Origin: Camelus ferus | Taxonomy: Eukaryota | Direction of reading: 5' to 3' | Assembly (NCBI RefSeq): GCF_009834535.1 | Contig: NC_045696.1 | Location: 71,240,001 to 71,304,000 of the forward strand | Length of the DNA: 64,000 nucleotides | Shown: positions 1 to 64,000 of the stretch, piece after piece | Layout: each line of letters begins with the position of its first letter | Numbering within the stretch: position 1 is the stretch's first letter | Notes under the pieces: model-generated | Told to the model about the DNA's origin: nothing | Database searches by the model: none | The model's input: only the letters and a program-made list of their open reading frames with translations | Program-made: the position numbers and the translations under genes

Positions 1-289
1 ACCTTCCTTCTGCTATTGTTCTCTTGTCCCACTAATAAATTCTTAAGGACTCAGTGCAACTTAAGCATTCAGTGAAGCCTTCCTCCTCAATCTCTCCCTC
101 TCCTCTCTCTCTCACGCACACACACATACGCCTGAATACTGTTGTGACCCTTAAACTGGAAACATCTCTTTACATGTGTATCTCCCCTCCTGCTCTGTAA
201 CTTCATGGAGAGCAGGAAGCATATCTTTTTTTTTTTTTTTGGCCCTCTCCAGTGTGTGGCATATAGGAATAAGTAGTCAATAAATGCTT

Positions 290-1308
290 TTAAAATTGAA
301 AGGTAGTTGATTTACAATATTAGCTTCAGGTATACAACATAGTAATTCAGTGTTTCGATAGATTATACTCCATTTAAAATATAAAATATTGGCTGTATTC
401 CCTGTGCTGTATAATATATGTCCTCATAGCTTATTTATTTTACACATAGTAGTTTGTACCTCTTAATCCCCTATCCTTGTGTTGCCCCTCCCTCCTTCCC
501 TGTACCCACTGGTAACCATTAGTTTGTTCTCTGTATCTGTGAGTCTGTTTCTGTTTTGTTATATTCATTCATTTGTTTTATTTTCTAGATTCCACATGTA
601 AATGATAACATACAGTATTTGTCTTTCTCTGTCTGACTTATTTCACTAAATATCATACCCTCTAGGTCTATCCATGTTGTTGCAAATGGCAGAATTTCAT
701 TCTTTTTTGTGTCTGAGTATTATTCCACTATATATATTATATATAGTATTATAATAGTATTCCTATACATACATAGATATATCTCACATCTTTATTCATT
801 TGTTGATGGACACTTAGGTTGCTTTTCATATCTTGGTTATTGTAAATAATGCTGCTATGAACATTGGGGTGCATATATCATTTCAAATTTGTGTTTTCAT
901 TTTCTTCAGATATATACTCTTGCGTTGAATTGCTGGATCATATTGTAGTTCTATTCTTAATATTTTGAGAAATCTCCATACTGTCTTCCATAGTGGCTGC
1001 ACCAATTTACATTCTTACCAACTGGTGTACTAGGGTTCCCTTTTTTCCACATCCTCACCAATACTTGTTATTTGTAGACTTTTTGATGACAGCCATTCAG
1101 ACAGATGTAAGGTGATGTTTCATAGTGGTTTTGATTTGCATTTCTCTGATGATCAGCAATAAGAGTTTAATGTGCAAAATATATAAACAGCTCATACAAC
1201 TCAATATCAAAAAAACCAAACAACCTGATTAAAAATGAGCAGAAATCCTAAATAGACATTTTTCCAAAGAAGATATACAGATGGCCAATAGGCATGAAAA
1301 GATGCTCA
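290..1308 (-). mobile_element. 5'-truncated L1 with 5' inversion
   Basis: About 290-1160 is L1 3'UTR and ORF2 end in antisense; 1161-1308 is the adjacent upstream ORF2 segment in sense. Confidence 0.8.
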
Positions 1309-1654
1309 GAAAATGTTAATGAAATACCTGGCCTGTCAGTTCATTATGATGGGGTGAGAGACGCAGGCACCTTTGGCAGAGGTAAGAAAGGTGACTGAGA
1401 TCCTCATGGGAGTCCTGAGGCCAGATCAGAGAAGTTACCTGTTGTTCCCCTGGTGTTGCTGAGGTGTGGGCCTCCACCTTGGGTACAGTTTGGTAGAGCT
1501 GGGGGTTGGCAGAAACAAAACAGTCTGCAGCAGGTGGAATCCAGAGGGCTGGAGCCAGGGCCCAGCCTTTTATTTCTGATTGCTGCCTCTAAGTTTGCAA
1601 GAAGGCTAGGCTTAGAATGGCCTAACCAGAGCTACCATTTATGAAGTTCGTGCC

Positions 1655-1880
1655 GCATGCTCTATGCTCTGTTATGTACTTTACTTACAGTATTCATATC
1701 CTTACAACTGCTTTGAAAGGGCAGCACTATTACTCCCATTTTACAGATTAGAAAACTGAGGTGCAGAGAGGTAAAAAAATCTTGGTCAGTGTCCACCCAG
1801 GTGGAAATTTGTAGAATCCAGATTCAAACCCAGGCCAGTCTGGTTCCATTGTTCTTTCTTGCTCTTTTCATTACTCCATA
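1655..1880 (-). mobile_element. MIR SINE fragment
   Basis: MIR core cccattttacagat..gaaaactgaggtgcagagaggt. Confidence 0.65.
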
Positions 1881-3549
1881 GCTGGGAAGTCTTGTGAACT
1901 AGATTATTAGGCTCCTAGGTTTCCACAAGTGAAACCCTTGGACCTAGACCATGTTTGGATCTGAAGGCAAACAGGGGAATAGGAGCTGTAGTTTTGCAAG
2001 TCAGATGCCAACACTTTTCACTGTTGCTTATTCCAAGGGGGATCTCACTGCATGGCCCTCTGGTGGCCCCATTCATCTGGGACCCTGAGGGATCAGATTT
2101 GGGAATATAGCTATAATCTGGCAAGGGCAGAATTAGCTGGTGGAAGAGGGAGGGTAAGTGAGGGCCATTGTTTTGCAGCCCTGATGATTGGCAATCACAT
2201 ACAGAGGCTACTGGCCAGAGCTAAGAATCTAGGAGCCTGGAGGCAGCCAAAACGTCCAGACTGCAGGGTGGGTCACTGGCTAGGGTGCCTGGAGCAGAAG
2301 AGAGGGAGGGTCCTGGGACTCCCCAGAGGTACCTGGGAAAAGAGCCTAGGACAACCACTCACCTCTGGCTGCCGCTTTCACAGGCCTGGACTCTCTGGAA
2401 GTGTGACACCATACTTACCACTTCACTTTTCTCCACTTCATTTTTCTCATCTGAAAAATGGAGGTTGTGCTAGAAAGTCTATAATTCTTCATGTCTAGTG
2501 CCTCCCCACTAGAAATCGATTTTGCACTCTGGGGGTCAGTCTGCATGACAAAAAGATGCTGTCTAGTGTGTCACATTGGACTTTCTAGTTTCTGTAAACC
2601 TATAAATGTTTTTTAATGCATATTAAAAAGTATTTAATCTGTGTTATTGGCTCCATTTCACAAATGAAGAAATGTAAACTTGTAAGGTTAAGCCACTTGT
2701 ACAAGTTTGCCCAGCTAGCAAGTAATGGAGTCAAATTAGAACCCACTGCTGTCAGATCCCAAAGTCTCTATATTATACTATTTTTTCCCTGCTATATAGA
2801 AGAACCAGTGCTGGTGAATGACCAAATACAGTTTATTGAAGGGAGAATCATAAATTGTAGAGGAGGAAAATGATAGGCTTGAAATGAAGTCTGTGGCTTC
2901 ACATCCTAGTATGGGTCTGCAGGAAGAGGAGAGAGAGGCACAGATGGTAATGAGATAATACATTTTAATGTTGGGTTAATATGGACCCCCCCCAAAATCA
3001 TGTAGAAAACATGGAGAAATGCTGCTTATAATGGTTTAGAGAAAAAGAAAGTGAACAAAAATGTGTGCAAGAACCACAGGGTAGCACTGCAGATGAATGG
3101 ACAAAGTGAGGAGCTGTTGGCAGAAACAGACCATCAAATGCAAGATGGCCCAGGCAGGACCAGTTGCCTGTCAGCAGATTTTCCTAACGAGGTCATAAAT
3201 TACCTTGCAAAGCCAAAGCCTTTCAGGGGCTTGCCACGTAACAAGGGGAAAGTCATTAGCACAAAGTGTGCTTGTCATATGATTCTGTTATAGATGGAAC
3301 AGAAAGACAACAATCACATTTGTTAATTTTCTGGGAGCTCTCTGATTTCAGAGGTTCTCTATGATTCTCTATTGTGTGTTAAGATCACGGGTTCAGATTT
3401 TGCTTTTGGAAAAAATAAAATCACCATAATTATATCATGCCTTCTCTTACTAAAAGGAGATAGAGCATCTTAATCCATAGGTCAAAAAAGATAAAGTGCA
3501 TGTATTCTATTCAAATAAAACATAAAACTATGTAATGAAAAAAATTTGA

Positions 3550-3634
3550 GGGGGCAGATTTAGCTCAGTGGTAGAGCGCATGCTTAGCATGCACGAGATC
3601 CTGGGTTCAATCCCTGGTACCTCTATTGAAAAAA
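3550..3634 (+). mobile_element. tRNA-derived SINE (vic-1-like, short form)
   Basis: A box TAGCTCAGTGG, B box GGTTCAATCC, A tail, near-TSD aaaaaat(t/g)tga. Confidence 0.85.
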
Positions 3635-4359
3635 TGTGAAGAAAATAAATGAGAAATATGTACCATGAAGATGGGCAGAAGCAACAAAATGATGCAAACG
3701 GATCTTATACAATTTTGGAACTTATCAAAATCTGGGTAAATGAGCTACTCTGCAAAGTCAAGGGTGAGATTCCAGGTGAGGTGACTTCTTCAGGATAGGG
3801 CACAGGAGAAGAACATCCAAAGTATCTGGCAACAGATATCAGCAGCAAAAAAGCTAAATCCACAGAGAATACAGAGGAAAGAGTGATTGCCCAGATCAGA
3901 TTTGGGGAAGTACATACCCCAGAAAGCAGTGGAGGAAGTGCAGCGGGTGAACTTGGGTGTTATGATATGATGAAGGTGGGAGGGAAGGGGTGAGGAATAG
4001 AAAAGACTGAGGGAGGCAGTAAAGGAAAATGGAAAAGAAAGTTTGTCTTAGGGACCCTGGTCAGGGACTTGTTCTTCCTGTTGTAATTCCTGCAATGTTA
4101 GTGGATGAAGACTTGAACTGGAATTGGTGTTTCTACATGGCACTCTTGGAGAACTTGTCTGGTTCTCCTCCTCAGTCCGGAGGGCCGTGCAGCAGAGGCT
4201 GAGTCCCATGTCCAGAGCCAGCTGCCTTGGTTCAAACTGCAGCTTAGTCAGCTGACTAGCTCTGGAAACTTGGGAAACAGCTCAGTGGCTGTCACTGCAC
4301 CTCTCTGTGCTTAATTTATTTCATCTCATTTATTTGAATATATAAATGTGGAAAGTAAT

Positions 4360-4660
4360 ACAAAACCACAGTTCTAAAACCTAAAGAGCTTTGAAAGCCA
4401 AATGATTTTTCACAAATTATTTGGTGGCACAACCTGACCTGAACGGATGCGAGACTACTCAATAATTTCGTTTTTGCTGCCGAGTGTGAATATTCACAGA
4501 TTCCACTGCAGACGTGTGTATTGTGTTAGAGGGTGCTACTGTGTACCCTACTTGGGGTGATAGTCATATACAGTACATGTATGATTGTTACCTTTTTAAA
4601 ATTGGAAAAATTCCAAATTCCCAAACACATTTGGCTCCAAGGATTTGTGGATCTGTAGTT
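4360..4660. mobile_element. Tigger-type DNA transposon relic (MER46C-like) inside a MIR
   Basis: Terminal sequence recognised by eye; MIR-like flanks at about 4190-4350 and 4660-4780. Confidence 0.45.
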
Positions 4661-6266
4661 CTTACTTCATAGGGTTACTGTAAGGGTTGAATATGCTTAT
4701 TCATATAAAGCGCTTAGAGGAGTGCCTGACACGCATTAATAACTTAATAAATGTTTGGTTACTTTCATTACTACTATACTGTGTCCTTTCTCAAAGCCCA
4801 CTTTGTAGAGAGCTGTGAGTTGAGGAACTGCCAAAACAATAACATATGTCCAAAATAATAATATAATAGATAGGCTAATTTACTTAGGTGAAGGTCATGG
4901 CTCCTGATTTAAGCCTAGACTGTGTAGATGCTAGACCTCAGACATGTCTGGAGGACTGGTGATGGTGAGGGGAGTGCTTGACAAGAGTTTAGAAACTGAA
5001 GAGCCAAAGACTTTCCTGGGGGGAGGGAAGCAGAGGGGGAAAAAAGGAGAATTAAGGGACACAAGTTTAGCTGGAGGACCAGGAGCCTGGGTGAAAGGAG
5101 TAGTGCCGAGTTAGCAGGGTATTTCCGCCTCAATACTCCCAGATTCCCGTGCACTCCTGCCCAAGTCCAGCAGAAGGAGACTGCAAGGAAAGAGCAAGTA
5201 ACAGCTGGGCCTGGTGACTCAGCATACAGCTGAGAACATCTGTGCTGCAGGATACAGATGCAGTGGCCTGGGCTCTGAGGACACAGAAGCTCCTGCAGCA
5301 AATAGCCAGGTAGGACTTCAGGCCCCCACCACCAGCCACAGCCCTTCTAGTGGACATTGGCAGCCTTGCCACCCTTTGGGCGTCTACAATGACAAGAGGA
5401 AGTCAAAGGAATTTGAGGAAGAGCAGCAGAGGGAAGGAACCAGGGAAATATAGTTTAGTAAACAATATTGTGACTCTCTTTTTATTCCTAGCCTGTTACG
5501 ACCTGGGAAATTTAGGCTTCAGATAGAAAGTAGTAGAATACACTGAAGAAAGGAAAAGAAATGGTTGCTAAAAATAAAGGATTGTGTTCAATTTGTGATT
5601 AAGTTGCTCTCAAATCTATGGTTTTCTGAACCTGGGGTGTCCAACAAATCATGCCACAGCTCTTGTGGAAGTGGGACCTCCACTTCCCCCAAATAGCTAA
5701 TGGGAATAATGGGCCAAGAGACAAAGACTTTCAAAATGATAAGGCAAGTGCAAGGAAGGGGGATTTTCCAGTTTATATGGGGGCATTTGTGTCAGTCCCA
5801 AGTAAAGCAGATGCAATTTTCAAATGTGCTTCCCTTGGCCTGATGTTCTTTTCTTTGCATGATTAAGGGCAGATCAACTCTAACTGCAACACAGACAGCT
5901 AGCAGTAATTTGGGATTATGTTAACACTCTAAGTGCTTAATCATGAGTGAGTCATATGTCAGGCTGTGACAAGAAGGCTTCACTCTTAAACAAGAGATGC
6001 CTGGTTCTGGCACATTATTAATTTCTGAAGCTTAAATCCAGGATAACTGGATTTAGGAGGTTAATCCCTATTTTAATTCCTGGTAATAGATTTTGGCCCC
6101 ATCTCTCTTCTCTTTGCACTTTCACATGTTGTCTGATAGACTTTTAAAAAACAAGAAAATCCTTCTTACTTTGATAATGAGAAGTTTCTGCAAGAAGACT
6201 CTCAACCCCAAGATTTTTAGTACTATCATATAATGCAGGGAGGAGTGAGTGCTTTTTGCAAAGGGG

Positions 6267-6272
6267 TTTATT
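6267..6272 (-). terminator. Probable polyadenylation signal (AATAAA) of the HTR3 gene
   Basis: TTTATT on +, about 300 nt downstream of the stop; first canonical hexamer I see after the stop. Confidence 0.6.
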
Positions 6273-6565
6273 GGAGGAGATTCAATCAAGGAAGCATTCC
6301 AGGAACCTGAATCCTGAGGAGCCAGGCAGGCAGGACTCACAGGAGGGCTGAGGGGAGCTGATGGCATGCAGGCTCAAGGATCTGATTCAGGCGGGCATAG
6401 GAAACCATCCAGATTTGGTTTGAAACTGCACAAAAGGACTGGATTGAAAACAAGGTGATTGCTAAGGTTGTAAGGTGGGATTTGGAGAGGCATGAGAGCC
6501 TGGCTCTCTGGAGGTTTGTGGAGGCAAGAGGAGCTCTTGCCTGGATCTCACAAATGGACATCTGC

Positions 6566-6795
6566 CTAGGTGTTCCAGAGGACGATGACAGTGATGATGG
6601 AGGTGGCCATGAAGAGCAGGTAGAGGCGGAAGAGCAGGGTGTCCATCACGCGGCTGAATTGTACCCACAGGCTGACCAAGTGCTGCTTCTGAGCCTCGTC
6701 TTCCTGCTGGGCCCTCGTTGACTCAGGGCACCTATTTAACTCTGCCTCTTTTGGACCTGGCACCTTCCCCACCAACTCCACGGGCTCCTTCACAC
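6566..6795 (-). CDS. HTR3D: HTR3 subunit exon 9 (MA helix, M4, stop)
   Basis: 230 nt, ctctctgcAG acceptor, ends [13 protein letters not shown]. Confidence 0.93.
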
Positions 6796-9700
6796 CTGCA
6801 GAGAGACAGAGACTTGACTGTAGGCTGTCAAGGTCAGCTGGGAAGTTGTGGGGGCCAGGACAGGAGGCCGGAGCAGGGAAGTGGAGATGCTGGAAGAGGA
6901 GGCATGGGCAATGCTGAGTCCCCTCACCAGGCAGGTGGGCGGGGCTGAGGCCCAGGCCGGTGTTTCCCTTCTGGGGCCCAGCAGGGCAGCACTTCCTTGG
7001 GCTGGTGCAGCGCAGAAGCAGGGAATGGAGCCAGTGAGGCATGGGTGGGGGCTGGGTGGTGGCCAGGTGCAGCAGGTAGGTGATGAAGATGGTCTCCAGC
7101 AGGCTGACCACCATCAGCGACAGACACAGGGCAAAGTAGACACCTGGAGGGAAGGCAGGCCTGTATGAGGGCCAGAGACACCTCCCAAGACTTTTTGTTT
7201 CCTCTTTCCCCAGAGGGCCCTTTTCAATTTGACCTGGTTTCACTTGTCCCTCCCCCATCACACCCCCACCTTGCTTTTATTTTCCTGATGGAGGGAGGTG
7301 ACATACTGATGAGTGGGGTGCCACTGGCCGGGAGTAAGTCATTCATCATGAGCAGGAAGACGTTGTAGCCCAGCAGAAGGGTCATCTTGAATGGGGCACG
7401 GTTCCCGCTTTCTGCCGGCAGGAAGAAGCTGAGGGCATCGATGGCCATCAGAAAACTGCTGGGCACCAGAAGGTTGATGACGTAGAGTCTGGGCCTGCGC
7501 CTGATGGCCACCTGGTGGCGGGGGGACAAGTGAGGAGTAGGCTGGGAGGCTGCCAAGCCAGTTAAGAACGAGAGTTGAGAGCTGTCCCAGACCAAGCTTT
7601 CTAGTCAGGAAATGTTACCTCAAGTCCCGTTCACTGTCCTGCTTCTCCAGCAAAGTCATCTTAATCAGCACACTGCCCTTCCAGGGTTTGAGTCCACCAT
7701 GCAGCTTACCACTGAAATGTATCTCATTCTTAATTGGCCCAAAGTGGCAACTTTCTCTGCTGAAATTTTTATTCCTACCAATGTGCTCTTAGCAGGACTG
7801 GGGGACCAGATTCTTAGATACCGTGTGCATTGTATTTCTGCTTGCTTTCCTCATCAAGGTCTAATCACTAGTGACTTTGTTGTTGGACATTTAATACCAG
7901 CGGGAGGGAAAGCAAGATAGAGCAAATGTTTTGGGGTCACCAGGATTTGGAATCATAATATCTCTAAGTCAATGCTTCATAACTTTTCCACCATTTCTTT
8001 AAAAAAAAAACATAAAACTTGCTGCCCTCCAAAAATTTCTGGCAGCCCTGGGTGGTGGGAGGCTCGTGCTCATAAAAATCACTGCCATGGGAGCTTTGTT
8101 TCTTCCTCAGGGAGGATTCATTTCATCAATATTTACTGAGTGCCAGGTACCGTTCTAGGTGCTGGAGTTTATCAGTGAAAAAAGGGAAAACAATCCCTAC
8201 CCCTGCAGGGCTTACTTTCTAGTGGGAGCCCTTACTTTCTAGTGGAGGACATAGCTAGGTGTCTTAGGAGGAGATCCCACCCAGGGCCCCTGAGCTCACA
8301 TGGAAGATGATTTGGTCATACTCATTGGTGCCCATAGCCGTCTTCTTCATTCTTTGATGGATACCCTGAAGTACCCACTCCCCCTTGCTCCAAATGATGT
8401 TCTGTGATGTTTTCAAAATCTCCTGCACATCCTTATCCATGCCCAGGACCATATTCTCCACTGCAAAGGAGACCCAGACAACTCAGCTTCACCCAATACT
8501 CCCAACCCCTTTGCCCAGCCTGTTGGAGTCCTTGCCACTTAGCTTCCACAGCCCTTTCAGTGGGATTCCCTCTCTGTTCCCAGCTTTATGTCTTCTTCTC
8601 TCAAATCCCTTTCTCTACCTCTCAGAAGGCCACTATATTTGAGCTTCCCTCACCTGTGTAGATGAAAGAGCTGAAGGTGAACGTGCAGTTCTGTTCATCA
8701 AAGGGGAAGTAGAAGATGTCCAGGTTGCAGATGCTGACCACCCGCATTGGCTTGTTGTATTTGATGCGACCATCACTGTTGACATAAGCCATGAGACCTG
8801 TAGGTGTCTTATCCACATCCATGCTGTATGTGAGAAGGATGGGGAGGTGGATACTGTGGGTTCCCCATCAGACCTGACCTTCTTTCTCAGGTCGCCCCAT
8901 TCCTGTGCTCCAGCCCCACTCGTCTGACCTCCCCCTTCCACCTATCGCCATGTTCTGGGGGTTTCAGATGCTGCTCCTTTCTAGTGGAGTCTTTGTGTGG
9001 CCCCTCCTCCTGGTTACATCATTGCTCTTCCCTGGACATATGGTATCCTTGCTCTTTTCAGCCCCAATACTCACAACTCCTCGATGAAGATATCTGGAAG
9101 CCACAAGTTCTCAGCTGCCATGCTGAGTTTCCTGATGCCCCCGCATTCCTTTGGGTTCCACCTGATGAATGGGTTGTACCAGATCTGGAGGAATCCATGG
9201 GGTGGGACAAAGCAGGCAGGGGACTGGTTTTAGTCTTCCTCTGTCTCCTGCACTTTATATTCCTTTTTTCACTCATTTCTTTACTCTCCCATCCCTTCTC
9301 TGGTGACAACTGTCACAAGGTCACTAACGAAGTTTTACTTGCTTCCACTTCTCCCTCAGTGCTCTCAAGGGAGACATGGAGTTTGGCTTTGGATTCCCTG
9401 GGATGGAGCCACTTAAATATTGGCTTCCATGACCTTGGTTTATGCCACCAGCTACCTATGCCCCATCTCTGCTCTCCTAAAATGGCAGAATAACAGGAAG
9501 TTTTGCATTTTCATTATTGGTCTGGCTCTGTTGGAACTTGTTTAATTTGTGGTATTCTCAGATTTATCCATTTGAATCTGCCAAATTGGACCCTGGAGTG
9601 GAAAAAGAGAAGTATCATAGCAAAGGGGAGACTGGGACTCTCATACCATATTCAGCCACAGGAATGATGTCATCAGTTGAAGCTGTGCATCCTGGAAAAA

Positions 9701-11448
9701 CAATTTTCATCCAGGATCATTAACTTTATGAAGTCAGTTCCAATGCCACCACCCACCTCTTACTCATTTCCAAAGCAGTTCTGTGTGGCAGTTATGATTT
9801 TTAATCATAGGCACTGAAAAATGTAAGTCATATAATCCAGGGTACATGGGAAGTGTAAGTGAAAGCATCAGTATGAGGGTCCATCAGGATTATGTTTCTT
9901 GTGGAGTATTCGAAAAAAAGGGACAGATTTTACCTGCAGCAATGCCATCATAGCATTTCCTGTCATGCCTCCCTATCCCACAGACTGAGCTCTTAATTTT
10001 ACAAAATCCAGCCAGGGGACCCGCTGCTCACCACTAGACTGTTACAGAGTTGGGTCAGGACTTACTACTTCCAAGATGGCATACAGGGTGAAGGAGATGT
10101 TGACATGAGTGGGGAGGCTGAAGTTGGTGACTGGAGGGAAGGCCTTTCTGTCAAACACTGCTTGGAAGGTGGCAGGATCCACCCCGTGCTGGTCAAAGCC
10201 TGAGCAGTTGATGGTGAAAGTGTCTCCTGTTCCTGTAGAGAGCAGAGACTGTGAGAAGAGTGCTGGGGCTAGGGCCTGGGGAGTGTTTCTGCACAGAGAG
10301 ACAACAGGGGGCATGGGAGAACCGTGTGGATTCCTTCTTCCTGGGCCAGGGAGCATGGGCTGGGCTGGCAGGCAAATGGTGGAAGTTGATGAGGTGAGCT
10401 GAGCCAGGGCTCCATCCTCAATTCTGTTGTTTCTCTCTCTCCATGCAAAACTTGTCCAAATGGGTATGCAAAATCAGCCCTGACCACCATTTTTTAGTGT
10501 CCTGCTACGTTCTCAACAATCTCATCACAAATGTCTCCCCCTTCATTTCGTGTCCTTCCATTGTTTGTCTCTGTCCTTGAGCCACTGGGTTGAATGTCAG
10601 TGACAAATTTTGTAATCACAGTTCTCCTTCTCACTATATGAACAGGGCATAGATGGTCATGAATTAATGATGAGAGAAATAATCAGGTAGGTAGTGAGAA
10701 ATATGTGGGACCTTAAGGAACTCGATTTTTCAATTGAATGAGTATATACCATGTCTCTGCTATGTGCTATGATTGTTCTTTTCTAAAACTCAGGAGTCAT
10801 CACCACTGAGACCATCTTAAAAAGAGTTCCTCGATGCCCATCTCATTCCTAACCCTTTTCTTACCATACTTTGTGGAGCAGAAACTGAAAATGTATGTGG
10901 TAACGTCTTCTGGTAGAGTCTGTTTTAATCTGCCTCTGATATTGTCATATCCCTCATTGCTTATTCTCAATAATGAACAAAAAAATACTCTCAACTTGGA
11001 AACTGGACTGAAAAAGTTTCCCTCTTTCATGGCAGATCTTCTCATCTGCCTCCTTCCACTTAGCATCTTTTCTTGTTGCATTTTTTTGCTTAAGAGAACT
11101 GAGAAAGAATTTTCTTCTTCTCAACATCAATTGATGCTCAGAAGCCATGGGGATAGATTTTATGCTTGGAAACAGAAAAACATAGGGAAAAAGAAGCGTG
11201 GTGGAAGAGGGTGGAGAAGTAGCTTGAGAGAAGAGTCAACCAACTGTTAGGATCCTAGAAAGAGCTACAAAACTGTCAGTTATGAGTTAATGAACACCCA
11301 GTCACTGATAAAAATTAGCCTGGTTTCGCTGTTTCCCAGAGGTTATATATTTGCTTTGCTCTTGCTCTTGTCCCATCTTACCTTGAAGCAGCAGGTAGAA
11401 AATGAGGCAGAGAAGGAATCCTTCCCCACGGAGCCAGCCTCTTTCCAT
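6566..11448 (-). CDS. HTR3D: 5-HT3 receptor subunit, HTR3C/D/E clade (probable HTR3D orthologue, intact; may be annotated HTR3C-like), 9 coding exons, 456 aa
   Basis: Exons (minus) 11448-11382, 10232-10066, 9691-9647, 9184-9075, 8823-8654, 8460-8300, 7511-7307, 7143-6928, 6795-6566. All introns are GT-AG with consistent phases and the exons sum to 1371 nt (456 aa + TAG). The protein has a signal peptide, WLPDIF, Cys-loop [19 protein letters not shown]1-M4 and C-terminal VLWNT. Family assignment is secure; D versus C/E rests on adjacency to ABCC5 and recalled HTR3D-like residues (MERGW, FLWLNM, ECGGI, APFKMT). Confidence 0.85.
6928..7143 (-). CDS. HTR3D: HTR3 subunit exon 8 (M3, start of intracellular loop)
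   Basis: 216 nt, cctccAG / GTGAGG. Confidence 0.93.
7307..7511 (-). CDS. HTR3D: HTR3 subunit exon 7 (M1-M2)
   Basis: 205 nt, caccAG / GTATGT; VAIRRRP...[23 protein letters not shown]. Confidence 0.95.
8300..8460 (-). CDS. HTR3D: HTR3 subunit exon 6 (loops F/C, GEW)
   Basis: 161 nt, ctttgcAG / GTGAGC. Confidence 0.92.
8654..8823 (-). CDS. HTR3D: HTR3 subunit exon 5 (Cys-loop)
   Basis: 170 nt, catacAG / GTGAGG, encodes [15 protein letters not shown]. Confidence 0.95.
9075..9184 (-). CDS. HTR3D: HTR3 subunit exon 4 ([17 protein letters not shown]...WLPDIFIEE, loop A)
   Basis: 110 nt, ctccAG / GTGAGT. Confidence 0.92.
9647..9691 (-). CDS. HTR3D: HTR3 subunit exon 3 ([15 protein letters not shown], loop D)
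   Basis: 45-nt exon, tttttccAG / GTATGA, phase 0-0. Confidence 0.9.
10066..10232 (-). CDS. HTR3D: HTR3 subunit exon 2 ([17 protein letters not shown]...AILEV)
   Basis: Acceptor ctctacAG, donor GTAAGT, 167 nt. Confidence 0.92.
11382..11448 (-). CDS. HTR3D: HTR3 subunit coding exon 1 (signal peptide [22 protein letters not shown])
   Basis: ATG at 11448, hydrophobic core, donor GTAAG at 11381-11377, 67 nt, phase 1 matching next exon. Confidence 0.85.
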
Positions 11449-12039
11449 CTTCCTCTCCTTGGCTCTTCTCTGGGAACTAGTGATGATGTTGACCTTAAAA
11501 GACCACAGGCCACACCTCAAGCTCTAGCTTTGAATAATTCAGGTGTCAGGTAGCATGAGCCATGTCTCTAACAAGCATCCCTGATGACAATGGAATATCA
11601 CGGAGGACTACCCAACCTTAACTAGACCTGCATCTAGTATCCAAAAGTAATCTGACAAATCAGCTTGGAGAGGAGGAAGGAAAAACATTTGGTCGCTGGA
11701 GCAGTGCTAATGGCCCCCTCATACTTTAGAGTCACTCTGGCACATGATGCACCATAGGAAAAGCACACAATGGCTGCTGTTACCTTCAGGTGGCACATGT
11801 ACTGCTGCCAGCTTTCAGAAAAACCGGGGATGGCCTTCTTTTTTATAATCAACTTGAGATTGAGGTTTTAAATATGACTTCCTTACTGGTAAGTCTTAAC
11901 TTTTGATATTTTGAGTGTCAAAAGCAATTTGGACCCAGGTCTACTGGATGGAGGGAGTTGGGTAGAGGGGAGGTGGCAGAGTTTTTAGTAGAAGTTGGCT
12001 TGTGAGGTCATGAGTGATCAGCCTTTAAATTCATGTTGT

Positions 12040-12330
12040 TTTTGGCCCCTTGGTGTTTTTAGAATAGTTAGTTGTCAACATTTTAAAAATTGGGAGATTT
12101 CACATAAAAACGGTGTTTCTGGCTTCACTTGAAAAAGAAGATCAAGCAATTCTTGGCTCACATTTCTGCTTGACAACAACACTTTGTGCCAAAGCTAAGA
12201 TGTGGTTAAACCCTTTGGATGGAGCATCTAGATCATCAGTTTCTGTCACCAACTATTGTCTTATTCCTGACTGGCTTCCCTCATTTATGTTACCTGCTTG
12301 GCCCCTATAGGCATTTGAGTTTGCCTTTGA
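12040..12330. mobile_element. hAT DNA transposon relic (MER102-like)
   Basis: aattgggagatttcacataaaa...ggcatttgagtttg motifs, recognised by eye. Confidence 0.45.
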
Positions 12331-12361
12331 GTGTTATGATTAATTTTCTTGTTTGATTCTT

Positions 12362-12941
12362 TTTTTTTTTAACATCTTTTATTAATTTATAATCATTTTA
12401 CAATGTTGTAAAATTCCAGTGTAGAGCACAATTTTTCAGTTATATATGATCATACATATATTCATTGTCACATTTTTTTCTCTGTGAGCTACCCATAAGA
12501 TCTTGTGTATATTTCCCTGTGCTATACAGTATAATCTTGTTTATCTATTCTACAATTTTGAAATCTCATCTATCCCTTTCCACCCTCCGCCCCCTTGGCA
12601 ACCACAAGTTTGTATTCTATGTCTATGAGTCTGTTTCTGTTTTGTATTTATGTTTTGTTTGGTTTTTTGTTTTTTTAGATTCCACATATGAGTGATCTCA
12701 TATGGTATTTTTCTTTCTTTTTCTGGCTTACTTCACTTAGAATGACATTCTCCAGGAGCATCCATGTTGCTGCAAATGGCGTTATGTTGTCAGTTTTTAT
12801 GGCTGAGTGGTATTCCATTGTATAAATATACCACATCTTCTTTATCCAGTCATCCGTTGATGGACATTTAGCCTGTCTCCATGTCTTGGCTATTGTAAAT
12901 AGTGCTGCTGTGAACACTGGGGTGCAGGTGTCATCCTGAAG
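12362..12941 (-). mobile_element. Young 5'-truncated L1 (ORF2 C-terminus + 3'UTR)
   Basis: Open ORF2 tail [13 protein letters not shown]...SLICGI (12917-12675), T-tract, perfect 16-bp TSD TTCTTGTTTGATTCTT at 12346-12361 and 12942-12957. Confidence 0.92.
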
Positions 12942-13680
12942 TTCTTGTTTGATTCTTAAAGAGCCTTAGGAAGTAATTTCAAAAATACCATGCCATTCCT
13001 AGGTGAGCATGGGTCTTGTCAGATTTAGAACCTGCGGGGGAAAAAAAAAAGATAGAATGTGCAAATATTTGTTTCCTAGTGGAAAGCAGAAGTAGGGTAA
13101 GTGAGCCAAAGTCATCATTGGCTTAACCTGTTTTATGCTAGAATGATTTCTGTTAGGGAAGGCTCCAGGGAGTGCCATCAGTGGCTAGGAGATCGAAGGG
13201 AGAGACGTTGCTTCAGTGAAGAAGCTTTGCAGATTAGTTGGTATGAGACAGTAAGAAAAGTCTAAGAACCAAATCTTGTTTCTACTAGAATCATGTCACT
13301 TTTCTTCAGTCCCAGTGTCCTCGTCTCTCAGGCCGGGAGGATAAAACCTATCTTGCAGGGGTTTCATGTGGTCAGAGATAATGTTTGTAGATCGCCTTTC
13401 CCATCCTAAGGAATTAATGAATGGAAGCAGGAATAACAGTAAAAATGGCAGAAATAGTAGTTGCTGTTATCCCTGCTCTCTCAAGATGGCTCAGGTTGCT
13501 TCAGCCTGAATGGAATCTTCCAGACTTCAAATGTCTGAGTGGCTGAGTCAGCCCCAGTTCCTCTGAGCAGAGGAGCATTTTCTCTTGGCCACTCTCAGCT
13601 GCATACTGTCAAGGACCTACCCCTCCACTCTCAGCATCATTCTTCATCAAGATTTGAGAATCCTTCCCACTGTGGGAAGT

Positions 13681-13805
13681 TCCTTTTTCTTTCTCTTTTC
13701 TTTTCTTTTTCTTTTTTCTTTCCTTTCCTTTCCTCCTCTTCTCTTCTCTTCTCTTCCCTTCCCTTCTTCCTTCCTTCCTTCCTTCCTTCCTTCCTTCCTT
13801 CCTTT

Positions 13806-13873
<68 letters not shown>

Positions 13874-14011
13874 TCCCTCTCTTTCTTTCTTTCTCTCTTT
13901 CTTTCTCTCTTTCTTTCTTCCTTCCTTCCTTTCTTCCTTTCTTCCTTTCTTTCCCTGTGCTATACAGTATAATCTTGTTTATCTATTCTACATTTCTTTC
14001 TTTCTTTCTTT
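13681..14011 (+). repeat. Compound (CTTT)n/(CCTT)n polypyrimidine microsatellite
   Basis: Direct reading; interrupted by 43 nt of L1-derived sequence at 13950-13992. Confidence 0.95.
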
Positions 14012-17000
14012 CAAGATGACTTTGGATCAGCATTTCTCAAAGCATTTTCTGTAGAACACTAGTTCTATAGGATGTTAAATGCTTTTCTGAAAAATTATTT
14101 TTGGTTTTTCAAGTTTAAATATGTCTGAGAAATACTGAATGAAATAAGGAAAAATAGGTTTCGTTACTGTAGGATTTCTTAGAGTATTTAGCTTAAATGT
14201 TAATGTAACTTGAATATCATGTATATAATTTCCTAAACTTAGTTGACTTCTGGAAATTTCTTTTTCTCAGGATATCTTGCAGGACTAGTACTCCATGGAT
14301 TTTTGGGAAACACTGCTTTAGGTAAATAGAGTAAATCTATAAGAAAGAAAGCTTGAAAAAAAACTGTGTCAGTCTTGCTACAGATAAAATATAGAATGCA
14401 AGCAGCATATGTATAAATAAATCAAGAAACTTAAGAAATAAATGAGATAAGTGGGTTTTTTTTAAAGATAAGTATTTTAAAACCTGAAATTTGATTGGAC
14501 CTGTAAGAACCTGCAAGCGAATAGGAAGTAAAGTAGGTATCAGCTTCAAGCTGTTTCTGAAGCCCTGAGCAATACAGACTTAGACTGCCAAAAGGAGGAC
14601 TCTTGTTTTTCTTCCTTTTCTTTAGATCAATGGCCTACCAGCTGCAGGCCACATGTCATCCACCTAGATCTAATTTTAAGATGAGAGTTTAAAAACATGC
14701 TTTGGTATTATTACCTCTCAAATATACTTAGTAACATTTTAGTAGCTGAAAAGCAATACTGATTTTTCTCATTGGTGGTATTGTAATCAATAACGTATAT
14801 AATTTGTGTTTTAAGAGTATATATTTTTTCTTGTGGAATTCAATAAGTGAATTATTTTGAACGGAAAATAAACACAGTCTGCATCAGTTTTTAATTTTCC
14901 TGAACTGACATTCATTGCCAAAAAGGCTATCACCAATGTAGATCAAAGTTGTTCATCTCTGCTTCTGATCAAAAGCCCATATTTATAAAGCAACACACCT
15001 GAAGGAGAATTTTCGATGAATGACTTGGGGTGACCACTCTTCCAGTCTGCTCAGAACTGTTTTGATGAGAAGGCTCCATCCCAGGAGGACTCTTGATTCT
15101 GGCTTCGCTGGCTTAGTGGGACCTCGCTGCCTCTCATTTGTGACCTGATAGGTGCCTGGTCCACACTTCACAATGTGGGAGACTCCTCATGCACATCTTA
15201 CCATTAGAGATGTTAGACGTATTGACTTGAGTACGTAATCCTTAATTGTCACTATTGGAGGAGTAAAATCCCAAGGCCTGTCTGTGGGCTTCAGTGTTTG
15301 TTATTTCAGCTAAGTACATTTAGCTGGTCGTTCTGGGTGGAGGGAACAGCTAGAGCAAAAACATGGAAATCACAGTGTTGTCAGGACCTCAGATTTGAGT
15401 AGGAGAGTGACACGAAATGAAACTGTGGTATTACGTGGGACCAGATCCCGGAGGTCTTGTATACCAAGCTAAAGTTTGGGTTAATTCCATAGTCCAGTGT
15501 TTCCTAAACTTGAATAAGGTTCAGACCTCTTTTAAGAGAAACAGTTCTCCCAAAACCCTGATACTGACTGAAATTATTTATTTTATAGTATTACTTAAAT
15601 AGGTATATTCATAAGACCGTTTATTAAGTCCTTATGCATGTAGTTCTTACACCACTATGAAATTAAAATGAATTTACAAATTATGTACATGCAAGACTAT
15701 CAACACAACAGTAATTTAATGTGGCGGATAATATTGTTTTATTAAAATTAGACAATTGCTATCATTTTTCCCCTCCTTATAATAAAGAGCTAATTTTTTG
15801 AATACTTGTTATTTTGCTGAGCCAGTTTGATAGTGCAGCTCAATATAATAGTATTTAAATTTTTTAAAAAGTGATTCTTCATTTCATTCTAACTACTGCC
15901 CTTACTGCTAACAAACTTGGGAGGTTATTACTACAAAGGTGAGGAGTGTGTAATTCTTTCCTTCTTAAAGTAAATATGTGATATGACTTACCATAACATG
16001 CATGTCTACACTACTGATACTGTATGAACACTCAGCTTCTCCCACGCAGTTCTCTATAAAAAATACTGTGAAACCTTTGTCTCTACAATATACTGTGATG
16101 TAATTTGGCTTTCATTCAGCATTGTTTACATCTTAAATTCTCTTCTTTTCTAATTTGCCTAAGACCATTAAAGAGGTGAGCTATTCTGTTGCATTATATT
16201 GTTTCCATGATGTCAAATAAAAAGTTCGGTTTATTAACTAACTTAAAAAAGGTCTTATTCCATGAAAATGACTTTCATTGCAAAACTGATCTGCAAAAGA
16301 GAAATTTTGTTTTTATAACTGGCAGAAGAATTCAGCACAGCGCCACCGCAGATGTGGAGTGATCAGGACATTAGCTCCTGCAAGCTGAGAAGAGGAGGGT
16401 GTCAGGGGGCTACTGCAGTAGAGCATTTCTTATGACAATGAATGGTACCACCATCCATCCAGTTCTGCAACCAAAAACCAAGGTGTTAACCATGACATCT
16501 CTCTTTCTCATCCCACCATTTCCAATCCATCAACAAGCTTTGTTGATTTTACCTCTTAAATTTCTCTTGAGTGCATCCACTTCTCTCCATCTTTTCCACC
16601 ACAATTCTAGTCCAAACCTCCATCCTGGATGACAACAGTCACTCCTAGCTAGCCTCTTCTCTTCCATTCCAGCTGCCTCTAACTCTTTCCCCAGTCTGCT
16701 AGCCACAGGGAAGTTTTCAAAATGCAAATTCGAATTCTTAACCCTTAACCCATTCACCTTTTAAAACCTTTCAATGATTGCCTTTTGCTCTTACCTTAAA
16801 GACCTACAACATGGTCCACTTTTGGAGATCTTTCCTTCCTTCTCCCACCGCCTGGTCTTTATTTTTCCCTCTGCTTGGAGTGCTCTTTCTTCTGCCCATT
16901 TCCACCATCTTCACCTTGCTAACTCCTACTATCCTTCAGATGTAACATTTGCCTTTCCTTTCTGGTATATACCATCATTGTAGTTTCAGTTTGGATTAAT

Positions 17001-17783
17001 GTTTATCTGGGACTGTAAACCCCATGAGGGCAGGATACTTGTCTATTTTAGCTCCATTGTATCTCCAGTAGTGAATGACTAAGTGTATTTAGTATATTTA
17101 CACAACATACGTATATTTAAAAATACATACAATTCTGCATTGCAACATAGATGCTCTAGCGCCTTGCCTGAGGGTTGAGAATGTCACCTCCCAAAACGCT
17201 TCACAACATAAATACACTTCAAAGAGGGGATGCTTTGCAATCAATACATGTGAATAAGTATAAGTCTTTGGCACAGGTGGTCCTTGGACAGGCTGAGATA
17301 GTACCATAGTGTATTGAGGCCTTGAACCAGGGCTGTATGGTGCTTATCCATTTTTAAAAAACCTATAATCAATATATTTGAAGTATTTCATGGAGATTTT
17401 TGAAGCTTTTATTTTACATGAAGGTATCAGATACATGGCTTTGGAGTAGAACAGTGTTTGAAGCATGGTTGGAAGTATGAATGTGCCCTGGCGAGGTGGT
17501 TGCGGTGTGCTGAGAAAAGTTTTTCTTATCTCACCAGATGGCCACATGTGCTTAAGGAATCTCAGTAGGTCTATATCTCTATATCTATGTTTATATATCC
17601 ATATAAGTCCTCAAGATTTTTCTGTTAAATTGCACATACCCCACTGAGAGGAGAAATGGTTTGTTCCTATGATACTAAGACTTTTTTATTATGAAATACT
17701 TTAAGGCTACCAAAAAGTACAGCAAATGATATTGGAAACACCTCCAAGCTTTGTTAAATTTTAACATTTGTAAGTTATTTCTT

Positions 17784-17802
17784 TTTTAAAATATTATTTA
17801 TT

Positions 17803-17842
<40 letters not shown>

Positions 17843-18276
17843 TATTGAAGTACTGTTAGTTATAATGTATCCATTTCTGGTGTACAGCACAATGTCCCAG
17901 TCATGCATATACATACATATATTCGTTTTCATATTTTTTTCATTAAAGGTAATTACAAGATATTGAGCATAGTTCCCTGTGCTATACAGCAGAAGCTTCT
18001 TTTTAATCTATTTTTATATATAGGGGCTAACATTTGTAAATCTCAGACTCCCAAATTTATCCCTTCCCACCCCCTTTCCCCCAGGTAACCATAAGGATTT
18101 TTACTATGTCTGAGAGCATGTTTCTGTTTTGTAGATGAGTTCATAGTGTCCTTTTTTTTCTTTTTCTTTTTTAGATTCCACATATGAATGATTTCATATG
18201 GTATTTTTCTTTTTCTCTCTGGCTTACTTCACTTAGAATGACGATCTTTAGGTCCATCCATGTTGCTGCAAATGGC
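17784..18276 (-). mobile_element. 5'-truncated L1 3' end with (TTTA)n tail
   Basis: L1 3'UTR motifs; TSD AAGTTATTTCTT at 17772-17783 and 18277-18288. Confidence 0.85.
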
Positions 18277-18502
18277 AAGTTATTTCTTAAAGAAATAAAA
18301 TATTACAGAAACAAAGGAAGCCCCTATGTATCACTCTCTGATATTATTCCCCTTCCTGCAACACCAGAGGTAATTATACCTTGAATTTGTTGTTTATCGT
18401 GCCCAAGCCTGGTTTTACATTTTTAAATACACATGTGTGCCTCCATTAATGACATATATCTTACATGTTTACAAAATTACAAATTAATTATTTTTGCAAA
18501 GC

Positions 18503-18590
18503 TTTTTTTAAATAGAGGTACTGGGGATTGAACCCATGACCTCGTGCGTGCTAAGAAGAAACTCCGCTACTGAGCTATTCCCACCCCCCC
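18503..18590 (-). mobile_element. tRNA-derived SINE (vic-1-like, short form)
   Basis: Reverse complement of the same SINE head. Confidence 0.8.
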
Positions 18591-18599
18591 AAATTAATT

Positions 18600-20250
18600 T
18601 AATTAATTGATACAAATAAGGTCATGCAATTTGAATCTTTTTGTTATTTATTTTTGCCCAACATTGTTTTGAAGATTTATACATATTGATACATTATAAC
18701 CCTTATTCTTTAACAGTGATATAGTATCCTATTGTACAAACACCACAATCTTGTTCTCTTGTTCACTTGTTAATGAAATTTAGATTCTTCCCACTATTAC
18801 AGATAATGCACAATGATCATATCTCCTTGTGCATATGTATGGAGATCCTTTAGGGCAGCTTTTCTCAGCTAATAGCATTAAGCCCTAATACCTTAAAGTA
18901 TTCATTGTATGTAAGGAATTAACTTCTCCGCCGGGCATTTCGAATGATACTAGCTATGTGTTATCCTTGGGAGAATTGAGAAAACAGCCACTCAAATAAT
19001 TTTTGGGTAGAACATTTAACTTCTACCAAAATCTGTTCTTTTCTTCTTCTACTGTAACAGAGTTGTAGATGGCTTTTGGCTGCCCAGCTGAAGATTGCAT
19101 TTTCTAGCTTCCTTCTTAGTTGGATGTGACCATATGACTAAATTGTCACCAATAGAACGTGAGTGGAAATGATGTATGCTGCTAACTGGCTTGTGCCTTT
19201 AGGCTGAGTCACATCTGCTCCACACTCTTTTTCCTTCTGTCCACCTGCGTGACTGGTGGTAGCAAGGAGTAGAGAAATGTTTGAAGCCATATGGTGAACC
19301 TGACAGAGCCACCATCACCCTGGGTCTCCGACTGACTGCCGGGAGCAGAACTACACTGCTGATCTGGTATACTCACCTGAGACTTTTATGCAGGAGAGAA
19401 ATAAGCTTCTTGAATTCAGGCCACTGAATTTTAGGGGTTTACTTGGGGGTCTGACAATACAGCCCATTTCCAACCTACTAAATTTGGCCAACTTTAATGT
19501 GGTTCTCTCACCCTTACTCTTCCAGCAATGTGTGAAATACCCTGTCTCTCTAGATCCTTGACAACACTTAATATTGTCAGGTTTTTACATTTACCTATCA
19601 GATGCACATAAAGTGGTATCTCATTTCTTTTTAAATCTCCATTTCCCTGGTTAGTAGTGAGATTGGATGTCTTTTCATATTTGAGTGGCTGCTCCAGTTT
19701 CCTTTTCTGTGAACTGTCTGTTCATATCACTTGCCAGTTTTCCCATTGGGTTATTAACCATTTCTTACTGAGTTATAGAAATCTTTTGTATATTCTGTAT
19801 TAAAAACTTTGTCAGTTATAATTTGTGGTGTATGTTTTTACTTTATGGCATCTTATATAGAAGTTTAAATTTTAAGATAGTAAACATATATCAATCTTTC
19901 CTTTATTATTTGTTTTTGTATCTTGTTTAAGAAGTTCTCTATTCCCAAACTCACAAGGATATTTCATATTCTCTTCTAAACGTTTGAAAGTTTTCCCTTT
20001 CACAGTTAGGCCTTTGATCTACATGAAATTGATTTTTTGGTGTAGTATGAAGTAGTAATCCCTGAGTTTTTAAAAATATGGATAACCAATTGTTCCAGCA
20101 CTATTCATAGAAACTTCTTCCTTTGTCTACTGATTTGTAACGTTTTCTCTGTTATAGAAAAGTTTACACATGTGCATGAGTCTGTTTCTAGGCTCTTTAG
20201 TCTATTGTATTGGTGTATTAGTCCATCTTTGTGCAAGAACACTGTATTAA
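18600..20250 (-). mobile_element. Old degenerate L1M, interrupted by an old LTR-like element (about 19020-19480)
   Basis: Degenerate antisense L1 ORF2 motifs; boundaries approximate. Confidence 0.5.
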
Positions 20251-20799
20251 TACATACTTCAGCTGTATGATACATTGGTGTTTCACAGTAGCAAGTTGTA
20301 TAAATGTGGACAAGTCACTTTCCTTGCCTTTTTAAAAAATTTAGTTTCTTAAATGGATAATCAGAATACCCCCACACAGGGTTGATATGGAAATTTTCTT
20401 AAAGAAGTATGTAAAGCACCAGATACAGAATAGGTAGGCACTCAACACAGTAGTTATGTTATAATCATTGAAGGCACAGATGAAACACAAAAAGAAAGTA
20501 ATCAATCTCTTTGGGAACCTCGGTTTCACTTAAAAAAAGAAAGGGATGAATTGGCATGCCGTTTCTAAGCCTCTTGCCACTCTGTAAACTGTGATGAGGG
20601 CATTTTATTATCTGGAAACCAGGCAGCACAACATAATGCGATGGGCAGTGGGATTAATGTGAGAAAGGTGATAGCACAGAATGCAGAGTCATGAGCAAGT
20701 AGTGGTAAAACGTTAAGGGCCACACAGATAGGATCTGGGGCTGGCTGGTTGCCAGGAGATAGAGGCTACCGATGACCTTCAGTGTTTTCTGGTGCATAA

Positions 20800-21560
20800 A
20801 CGGTCACGCACCACCGTGGCCGATCTGCCTACAAACACTGGGCTGCCCGCCCACACAGGGCTGCTGTCAACCCTCCCTGCCACCCCTGGACACGGCCTCA
20901 GAGAAGATTCCAGACAGGCTCGCAGAAGCTCTGGGAAGGATGGTGCAGAGCCTGGAGCGCGCTGGAAAGGGGGAGCGGCCTGCACCTCCTCCAGGGCTTC
21001 TACGGGGCTTCTGGGAAATATAGTCCTTTGCCGGGAATCGCGCCTCAGGCTCCTGGAAGGGGGACTACAATTCCCTTCAGTCTTGGGGAGTCTTTGTGCA
21101 GCACGCCTGCGCAGTCTGGCGACCAATGCCGCTATAAAGGCTTGTTTTGCTCCGGGGCTAATGCTCGCGAGCGTGGTCGAGTGGCCGACACGGCCCTCCT
21201 GGAGCTGGGGCACAGGTAGGTAGCGGCGACCGCCGCACCCCTTTCCTTCTCCCTCGGGTTGTCACAGGGCCCACCGCCGTGTGTCTCTTCCAGGGGTGGC
21301 GGGCTGCGATCGGGGATGCGAGCAGTTTGGGGGAAGCCAGAGACCTGAGAAACGGGGCCTGGCCTCCCTCTGGTCTCCCGCCGTCCCTTGCTCGAGACGC
21401 GACCCCCAAGAGCTAGTGGTGAGGTCCTGGCGTAGCAAGGCAGGTAGGGTGGGAATGAGTGGTCCGGGGTTCCTGCTACACCCGGCTGACACCACCAGGG
21501 GGTGCTGCGGCCGCGGCCCGTGGACGTGGGTCTCTATCACCTCTCCAGGCCCCAACTGGC
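20800..21560 (+). promoter_or_regulatory. ABCC5: CpG-island promoter of ABCC5
   Basis: Densest CpG stretch of the window, spanning exon 1. ZNF143-associated motifs at 21011-21025 (minus) and 21063-21075, NRF1-like GCCTGCGCA near 21105, CCAAT 21123-21127, TATAAA 21133-21138. Confidence 0.85.
21140..21215 (+). other. ABCC5: ABCC5 non-coding exon 1 (5' start uncertain)
   Basis: Donor CAG|GTAGG at 21215/21216 inside the CpG island; resembles the human ABCC5 5'UTR as I recall it. Confidence 0.7.
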
Positions 21561-24479
21561 CATGGAAACGCCCTAGAGCCAGAGCATCCTAGTTGAAAAT
21601 GGCCTGAGAGAAGTCCTTATCCTCAAGGTTGTGGGAAGCCAGCCTGTGGCACAAGCCACATACCGGAGACTCTGAGCTGCCAGCGACCGCAGAAGTCATC
21701 CTCTCGTTTTTTGGCGAAGGGGTAGATGGAGGTTCGTTACAGAAGCACGCACAGCAAACCGTGGGCAGAGCCTGGATTAGAATCCAGCTCTCTTGACCGT
21801 CGTCAGTGCCCTTTCCACTTTACCACGCAGAGCTGCATGGTGCTTTGTATTTATCACACAGGAGTGATTTGGTTTCTGCACAGACGTGGGGAGGCAGGAG
21901 GCACGTGGGCACAGGAACGACCGGCAAAGTTTCAGAGGGTTTTGAAGGAGAAGATGGTTAAGTTATTCTGGGGTCTCCAGCGTTAGTGAATGAAAGGTGC
22001 GGGAGGCTGGAGCACAACAGGTGGATTTTAGGAGGGTGGTTAAGTACCTGTCCTTGTGGTTCCAGATCTTTGCGTAGCTTCAGGGCTTGGAAGCAGATTC
22101 CTGAGGTGTCGGAAACAGGAATGTCATAGTGAAGGCAATTGGGAAGCACCAATCTGGCTACTTACAGGCTTTGTAATCCTGTGCAAACCCCCTTCCCCCA
22201 TACAGTTTCATTTGCATTATTGTGCAGGAGAATGTCTACACTTTTATCACTGAGAGTCTTGGTTAAAAACAAACAAACAAACAAAAAGGCAGCTGACCAA
22301 GTGGCCTCCATGCTATTGATTTTGAGTTCTGAGCACCTTAAAGAGGTTCTCCCACTTGGATTACTCTGCTAGTGCCATCATACAGCTCCAGCTCAACCAT
22401 AAAAAAAAATCCCTTCCCTTTTCCCTCTCTTAATAGCTGGAGCAAGTTAGCATTTTAAAAAAGACTTTTAAACAACTCTAAGGGAGAACAAGAGAAAAGA
22501 GGAAACTAAAATAGTTTCCAGAAAAGTCTAGCCTGGTGGTCCTTCCGATCTGGGCCTTGTTTGTTTCCCAAACCTATTGGGCTTCCTAGCTCTTGGCTAG
22601 CCTCCGTGTGGGGGTGCCCTGTCTTATATCCCTGGTACACAGAAGATGGAATCCTCCTTATGTTCCAGGCCAAGAGATAGTAGCTTTGTCCCTGCACAAG
22701 GCCTGCCTTCTTTCATAGCTGTGCCTCTTTTCCCAGCAAATTAAAGAAGCAAGAGTGTTAGAGGGAACGGGAGGCTGCTCCCCACACCCTTCATACATAG
22801 AATAACTTCAGTAAAGTGTTGGCTTACATGAGTTCTTAGACAATTGAGATGATCCTTATGTACTTCCCGACATGGCATGTGGTACTGTAAGTGAGTGAGT
22901 TACTTTAGCCTCCTCCCTTTCAAACTCCCTCCCCTCCTCTTGCCTTTTTTCAAAGGAGGACAAATCTTTTCTGCTTTCACATAATCAGCTAGGCTGGGGA
23001 ACCTTTGGAGGGGAGGGTTGGCCTTTGCAATCCCTGTAACAAGGAGGATTACTCTGATCTGCAGCTGCATCCTGACATTGAGGACACTGACAGATGCCAG
23101 GTCTGTTTATAGTGTAGGCTTAATGAGGTCTCCATGACGTGATTACTGTGCTCTTGGTTGTAAGCCGGGGTTCTCTATGGTGCAGTTTGTCATTGGACAA
23201 GGTGACTTTAAAGATAAGTAACTTAGCATTATTATCTCAGGGTACTTGAGCCAGACCTCTGAAAGGCAAGAAGTCAAGCTTTCTTTGTGCTGGAAACCCA
23301 TCTCTGTGGAGGAGTTTGAGTCCTTTTTATTTAGAGGATTTGTAAGTGTTCTCCTTTTTTCCCTGGTACCTTAAAAAATGAATTGTAGCCATTGAATTTA
23401 GTCTACAAAGTTGTACTTTTAAGTCTCAGTGATAGCTAGGAATTTATGGAATTCAAAAAGCAACACAGCTACATTTTAATTTCTAGTGAGACCAGTATGA
23501 AAGGTGTTTTCTCAGCTTGTATCTGGGAAGCTTTGAACCATCTTAGAGTAGGGGAAATGTTTTGGAGAGGTATGTATGTGTTTTATTTTCTCAAAAGTAA
23601 CCAGAGTTGATACCGGATATTGATTAAAGTTAATCAGGCTAGCTGAGGTTTAGAGCAGAGTTTCAGGTAGCTACTAGGTAAGACTAAGCAGAGCAGAGTG
23701 GGGAATTTGTTTTTGTTATTGTTTCTTAATAACAGCTTCATTGAGATATTTGTATACCATGAAATTCACTCCTTTAAAAGTCTACAACTTGGTGTTTGGT
23801 TAGTATATTAACAGAATTATGCAATCATCACCACTAACTCTAGAACACTTTCAGTACCCTGAGGAGAATTTGTTTTTAAAGTTAAGGTATAGTATTGTTT
23901 TGTATTTTAGCTATGCAGGTTCACAGAGCTTTAAAAACAACAGTTAACCATTATCTAATTATAAAAATACAAAGATGGGATATATCATTGTTAGAATAAG
24001 TGTTTTATAAGTTTTCATTTAGTAAAATTTATCCATTTTACAATTGTGGAATTTGTAATGCTTGGAACAAACTTAAATTGTTTCCAGAAAGCCTTTTTTT
24101 TTTCAGGCCTATCTAAATGCTCTGTACATTGTGTTTGAACGTAGTTGAAGGTGAAGAGGGTAGGTGTCTCTTTACTATGTTTATTTTTTGCTTGTTTGTT
24201 TTTCCCTTAGAAGTGGGAGGAGAGAATTCTTGAGTCTCTCACACGGAATTTTTTCTATTGAAAAAAGAAAATGGTACATGAACATTTTTTGAAAATTTAC
24301 GTTTATAGTTATAATAACAGAAAACTGTAATGCTTTTGTTCTTTTTTCCTACTTCAAAGCACTTTTTGCTTATGATTAAGCACAATTTAGGAAATATCTG
24401 TCCTTGATGAATTTTTAATTTCAGAAGTTCTCAAGTGGAACCAAGAGCCTGTGAGCCCTGGCACCATCACTCAGAGAAG

Positions 24480-24608
24480 ATGAAGGACATTGACATAGGG
24501 AAAGAGTATATCATCCCCAGCCCTGGTTATAGAAACGTGCGGGAGAGAACCAGCAATTCGGGGCAGCCCAGAGACCGTGAGGACTCCAAGTACAAGAGGA
24601 CTCAGCTG
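24480..24608 (+). CDS. ABCC5: ABCC5 exon 2 coding part (exon starts 24425)
   Basis: Acceptor tttcAG at 24423-24424, ATG 24480, donor GTCAGT at 24609; 129 nt. Confidence 0.93.
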
Positions 24609-27600
24609 GTCAGTACTGCCTTTCCTGAGTCCCTCTTACCTGCTTGTTGTGCTCCACCCCACCTTCTCTTTCCCCATGATGCATAATTTAAAAGAAGTTT
24701 CTTTTTCTTTATCAGCTTTAGGTCACTGTTAAGAATTTATGGTTATTTATGAAAGAGGAGAGGTTGGCCCTCAGCCTCTCCTCTGTTTTTTCCCTTTGCG
24801 TTCTCCCCTCAAAAGGCTTTGCTGGAGAGAAGACAACTTATGAGTGTGGGGTGGGCTGAGGTGGGGGAAGGGCTGGGCAGGGAGCAGAGGAAAAATAAAC
24901 CATTAAACTTCATTCATGTATTTAAAATCATTTTTTTCCTCGGCCTCTATGTTTAAAGTGTGATTCCTTTGGGGAGACTATTCAGTTTTGTTTTGTTTTG
25001 TTTTTTCCTCTTAACGGAGGTACTGGGGATTGAACTCTGGACCTCGTGCATGCATGTGCTCTGCCACTGAGCTATACTCACCTCCCCAGAGGCTATTCAG
25101 ATTTCAGAGCATACTTGGAACAATTCTAGATTGTTGGAGGATATCAGTAAAATTATCAAGTAAATCCATGAATGTAAAGGAGTCTTTAGATAACAGTCTA
25201 GGTTCCTCCAAGGGAAATAATGAGTATACATTTTAAACTGGAAGAAATTTTTTTCTTCGAGGGGAAAAGACTGTATTTTTTCTTGAATTGCAGAAGTAAC
25301 TAATAAGGAAGAATGGGGGTTGCTGGGTAGTAAGCTGAGGTTTGTGCTCTTGTAATTACTCTGTGAAAATTGGAGAAAGATTCGGCCCTGCATCTGACAC
25401 TTGAGTTTCATTAGCCTGACATTACCTGTTCCTCTTTGCTGTGTGAAAGCTGTTGCCTTATTAACTGACATTGGCTCACCATCAGGTGTTTTCTGTCCCC
25501 ACTGTATGTTATACAGTGCTTTCCCATTCAAGCCTCACTTTGGAGAAACATAGATTTAATGGAATCAGTGTCAAATCCTTAAGGTGCCAGTTCTGTAACT
25601 TTGTGTTCTTTCATCTCAACCTTATGTTAATTAAACATGTATTGAATATCTTTTGAGTGCTAGACACTGTTAGTATAGTATTTAAACTGGAAAAAGTCAC
25701 AAAGGTAACATTGGAGCAGGGCTCTGAAGGGTGATTAAGTGGGGATGCTTTCAAGCTACTTAAGTCATCTGTGCCTTAGTGGTTTTGGAATAAAATGATA
25801 TTGACCTTAGAACCTAACTCATGGGATCCTTGAGGATTAAAATGAGCTAACACATATAAAATGCTTAGAATGGTGCATGCCACATAGCCTGTGCTCAAAA
25901 AATGTTACCTTTTATAACTAGTTGTCTGGAGCATAGGATGTGCATGAGGAAGTTCTGCATGCCACACTAAGGAATCTTGTAGTGTGGGCTTTGGGGAACT
26001 ATAGGAGGTTACTGAGGAGGGTTTTTTTTTCTTTTAGCTTTTTATTTTGAGATAACTATAGATCCACATGCAGTTGTAAAAAAATAATACAGAGAGATCG
26101 TATGTACCTTATCCAGCTTCCCCCAGTGATAACTTCTTGCATACTATAGTACAGTATCACAACAGGTTATTGATTGACATGGATACGATCTACCCACTTT
26201 ATTAAGATTTCACCGGTTTTATGCGCACTCATTTGTGTATGTGTTCTATGCAGTTTTTTCACATGTGTAGATTTGTATGACCACTACCATGCTCAAGATA
26301 CAAATCAGCTCCACCAAAAGGATCTGTTATGCTACCCTTTCAGAGCCACAGCCACCTCCCTTGGCCTCTCCCCCAATCTTTGGCAACCACTCCTCTGTTC
26401 TCTATCACTGTAATTGTTACTTTAAGAATGCTATACAAATGGAATCATATAGTATGTAACCTTTTTTTTTTTCATTTTTCAGTTTTATTAGGTAGAATTG
26501 TTACAATTTGCACATATACAATATCATATAGTATATAACCTCTTGAGATTGACTTTTTCACTCAGCATAATTCCCTTGAGATCCATTTAATTTGTGTATA
26601 TCAATAGTCCTATCAATAGTTCTTTCCTTTTAATTGTGGGTAATAATCCATGTTATAGATAGACCGTACTTTGTTTAACCACTCATCTGTTGAAGGACAT
26701 TTGGATTGTTTCTAGTTTGTAGCTATTACAAACAAAGCTGCTTTGAACATTTATGTATAGGATTTTGTGTGAATAAGCTTTCCAATTTTCTGGGTAAATT
26801 CCCAGGAATGTAATTGCTGGGTCTTACGTTAAGTGTGTGTTTAGTTTTATCAGAAACTTCAATGCTCTTTTCCAGAGTGGCTGTACAATTTTACATTTCC
26901 ACCAGCAATGTTCAAATGATCCAGTTTCTCTGCATTCTTGGCAGTACTTGGTATTATCACTGATTTTATTGTAGCCATTCTGATAGGTATGTCTGATAGC
27001 TCATTGTAGTTTTAATTTGCATTACCTAATGGGTAATGCTCTTGTGCTGAGATTTTTAAGACTTGATTTTTATCTTAGGGAGATTAGTTTTGAGGCAGTG
27101 TAGAAAAAACCTGTATGAGAGAGAGAGAGAGAAGAGAGAACCAGGGATCAGTCCAGAGGCTCTTGTGTCTGTCCACATGAGAGAGCCCAGGGGTCTGGGT
27201 CCAAGTGCAATAGTGAGGATGGAGGAGAGATTTAGGGGCATCTCTGAAAGGGGAGGGAAGCATTAGGGTACCTTGGATTGGTGGTAAGAATTTAAAACTA
27301 TTGGTGGACATTCAGGAAGAGAAGGAGAAAGAGGTGAGAATGAGTTTGCTTCTGAATGTGTTGAATTTGAAGTGCATCCAGGTAAGATGATCAGTAGACA
27401 GAGCCTAGGCAGGAAGTCGGGTAGGGGAAAGGTTTTGGAGTCTTTAGTGTGTCTGTGTAGATGAAGCCTTAGGAGTGAGCAAGCTGCCCATGGATGGCTT
27501 GTAGAGCAGGAAGAGGTAGAACCTGGAAAGGTAGTGTGTGGCCCTGTGAAATTTCTGGGGACAGGGGTCCTGTCTGGTTGGTTAGAGTAGAACTGACATT

Positions 27601-30600
27601 AGGATGTGCAGTGGCAGCAGCAAGTTTTTCCTTTGTAGGTAGAGAACTGGAGAGTCACTGTTGTGCCCTTTGTCCCCTAAGTTATTAAGTCAGGCAGCAG
27701 ACAGCAAGTTTCCTTCATGTGACTCAGCCCTGTCTTGAAGAAACAGGAAGGCTGATACCAACCACTTTTATAAAATGTCAAGAGTCCACATGAATTTCAT
27801 TTTCATTATCCTTTCATTTCCTAAACTTTTAAATTTGAATACTGTTTTTCTTTTTTTTTTTTTTACCATATCCTGTACCCTCTGAACTTTTTTCTTAAAC
27901 TATTTCTTTTAACCTACTGTTCTTTTTCCTTTTGCTCAGCCTTGACCTAAGCAATAGAATCGTAGGTTTATGCAACCTATTTTTTACATGTGTTAAAATG
28001 AATGCGTAACTATCAAGTGTTTTTAAATTTTACATACCACCCAGAACCTTCTTGCATATTACCTGTCTGAAACTGAAATTTCTTAAATATATTTATCTTG
28101 AACTTGGCTCATATGTTAACAGTTTGCTAATAGAGGGAATCAGCAAGATGACAAATTTCTGGTTCACTGATGGTATAAAAACAGATAATTTAAGTATTTG
28201 GGATGTAGAATGGCTATATAAGTTTTTAAGAATGTAAGCAGATAATTGGGTAGAGATTATTATTTCGTGTCTCATGAGTCATAACCATCGTTTCTATATT
28301 AGTTGTTAGAGATGAAATCTGGGGCAGAACCTCCCAGATGCCAAATATACTTAATATTCATCAGAAATAAAAACTAGGGGAAAAAAAAGAAAGAAAAAAC
28401 AGTACCTCCAAAAGTAAAAAAAGATAAGAATATATCTGTGACTCTTAATTGGAAAACAAGGTTTTATTCACCATCATTAGCCTTTGATAGGTCCAGTCAA
28501 CATGTTTGCATGAAACTGTCAAACAGAAATCAGAAGCAAAGCACCAAGGAATAAATTCTGATTTTAAACAAGTCGGTGATTTTTTTTTCTCTTAAGCTGT
28601 AAGCAAAGTTGCAGAGTACACAGTTTGCCCATTTCTTCATATTGTGACCAAATCTTTCTTTTGGAATACTCTTTGGGAAAATTGGTCTAATCAGTCACGC
28701 CTTCAGATATTTGTATCACATCTACTTAGAGATAATTAAGGTAAAAATGATGCATTTTCACACCTACCCTTTGTTTGAAACTATTAAGGTAAAAACTATG
28801 GCCACCCACAGTCTGATGATTCGCAGGCATCCTTTAATCCTGAAGTGCTAATAGGGGTGCCTTCTATGGCTGTTAGTTCTTTGAGCATAAGCACTAATCT
28901 TGGTTGGTGTTCAGCTGGTGTTATTTCAGCTCACATGAAGATTTACGTCCAGACCACTCCTTAACACTGTTCCTGTGTCTGCAGCTTAACTCCCCAGGCA
29001 CAGTTCCTTTTCTTATCATTGCGTTCAGATAGACACATGTCGCTCACATAACTCCATGAGCTTTGGTTGGTTTGCTTTAAAATGTGATGTTTATTCATTT
29101 TTCAGTGCAGCAAACATTTGAGCACTCTCCAGGATGCATACACAGCCCTGAACGAAGTGGTCTGGTGCGGGTGAAGATAAATGGATGCTGGGCCAGCCCG
29201 CCCTCTGCTAGAAGCAACTCATGGGCATACACATAGATTACTATAATTTACATGCCACAGTAATTAATAAGAAGGGCAGAGTGCTTCTGTCTTTGAGATC
29301 AGGGAAGGCTTTAGGAGGAGGTAGCGCTTGGTTGGAGACTTGAGGAGTAGGTAGAATTTGGAGAAATGAAGAACATGCCTGGCAGAAGAAAGAGCTGTGG
29401 GTAGGACCAACTAGGTGCTGCTGGCTTTGAGCGTGAAGTGTGAAGTCACAGATGTAGAGGGATAGGTCCGCAAGTTCCACTTGATGTGTGTCCTTGAATA
29501 ATAGGCCAACAAGTTTGGATCTTAGTTGCTTTAAATTAAAATTTAAGCAAAAGCAAGACAAAGCTATTTGATGCTTTTATAAGCTTTTTTATTGTGATGG
29601 TTGTTTCTTTTCTTACTGTGCTCAGGCCAAAGCCCAAAACAAGGTGACTTGTTTTTCCCTAGCATGTCTAATCTAGGAAAGGAGGAAACATGGAAAATAA
29701 GCAGAAGTCAACTAAAGTTCATGTGCCGTGATTACCACTTGCCCTTTCCCCCTCTTCTTTTAGAAGTGTACCACTGGTGCAGTTTGCTTTCTACCAAGTT
29801 AGAATGTTCTCCCTCTAGACAAAGTAACAAAGCAAGTATTCACGAAGTCCAGTGACCTTCACTTAGAGTCTCCTTTAGATCTGTGTTAGGCTGACACTTT
29901 TAACCTTGGTTGGTATGCTTATAATTAGTGAGTTGAGATACTTGGGTGAGCTGAAGTCGTATCCTAAAGATCAAGGATGTGGGTGTAATCTTTTAACAAG
30001 AAATATAATTCTAAGATATATTATTATGGAAGAATTCCAGTCTTATTATAGAAAATGTGCGAATTGTAGAAGATTATAGAAAAACCTTAACCCCTCTACC
30101 CAGAGACAACTATTGTTATAAAATAGTTTTGTCTAGTACATTATACTTTTAGAGAATTTGACTCTGAAAGCTTTCCTTTATGGGCTAAGGGTATGTGAAT
30201 TTGTCTATGCCCTTGTGATTTCTGAGTCAAAAACATTACCTATGAGTCTCCTTGCTGTTAGGAAGCAGAGCAGGGTGAAGGAGATTAGTGTATTTGCAGG
30301 CTCTGCATTATTTTTCTCTTGATTGGTACTCAGTGACTCAGCAGATTTTCTGGACAGTGATAGGATGAGTAAGAACACATGCCTTTTTTTTTTTCCTTTT
30401 CCCTGAAGGCATCCATAAAGCTGTATAAAGCTCAGTACGGTATGGTACGGTATCTGGCCTGGTGTCAGATGTTGGTCTCCAATAGCAGCCCAGAGCTCTC
30501 TGCTGGAGGTGACAACAGTGCTGCCATTGGTGCGCAGCCCAGGTGGCTCTCCTGTGTGGGGACTGAATCTCCAGCACCACAGGTCTCCTGAGGCTGGCCT

Positions 30601-33600
30601 GCTGCCTTGATCAGGAGCCCTTTTACGCTGTCTGCAGCAGGGCTGCTGCTTCTTTCCTGGGAAATGCTGCTTAAGGGAAATAAACACAGCTTGTTGGCAC
30701 AAGTTAAAGGAGCTTTCTGTCAAAAGGGAAGAAAAGTGTTGGAACCAGCTTCCTTTTTTAAAAAGCAGTTTTAAATACCCAAGGCTTTGTTTTGTTAAGA
30801 TCTATAACTTGGAAGTTACAGATGGTTAATGAAAACTTTTTAAGTGAAATCTTGGTTGTGCCTTGAGGTAGCCTTCTGCTAATGCTTTCTTGAATGTCTC
30901 ACTATTCTGTCCCTCCCTCTTTCTTAATCAAAAATAAAAAGGTCAATGGCAGGGACAGGAAATAGGGCCTCCGGAAGTCTTTGTGGTGGTTGAACCTATC
31001 AATATCAAAATTAGGGACTAATGTGATGTTAATTTGGTGCACAGTTCACTAATTAGTAGAATTAAACTCATTAAGTCTATTCCTTCTCTCCTTATCCTCA
31101 TTTTAGGGTGTTAACCTGTTTAGATAATTAGATGTTCTATATGTTTTAATTATTTAAGATTATTTTCTGAATTAACTGTTCAAAGAATCAACTTAAATGT
31201 GTTATTAGGTATCAGATGAGAACTTCTGTTTGCTAAAGCAGGTATGGTGTTGAGCAGTCACTTTGTTTCCTCAAATGTTGTATTCTCACAGTGGAAAAGT
31301 AGCCAGGCTGCACAAATCTTCACCCTTGCGTTTGCTGCTCACCGTTGTTAGCAGTTCCAGCCTGCCCTGCAGTCCAGGGTTCTCAGGATGGACCCACTAA
31401 TGTCTTACACTAAACATTTAACATGGGCATACAGATGGTACTGGGCACTGAAGGGAGTTTCACTTACAAATTATATTTTAGCTTTTTTTTTTAAGCTATA
31501 GCCTGAAAATCTTGAGGGGATTTTGTCAAATGCAAGAGACCAGCATTCTACTATCTACATCAGTGGTTCTCAGTCCAGGCTGCATATTAAAATCACTTGA
31601 AGAACGTTTGAAAAAAAAATACTGATGTTCCAGATGAATTCAACCAGTCTCTGGGGTAAGGCTCAGGCATCAGTGTTGTTTTAAAGCTCCCCTGGTGATC
31701 CTCCTGTGTCGCCAGCACCAAGATAGCACAGAATAAAGTCTCTTGTAGCCCCTCACCCCCTGGGGCTCTAAGTGTTTCCCATGTCTTTTTTTCCCCCTGT
31801 GATTTATTTTCAGTTTAATCCTTTGAAACCTTATCATTGTAATAACAAAGTTAATCTCACACCCCAATGTAATAGGAACTTTGAAAAAGTTCCTTGGAAT
31901 TTAGCTTATGAATCAACTGGAAGCCTTCAAATTCCTCCTGATCCTGGGTTAATGCTAGATTATGAACTGCGGAAAGATACCTGTTTTACCGTGACGGTGG
32001 TGTTAAGTTATAGCACTTGGCTTTACGTATTTTTTTACTCTTGTGAATTATATGAATAGCTGACCCTCCGCATGAGAGTAATGCAGCCTAGTTACAGCTG
32101 AGTGAGCTGAGGTACAAGTTAACTCATAGCCTTTGAGCAATAGGACAGAGGTTAGCAGGTTCCCTGACTTTGAATAGTGAGCTTTTTCTACTATATTCTG
32201 CTTCCTTCCCGTGAAGGTTATGTTCTAGAATTTTGTTGCTCCCTTTGGAAGTTCTTAAGGGAACTGCTTGCGACGGTCAGGATCACGTTAATAACCCATT
32301 GGACTGAGGAAGTGTGGAGAATTGGGAGAGGGAAGATCCTTCGTTAGTGTTCTTTTAACTTGCTGGAGAATGGGAAAGCCTGGAGTCAGCTGTTCTTGGG
32401 AGGGCATCAGCTTTTTCTTTTCTTTTTTAATTTAAAAGAAAATTTAACTTTCTTTTTAATTTAATTTTTAACATTTTGAGTCTCTTGAAACCTGTATCTG
32501 ACTGTACCCCTTAAAAGTTGGTCTTTCTAGGGGGAGGGTATTGCTCAGTGGCGGAGCCCATGCTTAGCATTCACGAGGTCCTGCGTTCAATCCCCAGTAC
32601 CTCCATTAAAAAAAAAAAAGTTGGTCTTTCTAGATATTTGTCATAAAGGCAGCTGCCGGTCTGGGACATCTACAGAGGCCTGTCCATTCTAATTGTGCCC
32701 CAAGTACTGCTTTCTTTGTGGGGTGTGCCACACGGGAGGATTGCAGCCTTTAATCCCCTTGGAAGCTGAGAGGTGCCTCTGCACTGCGGGTAGTTTTTGA
32801 ATCTCTGCATTCAGGAGCCTCTTGGTTGAGTCCGCAGCCCCAGGTTTAGGAATGCTGCCCTGCTGTTGTCCTGCTGTCCAGAAGGGATTGTTCAGCCTAG
32901 GGAATGATGTCTGGCCCCTGGTATCTTGTCCCAGGGGCCTCTAGGCAGGGGAAAGACCACGGTTGCCCTGTCAGCAGACATTATGCTCTGGCGGCCTGTT
33001 AAAAAGAGCTGGGACAACAGATAAACGGAAGCCATCCTGTGTGATAGTGGGCTAATTATCACAGCCCCTGGAGGGTCTTAGCCCGCACAGAGGAGGGAGG
33101 TCTCTTGTGCAAGCACCTCTGTTTGCTTATGGATGGAAAGTTCCGTGTTTCTCTCACCAGCTAGGCACGTAAAGGACTGTGTTTCCCTGACCTTTGTTTG
33201 AACCGTTGCAGAGTCTGAATTTCATTGTCCCCTTGTGGTTTCCCAGTGTCCCAACCCCCTACCCCCACTCCATCTCCATCCCCTTGGTAGGAGGGAAAAA
33301 ATGCTCAGTGTCTCCTAGCCACAGAGTCCTCAGGAAGATACAAATGGCAGCAGTATTTCCTTGTTTAATGTTTTCCCAGTTCCCAGATCAAGCAGTACTT
33401 TTCCTTTTGGAATGAATCAGCTGCTGCGGATGCCTCTCTGAGGCCATGTCATCTGGCCACGGAGAGCCCTTCAGTCTGCAGGGCCCCTTAAGAGAAATAA
33501 AGAGAAATGCATGCCCTCACCCTGTCTCAGGAGAAGCTTTAAAAAGTTACTGCTAACTGCTATATATAAAATAGATAAACAAGTTTCTACTGTAGAGCAC

Positions 33601-36600
33601 TGGGAACTATATTCAATATCTTGTAGTAACCTACAATGAAAAGGAATATATATATGTAAATGTATGACTGAAACATTATGCTGTACACCAGAAATTGATA
33701 TAGCATTGTAAACTGACTATACTTCAATTTTTAAAAAATTGTGCAAAAAAGAGATTTAAATTATCATAACATAAAAAACAAATAGACCTCATAAAATACA
33801 TCTCCCTAGATCAGCATGCATCAAGTACTAACCATGTTAGCTGTTTAGCTACCTAGGGCCACCTTAGTGCTACTGAGGTTTGGGGTCAGATAATTCTTTG
33901 TTGTCGGGGGGCTGCCCTGTGCATTATAGGATGTTCAGCAGCATCCTTGGCTTCTACCCACTGAAGGTGCAGTTGTGACAACCAAAAATGTCTTCAAATA
34001 TTGCCATATGTCCCCTGGGCAAGCTAAATCACCCTCACTCGAAAACTGCTGGGATATGCTGTACAAAACAAAACACACCTGTAGGAACTGGGCATTTGAA
34101 ACGTGGCCAGTCTGAATTGAGAGGTGCTGTGTATATAAAACACCCCCCCCCCAGATTTCTAAGACTTAGTACAAAAAAAGAATGTAAAATATCTCAGTAA
34201 CTTTTTTTTATTACATGTTTAGAAGATAATATTTTGTATATATTGGGTTAAATAAGGTGTATTATTATAATTAATTTCACATGTTTCTTTTTACTTTTTT
34301 AACGTGGCTACTAGAAAACTTAAATTACATTTGTGGCTTGTATTCTGTCTCTATCGGACAGCCCTGCACTGGAGTGTTGATCAACTTGTCGTTTAGCTGT
34401 TAATCTTGTATTAGGCATTTAGTTCCCAGTAAACCGTTGGGTTTAAATTTTATTTTCGTTTGGAAAATTTTCCTTCCTACGGTAATATTATGGAGACAAA
34501 GCGTATGTGAGTTATTACCTGTGACCAGTTTGCTCCCCTGAGTACCTGCCAGTGACGTATTAAAAAATGCCCAAACGATGTGTGTTTGTCTTACGTTTCC
34601 CTCCTTCTCGGGTTGGATTTTATCTCTTTTTCTTATTAAGGTGTATGTGGTTGTATCTTAAAATTTAGTTTTTATTTCTTGATTGATGACATTGAATTTA
34701 GAGGCTGAGAGATAGAAGCTTTTGAACCAATTTAGTAGATTATTCAAGATTTTGACCTTTTATAAATACTAGAATATAACCTGCATGAAGGCAGTGATTT
34801 CAAAGTGCAGGTCTATTTTTTCAATCCTGTGTCCCCAGCACCCACAGCAGTGCCTGGCACATAGTAGGTCCCTCAATAAATGCTTGTTGAATAAATGGAT
34901 AAAAAATGTTATTCAGTGAAAGCTGGCTGTTCAAAATATGTTATTATTTTGGTTACCTTGTCACTTCTTTAGCTTTATTCTCCTCCTTAATGCTAATTTC
35001 ATTACACAGAAAGTTTTTCTTTTTATATTTAAGCCTGTCCATCTTGGCTTTGATAAGATTCTGGCTTTGGGACAAAATGGAGACTATTGTGCTTCCATGG
35101 GTGTGCTAAATTTCCTGTTTAATTCTCTTCTATTTATTTCATTACTTTTATGTAACTTTTGGGGTTAATCCCAGATGGATTAATGTATGGTGTGAAACTT
35201 GGGTCTCAATTAATTTATCTCCAGTCTGTTTTTCATTTGTCCCAACAGTATTCGCTCAATCATATTTCCCTATCCTGTTATATTATTTATGTGTTCATAT
35301 AGTAAGCCCATATAGCTTGAATATATTAAGTCTTTTTTCTTGGTTCATTTCCATTTTTAATCCACTCAGTCTTAGAATGTTGACAACTCGCTTCACAGAA
35401 TGTTAATGTGGTAGAATAAATTTGTTTCTACTTTAAACAGACATTTTTTTTTTTCCTGGCCTACAAGGCCAGGTAAGCTTTTTTGGGAAGCCTAGAAAGG
35501 AAGAGAAGTTAGGGATCCAACCGAGCAGTTATAGTATGAGACATTTATGCAGTTACTGGCAGGGTAGTATAAAGACGCTTTTATTTTATTTTTAAATATC
35601 AGTCTATAATGTATTCATCTTTTAGCATCTGCTCATCTTTGGCTAAAAAACAACCAGGAAGTGCCTTTTTACAATTAAGTAAAATATTTACATTCTAGTG
35701 TTCTAATTGTGACTTTGACTTTGGAAACTACCATTTGCTTATAATGAGGTTAGTTAGGAGAGTCAGAGTTAGAGAGCCATAGTTTATTTTAATCTGATAC
35801 TCACCCTGGGGAAGAGAGGAGAGCTGTCTGTAAGGGCACATCTGAGGTCATCTTGTACAGTGATGATTTATTTGCTTGTTTTTCCTTTGAAAGGCACATA
35901 GCATAGTGATTAAGGGTCTCAACTCTGGAGCCTGGATTCAATCTCTCTGCTTTTCAAGGATCTCTTCAAATCTCTGCTGCTACTTGCCATCTAAGTGCCT
36001 CAGCTATAAAATGGGGGAAACTTCATAGGGTAGTTATGAGGATTACAAAAGTTAGTATCTGTAAAGCATTTAAAGCAATGCCTGGCACATAGTAAATGCT
36101 ATGTCGGTTTATAGTAAGTTCATTTGCCCATATTTTCCGATCACCTTCAAGTAAGCATTTGCCTTTATAAGTACACGCTAGTCAGGAGATCTGGCCTGTA
36201 AACAAGGAAGATTGCCCTAGCTTCCCCTATTTCTTGCTAATGTTCCAGTGTATGTGGGATAGAGGCAGCCTTAGGTCAGCAAAATAGATCTGAAAGTACT
36301 AAAACTAACAGCAGTTCTCTTCACCCCCGCCTTTTTTTTTGGTTTGTGAGTGAGGTAATTAGGTTTATTTATTTATTTGTTTAATTGAGGTACTGGGGAT
36401 TGAACCCAGAACCTCGTGCATGCTAGACAAGCACTCTATCACTGAGCTATACTTTGACCCCCTAATAGCAGTTCTCTTTTGCGATAATACTGGAGTACAT
36501 AGTCTATAATAAAGTTAATTAAGCAAACTGGATAGATGTCTAATTCCTAGGAGCTACACACTTTAATCTTATAATCCCACTAATGGAATTTATCCTAAGT

Positions 36601-39600
36601 AGTCCAGAAAAAGAAAAATAAACTGTAATTGTTTATTGTACTATTAATAATAAGCAAAACAGCAGAGAAACTAAACGGAAGTGGATTGGTTAAGAAGATT
36701 CCTTAGTGGTAGGTATATCATGCAGCTTTAACTGATAATAATACAGATTGTAAGGCAACATGGAGGTTTTCTAAGTGACACTTGAATAATAGGTACCAAG
36801 CTTTGTACTGTGCTAGGGGCCAAGGATGCTTTTAGCAGAATCATCCCACTGCAGTGGTCCAGTGCAGGGAAGACATAGGAGAGAGGAAATAAATTCCCTG
36901 AGCTTGAAAGGGAAAGCTAAAGGAATGAGGAAATAGTTGAGATAGGCTGTAAGATTTATCAGATGGATAAATCGGTAATATAGTTAATACATATTAAATG
37001 TTTGTTATAGACCCAAGACTTTGCTAAGCACTTCTCATTATCCCATTATTTCCTCTCAATGCTTTGTGGTACATGCATGTGCCATTGTAAAAATGAGTAA
37101 ACTGAATCTTGAAGTGGCTAGGAACACGCTGAAAGTTGGTGATAGACTTGGCCTGTTAGCTCATGCCTGTCTTCTAAAATCTATGTTCAAAATCACTATG
37201 GAAAATTTTTTTTATGGATTATTAATACTTTAAGACCATAGTTTTATTGGAGTAAGGGGATTTTTCCATTGATTTTCTTGGTAGTTTTATTTTATTATTT
37301 AAGAGTTCTTGCCAATAGCTAACTACCTGTTGCTTATTGTTTTGAGAGCCCTGTCTCTGAAGGAGGTAGGTGCAAACAGGGAGCAGGACTCTTTCCTTCA
37401 AAACAGAGGATCCCACATAGATCTTCTCATCTCCATCAGATATTTCATTGTCTTAACCTTGGCAAGATATGACAAGATTGACAGTTTGGGAAGTAGTTTA
37501 GGAAAGAATAGCAAAAATATTATGTGACTTGGAAAGTGGGTTGCTTAGAATGACAACTTTTGATTATCTTAGATCAACAATGTAGACCTCTCTATACCCT
37601 TACTGTGAGAATTCCTACTCCATGTTTTATCATTATATGATAGTTTAAGGATTAGTTCAAACACTTTTTCAACCACTTTCATGGAGGGTTATCTTTGTCA
37701 GGATAAAATTATACTGAGTGCCTTGTTCTAAAATCTAAAATGGTGCAAGAGCCCTCAGTCTGATATGTTACAGGCATTTGATAATGCTGGAATAGTACTC
37801 ATGATATGCCTGAGGGAATGAAACCTTGCCTGCCCGCTCTCTTCTGAGTCTTTTTTAAAGAGCCTTTAAGTTTGGCATCTCCACTGCAGGAACTAACTTA
37901 CTACCCAGTAGGTGGTAGAACATGACATGATTGTATATAAGTCAAAGGAACAAAACTCTTAAGAGTATTTTGTTTATTGTTGTTGTTAAGTCCATTCGCT
38001 TTCCTATTCATAGGTTTTGATGCAGGTTGTAACTAAGTGTTTTAGAGATGAAGAAAATGAAATTAGTGTATTATACACATAGAAATTGGCATATTTTTAT
38101 TCCCAGTATCTGAAACAGTATTATTGCACATAGATACTCAGTAAGTTATTTATTGAATGAATGAATGAATGAATGAAATAAGATGTAAAGATTTTATTTT
38201 TCTCTTAATGCTACTGTGCCGTTCTTATGTAAGAATATGAATGGATGGCATACCAAATTTTCTTTTTCTGATGCTGTAATGTCAAAAGATGTTAATGAAA
38301 CTCTCCTAACTCTTGAACTTAGTTATCTTGGAAAGGCAAAAGAACTAGAACAGTTAAGCCAATTTTGCAAATGAAGAATAAAGGTGGAGATACACTGTGG
38401 TGTTTTAAGACTTACTGCGTATCTATAGTAATCAAGTTAATGATACCTTTGAAGAGACAGACAAATAGGTCAACGGAATAGAGTTCAGGAATTGACCCAC
38501 ACAAGTATGGTCAATTCATTTTTATATAAGTGCAAAAGCAATTTGATGGAGAGATGATAGTCTTCAACAGATGGTGTTGGAACAATTGATATCTACAGGC
38601 AAAAAAGTAAGCCTTTGCCTAAATCTCACACCTTTTACAAAAATTAACTCAAGGGGGATCATAGATTAAATGTAAAACTGAAACATTTAGAAGAAAATAT
38701 AGAAAATATGACCTAGGGTTAGACCTAAGAGTTCTTAGGCATAACACTAAATGTTCAGCTGTTAAAGACAAAAAAAATCAATAAATTAAACTTGATCAAA
38801 ATTTAAAACCTTTGCTCCATGAATGACTCTATTAAGAGAGAAAATACTTTCAAATCACTTGACAAAGGGCTTGAATCCATAATAGATAAAGAACTCTCTA
38901 AAATCAACACTAAGAAAACAACCCACTTAGAAAATGGGCAAAAGACTTAAACGACACTTCACCCAAAGGATAGAAATGAGCACAGGAAAAATGTAAAATA
39001 TCATTAAGCATTAGGGTAATGCAGATTAAAATCATGCTGAAATACTAAGCCACACCTATCAAGTGGCTAATATGAAAAATAATGACGCTACCAGGTGATG
39101 AGGAGCACGTGGAGAAACTGGATCTCTTATACATTGCTAGTGGGAAAGTGAAATGATTCTGTGACAGAGTAATTTCAATGACAACTAATGTTTGAATTGT
39201 GAGTAATGTCAGGCTGCTTTATATACTTCTCATGCAACAAAAAAGTTAAAATAAAGAGTGAGATCTCCATTACCATACAGATTTGCAGTTGGTATATTTT
39301 CTGAGGTTAAATTACAGTTCCAGCAGAGTGTTTCAGAACCTCAATGAAGTACAATGGAAACTTCCATATTTCAAGACCCATTCATTTTATTTTATTTTAT
39401 TTTTTATTTTTAAAAATTGAGATATAGTTGATTTACAGTATTATATTAGTTTCAGGTGTACAACATAGTGATTCAAAATTTTTATAGCTTATACTCCATT
39501 TATTATTTATTATAAAATATTGGCTATGTTCACTGTGCTGTACAATATATCCTTGTAGCTTGTTTATTTTATATATAGTAGTTTGTACCTCTTAATTCCC

Positions 39601-42600
39601 TACCTGTATCTTGCCCCTCCCCCATTCTCCCCACTTTAACCACCAGTTTGTTCTCTATGAGTCTCTTTCTTTTTGTTATATTCACTAGTGTGTTTTATTT
39701 TTTAGATTTCACATGTAAGTGATAGCATACAGTAGTTGTTTTTCTCTGACAGATTTCACTAAGTATCTGTCTAGGTCCATCCATGTTATTGCAAATGGCA
39801 AAATTTTCTTTTTCTATGGCTGAGTAGTATTCCAGTGTGTGTATATATATATCCCATCTTCTTTATCCAGTCATCTGTTGATGAATACTTAGGTTACTTC
39901 CATATCTTAGCTATTGTAAATAATATTTCTATGAACATTGAGGTTGTGTGTATCTTTTTGAATTACTGTTTTCATTTTCTTCAGATATATACCCAGGAGT
40001 GGATTTCCTGGATCATATGGTACTTCTATTTGTAGTTTTTTGTTTTTTTTAATGGAGGTACTAGGAATTGAACTCAGGACCTCTGCATGCTAAACATGCA
40101 CTCTACCACTGAGCTATATCCCGCACCCCCTATTTTTAGTATTTTGAAGAACTTCCATATTGTTTTCCACGGTGGCTCCAGTATAGATTTCCACCAAAAG
40201 TGTACAAGGGTTGGTTCCCTTTCCTCCACAACCTTGCCAACATTTGCTATGTGTGGTCTTTTCGGTGATAACCATTCTGACAGGTGTGAGGTGATATCTT
40301 ATGGTTTTGGTTTGCATTTCCTTGATGATTGGCAATGTTGAGCATCTGTATGTCTTCTTTGGAAAAATATCTATTCAGGTCATCTGCCCATTTTTTAATT
40401 GGGTTGTTTGTTTTTTTGATATTGAGTTGTATGTGCTGTTAATATATTTTGGATATTAAGCCCTCATCAGTCATAATAGTTGCAAATATTTTCTCCCATT
40501 CAGTAGGTTGTCTTTTTGTTTTGTTGATGGTTTCCTTTGCTAGGCAAAAGATTTTAAGTTTAATTAGGTCCCATTTATTTACTTTTGGTTTTGTTTCCTT
40601 TGCCTTAGGAGTTTTATGGTTTCCCTTCTTACACTTAGGTCTTTAATCCATTTTGAGTTTATTTTTATATATGGTGTGAGAAAATGTTATAATTTCATTC
40701 TTTTACACGTAGCTGTCCAGTTTTCCCAGCACCACTTATTGAAGAAACTGTCTTTTCTTCATTGTATATTCTTGCCTCCTTTGTGGTAGAATAAGTTAAA
40801 AGATCCATTCATTTTAGAAATACATACTGATGATAGTTGTACAACATTGTAAATATAAGTAATGCCCTCAATGGTACACTTAAAAATGGTGAAAATGCCA
40901 ATTTTTATGTTATGTGTGTTTTGCCACGATAAAAAAAAATCCATTTGAGTGTGTCATTCAGTAGCTGGCTCCTAACTTTCTTTTTTGTTGTTGTTAGGTT
41001 TTTTTTTTTTTAAATGGGAGTTAGTGGGGATTGAACCCAAGACCTTGTGCATGCTAAGCATGCACTCTACCACTGAGATATACCCCCAACCCAACTAACT
41101 TTTAATTAGAAGTGACTAATCTGCAATGTAATGACATAATAAGGACAAGTGTCAAGAGAAAATCTAATAGACTTCTGTGATGCCTTCCAAGAGATAAGTA
41201 CACTCAACTAATATCATATACTTGTAGATTGATTTTCAGTATTTGGCAGTACCTATCTGTGTGAAAAGATTTTTCAAAGATGAAATTATAAAATCTCATT
41301 ACAAAGTCAGCATTAACTGATGAAGATTTGTAATCAATTTAGATGAAAGGGAAAACTAGTTTAAATCCCAGTTTAAAAAGTAAAGTGTTATTCCCCTATG
41401 AAAGAGCTTCATTTTTCTCATTAGTAGACCTGTATCACAAAAATATTGTGCTGAATTGTTATTATTGTATTTTGAATTTGCCAGTAAAATTTTGTAGAAA
41501 TTTATTTTCTTTGGTAACATAAGTACCTACATAATATCCTCTATTTTGTCTCTTAGCCCCACAAAGCCTAAAATATTTACTATCTGGACCTTTACAGAAA
41601 ATTTTGCCAACCCTTACCTTAGAGGATTGATGTTTCACTGTTTCTTCTTTTCTAATTTATGCTTTGAAAACCACAATTTCTCTCTGTGCTCCACTTTGAC
41701 TGCATTCCACAAATTTTGATGTGTTATAATTTCTTGCCATTTACCTCAGAATATATATGCTAATTTCTATTTGATGTCTTCTTTAACTTGTATTATTTAT
41801 AAGTGTGCTGCAATTTCTAGATATTTGAAGATTTTCATGTTATCTTTGTTACTGACTTCTAATTGAATTCCAGGTGGTCAGAGTTCATACACTGTGATGT
41901 CAGTCTTTTGAAATTTGCTGAGGTTTGCTTTATGGCCCAGCATATAGTTCATTTTGGCAGCTATCCAGTGTGCACTTGAAATGGTATTATTTTAATTTTT
42001 TCTCTTCTTCTAAAGCTTTAGACATCCATATAAGGCTGGTCCTTGTCAGCTTCTCTACCTACTTTGTGTGTATTCCCAGTTTCTACTTCCTTCTAGTGAT
42101 ATGCTTATGTTTTTTTAATGTGTCTTTCTCCTTTCTCAACCCAGTGGTTTTCTTGTCTTATAGGCAGCTTAAAGGTTATAGGCAGCTTAAAGGTTAAATA
42201 AATAAATAAAACAGAATGAAACAAAAAAATCTTTTGTTGTGTACTTGAATCTTAGTAGTCTTAAGTTTATTTTTAGGTGCCATAGTCCCCAGCTACTTAA
42301 ATAAGTGTTCATCTTATACCTAAGGACTTTATATAAGAATTCATTCTTGTTGGAGAGGGTGTGGAGAAAAAGGAACCTTCCTACACTGTTGATGGGAATG
42401 TAAATTGGTGCAGCCACTAAGAACAGTATGTAGGTTCCTTAAAAAACTAAAAATAGAGCTACCATGTGATCCAGCAATCTGACTCTTGGGCATATATCCA
42501 GAAAGGACAAAAATTCTAATTCAAAAAGATACATGCACCACAATGTTGATAGCAGCACTATTTACAATAGCCAAGACATGGAAGCAACCCAAGTGTCCAT

Positions 42601-45600
42601 CAGTAGATGAATGGATAAAGAAAATGTTGTGTGTGTATATGTACATATATATAATGGAAACTACTCAGCCATAAAAAAGAATGAAATAATGCCATTTGCA
42701 GTAACATGGATGGACCCAGAGATTATTATATTAAATAAAGTAAGTCAGACAGAGAAAGACAAATGTCATATGATATCACTTATATGTGGAATCTTAAAAA
42801 AAAATAATACAAGTGAACTTATTTACAAACCAGAAACAGACTCATTGACTTAGAAAACAAGCTATGGTTACCAAAGGGGAAAGGGTTGGGGGAAGGGATA
42901 AATTAAGACTTTGGGATTAACATATACACACTACTATAAAATAGATAAACAACAAGGGCCTACTGTATAGCACAAGGAACTATATTTAGTATCTTGTAAT
43001 AACCTGTAATGGAAAAGAATCTGAAAAAGAATATATATATATATATGTATAACTGAATCACTTTGCTGTACACCTGAAACTAACACAACATTGTAAATCA
43101 ACTATACTGCAATAAAAATAAATTTAAAAAAGAAGAGTTTATTCTTTTCTTGGTGTTGATGCCTTTGTCATGCTGTGTTATTCTTTTGAAACCTTGCCTT
43201 TTGACAAAAGGGAAAAAATGTGCTTCCCAGTTGCTGTGTACTCTCCTGATACTGACCTTATCCTGAAGATACGTAACTATGCTGTGACAGAAAGCTATTG
43301 TATTTGAGGAGAGAGCTACCTGGGCATGCAGGTGACCCCCAGGCGCGAATTCTGCCCCTTCATTTCCACCAATATCTGAGTTCCCTTTGTTCTGTGTGGA
43401 AAAGAGGTGGCGCATCAAAATTGAGGCTCTGCTTTGTTTGAGGCACAGTGTGTTAGGTGCTGCACCACGTAACTTTTTCTTGATTTGGGGATCTATTCTT
43501 TCTTGCTAGTTTGCAATAATTGCTTGAAATATTTGTGATAATGTGAGAAAAGGATAAGGTCCTTATAATCCTTACTTAAGGAAAAGAATGATTCTGCTTC
43601 TGCAACTGCAAAAGTAACTTTCAGTTACTTTTAGAGTAAATGGGGATAGATGTGTCCAGGTTCTTGGCCACCCTCTTCTGCCACAGTCAGATTTTGAATT
43701 ACATGCATTTTTGTTAATATGATTAATTGGTATTTACAAGCTTTACAGTAAATATGTGTAACTTTATATTTCCATTCATGGGAACCTCTACTTCATGCTG
43801 CGGAAATCTGGGTACTTTCAATTAAAAAATAAATAAATAAAGTGAAAAGGAAAAAAAAAAACACATTGTAACTGACTATACTTCAATTAAAAAAAATAAA
43901 GTGAAAGAAAAAAATCTGGGTACTGGAGCTCATCAGCTGTGCAGCCAGAGTGAGGGAGGGCCCCTGGTCTGCCTTCTCTGTTTCTGATAAGACAGAGAGG
44001 AGGCGTGTGTACATCCTGGCTTTTTTTGCATCACCAGGCTGTTTAACTGGGGGTGATTGTGAAATTTTTATCATAGAAAATGGGCAATAGAATTTGCAGT
44101 TAGTAGTGAAGTAATTGACTCTCAGTCCATATTGGGAAATGAAAAATAGAACATTTTGGTGACAAAAATACAAATTTTAGGACATAAAACACAAGTGAAT
44201 CCTAATAGAAACTGGACTTCAGTTAATGATAACATGTCAGCATTGGATTGGCAATTGTGTCTAACATACCATGCTCATGTAAAATGTTAATAATGGAGGA
44301 AACAGATGAGGAAGGGGGGGGGAGGCGAGGAGGTGTATGGGAACCCTTTGTGCTTTCTGCTCAATTTTTCTGAACCTGAAAGTGCTCCAAAAAATAAAAT
44401 CTATTAGTTTAGAAGTTTTAAGTATCTGATTTAATGTTCCTTAGCAAGACCGTATCATACAAGTTAGTGTTTAACCTCCTGATCATGGGATTTCTTGGGT
44501 AAGATGAATCTGGTTTGCATTCTGAGCTGTTGTGTCAGATAGATTTGCTTCTCTCTGTTTTCCCAATGTTCATCACCTGTGCTTTTGCCTTCTCTCACTA
44601 TCTGTTGGAACAGCTGGATTGCCAAGATGCCTTGGAAACAGCAGCCCGAGCTGAGGGCCTTTCCCTGGATGCCTCCATGCATTCTCAGCTCAGAATCCTG
44701 GATGAAGAACATCCCAAGGGAAAGTACCATCACAGCTTAAGTGCTCTGAAGCCCATCCGGACCACTTCCAAGTAAGAGGCTCTGCAGGTTCATGACTTGT
44801 CTGTGAAGCTCCAAAAATATTTTTGAAAATTCAGGCTTAGATTGGACCATTTGGGAAAAACTGTGTTTAGTCAGGTGCTCTGTGTACTAGGCAGTGTGTG
44901 ATAAATGTTGGCTAGCCTCTCGCGTGTGTTGACAATCTTGTGTTTGGGTTTTCTCCCCTCAGACACCAGCACCCAGTGGACAACGCTGGGCTCTTCTCCT
45001 GTATGACTTTTTCTTGGCTTTCTCCTCTGGCTCGCATAGCCCACAGGAAGGGGGAGCTCTCAATGGAGGATGTGTGGTCTTTGTCCAAGTACGAGTCTTC
45101 GGAGGTGAACTGCAGAAGGTAGGTGTCTCTGTTCCACCCTCGTCTGGATGCATAGGGCCTGAGCGAGGGTGTGGGTTCAGCAGTGTAAGGTCCAGAGCTC
45201 TGTGCCCTTTTAGGATCTGAGCTATCCTAGGGAGGGAGGGGAGCCTGGGGGTAGCTTTCTCTTTACTCTTCTGCTTTATCTCGTATTTCACCTTTAATCC
45301 TGTTTTAACCATGGGCTTTCTCTCTCTCTCTCAGCCCCACTTCTCTTCCTGAGTCTGCAGGGAGATTATGTTGCTGCCTTGTGACAGAATACATTTTTGT
45401 GGTAGCTGATTGTCATGGTTAAAATCTAGTTTACAACTTTACTTTTTACCGCAGAATCCTTCAGAAAGGGATGGGGACCCTTGAGAAAGGAATTTCTTAT
45501 CCACACACAAATTCTGTTCAGGGATAATTTTTCTGGGTGGAAGGAAAGACTTTCATTCTCATCAATTTCTGAATCCTGAGAGGCTCTCTATACCGGGTAA

Positions 45601-48600
45601 ATATGTAGTTACCCAGGAAGTGTCTTTTTTCCCCCCAGAAGGTGAAGACTATGTACATACTTTTAGAGGAGAGACTGGTGTTGAGTGGCAAAAAGTGATG
45701 GCAGGAGGGAAGCTGGGGGAGGGGTGTGTGTGTGTGTGTGTGTGTGTGCTGTGCTGTGCGTGCGTGCCTTTTCCCTGGGGAGATGTGTAACGGAGGACAT
45801 GTGCCTTTGTTAAGACTAGAGAGATTGTGGCAAGAAGAGCTAAATGAAGTTGGGCCAGACGCTGCTTCCCTCCGGAGGGTTGTGTGGACCTTCTGCCGCA
45901 CCAGGGTCATCCTCTCCATCGTGTGCCTGATGATCACGCAGCTGGCTGGCTTCAGTGGACCAGTAAGTCCTAACCATCCTTTCTGACAGCCTCCAGAGGC
46001 CCGGCCATGGCCAGCGCTAACATTCTCGTTCTGTTGCAGGGGTTGCGCTCACCTCTGGGCTAGTTAGCAGCCTTAGCGATGCCTCCAGGTCTGTTGAAAG
46101 GGAACAGTTGGTTTTGGGGTGAATGGTGGTTTGTCAGAAGCCGGAAGGATGAGGGGGCCGTGTTGCCAGAGAAGAAGCAGAACTGGCTTGTGGTCCTGGG
46201 GTGGGGGCGAACCTGAATGATTCCGGCTCTGCACAGGACTGCGCTGCTTTGCCGCGCATTGACCTGAAATGACACTCCTGGTTCAGGAAGACGCGACTGC
46301 GGTGCTGTGAGCAGGCGAAAGCAATGCTGTGTGGATAGGCTGTCGAGTTGGTGCCCATGACGTGCTGAATGCCTGGGGGCGGAGTTGTCACGTGTTTGAC
46401 GGTTCTGTGGCAAATGAGCCCTTGAGAAACCAGAGGACTGTTGACATTTTTAGAGCCTAACTGGGAGTTTGTTTTAAGTTTTGGTTTATAGTGTAAACCG
46501 TGTGGCAGGTGTTGGGGTGGCAGCCATGGTTCTTCCTAGCGTTGGCGAAGCAGAGTAGGGGAGAAGAGTGATGTTCACATTGTTTTCTGGACCACTATTT
46601 CTTACACCTGCTGTGCTGCCTTACACGTGAGACTTTGTTTAAATCTATTCTCTACATATTTGCCTTGAGGCATCGGAGCAGTAGTTCTCCTTATACTGTG
46701 CATTTTCCGTGTGTGGGTAAGCTGGAGGTTCATGGTTTTGGTAAGTATGTGCCTAAGATGCATGGTGATTAGGTAAAACTAATTTGCAGTTTTTCTGTTT
46801 TTTTTTGTTTGTTTGTTTATTTATTTTTGTTTTTGTTTTTAATGTTTGATGCCTTTTAAAAGTTTTGATCTCTTTTCTGAAGCAGTGAACACTACTTTTC
46901 TGGTATTGGGTTTCTTATTAATTGACCAACTAACACACTTTAATAATAAGTTTTAAGTAAGAGGGACCATGTAACTGAATATCATGTTACTGACCAAAAT
47001 GGCAAACATTTTCATAGGACCAGCTTCCCCCAAGAAGAGCTTCTGTCATTGTTTCACTACAGGGCTGGTGGCTGCTCTGATCTTTCAAGGAATTCTTTCA
47101 GCTGGGTAGCAAGGTATACAGGCTTTCTTTACTCCATTTGGCCAGTGCCAGAATTTCATTGGCTTCTCCCACTGCCCCCTCCCCCCAATTCCATAGATTG
47201 TTGGGATTTTCAGTTTTACTTGGGAAAAAAATTTACCTATGCTTGTTCAGCTTGGGGGCCTTACAGTCACTCCCTTGAGCATCTGCATATTCCTTAATCT
47301 CTTTTAAGGCACAGAGCACTGGAAAACTAATCTCTAGTAAACTCTTCTAGATGCCAGGGAAAGCTGAGAGCCTTCCTTTAATAGGAAAACAGCAGCATGC
47401 TTTTCCTTCTCTCCACCCTCTTGGGGAAGAGCACCTTAAGGACTGTGTTATTTCATGAGATTTTTTCCTAGAACAATTGAGAAGGCGGTCGTCTCATCCA
47501 CAGTCTCTCTAGCTGATATAAAAAGATTTCAGATTGTGAGCAATGCAAACTCCTTTTTTTGGAGCTCCAATTCTAACAGATTTCTTTTTAATTGGAAATT
47601 GAAGAATCAGGCCGGTTTTGAGATTAGTACTAATGATGAGCACACCTTCCATCTGTGGATTGAAATCCCCTCGAGGAACATCCATCTTAGATTTTTGCAT
47701 ATTTGCTAACATGGCAGGGCTTTCAAACTGGCTTAGTCTGTTCTTACAGAAGTCTACGTAAGAGCTGACTTCCTAAATATCATAGTTTTTTAATCTTCTC
47801 TCAGGCCTCACTGAACCTTGGTAGCCATATGCAGAGCAAATGAAACACAATCAAGTGACTGTGTTTTGTTTTGTTTTTTAACTGCTGGCCAGCTGAGACT
47901 GGACCTTTATGATCAAGATGATCTAAGGTTTCAGCGATGCCAGCAAACCAGCACTCTGTGCACGGTGTCCCAGGGTCACCGTAGTGTTAATGGAGGGCCA
48001 GAATCTATAAGGGTATGGTTCTGACCTATGACAAGTGGCCAAATTGCTAAACTTGCAGAGATGACTTGTGGCCTTGGATTAAAACAGTTTTAAAAAAACC
48101 AGGCCTGACTTATGATCTGTGTGTAAAGAATTAGCATCCGCCCTGTAGATCTGCAAGAGAAGACTTCCTCCTGCAGTGCTATCTCTCGGTGAATGCTAAC
48201 TCTGCTCAAGGTCCTTTTGGGGAAAGGACAGTGAAAAGCCTCTAGAGAGGTAAGTTTCCCACCCTTCCAACCTCTCTCCAGCTGCAGCTTGCTTGGTGCT
48301 GTCAGGATCTGGATTTGGGGGGAGTGTCTCTGTAGTGGAACTAGTGACAGAAGCTGTTCTTTAGAATTTTCAGGATGGCTGTATTCTGCGGTCAGAATGA
48401 GAGAGTCAAGCTGGGCAGAATCTCTCGCCAAGAGTTCAGGTAAGGTAATGTTTATTCACTGGGAATGCTTTCCACAGCCAGACAGCTATGCTGACAGTCT
48501 CAAGTTTTCTCACAGTTTGTTTAAATTTAAATGATAAATTTATAACCCTTTAAAACTAAATTTTGGTTGGATTTTTCATGCGAGCCTTTTTTTTCTTTAT

Positions 48601-51600
48601 TCCATACAAAATAGTTTGAAATGTAATTGTTTTTTAAAAAAACTCTGTGCTGAAAGTTCTTTAATCTGCTGTTTCCTCTTTTCCCTCCCCTTTGAAAGTT
48701 TTGCATAGTGTTAAGCGTTCATTTTGTCTTTTACCTTCCCCCTGCTCCTCCCCTCTGGGAGGTACTAATGCTATTACCTGGTGCTGAAAAATGGCACAGT
48801 CAATAAAGGTATGGGAAGGAAGGAACCCCAAACTGCAACCTGCTGTCCTTCCACGCCTTCCTTTGGAGACTGCTCCGTCAGTGCCAAGGTGTGTGAGAAA
48901 ATGCTTTACCGCACCGCCATCTTACTGAGTTGCTTCACGTGAGGAAAATGGGGCTTTGACCCTGCCATTCAGTGACTCAGTTCCACATTTTGGATTGAAT
49001 ACTGGAAAAGAAGCCAATCTTCTTGCTAGTAAACCAACAACCCAGCTGTATGCAGTGGTGACCCAAACAGTGGATATAAAATCAAAAATCTGAGGGAGGG
49101 GAGAGATGGGATACAATAATTCTTGGAAACTGAAATCTCCTATTTATTTGATCAGGTTATTTACTGAGACTTGACATAAATCTGATTGGTGGGGATCGCT
49201 TAGAATCTAGTCGACATCTGGTATTAATTTCCTCTCAGGAAAAACAAGAAATACCGATTCATGCAGAGAGAGTCTGGGTTCTGGAATTCAGCATTAGCTG
49301 CTTCAGGACAATTGCATCTGGCCTCCATTTTTGTCTGTCATTCAAGTGCTGTCTCCTGGCAACAGTACCTTTTGCTATAAGGATCGGGTAGACGGGTGGA
49401 TGGGCTTCTCGTTAATTTTATTTTCTTCCTTCGGGGAAGGGGATTGGTTTGGCTTTCTTTTGTTGTGGTTTGTTTTGTTTCATTTTTGGCAAGATCAACT
49501 TTAGCTGCAAGGACTCGAAAAGACTCTGAAGGACGCCGCCCATCTTTCCTTGAGGCCTAGATTTTTGTATTCCGTCCTGAGCAGAGGTCACACTCCTCAC
49601 AGCCTAGTGAACCAGTATCGCCAGTGATTTTAAGCAGAGTCACCTCTTTGGGGAGTTTTTAGTTTTGTTTTGTTTTTTAATTCTCTTTCCTTAGCAGCAA
49701 GGTCTTTATTCCTGGAGAATCTCCTCTATTGCAGACTCGCTGCAACTTCAGGAGCCATACCCGATTAAGTGCTGTCCGCTTGATGTGCTACTCCGGACTC
49801 CGGAAACAGATCTTGGTTCTATTCTGTATCTCCACTGTGTGTGGCTAAAACAACAGTCAAGGCCAGACGACCTGTTAGCTGGCTTGCCCTGTATAACTCC
49901 ACTCTGTATGTTCCCATGTATGTTACCACAATGCTCCTCCTACTGTACAGTGTCTGTGAGATGCTCTTTGAAGATGGTACTTTTTTTTTCATTTTCAATA
50001 AAAGTACATTACCTCCCACTTCCTGGTATTTAATCCTGTTGCTGAATGTGCCTTGTGTGAGTGTGTGCTCCGGCGTTGCAGGACCTCAGAGCTGGAGGTG
50101 GCACTCGGTGGTTCTTGGGGGCTGGCTGCCTTCCCTCACTGCAGGTGGTGTTAGACATGTGCTACCTGAGGTAACATGTTTTTGTTTTTGGGAGGGAGCG
50201 GGGAATGGGGGAGGGCCCACGGGAGGGTCTCTGGATTTGGATAGTCTGCTTTGTTTGCTCTCTTCTGTACTATTAAACTGCTGATGTTTATTTTCAGGAA
50301 TGTTTTGCAAATGCACTTCTCACTCTTCCCCAGTCCAACTGTAGGTACACTGTTCCTTTTTATCAAATAAGCACGTTTGAAACGATCCAAAAAAAAAAAA
50401 AAAGGTCTTAATTTCATGTAAAGAAATGTACCATTGTGTGAAGATACTGGAGTAAGGTCAAATATATACTTTTTAATGACCGTGTGTTGAGAATGAATTT
50501 CAGCTCATGGACAGGTTTATGTTACATTAGAAAGAGTCACGATTTTGATGGTGTCCTGAAGGAAGAAAGTTTCAAATTAGACCTACCTCCTGCAAAATGC
50601 CCTGTGTAAGTTGTGGCAGGTGGGCTGACAGCAATATTTGGTCCTCCAGGGAGGTGTTTCTCTGCTTAGTCACTGTCAAACACAAAGAGCTGCCTCCTCT
50701 TTCTAACTTAACATAAAACTGTGGTGTGGTGTGTGGGTGCCGTGGAGATGCTGACAATGGTGTGTGTTTCTCCCTGTAGGCCTTCGTGGTGAAACACCTC
50801 CTGGAGTACACCCAGGACACAGAGTCTAACCTCAAGTACAGCTTGCTGTTAGTCCTGGGCCTCCTGCTGACAGAAATCGTGCGTTCTTGGTCACTTGCAC
50901 TGACTTGGGCATTGAATTACCGAACTGGTGTCCGCTTACGGGGGGCCATCCTAACCATGGCGTTTAAGAAGATCCTTAAGTTAAAGAACATTAAAGAGAA
51001 GTCCGTGGGTGAGGTGAGTGAGGGGTGTTTGCTGCAGGGCAGTGAGAAAGCTCCCCGCTCGGGCTCTTTCTTTCCATTAGGTCCCTGCTGTGTCCATCCC
51101 CTTACTCCTGGGACCGGCCTGCTCACTGCTCTTTGTGTCTCGTAGCTCATCAACCTGTGCTCCAACGATGGGCAGAGGATGTTCGAGGCAGCCGCCGTTG
51201 GCAGCTTGTTGGCTGGAGGACCTGTTATTGCCATCTTAGGCATGATTTATAATGTCATTATTCTGGGACCAACCGGCTTCCTGGGATCAGCTGTTTTTAT
51301 CCTCTTCTATCCTGCAATGGTGAGTAAGCCTCCTTACCATATTTTGGCAGCTTCTCCTTAGATGAGTTATTTCTCTTGGGCTATATATAGTAGGCACCAC
51401 TGAGGTATCACGTTTTTGATTGGAAATTTCCTCTAAGCAGTTAGCTGGTTTGGAAATGTCTACAATGAGCTAGACAGTGTTCAATCTATCAGGCAGAGTT
51501 TTGACTTCAGAGGAAGTAAGGTGTCACTTGAATAAGGCAGTAGCTCCTGAATGAGATTAAAAAAGAGGAAGTGTGAGTGAAAGAGAAGGTCAGCAGGTGA

Positions 51601-54600
51601 ACCCTGCCCCCAGGTAACATAGGAGTGCTTGAGTCTGCTCTGGCAGATGCTGACTGACATGGCTCTCCCGCTTCCCTTTGGTAGGAACAGATATCTATGG
51701 TAACTCTGATGACAAATACTTACTTGTCTTAAGTTTCTTACAAAGGGATAAGAGTTAAACACTATTTGACTATCATTTAACAGACCACTTTGATTAAAAG
51801 TCAGTGCAGCGACACTCACTTTATGCAATGCTCACTTTATTTACAATAATCTTAAGTGGATTTATTTCCCCAAAAGACTAGACAGTTCTTAAATCTGAAT
51901 AAACTCTGATTTGGCATGAAATCACTTTTCCTTTCAGATGTTTGTATCACGGATCACTGCATATTTTAGGAGAAAATGTGTGACCATCACAGATGACCGT
52001 GTCCAGAAGATGAATGAAGTCCTCACCTACATTAAATTTATTAAAATGTATGCCTGGGTCAAAGCGTTCTCTCAGAGTGTACAAAGTGAGTTTAAAGACT
52101 TTGTATGTCTATATGGTAGAAGGACTTTGGCTTCTTTGCTTCCTGAACACATTAGCTACTGGGAATGCTGATGTTACAGGATCATTATATCTTGCATTCT
52201 TGTAGTACCTTATGAACTTTACATCAATAGGGGTCTTAGAGACTGGAACCCATAACCTCATCTCACAAATGAGGAAATTGAGACCTGAGAAAATTGTGAT
52301 TTTTTTTGCCAAGATAATATAGCTGGTTATGAGTAATTCACTCAGTTTCAAAGCCCCCATCTATACTTTAATCCAGCCTGTAATTTTCTGGTCTGGCCAT
52401 GAGGACATCACAGAAAACATGATCAAGTGGGTGCTGAGAGCTCCACTTCTGCGTCCTCTACTCTGTGGGTTCATGTCCACTACAGGTAGGTAGGGGTGAG
52501 ATCCTGGGGGGATGAGTGCTGGGAGAAGCACTGGATGGGGTGTCAGGACAGCTGGACTGTGGGCCTGCCTCTGCCACTCAATCACAGAGGTTTTTGAATT
52601 TTTTTTCACTCAAATAATTGATTCGTGTTGAGTCACAAGGCTCTCAGTGCCTGGCCCTATCCTGACCCATAAATTCAGTGCAGACTTAAACATGTATGTG
52701 AAAGCCGCAAAGCTTGGAGGAATAATTAGCACAGGCTGGGCATTCAAAAGGATCTCAACAAAAGTTGAAATCTTGGGCTTTAAAAAAGGTGAAACTAAAG
52801 AAGAATATATTTAAGGCATTTTAGAGTTTAAACAAGAAGACGTAATTACATTTAAGCTTAATTTAAATATAAAAGATATGGTGGTTTGAGATTTGCAGAT
52901 ACTAGCTAATATATGTAAAATAGATAACAAATTCATACTGTATAGCACAGGGAAGGATATTCAGTATCTTGTAGTAACTTATGGTGAAAAAGAGTGTGAA
53001 AACGAATATATGTATGTTCATGTAAAAAAATTAAAAATAAATAAATAAAAGATATGGGCTGTTAGTGGACCATAACCTCATAGTGAACTAACCTGAGTAT
53101 GTTCCAATTAAAAAGTTGGTGCAATTTTTTGTTGAATAGAAATGCAGCGTTCAGATCAAGGAAGCTGTTTTATTTTCACTGCTTGGTTTGTTGAGTAAAC
53201 CTTCAGGAACATTGTGTCCAGTTCATAAACTTTCATTATGAGCAGTCATCCAGAGGGCGGTGACCACTCAGAAGTGTCCAGCATGGATTAGGCTCCTTCA
53301 TTAAGTAGTGAGTGTGTTGCCAATAGATTGGAACAATTGGGTGCTATCAGGACATCTGCCAACCATGTTGTTGGCAGGGTCACACTGATGGTCCATTCTG
53401 ACCCTCATTTTCTAATTTTCTCGGTTTTATAGTCTTCTTTCTGAGATTCTGCTCGTTCTTCGGCCCCTGATTTTACCTCTGTATATTTGCTTGAAGAGAG
53501 CATTCTTGCTCACTATAGACTTGGGCAAGGTATATGATAAATGTTAAAGCAATGAGTTGGACTTTTTAAAAGTTTGACTTAAGAGCTGGCTCTAAAGATA
53601 GTTCCCAGGGCTTGGGGCAGTGGCACCTTTAAGGTCAGTGCACAGCCTCTCAGAAGAATTGCTTTTATGTTTGAAAATACCTCTCCACTTTGTTGTACTT
53701 CCTACTCCATGGTTACTCTGTTAATAAGGCTGTTGGTTTTGCAAATGTTTAAGAAAAATCATTCTGCTTACAAAAGTTGTTTTTTACTCATCTTCTTCCT
53801 GCCATCCTTACTGCTTTGGGTGTGAAAGCCTCTATCCTAGCACCAGCACACTAGTAAATCTTAATCCCTTTTTATTTCTCCATGACTGTTGTATAGTCTT
53901 TCCTCTAAGTATGTAAGCAAGAAATAAACAACAACCAGGTAAACAAACAAAACTGACAATGGCAGATATAATTAATGTGTTCTGTCCTTCTAAACATAAG
54001 AAATTTGCAGAAAAGAATCAGGCTAAGGCAGAAGATGATCATTGTACTGATAGGTAGTGACTGTCTTCTATTAGATTCATCCCCATGATTAGATCCATTT
54101 CAAACCTCAGGCTTTTGTGATAGTAATTAATAGTCCAATTGACTGAGTTTTTTGCGTCATAAGTGTTACAGGGTTGTTATAAAACCCACCTACTTGGTGG
54201 CTGAAGACCTGCCAAGTGTTGTTTGGTGACAGAGGAGCAACATCTCATAATTTCTTTCACTTGCTTCTTATTCTTAGAAATCCGAGAGGAGGAACGTCGG
54301 GTGTTGGAGAAAGCCGGGTACTTTCAGAGCATCACTGTCGGTGTGGCTCCCATTGTGATGGTGATCGCCAGCGTGGTGACCTTCTCTGTTCACATGACCC
54401 TTGGCTTTGATCTGACAGCAGCACAGGTCAGCGAGCCCTCAGAGCTTGGGGACATGTTAGAAATACCACATATAGAGATGCTCTGGTCCTCTTGTTAGTA
54501 GATTTGGATTTTTTCATTCATGCAGTTAATCCGAGAAGTGGAGGAGTGGGGACTTAGCTCCACTGCACAAATAGCGCATGGGTTGTTTTTAGTCAGCCCA

Positions 54601-57600
54601 ACTTTGGATTTAGTTCTGAAAATATAGATCATCGTTTGGCTCAGATTCACTGAGAATTTTAATTGGAAGTCTCATAAAAATATATATCTGAAATATATCT
54701 GACTCGTACCAACAGTTGACAGTTAAGTTGCAGCCTCCTTAAAGCTGAAAGGAGGTTGATGGCATCTTGTTCTTTTAGTTGCATAGCCTCATCAGGCTCA
54801 GTTTCTTCTCTTTTCCTATTTTCAGGCTTTCACAGTGGTGACTGTCTTCAATTCCATGACTTTTGCTTTGAAAGTTACCCCGTTCTCAGTAAAGTCCCTC
54901 TCAGAGGCATCAGTTGCTGTCGACAGATTTAAGGTAAGTGCTTCCTTTCCCTGCTCCCTGTCAGGAGCTGTCCTTGGCAAAACTAACTGCTGCCTTTATT
55001 CCAATGGGCCACGCCGGCTGGCTGCACTTGGCTTTTTTCATCTTTAGCCTTTTGACAGTTGGTGAGAAAGGAGGCAGCAAAGGAGGCTCAGTTAAGGGAC
55101 TTTTTCAAAGAAATATTAATTTTTACCTTTTGTAGACAGCCTACCTAGTTCTGGGCTCCCAAAATTACACCGTTCCCCTTCAGAGCTAGTCCCTTCTGCC
55201 TGGACCTAACATGACACCTGTTATAATTTACTGGGCCTTTAAGTGATTCAAACCTAGGTGATTGGAATTGTCAAGTGACTGTCAACTTTCTCTCGCCTTG
55301 ATCTACATCTGCCTCTATCAACACGCTGTTGGTCATAAGCCTTTTTTGATACTTTCTTTTGTCTGTCCTGCGGTTGCCACTCCTGATACAGGGAATGCAG
55401 TCAAAAGGGAATAGTCATAAAACTAGATCATACGAGAAGTGCAGTTAAGTACGTATCAGGGTTTTTTTTTCTCTTGTGGGTGGTTAGTTGGTCTTGCCTT
55501 GACTGTGTTCTTTGTGCCTTCAGAATAATACAAATACAGGACACTAGAGATAGATATATTTGGGAAGGTGGAGGAAGGTCGATATTTGAAAATGGTTAAT
55601 ACAGTGAGGGAAAAAAAAGGGAACAGCACCTGTGTGTGGCTGGACTTTGCTGACAAAGCCACTGTGTAGCTCCTGCTAGTCCTTCTTGGCTCATGAGAGC
55701 AATACAAAAGCAGCGTCGGTGCCTCGAAGGCTGGAGGCACAGGTGTTCAAGGGACTGATATCATCACCTTTGGTGTTCAGGAGAAAACAAATTGGGTTTT
55801 CCTCATAAGAAGAATGGAGACTAGCTTCCCAGGGTTTCTTTATATTCTACTTGTTTACAGTTAACTGGGTGAATGTTGTTTGGTCAGGAAAGCTAGTCTT
55901 CAAGAATGTACCCCAAGCCCTCTCTCACCCCAGCCCAGCTGCTAGAAGGTCAGGCTCCAGGGCCACGTGAAGAGAAGTGGTCTGATTGGAACCTGAGCTT
56001 TTATTTTGGAGAACCCGCCATATCTAGTCTTTGAAAAAGTCAGATGTTTTGACCATAAATTTGTCCCCCTTTTTTGTTTCTCTGTCCTTTTTAGTGAATG
56101 GATTTGGTGGCATTTTGGATGAAGGAATAGGAATTTTTGGTATCAATTTGTTCTCCCCTTGTTTCTCGAGAGCTGTCTTCTTTTCATTTACTAGTGAGAA
56201 CTTGTATTAGCGGGTAGCTTTTCACATTATGGCTCCTTCCTCTACCCAGGAAGTGTCAGAGTTAATAATAGAAGCAAAATCACCCACAGCTCTGTCATAT
56301 GCCCCAGGAGGGTGAGTCTCCTAGCTTGTTCCTCTTGGCAGTCTCCTCCTCCCCCTCCCCCGCCTCCACTTGTAGGAGGATGATAACTTGTAGAAAGGCA
56401 GTGAGAGGTTGCTCACCTTATAACTTTTCTGATAAGATGATCACCAGTGTAGCATTGCTAGATTTAGCTGATAAAAACATAGACACCCAGTTAATAATTG
56501 CACGGGACATACTTATACTAAAAGGTTATTCATTGTTTACCTGGAATCAAAATTTAATTAGGCCTCCTGTATTTTATCTGTCAACCCTATGAGTAGTCGC
56601 CTTTCAGCTCAACAGATACATTCTGAATTGATTCTTTCAGTGAATTAGAGTAGTGTTTTGATGGTCAGTGTCCTGTGGTAGAGTTGAGGTTTATGGCTTA
56701 TGTACCTCTAAGATCCTGCTGTCCTGGCAGGTGCAAATCCAAGTAGGTAAAAAGTCAAGTGTCATGAGGCCCTTGTGTGCCTCAGCATGTCCAGGCAGAG
56801 AAACCTGAAGCTGAAATCCTCCTGGGAGGAGTGTGGGGACCAGCTGGGCAAACTAGAGGCACTAGCAGAGTTTAATAGACCATGGACCCTAAAAGATCCT
56901 TTTGGTGACTCTTTAGGAGAGCAAAATGGTGGGAATTCTGTCAGCACATGGTTTCACTCTGTGAAGAGGGGTCAGAATGTTTGGCCGATTGTTCTGAGCC
57001 CAGTCTCTCAGGAAGGTTCTGAACAAGTGAAACCAGTGGCTCTTTTCAGAAAACTAAACTTAAAGAAAAAAATAAACTTTTTTTTTTTTTTCAAAAGGTT
57101 GATCAAGGGGGGGCAGGATATAGCTCAGTGGCAGAGTGCTTGCCTAGCATGCACGAGGTTCTGGGTTCAATCCCCAGGACAGCCATTAAAATACATAAAT
57201 AAATAATAAACCTAATTACCTCTCCCTCTATCAAAAAAAAAAAAAAACGAATAAAAGGTTGATCAAGAGTAAGATTATCTAGGAGATTTAGAAACATGAC
57301 ACTTCTGGAAAGATCAGGGATTAGGTTTGGAGAGATGTGGCAATTTAGGGATGAAAAGAGCAACCTTAGAAGTTCAGGATTTAGGAGAAAGGGCTTCTCT
57401 CAGGCAGGGGAATTATATGTTACATTTAATAGCACCTGCAAACTTTAAAATAGTTAGGGTTCCTTGGTAACTAAGCAAAGAGTCCTGACACTAAAAGTCA
57501 TCTTTTCTCTAAAGACTTTCTAATGTTGTTTTTTTTAAAAAGTGTTTTTTAATCATATTGGGAATCCAACTGGGATAGCGCCCTTAGAGAAGATCACTGG

Positions 57601-60600
57601 GTTAAGGGAGGTGTCAGAAGTGGGTTCAAAGTCACATGAAGGTCCTGGGCTGAGGTTTATTATGGTTAGTGTTTCAGATCTAATTTCAGAAACACTTGGC
57701 TTTTCAAGCCTTCCATTTTTCTTTCCCTGCCATAACTCAGCGGAGCTAGGGGAATGAGTGGGAGGAAAGAGTCTTACTTTCTTCCCAAGGATGTTTCTGA
57801 GGGAACTACCCTTCACTTCCACACAAGTCTTTTGTTTGAATTCTCACAAGTACTGAAGCAGAACTTGGAAGACGTGAGAACTTGTTGGCGAGAAGATGTA
57901 CTCTGCCATTGAGAAAACCTTAGGTACTTCTTTCTAACCGGAGCAAGCTAGGGCTGGTCACAGTCTCAGCTCGGCCTCTCCCTGCAGATGTGTGCCATGT
58001 TGTACGTGAGGAAGGTGCCCAGTCTTGGGGGTCCCCAGGGAGTGGTCTGGAAGTGAAACAGAGCAATGAGGGTCTTTGCAGGAGAGCAGTGTGCCCTTTG
58101 GCTTTTCTGCCTGCATTTTACTGCCTGTGACTCAGCAACTTACTAGTGAGAACGAGGGGCTGCACACCAGTCAGTTAAGTATCCTGTGGTCCACGTTAGA
58201 CTGGTGGAAAAGGAGAAGGCAGTTTAGCGTAGAGTGTTGGGCTAGGTGAGGAGGCCCCGTCCCTGCTGAGGGTGTCCCCACACTCCCGTGACCTCCCCGT
58301 GGGCCTGAGGCTGGGCTACACTAATGAGCTACCTTTTGCCCTTCAGCTTCCTTCCACTGTATAGCCTGATGTGTTTTGCTACGTGAGTGTGCGCCCTAGG
58401 CTTGTCTCCCTGGTCTTGATCCAGTGTCTCATCTTTGCACCTCTCTCACAACTCCTATCAGAGTTTGTTTCTAATGGAAGAGGTTCACATGATAAAGAAA
58501 AAACCAGCCAGCCCTCACATCACGATAGAGATGAAAAATGCCACCTTGGCATGGGACTCCTCCCACTCCAGTATCCAGAACTCACCCAAGCTGACCCCCA
58601 AAACGAAAAAAGACAAGAGGGCTGCCAGGGGCAAGAAAGAGAAGGTGAGGCAGCTGCAGCGCACTGAGCATCAGGCGGTGCTGGCAGAGCAGAAGGGCCA
58701 TCTCCTCCTGGACAGTGATGAGCGGCCCAGTCCTGAGGAGGAAGAGGGCAAGCACATCCACCTGGGGAGCCTGCGCCTGCAGAGGACACTGTACAACGTC
58801 GACTTGGAAATTGAAGAGGTAACTGTCCGCCGGGTGTCTGTTCTGGTTAGAGTGGGAAGCTGCTGTTCCTGTAGCAAAGTTCTCTGTGGCTAAGGAGCAG
58901 ATCTGGCCAGCTCCACCTCTAGAAGGGATATTTAGGTGCTTAACAGTAGAAATTAATAACAGCTGATCTCGCGAGATACTTTACAAACAAGGAAATGAAG
59001 CATTCAGGTGGATTTTCCACGATTTTGCCCTGAATAAATTTGATTATTATAGTTGTATGTAAGCTGTAATAACTGTTTCTAGTTATTATAATTCTGTGTG
59101 AGCTTCTTATTAGCACTAGGCTGTGCACAGCACAGAACCTGGCATATAATAGGTATTCTTAGTGATGCTGTGTTCGCCAATTCTATTGTAACTGTTTATT
59201 TTTAATGTAAGTAAAGGGTCATTATGATATATGATGTCGCTGCCCAGCTAGCACAGGAGTAGTCTCCTCCCAGCGGCCCTCCTATGGCGAGTGGCTGCCA
59301 TGGAGACTCCAGGTTGGAGACTTTTAAAGTAGAGACTGCGAGGGGAGCCAGCACCACACTGAGGGCTGCATCATCAGCATCCCAAGGGCATCTACCTTCA
59401 CACATTCAACAGCCATTTTTGAGTGCCAGCTCTATGCCAGGCACCGTTGTAGGGCCTGTGGATGGAGCAACAAAAACCAAATAGACAAAAATCCCTGCCC
59501 TCCTGGAGTTTATATTCTTGTGAGCAAAGACAGACAGTAAATAAGTAAACTATATTGTATGTCAGTAGGTGCTAAAGGCTGTGAAGAAAAGGGTGGGGAG
59601 CAGGTGTGGTTGCAATTTAAATAGGCTGCCTGAGGGAAGGCCTCAATTAAAAAGTAATAACAGGCTGGGGGAAGGGTATAGCTCAAGTGGTAGAGCGCAT
59701 GCATGCGAGAGGTCCCGGGTTCAATCCCCTGTACCTCTTCCAAGCAAAAATCAGTGAAGAAACCTAATTACCACACCCTCAGAAAAAGTAATAACAGGCA
59801 GAGTGCTTTTATTTTTTTAATACAAATTGAAGGCTTCTGGTCTGTCAAGCCTGTCAAGCAAGCTGGTAGACATTGTTCCAACAGCATTTGCTTATTTCAT
59901 GTCTCTGTCATGTTTTGGTAATTCTCAAAATATTTCAAACCCTCCATTAGCAAAAAGGTTACCACTCGCTGAGGACTCAGATAATGGTTAGTGTTTATCA
60001 AGAAAGTGTTTTTAAATTAAAATAGGTACAATTGTTTTTTTAGGCATAATGTGATTGCACACTTAATAAAGTATATTGTAAACATAACTTTTAACGTGTA
60101 CTGGGAAACCGGAAAATTTGTGTGATTCCCTTTATTGCGATATTTGTTTTACTGCGGTGGTCTGGGACCAGCAATATGCCCGAGGTGTGCTTTTGAGCAA
60201 AGACTTGAAGGAGAGGGTTTGTGGATTTGTGGGGGAAGAAGAGCATTCCAGGGAGAGGGATCAGAGCATAAAGGCCCCTGTGTCCAGTGTGCCTGTCACG
60301 GGAGCAGAGTGAGCGTGAGAGAGAGGAGTGGGTGCTGAGGGCAGAGAGCGTTGGGGCTCCAGAGCCTCCTGCAGTGACTTCGGCTTTACTCCAAATGAGC
60401 AGAGAAGCCCTTAGAGGGGTTTGGAGAAAAGTGATGTGATCTGACTTACATGTGAAGAGAATCATTTTAGCTTCTGGATTCAGAAGACTGTGTAAGGAAA
60501 CAAGGAAGGAAGTGAGGAAAACCAAGGAAAAATGTAAGGGTTTTCTGGACCAAGGGTGGTGGTGATGGAGGTGATAAGAAACGTTCATCTACATAATTGG

Positions 60601-62380
60601 AAGTGGGCGTGGGGGTTCTAATGCAGTCTATGTCAAAATCGGGAGCCACCCGCAGGCACATTACTCAGATCCAGAGCTGGAACTAAAGGGAAAACAGAAT
60701 TCCAGCTCTTGGAAGCTATAGGCAAAAAGGGAGATGGTCCTCAGTGAGACCACCCAAGAGAACTAGTGTGGTTTACCATTGGAGGGCACACAAGTCAGTT
60801 TTTAACTTCAGTTAACTCTCAACAGCAGGCTTCTTATTTAATAATGATTATCTTGATCAAGGCACCTGTTACATTGCTAATCAGCTGTATGAGAGGATTA
60901 TTCCTTGTAATCAGCTGAAATGTACTCTTCTCCTGTCTGTTAATCCTCATTCTGCCCTTTAGAGCCACATTCACATGACAGACCTTTAGCTGTTTGAATA
61001 GATACCATGATTCCCCCAGCCCCTGTTTAAGGGAAGGGGAGGGAAGTTAATATAAGCCTGCTGTCTTCTGTGCCCCAGGCACTCACTCCATCGTGGATGT
61101 CTTCTTTAGCCACCATTCAGTCAATGGAAAAGAGTTTTCTCTGTGTAACCTGACTGGCCTGAGCAGAGTCTGACCCTGTGACTTGGTCTCCTCCTCACCA
61201 CCTGGCTGTAATCTTTCAACCTCCTGGACCATGTCAAAAGCTTTGTCCAACATATTTTTATTAAGTACCAGACATTTGGCTTGGCCCTACAAGGAGAACT
61301 CCTTCCCTCAAGTTGCTCAAAGCCCAGTAAGAGACAGTATTTGTTTAAGTAACAAGATCAAGTTCACACAGTTGGCAAGTTCTAGTGGAGTTGGGGTTCA
61401 CATCAAGACCCATCTGGTGGGGGAGGATATAGCTTAGTGGTAGAGTGCGTGCTTAGCATGCATGAGGTCCTGGGTTCAATCCCCAGTGCCTCCATTAAAA
61501 AAATAGTAAATAAATCTAATTACCCCCCAAATAAAAATAAAGAATTAAAAAGACCCATCTGCCTGCAGAACCCCTGCTCTTCACAGCATCATCCTTCACT
61601 CCTTTCCTTCCCTGCGAGACTTGAGGCAATGGAGGGTTGCTGAACAAGTGGCCTTGTTAAAAATCACTGCCCATGGAGAACTCAATATTTTGCCTGAGGA
61701 TGGTCAGTTAATCCCAGACGTGGTTTTCCACTTTCACGTGGGATGGATGGTTTAAATATGCCTTCAGATTCTTGGAAATGTTTTGTAGAAAAATGGAAAT
61801 GATGGTTCTCATAGTTTTTTTGTTTTTGTTTTTGTTTTTTTGGAAGATGATTTATAGGTTCCAGAGGAAAAAAACATATAAAATGAAAATCAAGAAAATA
61901 ATTTCTTGATATAAATAAAAATCAAGAAAATAATCAAGATTCCTGCCTTCTCTTCCAAAAACAACAACAAAAATAAACAAGTAATCAAAAAGCATGGGTT
62001 ACCAATAAAGTAGGAAAGGGGCTCAGCCTTTCTAGAAGTGATGTGGGATACCTTAATGTGTGCAGCATATGTAATTTTTCCAAAAGGCTTACACATCTGT
62101 TGCCTTGGTGCATCCCCACAGAAACCCTGTGACGTGGGTGGCTGACGAGGGAGAAGAGAGGTAAATGACTTGCTGGGTCGTCAGGATGACACAGTTCCCA
62201 TAATGATGGAGTGTCATTGGTGCTTTTTTCCTCAAAGAAATCAGAAGTCCTAGAGAAGAGTGGTCGGTAGTCCTTTAATGACCTTCCTCTTTCGTGTGCT
62301 TTGTCCAGGGTAAACTGGTTGGAATCTGTGGCAGTGTGGGAAGTGGAAAAACCTCTCTCATCTCATCCATTTTAGGCCAG
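24480..62380 (+). CDS. ABCC5: ABCC5 / MRP5, coding exons 2-12 (aa 1-611), partial; continues beyond window
   Basis: Exons 24480-24608, 44614-44771, 44963-45118, 45815-45962, 50780-51013, 51146-51319, 51938-52085, 54278-54426, 54826-54933, 58462-58818, 62309-62380. All GT-AG, open frame of 1833 nt. Starts [17 protein letters not shown]; includes lasso [20 protein letters not shown]1 and Walker A GSVGSGKT. Confidence 0.97.
25000..25087 (-). mobile_element. tRNA-derived SINE (vic-1-like, short form)
   Basis: ggaggtactggggattgaac...ccactgagctatac. Confidence 0.8.
26030..27040 (-). mobile_element. Old L1 (L1MB/MC-like) 3' region
   Basis: Antisense L1 3'UTR and ORF2-end motifs. Confidence 0.7.
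31561..31730. mobile_element. MER5A-like hAT MITE
   Basis: CAGTGGTTCTCA terminus, aaagctcccctggtgat motif. Confidence 0.6.
32531..32615 (+). mobile_element. tRNA-derived SINE (vic-1-like, short form)
   Basis: Perfect 18-bp TSD AAAAGTTGGTCTTTCTAG (32513-32530, 32616-32633) at a TT/AAAA L1 endonuclease site. Confidence 0.92.
33555..33740 (+). mobile_element. Short L1 3' terminus
   Basis: aaatagataaacaag...cattgtaaactgactatacttcaat. Confidence 0.75.
33855..34055. mobile_element. MER20-like hAT element
   Basis: gataattctttgttgt...gtgacaaccaaaaatgtct motifs. Confidence 0.7.
34080..34370. mobile_element. MER3/MER33-like hAT element
   Basis: gtggctactagaaaacttaaattacatttgtggct...ggacagc motifs. 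Confidence 0.6.
36330..36462 (-). mobile_element. tRNA-derived SINE (vic-1-like, long form)
   Basis: Head plus extra tail (gaggtaattaggtttatt on +); near-TSD taa(c/t)agcagttctctt. Confidence 0.85.
38260..39160 (+). mobile_element. Old L1 ORF2 fragment (sense)
   Basis: Degenerate ORF2 motifs. Confidence 0.7.
39385..40790 (-). mobile_element. L1 3' region with nested SINE
   Basis: Antisense L1; ORF 40335-40114 contains [14 protein letters not shown]. Confidence 0.85.
40037..40130 (-). mobile_element. tRNA-derived SINE nested in L1
   Basis: Near-TSD ctattt(g/t)tagt. Confidence 0.85.
40980..41092 (-). mobile_element. tRNA-derived SINE (vic-1-like)
   Basis: SINE head antisense; ctaacttt direct repeat on both sides. 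Confidence 0.82.
41100..41620. mobile_element. Charlie/MER58-like hAT relic
   Basis: aagcctaaaatatttactatctggacctttacagaaaa terminal motif. Confidence 0.55.
42348..43132 (+). mobile_element. 5'-truncated L1 (sense)
   Basis: ORF2 C-terminal motifs ([17 protein letters not shown]), 3'UTR, A tail. Confidence 0.88.
44614..44771 (+). CDS. ABCC5: ABCC5 exon 3
   Basis: 158 nt, [15 protein letters not shown]...; acAG / GTAAGA. Confidence 0.93.
44963..45118 (+). CDS. ABCC5: ABCC5 exon 4
   Basis: 156 nt, [12 protein letters not shown]...; cctcAG / GTAGGT. Confidence 0.95.
45724..45748 (+). repeat. (TG)n microsatellite upstream of ABCC5 exon 5
   Basis: Direct reading. Confidence 0.9.
45815..45962 (+). 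CDS. ABCC5: ABCC5 exon 5
   Basis: 148 nt, LERLWQEEL...GFSGP; taAG / GTAAGT. Confidence 0.95.
48365..48439 (+). other. ABCC5: ABCC5 alternative stop-containing cassette exon in intron 5 ([11 protein letters not shown])
   Basis: ttctttAG acceptor, CAG|GTAAGG donor, 75 nt, in-frame TGA 48398-48400; peptide matches my recollection of the C-terminus of a short human ABCC5 isoform. Confidence 0.8.
48856..50025 (+). other. ABCC5: ABCC5 alternative terminal exon in intron 5 (short-transcript 3' end)
   Basis: Phase-0 [31 protein letters not shown] at 48856-48942 resembling a recalled human short-isoform tail; AATAAA at 49997-50002. The expected acceptor is non-canonical (CCACG); 3' end approximate. 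Confidence 0.6.
49997..50002 (+). terminator. ABCC5: Intronic polyadenylation signal in ABCC5 intron 5
   Basis: AATAAA with upstream TGTA motifs and a T-run, and a downstream GT-rich element at about 50036-50066. Confidence 0.7.
50780..51013 (+). CDS. ABCC5: ABCC5 exon 6
   Basis: 234 nt, [10 protein letters not shown]...SVGE; ctgtAG / GTGAGT. Confidence 0.96.
51146..51319 (+). CDS. ABCC5: ABCC5 exon 7
   Basis: 174 nt, [15 protein letters not shown]...YPAM. Confidence 0.96.
51938..52085 (+). CDS. ABCC5: ABCC5 exon 8
   Basis: 148 nt, contains IKFIKMYAW. Confidence 0.96.
52882..53045 (+). mobile_element. Short L1 3' terminus
   Basis: TSD ATAAAAGATATGG at 52869-52881 and 53045-53057. Confidence 0.8.
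54278..54426 (+). CDS. ABCC5: ABCC5 exon 9
   Basis: 149 nt, [14 protein letters not shown]...LTAAQ. Confidence 0.96.
54826..54933 (+). CDS. ABCC5: ABCC5 exon 10
   Basis: 108 nt, AFTVVTVFN...VDRFK. Confidence 0.96.
57108..57252 (+). mobile_element. tRNA-derived SINE (vic-1-like, long form)
   Basis: 15-bp TSD AAAAGGTTGATCAAG at 57093-57107 and 57253-57267. Confidence 0.92.
58462..58818 (+). CDS. ABCC5: ABCC5 exon 11 (start of NBD1 with Lys-rich insertion)
   Basis: 357 nt, SLFLMEEV...NVDLEIEE. Confidence 0.96.
59666..59782 (+). mobile_element. tRNA-derived SINE (vic-1-like, long form)
   Basis: 17-bp TSD AAAAAGTAATAACAGGC at 59649-59665 and 59783-59799. Confidence 0.9.
59805..60192. mobile_element. 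Internally deleted Tigger1-like DNA transposon
   Basis: gtactgggaaaccggaaaatttgtgtga...ctttattgcgatattt...gcggtggtctgg terminus. Confidence 0.65.
61417..61549 (+). mobile_element. tRNA-derived SINE (vic-1-like, long form)
   Basis: TSD AAGACCCATCTG at 61405-61416 and 61550-61561. Confidence 0.9.
62309..62380 (+). CDS. ABCC5: ABCC5 exon 12 (Walker A)
   Basis: 72 nt, [24 protein letters not shown]; tccAG / GTAAGA. Confidence 0.96.
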
Positions 62381-64000
62381 GTAAGATTTTGTTATTATCC
62401 TTGGCATATTCTGCTTCTTTCTCTGGATTCTGCTTAGCAAGAGGCTCAGGAAAAGTGAACTTATTTCCTGAAGAGTCAGGAAAGGTGGAAACAAAATGAC
62501 CCTTGGTCTGTATCACACCTCTGCCTCTTGCCCTCCCCCCCCCCATATTCCTACCTCTTAACAACAGCATTGTGTCCAGAAGGGGACTCAGTGGACGCCT
62601 GGTGAATGATTGATACTCAGCTGGAGTCATTTGTTTCTCATGCCTTCTTTTATCCAGCATGTATTTATTGAGTGCCATAAGTATGCCAGGCAGTGTGTTG
62701 GGAAATGTCAGAGGTAGCAGTGGACAGATGGCCAACAAATGGAAGACGCAGAGCTGACTAGCCTCACCAGCCTCCCTGTTAGAGAAAGCCTTCAGGATTT
62801 GATCTAGAAGCAAAGACCCACTGTTTTCAGCCTAACCATTGAAAGAACTATGCCCTCAAGGAGTTCATGGCCTACTTGGGGCACTTCTAGACACACAGGT
62901 GTAGCACGGGGCAGTGTGTGAATAGTGCTCAGAGGGCCCAGCAGAGAGCTGTCAACATTTAGAGTGGGGATCATCCAGCTAAGACAGATTATCTTGTACT
63001 ATGTTTTAGAACCAAATAATCAGCAAAACAAAATACTCCCCACCACTCCCCCGGCAAAACCCCAAGGTACTTCCACCTGCTTCTAAACTTGGATTAAACT
63101 AGCTTGACTTAGATGGTTGAGATGAGGATGAATTTAAGCTTATTCCTCGTGATGGATGAGGTCCTCTGAATCGTTTATCCATATTGAGGAAACTAAACAA
63201 GTGGGAGAAGGGGTTGGGGAAGAGTGTTTTGTAGCATCCAGTTTATGGGATACTTTATCTTGTTCAACTCCCCTTGGTGGAGTTGTGTCTCCTTGAGAGC
63301 CATGGTGTCCAGGGTGGTCTGAGGAAGGCTGAATTCAAATCATCTGGATGAGCAGCTCCACACCCCCGCCACTTTCTGCTTTATGAGACTCTACAATGGC
63401 CAGGTTCAGCCGTTGGTCTTTGTAAAAAGCCAAAAACCTCCTAGATGATTTCTGATAGTCAGATTTAAGGGCCAGTGATGAGAGACACAGGCGGAGTAAA
63501 GCAGAAGGAGGGTTAGTGGGCAATGGTTAAATTGAAACCTGAATGGGTCTTTGCTTCTGGATCAAATCCTGACAGCCCTCTCTGTCTGACAGAGGGACTG
63601 TGAATACTGGTCAGCCCTGCTTCTTTACAGTTCAACTTTTTTTTGGCAGTCTATAGTGTGGGGTGTTTGCACTGTAGCAGCCAGAAGAGCTGGGTTTCCA
63701 CAGTAGACCTTTGGTGGGTTTCTGAGCACTTTTAAGTGCATATCAGAGTGCTTACCAGTTTGTGGGCAGTCGGTACCACTGTGTTATGATCTGTGTGTGT
63801 ACTCTGTGTGTTACAGTGTTTGAAAGGACAAGCTTGTATGTGTAGGTTGGTTAATGACACTGTTTTAAGCTCTAGCATCCCTAATGCAAGACGAATGTCT
63901 ACTGTTAGTCCCAAAAGGAACCCTGAAAGAGGGTAAAATGGGTAAATCAATTCATGTCAAACATTGCAACTGAAAACACAATTCAAAGCACGTGGCTCAT

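Follow-up and report, generated by a model that had tools for sequence, protein, structure and literature searches.

The human 5-HT3D subunit is described in passages of three reviews as having neither a signal peptide nor a Cys-loop, and its working is held there to be in doubt (PMC9977066, PMC8584345, PMC8376721). Human HTR3D is still counted among the five 5-HT3 subunits. A comparable Cys-loop subunit gene is GLRA4, broken in the human lineage while other mammals keep it intact, according to a passage in PMC9124788; unlike GLRA4, HTR3D is still listed as protein-coding, and compensating shifts together with odd splicing appear to leave it a long open frame. The human gene order PARL-ABCC5-HTR3D-HTR3C is given by a title in the reference list of PMC8584345.

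The window analysed here is a stretch of 64,000 nucleotides from Camelus ferus. The order along the locus is ABCC5, camel HTR3D, an HTR3C-like gene, a broken copy and an HTR3E-like gene. Camel HTR3D lies head-to-head with ABCC5 (plus strand) and is the first cluster gene at the ABCC5 5' end, the position of an HTR3D orthologue. ABCC5 is marked by a CpG-rich stretch at 20501-22000, a first coding exon at about 24480 and an exon at 50780-51016 that matches the solved ABCC5 (E 4e-41). The preliminary description placed the gene directly beside the ABCC5 5' end; the two are adjacent, with no 5-HT3-like exon between them, but the gap is actually about 9-10 kb. From 11448 to the window end, no further 5-HT3-like exons were detected by tblastn. 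The features are as follows.

6267..6272, minus strand: AATAAA, candidate polyadenylation signal
6555..7537, minus strand: gene-conversion tract that the gene has in common with its C-like and E-like neighbours (identity of 92-99.5% in exons 7-9 and 91-94% in intron 8)
6566..6795, minus strand: exon 9, MA helix, M4 and stop
6928..7143, minus strand: exon 8, M3 and the beginning of the intracellular loop; identity with the HTR3C-like neighbour is 99.5%
7307..7511, minus strand: exon 7, M1, M2 and M2-M3 loop
8300..8460, minus strand: exon 6, with loops F and C; near 8381 catarrhine HTR3D is back in frame
8654..8823, minus strand: exon 5, loop E, Cys-loop and loop B; catarrhine HTR3D departs from the camel frame near 8786
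8654..8785, minus strand: 44 codons of exon 5 in the +1 frame, apparent template of the odd human segment and not a camel gene
8685..8729, minus strand: Cys-loop C162-C176, both cysteines present in 47/47 D-clade rows, from a row search that favoured intact exons
9075..9184, minus strand: exon 4, loop A, WLPD motif and E129
9647..9691, minus strand: exon 3, loop D and W90, left out of two camelid database models
10066..10232, minus strand: exon 2, likely converted, with 94.6% identity to the corresponding exon of the HTR3C-like neighbour
10271..10294, minus strand: stretch of intron 1 with a GTG start, reading VQKHSPGP, a 7/8 match (by eye) to the eight N-terminal residues of canonical human 5-HT3D
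11382..11448, minus strand: exon 1, with the start codon and a candidate signal peptide (MERGW...); it agrees with the colobine HTR3D-like model P0072 at 15/22 residues and is contained in the Camelus ferus model P0171
20501..64000, plus strand: ABCC5 5' part, a synteny marker outside the gene

The gene has nine exons on the minus strand, as first described, and all eight introns are bounded by GT-AG. The 1371-nt coding sequence yields the expected 456 aa, with a single terminal stop and no internal stop. The extracellular domain is full and carries the C-x13-C Cys-loop of Cys-loop channel subunits at residues 162-176 and four N-glycosylation sequons. Hydropathy gives a hydrophobic N-terminus (the 22-residue exon 1) and four membrane stretches, and on the camel database model P0003 both PF02931 and PF02932 score above the cut-off, as expected of a ligand-binding domain with four membrane helices after it. 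Model P0172 equals residues 23-456, P0171 equals the 456-aa gene model minus exon 3 with one difference, and the database models taken together cover all nine exons. The fold prediction for P0172 (27 rows) has a pLDDT of 38, too low to be informative, and a metagenome scan gave two weak 20-residue matches among 281 stretches, which carry no weight here.

Compared with the C-like neighbour, the gene is 94.6% identical in exon 2, 95-99.5% in exons 7-9 and just 62-81% in exons 3-6. The identities of exons 7-9 and intron 8, together with the trees, indicate that exons 7-9 have been homogenised among the neighbours through gene conversion, as had been guessed for the 3' exons. The M1-M4 half of the camel gene is not specific to D, as camel C and E have it too. 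RNA runs contain the 3' part of the gene, where it is indistinguishable from the converted paralogues.

The unconverted exons tell the lineages apart. In the tree of exons 3-6 the camel gene falls inside its own placental D clade, which comprises 47 of the 119 rows with a support of 1.0; in a 38-row tree of the same exons the clade holds 15 rows with a bootstrap of 100. The support quoted for the D clade, like that of the camel trio, is from a bipartition check, given that values on re-rooted trees can fall on the wrong node. The closest database matches of the gene are camelid, and the 46 database proteins that join the camel copy in the clade span many placental orders, lemurs included. Exons 3-6 do not group with primate HTR3C or HTR3E, whose places are occupied by the camel neighbours, so the outcome that would have spoken against HTR3D identity did not occur. 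These exons are also nearer to primate HTR3D than the paralogues are (human compared by eye). Their dN/dS against the paralogues is 0.20-0.40, the high value of 0.40 being that against the C-like gene. The camel copy is not special among D-clade members; its W210 and L202 are unlike most D proteins.

By most database names the gene would be a second HTR3C copy and not the orthologue of human HTR3D, since camelid and most other clade members are called 3C, 3C-like or 3E-like, and the identities of exon 2 and exons 7-9 with the C-like neighbour would fit. We consider this hardly credible, as exons 3-6 diverge from that neighbour within a clade of their own, and human HTR3D is indicated by the position and by the matches in exon 1, in intron 1 and in the shifted frame. 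A second-HTR3C identity is thus already contradicted by the clade, the position and the frame matches. The intron 1 stretch reading VQKHSPGP is absent from the three camel paralogues. HTR3C and HTR3E share with the gene the nine-exon plan, the length of 456 aa in camel, the Cys-loop, the loop B Phe and, apparently through conversion, near-identical M1-M4; they differ in exons 3-6, which form a separate lineage, and at position 216, which is Glu in 70/70 C and E rows and non-Glu in D.

Full-length or near-full-length open D proteins occur in afrotherians, laurasiatherians, lagomorphs and lemurs. Intact HTR3D is widespread and already in the databases, mostly under the name '3C-like'. It is quite improbable that the camel frame is intact and the gene nevertheless silent or under relaxed selection. 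Database models omit exons 1, 3 or 8, suggesting thin RNA support, but the open frame, the splice sites, the open proteins across these groups and a D-clade rate similar to that of the C clade (0.211 vs 0.216) argue otherwise.

Human HTR3D (Q70Z44) resembles the camel gene in its ABCC5-proximal position and, in frame, in exons 1, 2 and 4, the 5' end of exon 5, the 3' end of exon 6 and the membrane domain. Unlike the camel gene, the human isoforms follow the +1 frame through most of exons 5-6, have no Cys-loop, and carry additional residues ahead of M1 as well as within the M2-M3 loop; isoform -1 starts in intron 1 and isoform -2 in exon 5. Over the camel +1 frame of exon 5, human isoform -4 matches 31/44 residues, compared with 17/44 for each intact paralogue (C and E); these counts were made by eye on isoform protein sequences taken from a paper supplement. 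The human segment and the MERGW start named in the preliminary description were both found in that isoform.

A frame-aware alignment of residues 100-209 of the colobine model P0072 to the camel gene scores 313 (69/109 identical), against 156, 124 and 186 for the three paralogues and at most 56 for 40 shuffles. It places two compensating frameshifts around about 72 residues, the Cys-loop among them; the shifted reading runs on into exon 6 and is closed there by the second frameshift. For the 36 residues of exons 5/6 that P0072 keeps in frame, lemur D proteins come nearest (0.81 and 0.78), with clade means of 0.65 for D, 0.49 for E and 0.47 for C. P0072 is one fused predicted model, possibly projected from the human protein, and has a 6-residue gap in M1. 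The shifted-frame lesion is common to human and an Old World monkey. Both the Q70Z44 and the P0072 matches favour the proposal that the human protein reads the Cys-loop exon out of frame. Because human and colobine proteins match the shifted frame, and the human N-terminus matches intron 1, the Cys-loop exon in catarrhines appears to be misread rather than lost. The shifted-frame match explains why human 5-HT3D has no signal peptide and no Cys-loop.

The clade of exons 3-6, the position and the shifted-frame match support the suggestion that this is the conventional, ancestral-type HTR3D at the ABCC5-proximal locus. With a probability of roughly 0.88, we read it as an intact nine-exon HTR3D with a full Cys-loop domain, likely an accessory subunit working only with 5-HT3A, whose exons 5-6 human and Old World monkey HTR3D match in a shifted frame, likely via two compensating frameshifts. 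As deduced from proteins, the frame would change by a net +2 near 8786 and by a net +1 near 8381; these changes would scramble about residues 143-214 (loops E, B and F and the Cys-loop) and bring the reading back into register ahead of M1. More shifts, where exons 2 and 7 end, would combine with the intron 1 start to make the annotated human isoforms patchworks. No description of an HTR3D frameshift was found in the literature searched, a scope outside which the primary papers of 2003-2009 lie.

Human HTR3D is likely a decayed remnant of a subunit that many other mammals probably keep in working form. Signs of primate decay are the loss of the first coding exon in chimpanzee, reported in a passage of PMC2041999, and the LOW QUALITY flag on 4/6 non-human primate 3D models. 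The decay would date after the lemur split and before the split of apes and Old World monkeys, a loose bracket because no D protein of a New World monkey or tarsier was found. Co-assembly of human 5-HT3D with 5-HT3A, altering responses, is reported in parts of PMC8376721 and PMC9977066, which argues against plain junk. Somewhat short of an even chance, human HTR3D may be a disguised catarrhine unitary pseudogene, made of intron 1 and out-of-frame exons between compensating frameshifts, with the real 5-HT3D surviving, never assayed, as a mislabelled '3C-like' protein across placentals including lemurs.

Alternatively, with the camel gene still orthologous, the primate shifted product could be a selected new short-domain modulator, held open by compensating frameshifts and not decaying. 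The shifted span is without stops in human and the colobine model though the camel +1 frame stops in exon 6, an open span under recoding has a chance of about 0.03, and the reported effects with 5-HT3A would fit. Open paths are, on the other hand, what annotators choose; human isoforms follow differing splice paths through the exon 5-6 region, and the chimpanzee exon loss, the flagged models and the M1 gap of P0072 also count against such a modulator, which we regard as unlikely.

In camel, the open frame at 8633-8941 exists as described (102 aa from stop to stop, containing the quoted shifted-frame string), but it is no gene, as the frame stops in exon 6. Conserved dual coding of exon 5 in mammals, with an internal ATG in the +1 frame and skipping of exon 6 giving a short isoform like human -2, would have a path open for 260 aa in camel and the same open frame in the mammal-like ORF P0119. 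It is highly improbable, for a stop is forced in the +1 frame by 13/47 D-clade proteins and the camel openness is at chance level (about 0.10 over the rest of the exon from residue 143 on, 0.04 over all of it), and on these grounds was rejected. A shifted-frame protein search matched one of 77 candidates (P0119) and missed even P0072, so that nothing about absence follows from it.

Relative to the solved structures of 5-HT3A, the extracellular domain and M1-M2 align with an E value of 4.5e-76 (vicuna model P0002), and the Cys-loop, loop A Glu, loop D Trp and loop C Tyr are kept. The camel protein differs in having Phe183 for the loop B Trp, Asn277 for the M2 -1' Glu, and Glu, Gln and Ser for three MA-helix Arg, and thus departs from the 5-HT3A-type homomeric subunit. 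We take the loop B Trp, the M2 -1' Glu and the MA-helix Arg to act as binding or pore residues of 5-HT3A. Because its loop B Trp is Phe, the camel subunit would not supply a principal serotonin-binding face; it may co-assemble with 5-HT3A and tune the pore through the M2 -1' Asn and the absent MA-helix arginines.

A natural full-length D subunit can thus be named in camel, pig, dog, ferret and lemur as a candidate to test with 5-HT3A. This bears on the interpretation of human HTR3D variant studies, and in dog and ferret models of emesis or the gut an intact D would be present. Among the non-primate '3D' RefSeq models listed in a part of PMC9977066, 11/12 are flagged LOW QUALITY, possibly from forcing the human frame on them. 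The naming of intact D genes as 3C-like is an annotation trap.

The camel HTR3D gene consists of nine exons on the minus strand (11448 to 6566), and all eight introns have GT-AG boundaries. The joined reading frame of 1371 nt ends in a single terminal stop and encodes 456 aa, including a C-x13-C loop at residues 162-176 and four membrane stretches. The start of ABCC5 lies about 9-10 kb away on the opposite strand; the intact Cys-loop subunit at the HTR3D position, claimed in the preliminary description, is thereby borne out. The closest protein matches come from Camelus and Vicugna. Since the camelid models P0172 and P0171 correspond to residues 23-456 and to the protein without exon 3 (differing at one residue), respectively, the gene is already in databases as partial models, which are named 3C, 3C-like or 3E-like. 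Intron 8 (6796-6927; 132 nt) has no in-frame stop, and a transcript keeping it would lengthen the M3-M4 loop by 44 aa and give a 500-aa protein; this openness is probably due to chance, given that the paralogous introns are 130 and 131 nt long.

A search of the camel genome (G000) found three further 5-HT3 copies in tandem past the left end of the window. Two remain intact, encode 456 aa each and cluster with primate HTR3C and HTR3E. The middle copy carries a frameshift in exon 2, its Cys-loop exon (exon 5) contains a stop, and its splice sites are damaged.

G000:C1:71232225-71237776, camel HTR3C-like gene
G000:C1:71216872-71220573, fourth 5-HT3 copy, broken, flanked by the C-like and E-like genes

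The camel order is ABCC5, HTR3D, C, broken copy, E. In the human cluster the pseudogene HTR3C2P presumably sits between C and E. The human order ABCC5-HTR3D-HTR3C appears in the title of a cited work, and the camel cluster fits the human one. Intact-looking relatives of the broken copy may occur in other mammals (a sub-clade of armadillo, lemur, deer, badger and mole, and the third part of the seal model P0001). The extracellular domain of the camel HTR3C-like gene is changing faster: its branch in the exon 3-6 tree is long (0.28), and its dN/dS against D is 0.40. A lone exon-5-like fragment on another contig (G000:C11:41410515-41410628; two stops, 66% identity) is possibly a processed or dispersed remnant. 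Between HTR3D and ABCC5 lies a long pyrimidine-rich simple repeat (13540-14050), a source of spurious open frames. An open frame within an ABCC5 intron (44503-44772, ending '...LKPIRTTSK') is, by resemblance, likely an internal ABCC5 exon; the stretch at its upstream side may serve as an alternative exon of a short isoform.

Phylogenetic trees included 116 of 169 proteins and three camel models (119 rows); fragments, fused models and redundant isoforms were omitted by hand. On exons 3-6, camel HTR3D falls within a clade of 47 of the 119 rows with support 1.0, apart from HTR3C and HTR3E; a smaller IQ-TREE run gave this D clade a bootstrap of 100 (15 of 38 rows). Its members are afrotherians, artiodactyls and whales, horses, carnivores, bats, shrews, lagomorphs and three lemurs, and just three of its 46 database rows are listed under a 3D name. 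Both cysteines are kept in all 47 rows, from searches biased toward intact exons, and dN/dS among the paralogues is 0.20-0.40 on exons 3-6. There is nothing exceptional about the camel gene: it is intact and belongs to an HTR3D clade that is widespread but mislabelled. The part of PMC4055881 available describes C, D and E as present in several mammals and absent from rodents.

The exon 7-9 tree has a different shape: the D clade breaks up, and camel D, C and E cluster together (bootstrap 96). Identity among the camel paralogues is 92-99.5% in exons 7-9, 85-94% in intron 8 and 62-81% in exons 3-6; exon 2 of HTR3D is 94.6% identical to that of C. The high identity and the dissolved clade together indicate that the membrane half was homogenised by gene conversion, as had been guessed for the 3' exons. 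Species-wise grouping of exons 7-9 is also seen in other lineages, and the membrane domain apparently undergoes recurrent gene conversion across mammals. Clusters by species or order include mole, lemurs, dog with otter, and horse with rhinoceros.

Excerpts of PMC8584345, PMC9977066 and PMC8376721 describe human 5-HT3D as having no signal peptide and as missing either the Cys-loop bond or half of the loop; chimpanzee HTR3D is noted to have lost its first coding exon (PMC2041999, in part). The human isoforms Q70Z44-1, -2 and -4 were taken from the supplementary part of PMC9124788 and compared by eye. Over the 44 codons of the +1 frame of camel HTR3D exon 5, isoform -4 agrees without gaps at 31 of 44 positions, vs 17/44 each for the same frame of C and of E; downstream it continues in the +1 frame in exon 6 (13/20) and returns to frame at EWV. 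In isoform -2 the shifted exon 5 is spliced to exon 7, and the first eight residues of isoform -1 match intron 1 at 10294 (7/8). Human HTR3D thus most likely reads the Cys-loop exon out of frame, as first proposed from the camel sequence; this would explain the human protein, and with the camel gene a real D subunit can readily be put to the test. Judging by one human residue, the second cysteine codon would since have been altered too.

The previously described stop-to-stop frame in shifted exon 5 (8941-8633) is present and contains the quoted peptide string. A similar shift occurs in the colobine Pygathrix nigripes, whose fused model P0072 has an HTR3D-like part at its start. Residues 100-209 of P0072 align with camel exons 5-6 (69/109 identical) when the frame is changed twice, by a net +2 near 8786 and by a net +1 near 8381, so that about 72 residues (143-214) are misread. 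The frame-aware score is 313 for camel HTR3D, compared with 156 (C), 124 (broken copy) and 186 (E); without shifts HTR3D scores 212, and 40 shuffles reach at most 56. P0072 also includes sequence from the 3' end of intron 1 and is shifted at the ends of exon 2 (10074) and exon 7 (7315), the exon 7 alignment being weak. A second gene in the camel +1 frame is ruled out: the frame is not open throughout, with a stop in exon 6, its openness over the relevant part is at chance level (probability about 0.10), and a forced stop closes it in 13 of the 47 D proteins.

Lemur D proteins are in frame, and the decay of HTR3D therefore likely occurred after the lemur split and before the split of apes and Old World monkeys; the search turned up no D protein from tarsiers or New World monkeys, and this absence counts as weak evidence for the dating. 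Two of the four cluster genes were reportedly called pseudogenes by Karnovsky, and mammalian orthologues are said to have been described by Holbrook, so part of these results may already be in print. Our literature search found no paper on HTR3D frameshifts; Karnovsky 2003, Niesler 2003/2007 and Holbrook 2009 entered it through citations alone. PMC9977066 uses neither the word frameshift nor the term gene conversion. In its supplement 1, 11 of 12 non-primate RefSeq '3D' models carry the LOW QUALITY PROTEIN flag, and the Camelus ferus 3D model in the supplement is so flagged; perhaps the human frame was forced onto intact genes.

Compared with the solved 5-HT3A structure, the vicuna model retains the Cys-loop, the loop A Glu, the loop D Trp and the loop C Tyr. 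In loop B, 5-HT3A has a Trp, whereas camel D, like C and E, has a Phe, as do 46 of the 47 D rows. In the light of 5-HT3 structure-function work, this residue pattern points to camel D as a putative accessory subunit requiring 5-HT3A; human C, D and E are stated to need 5-HT3A in the section of PMC11339754 available. The -1' Asn and the absent MA arginines would be predicted to change permeation.
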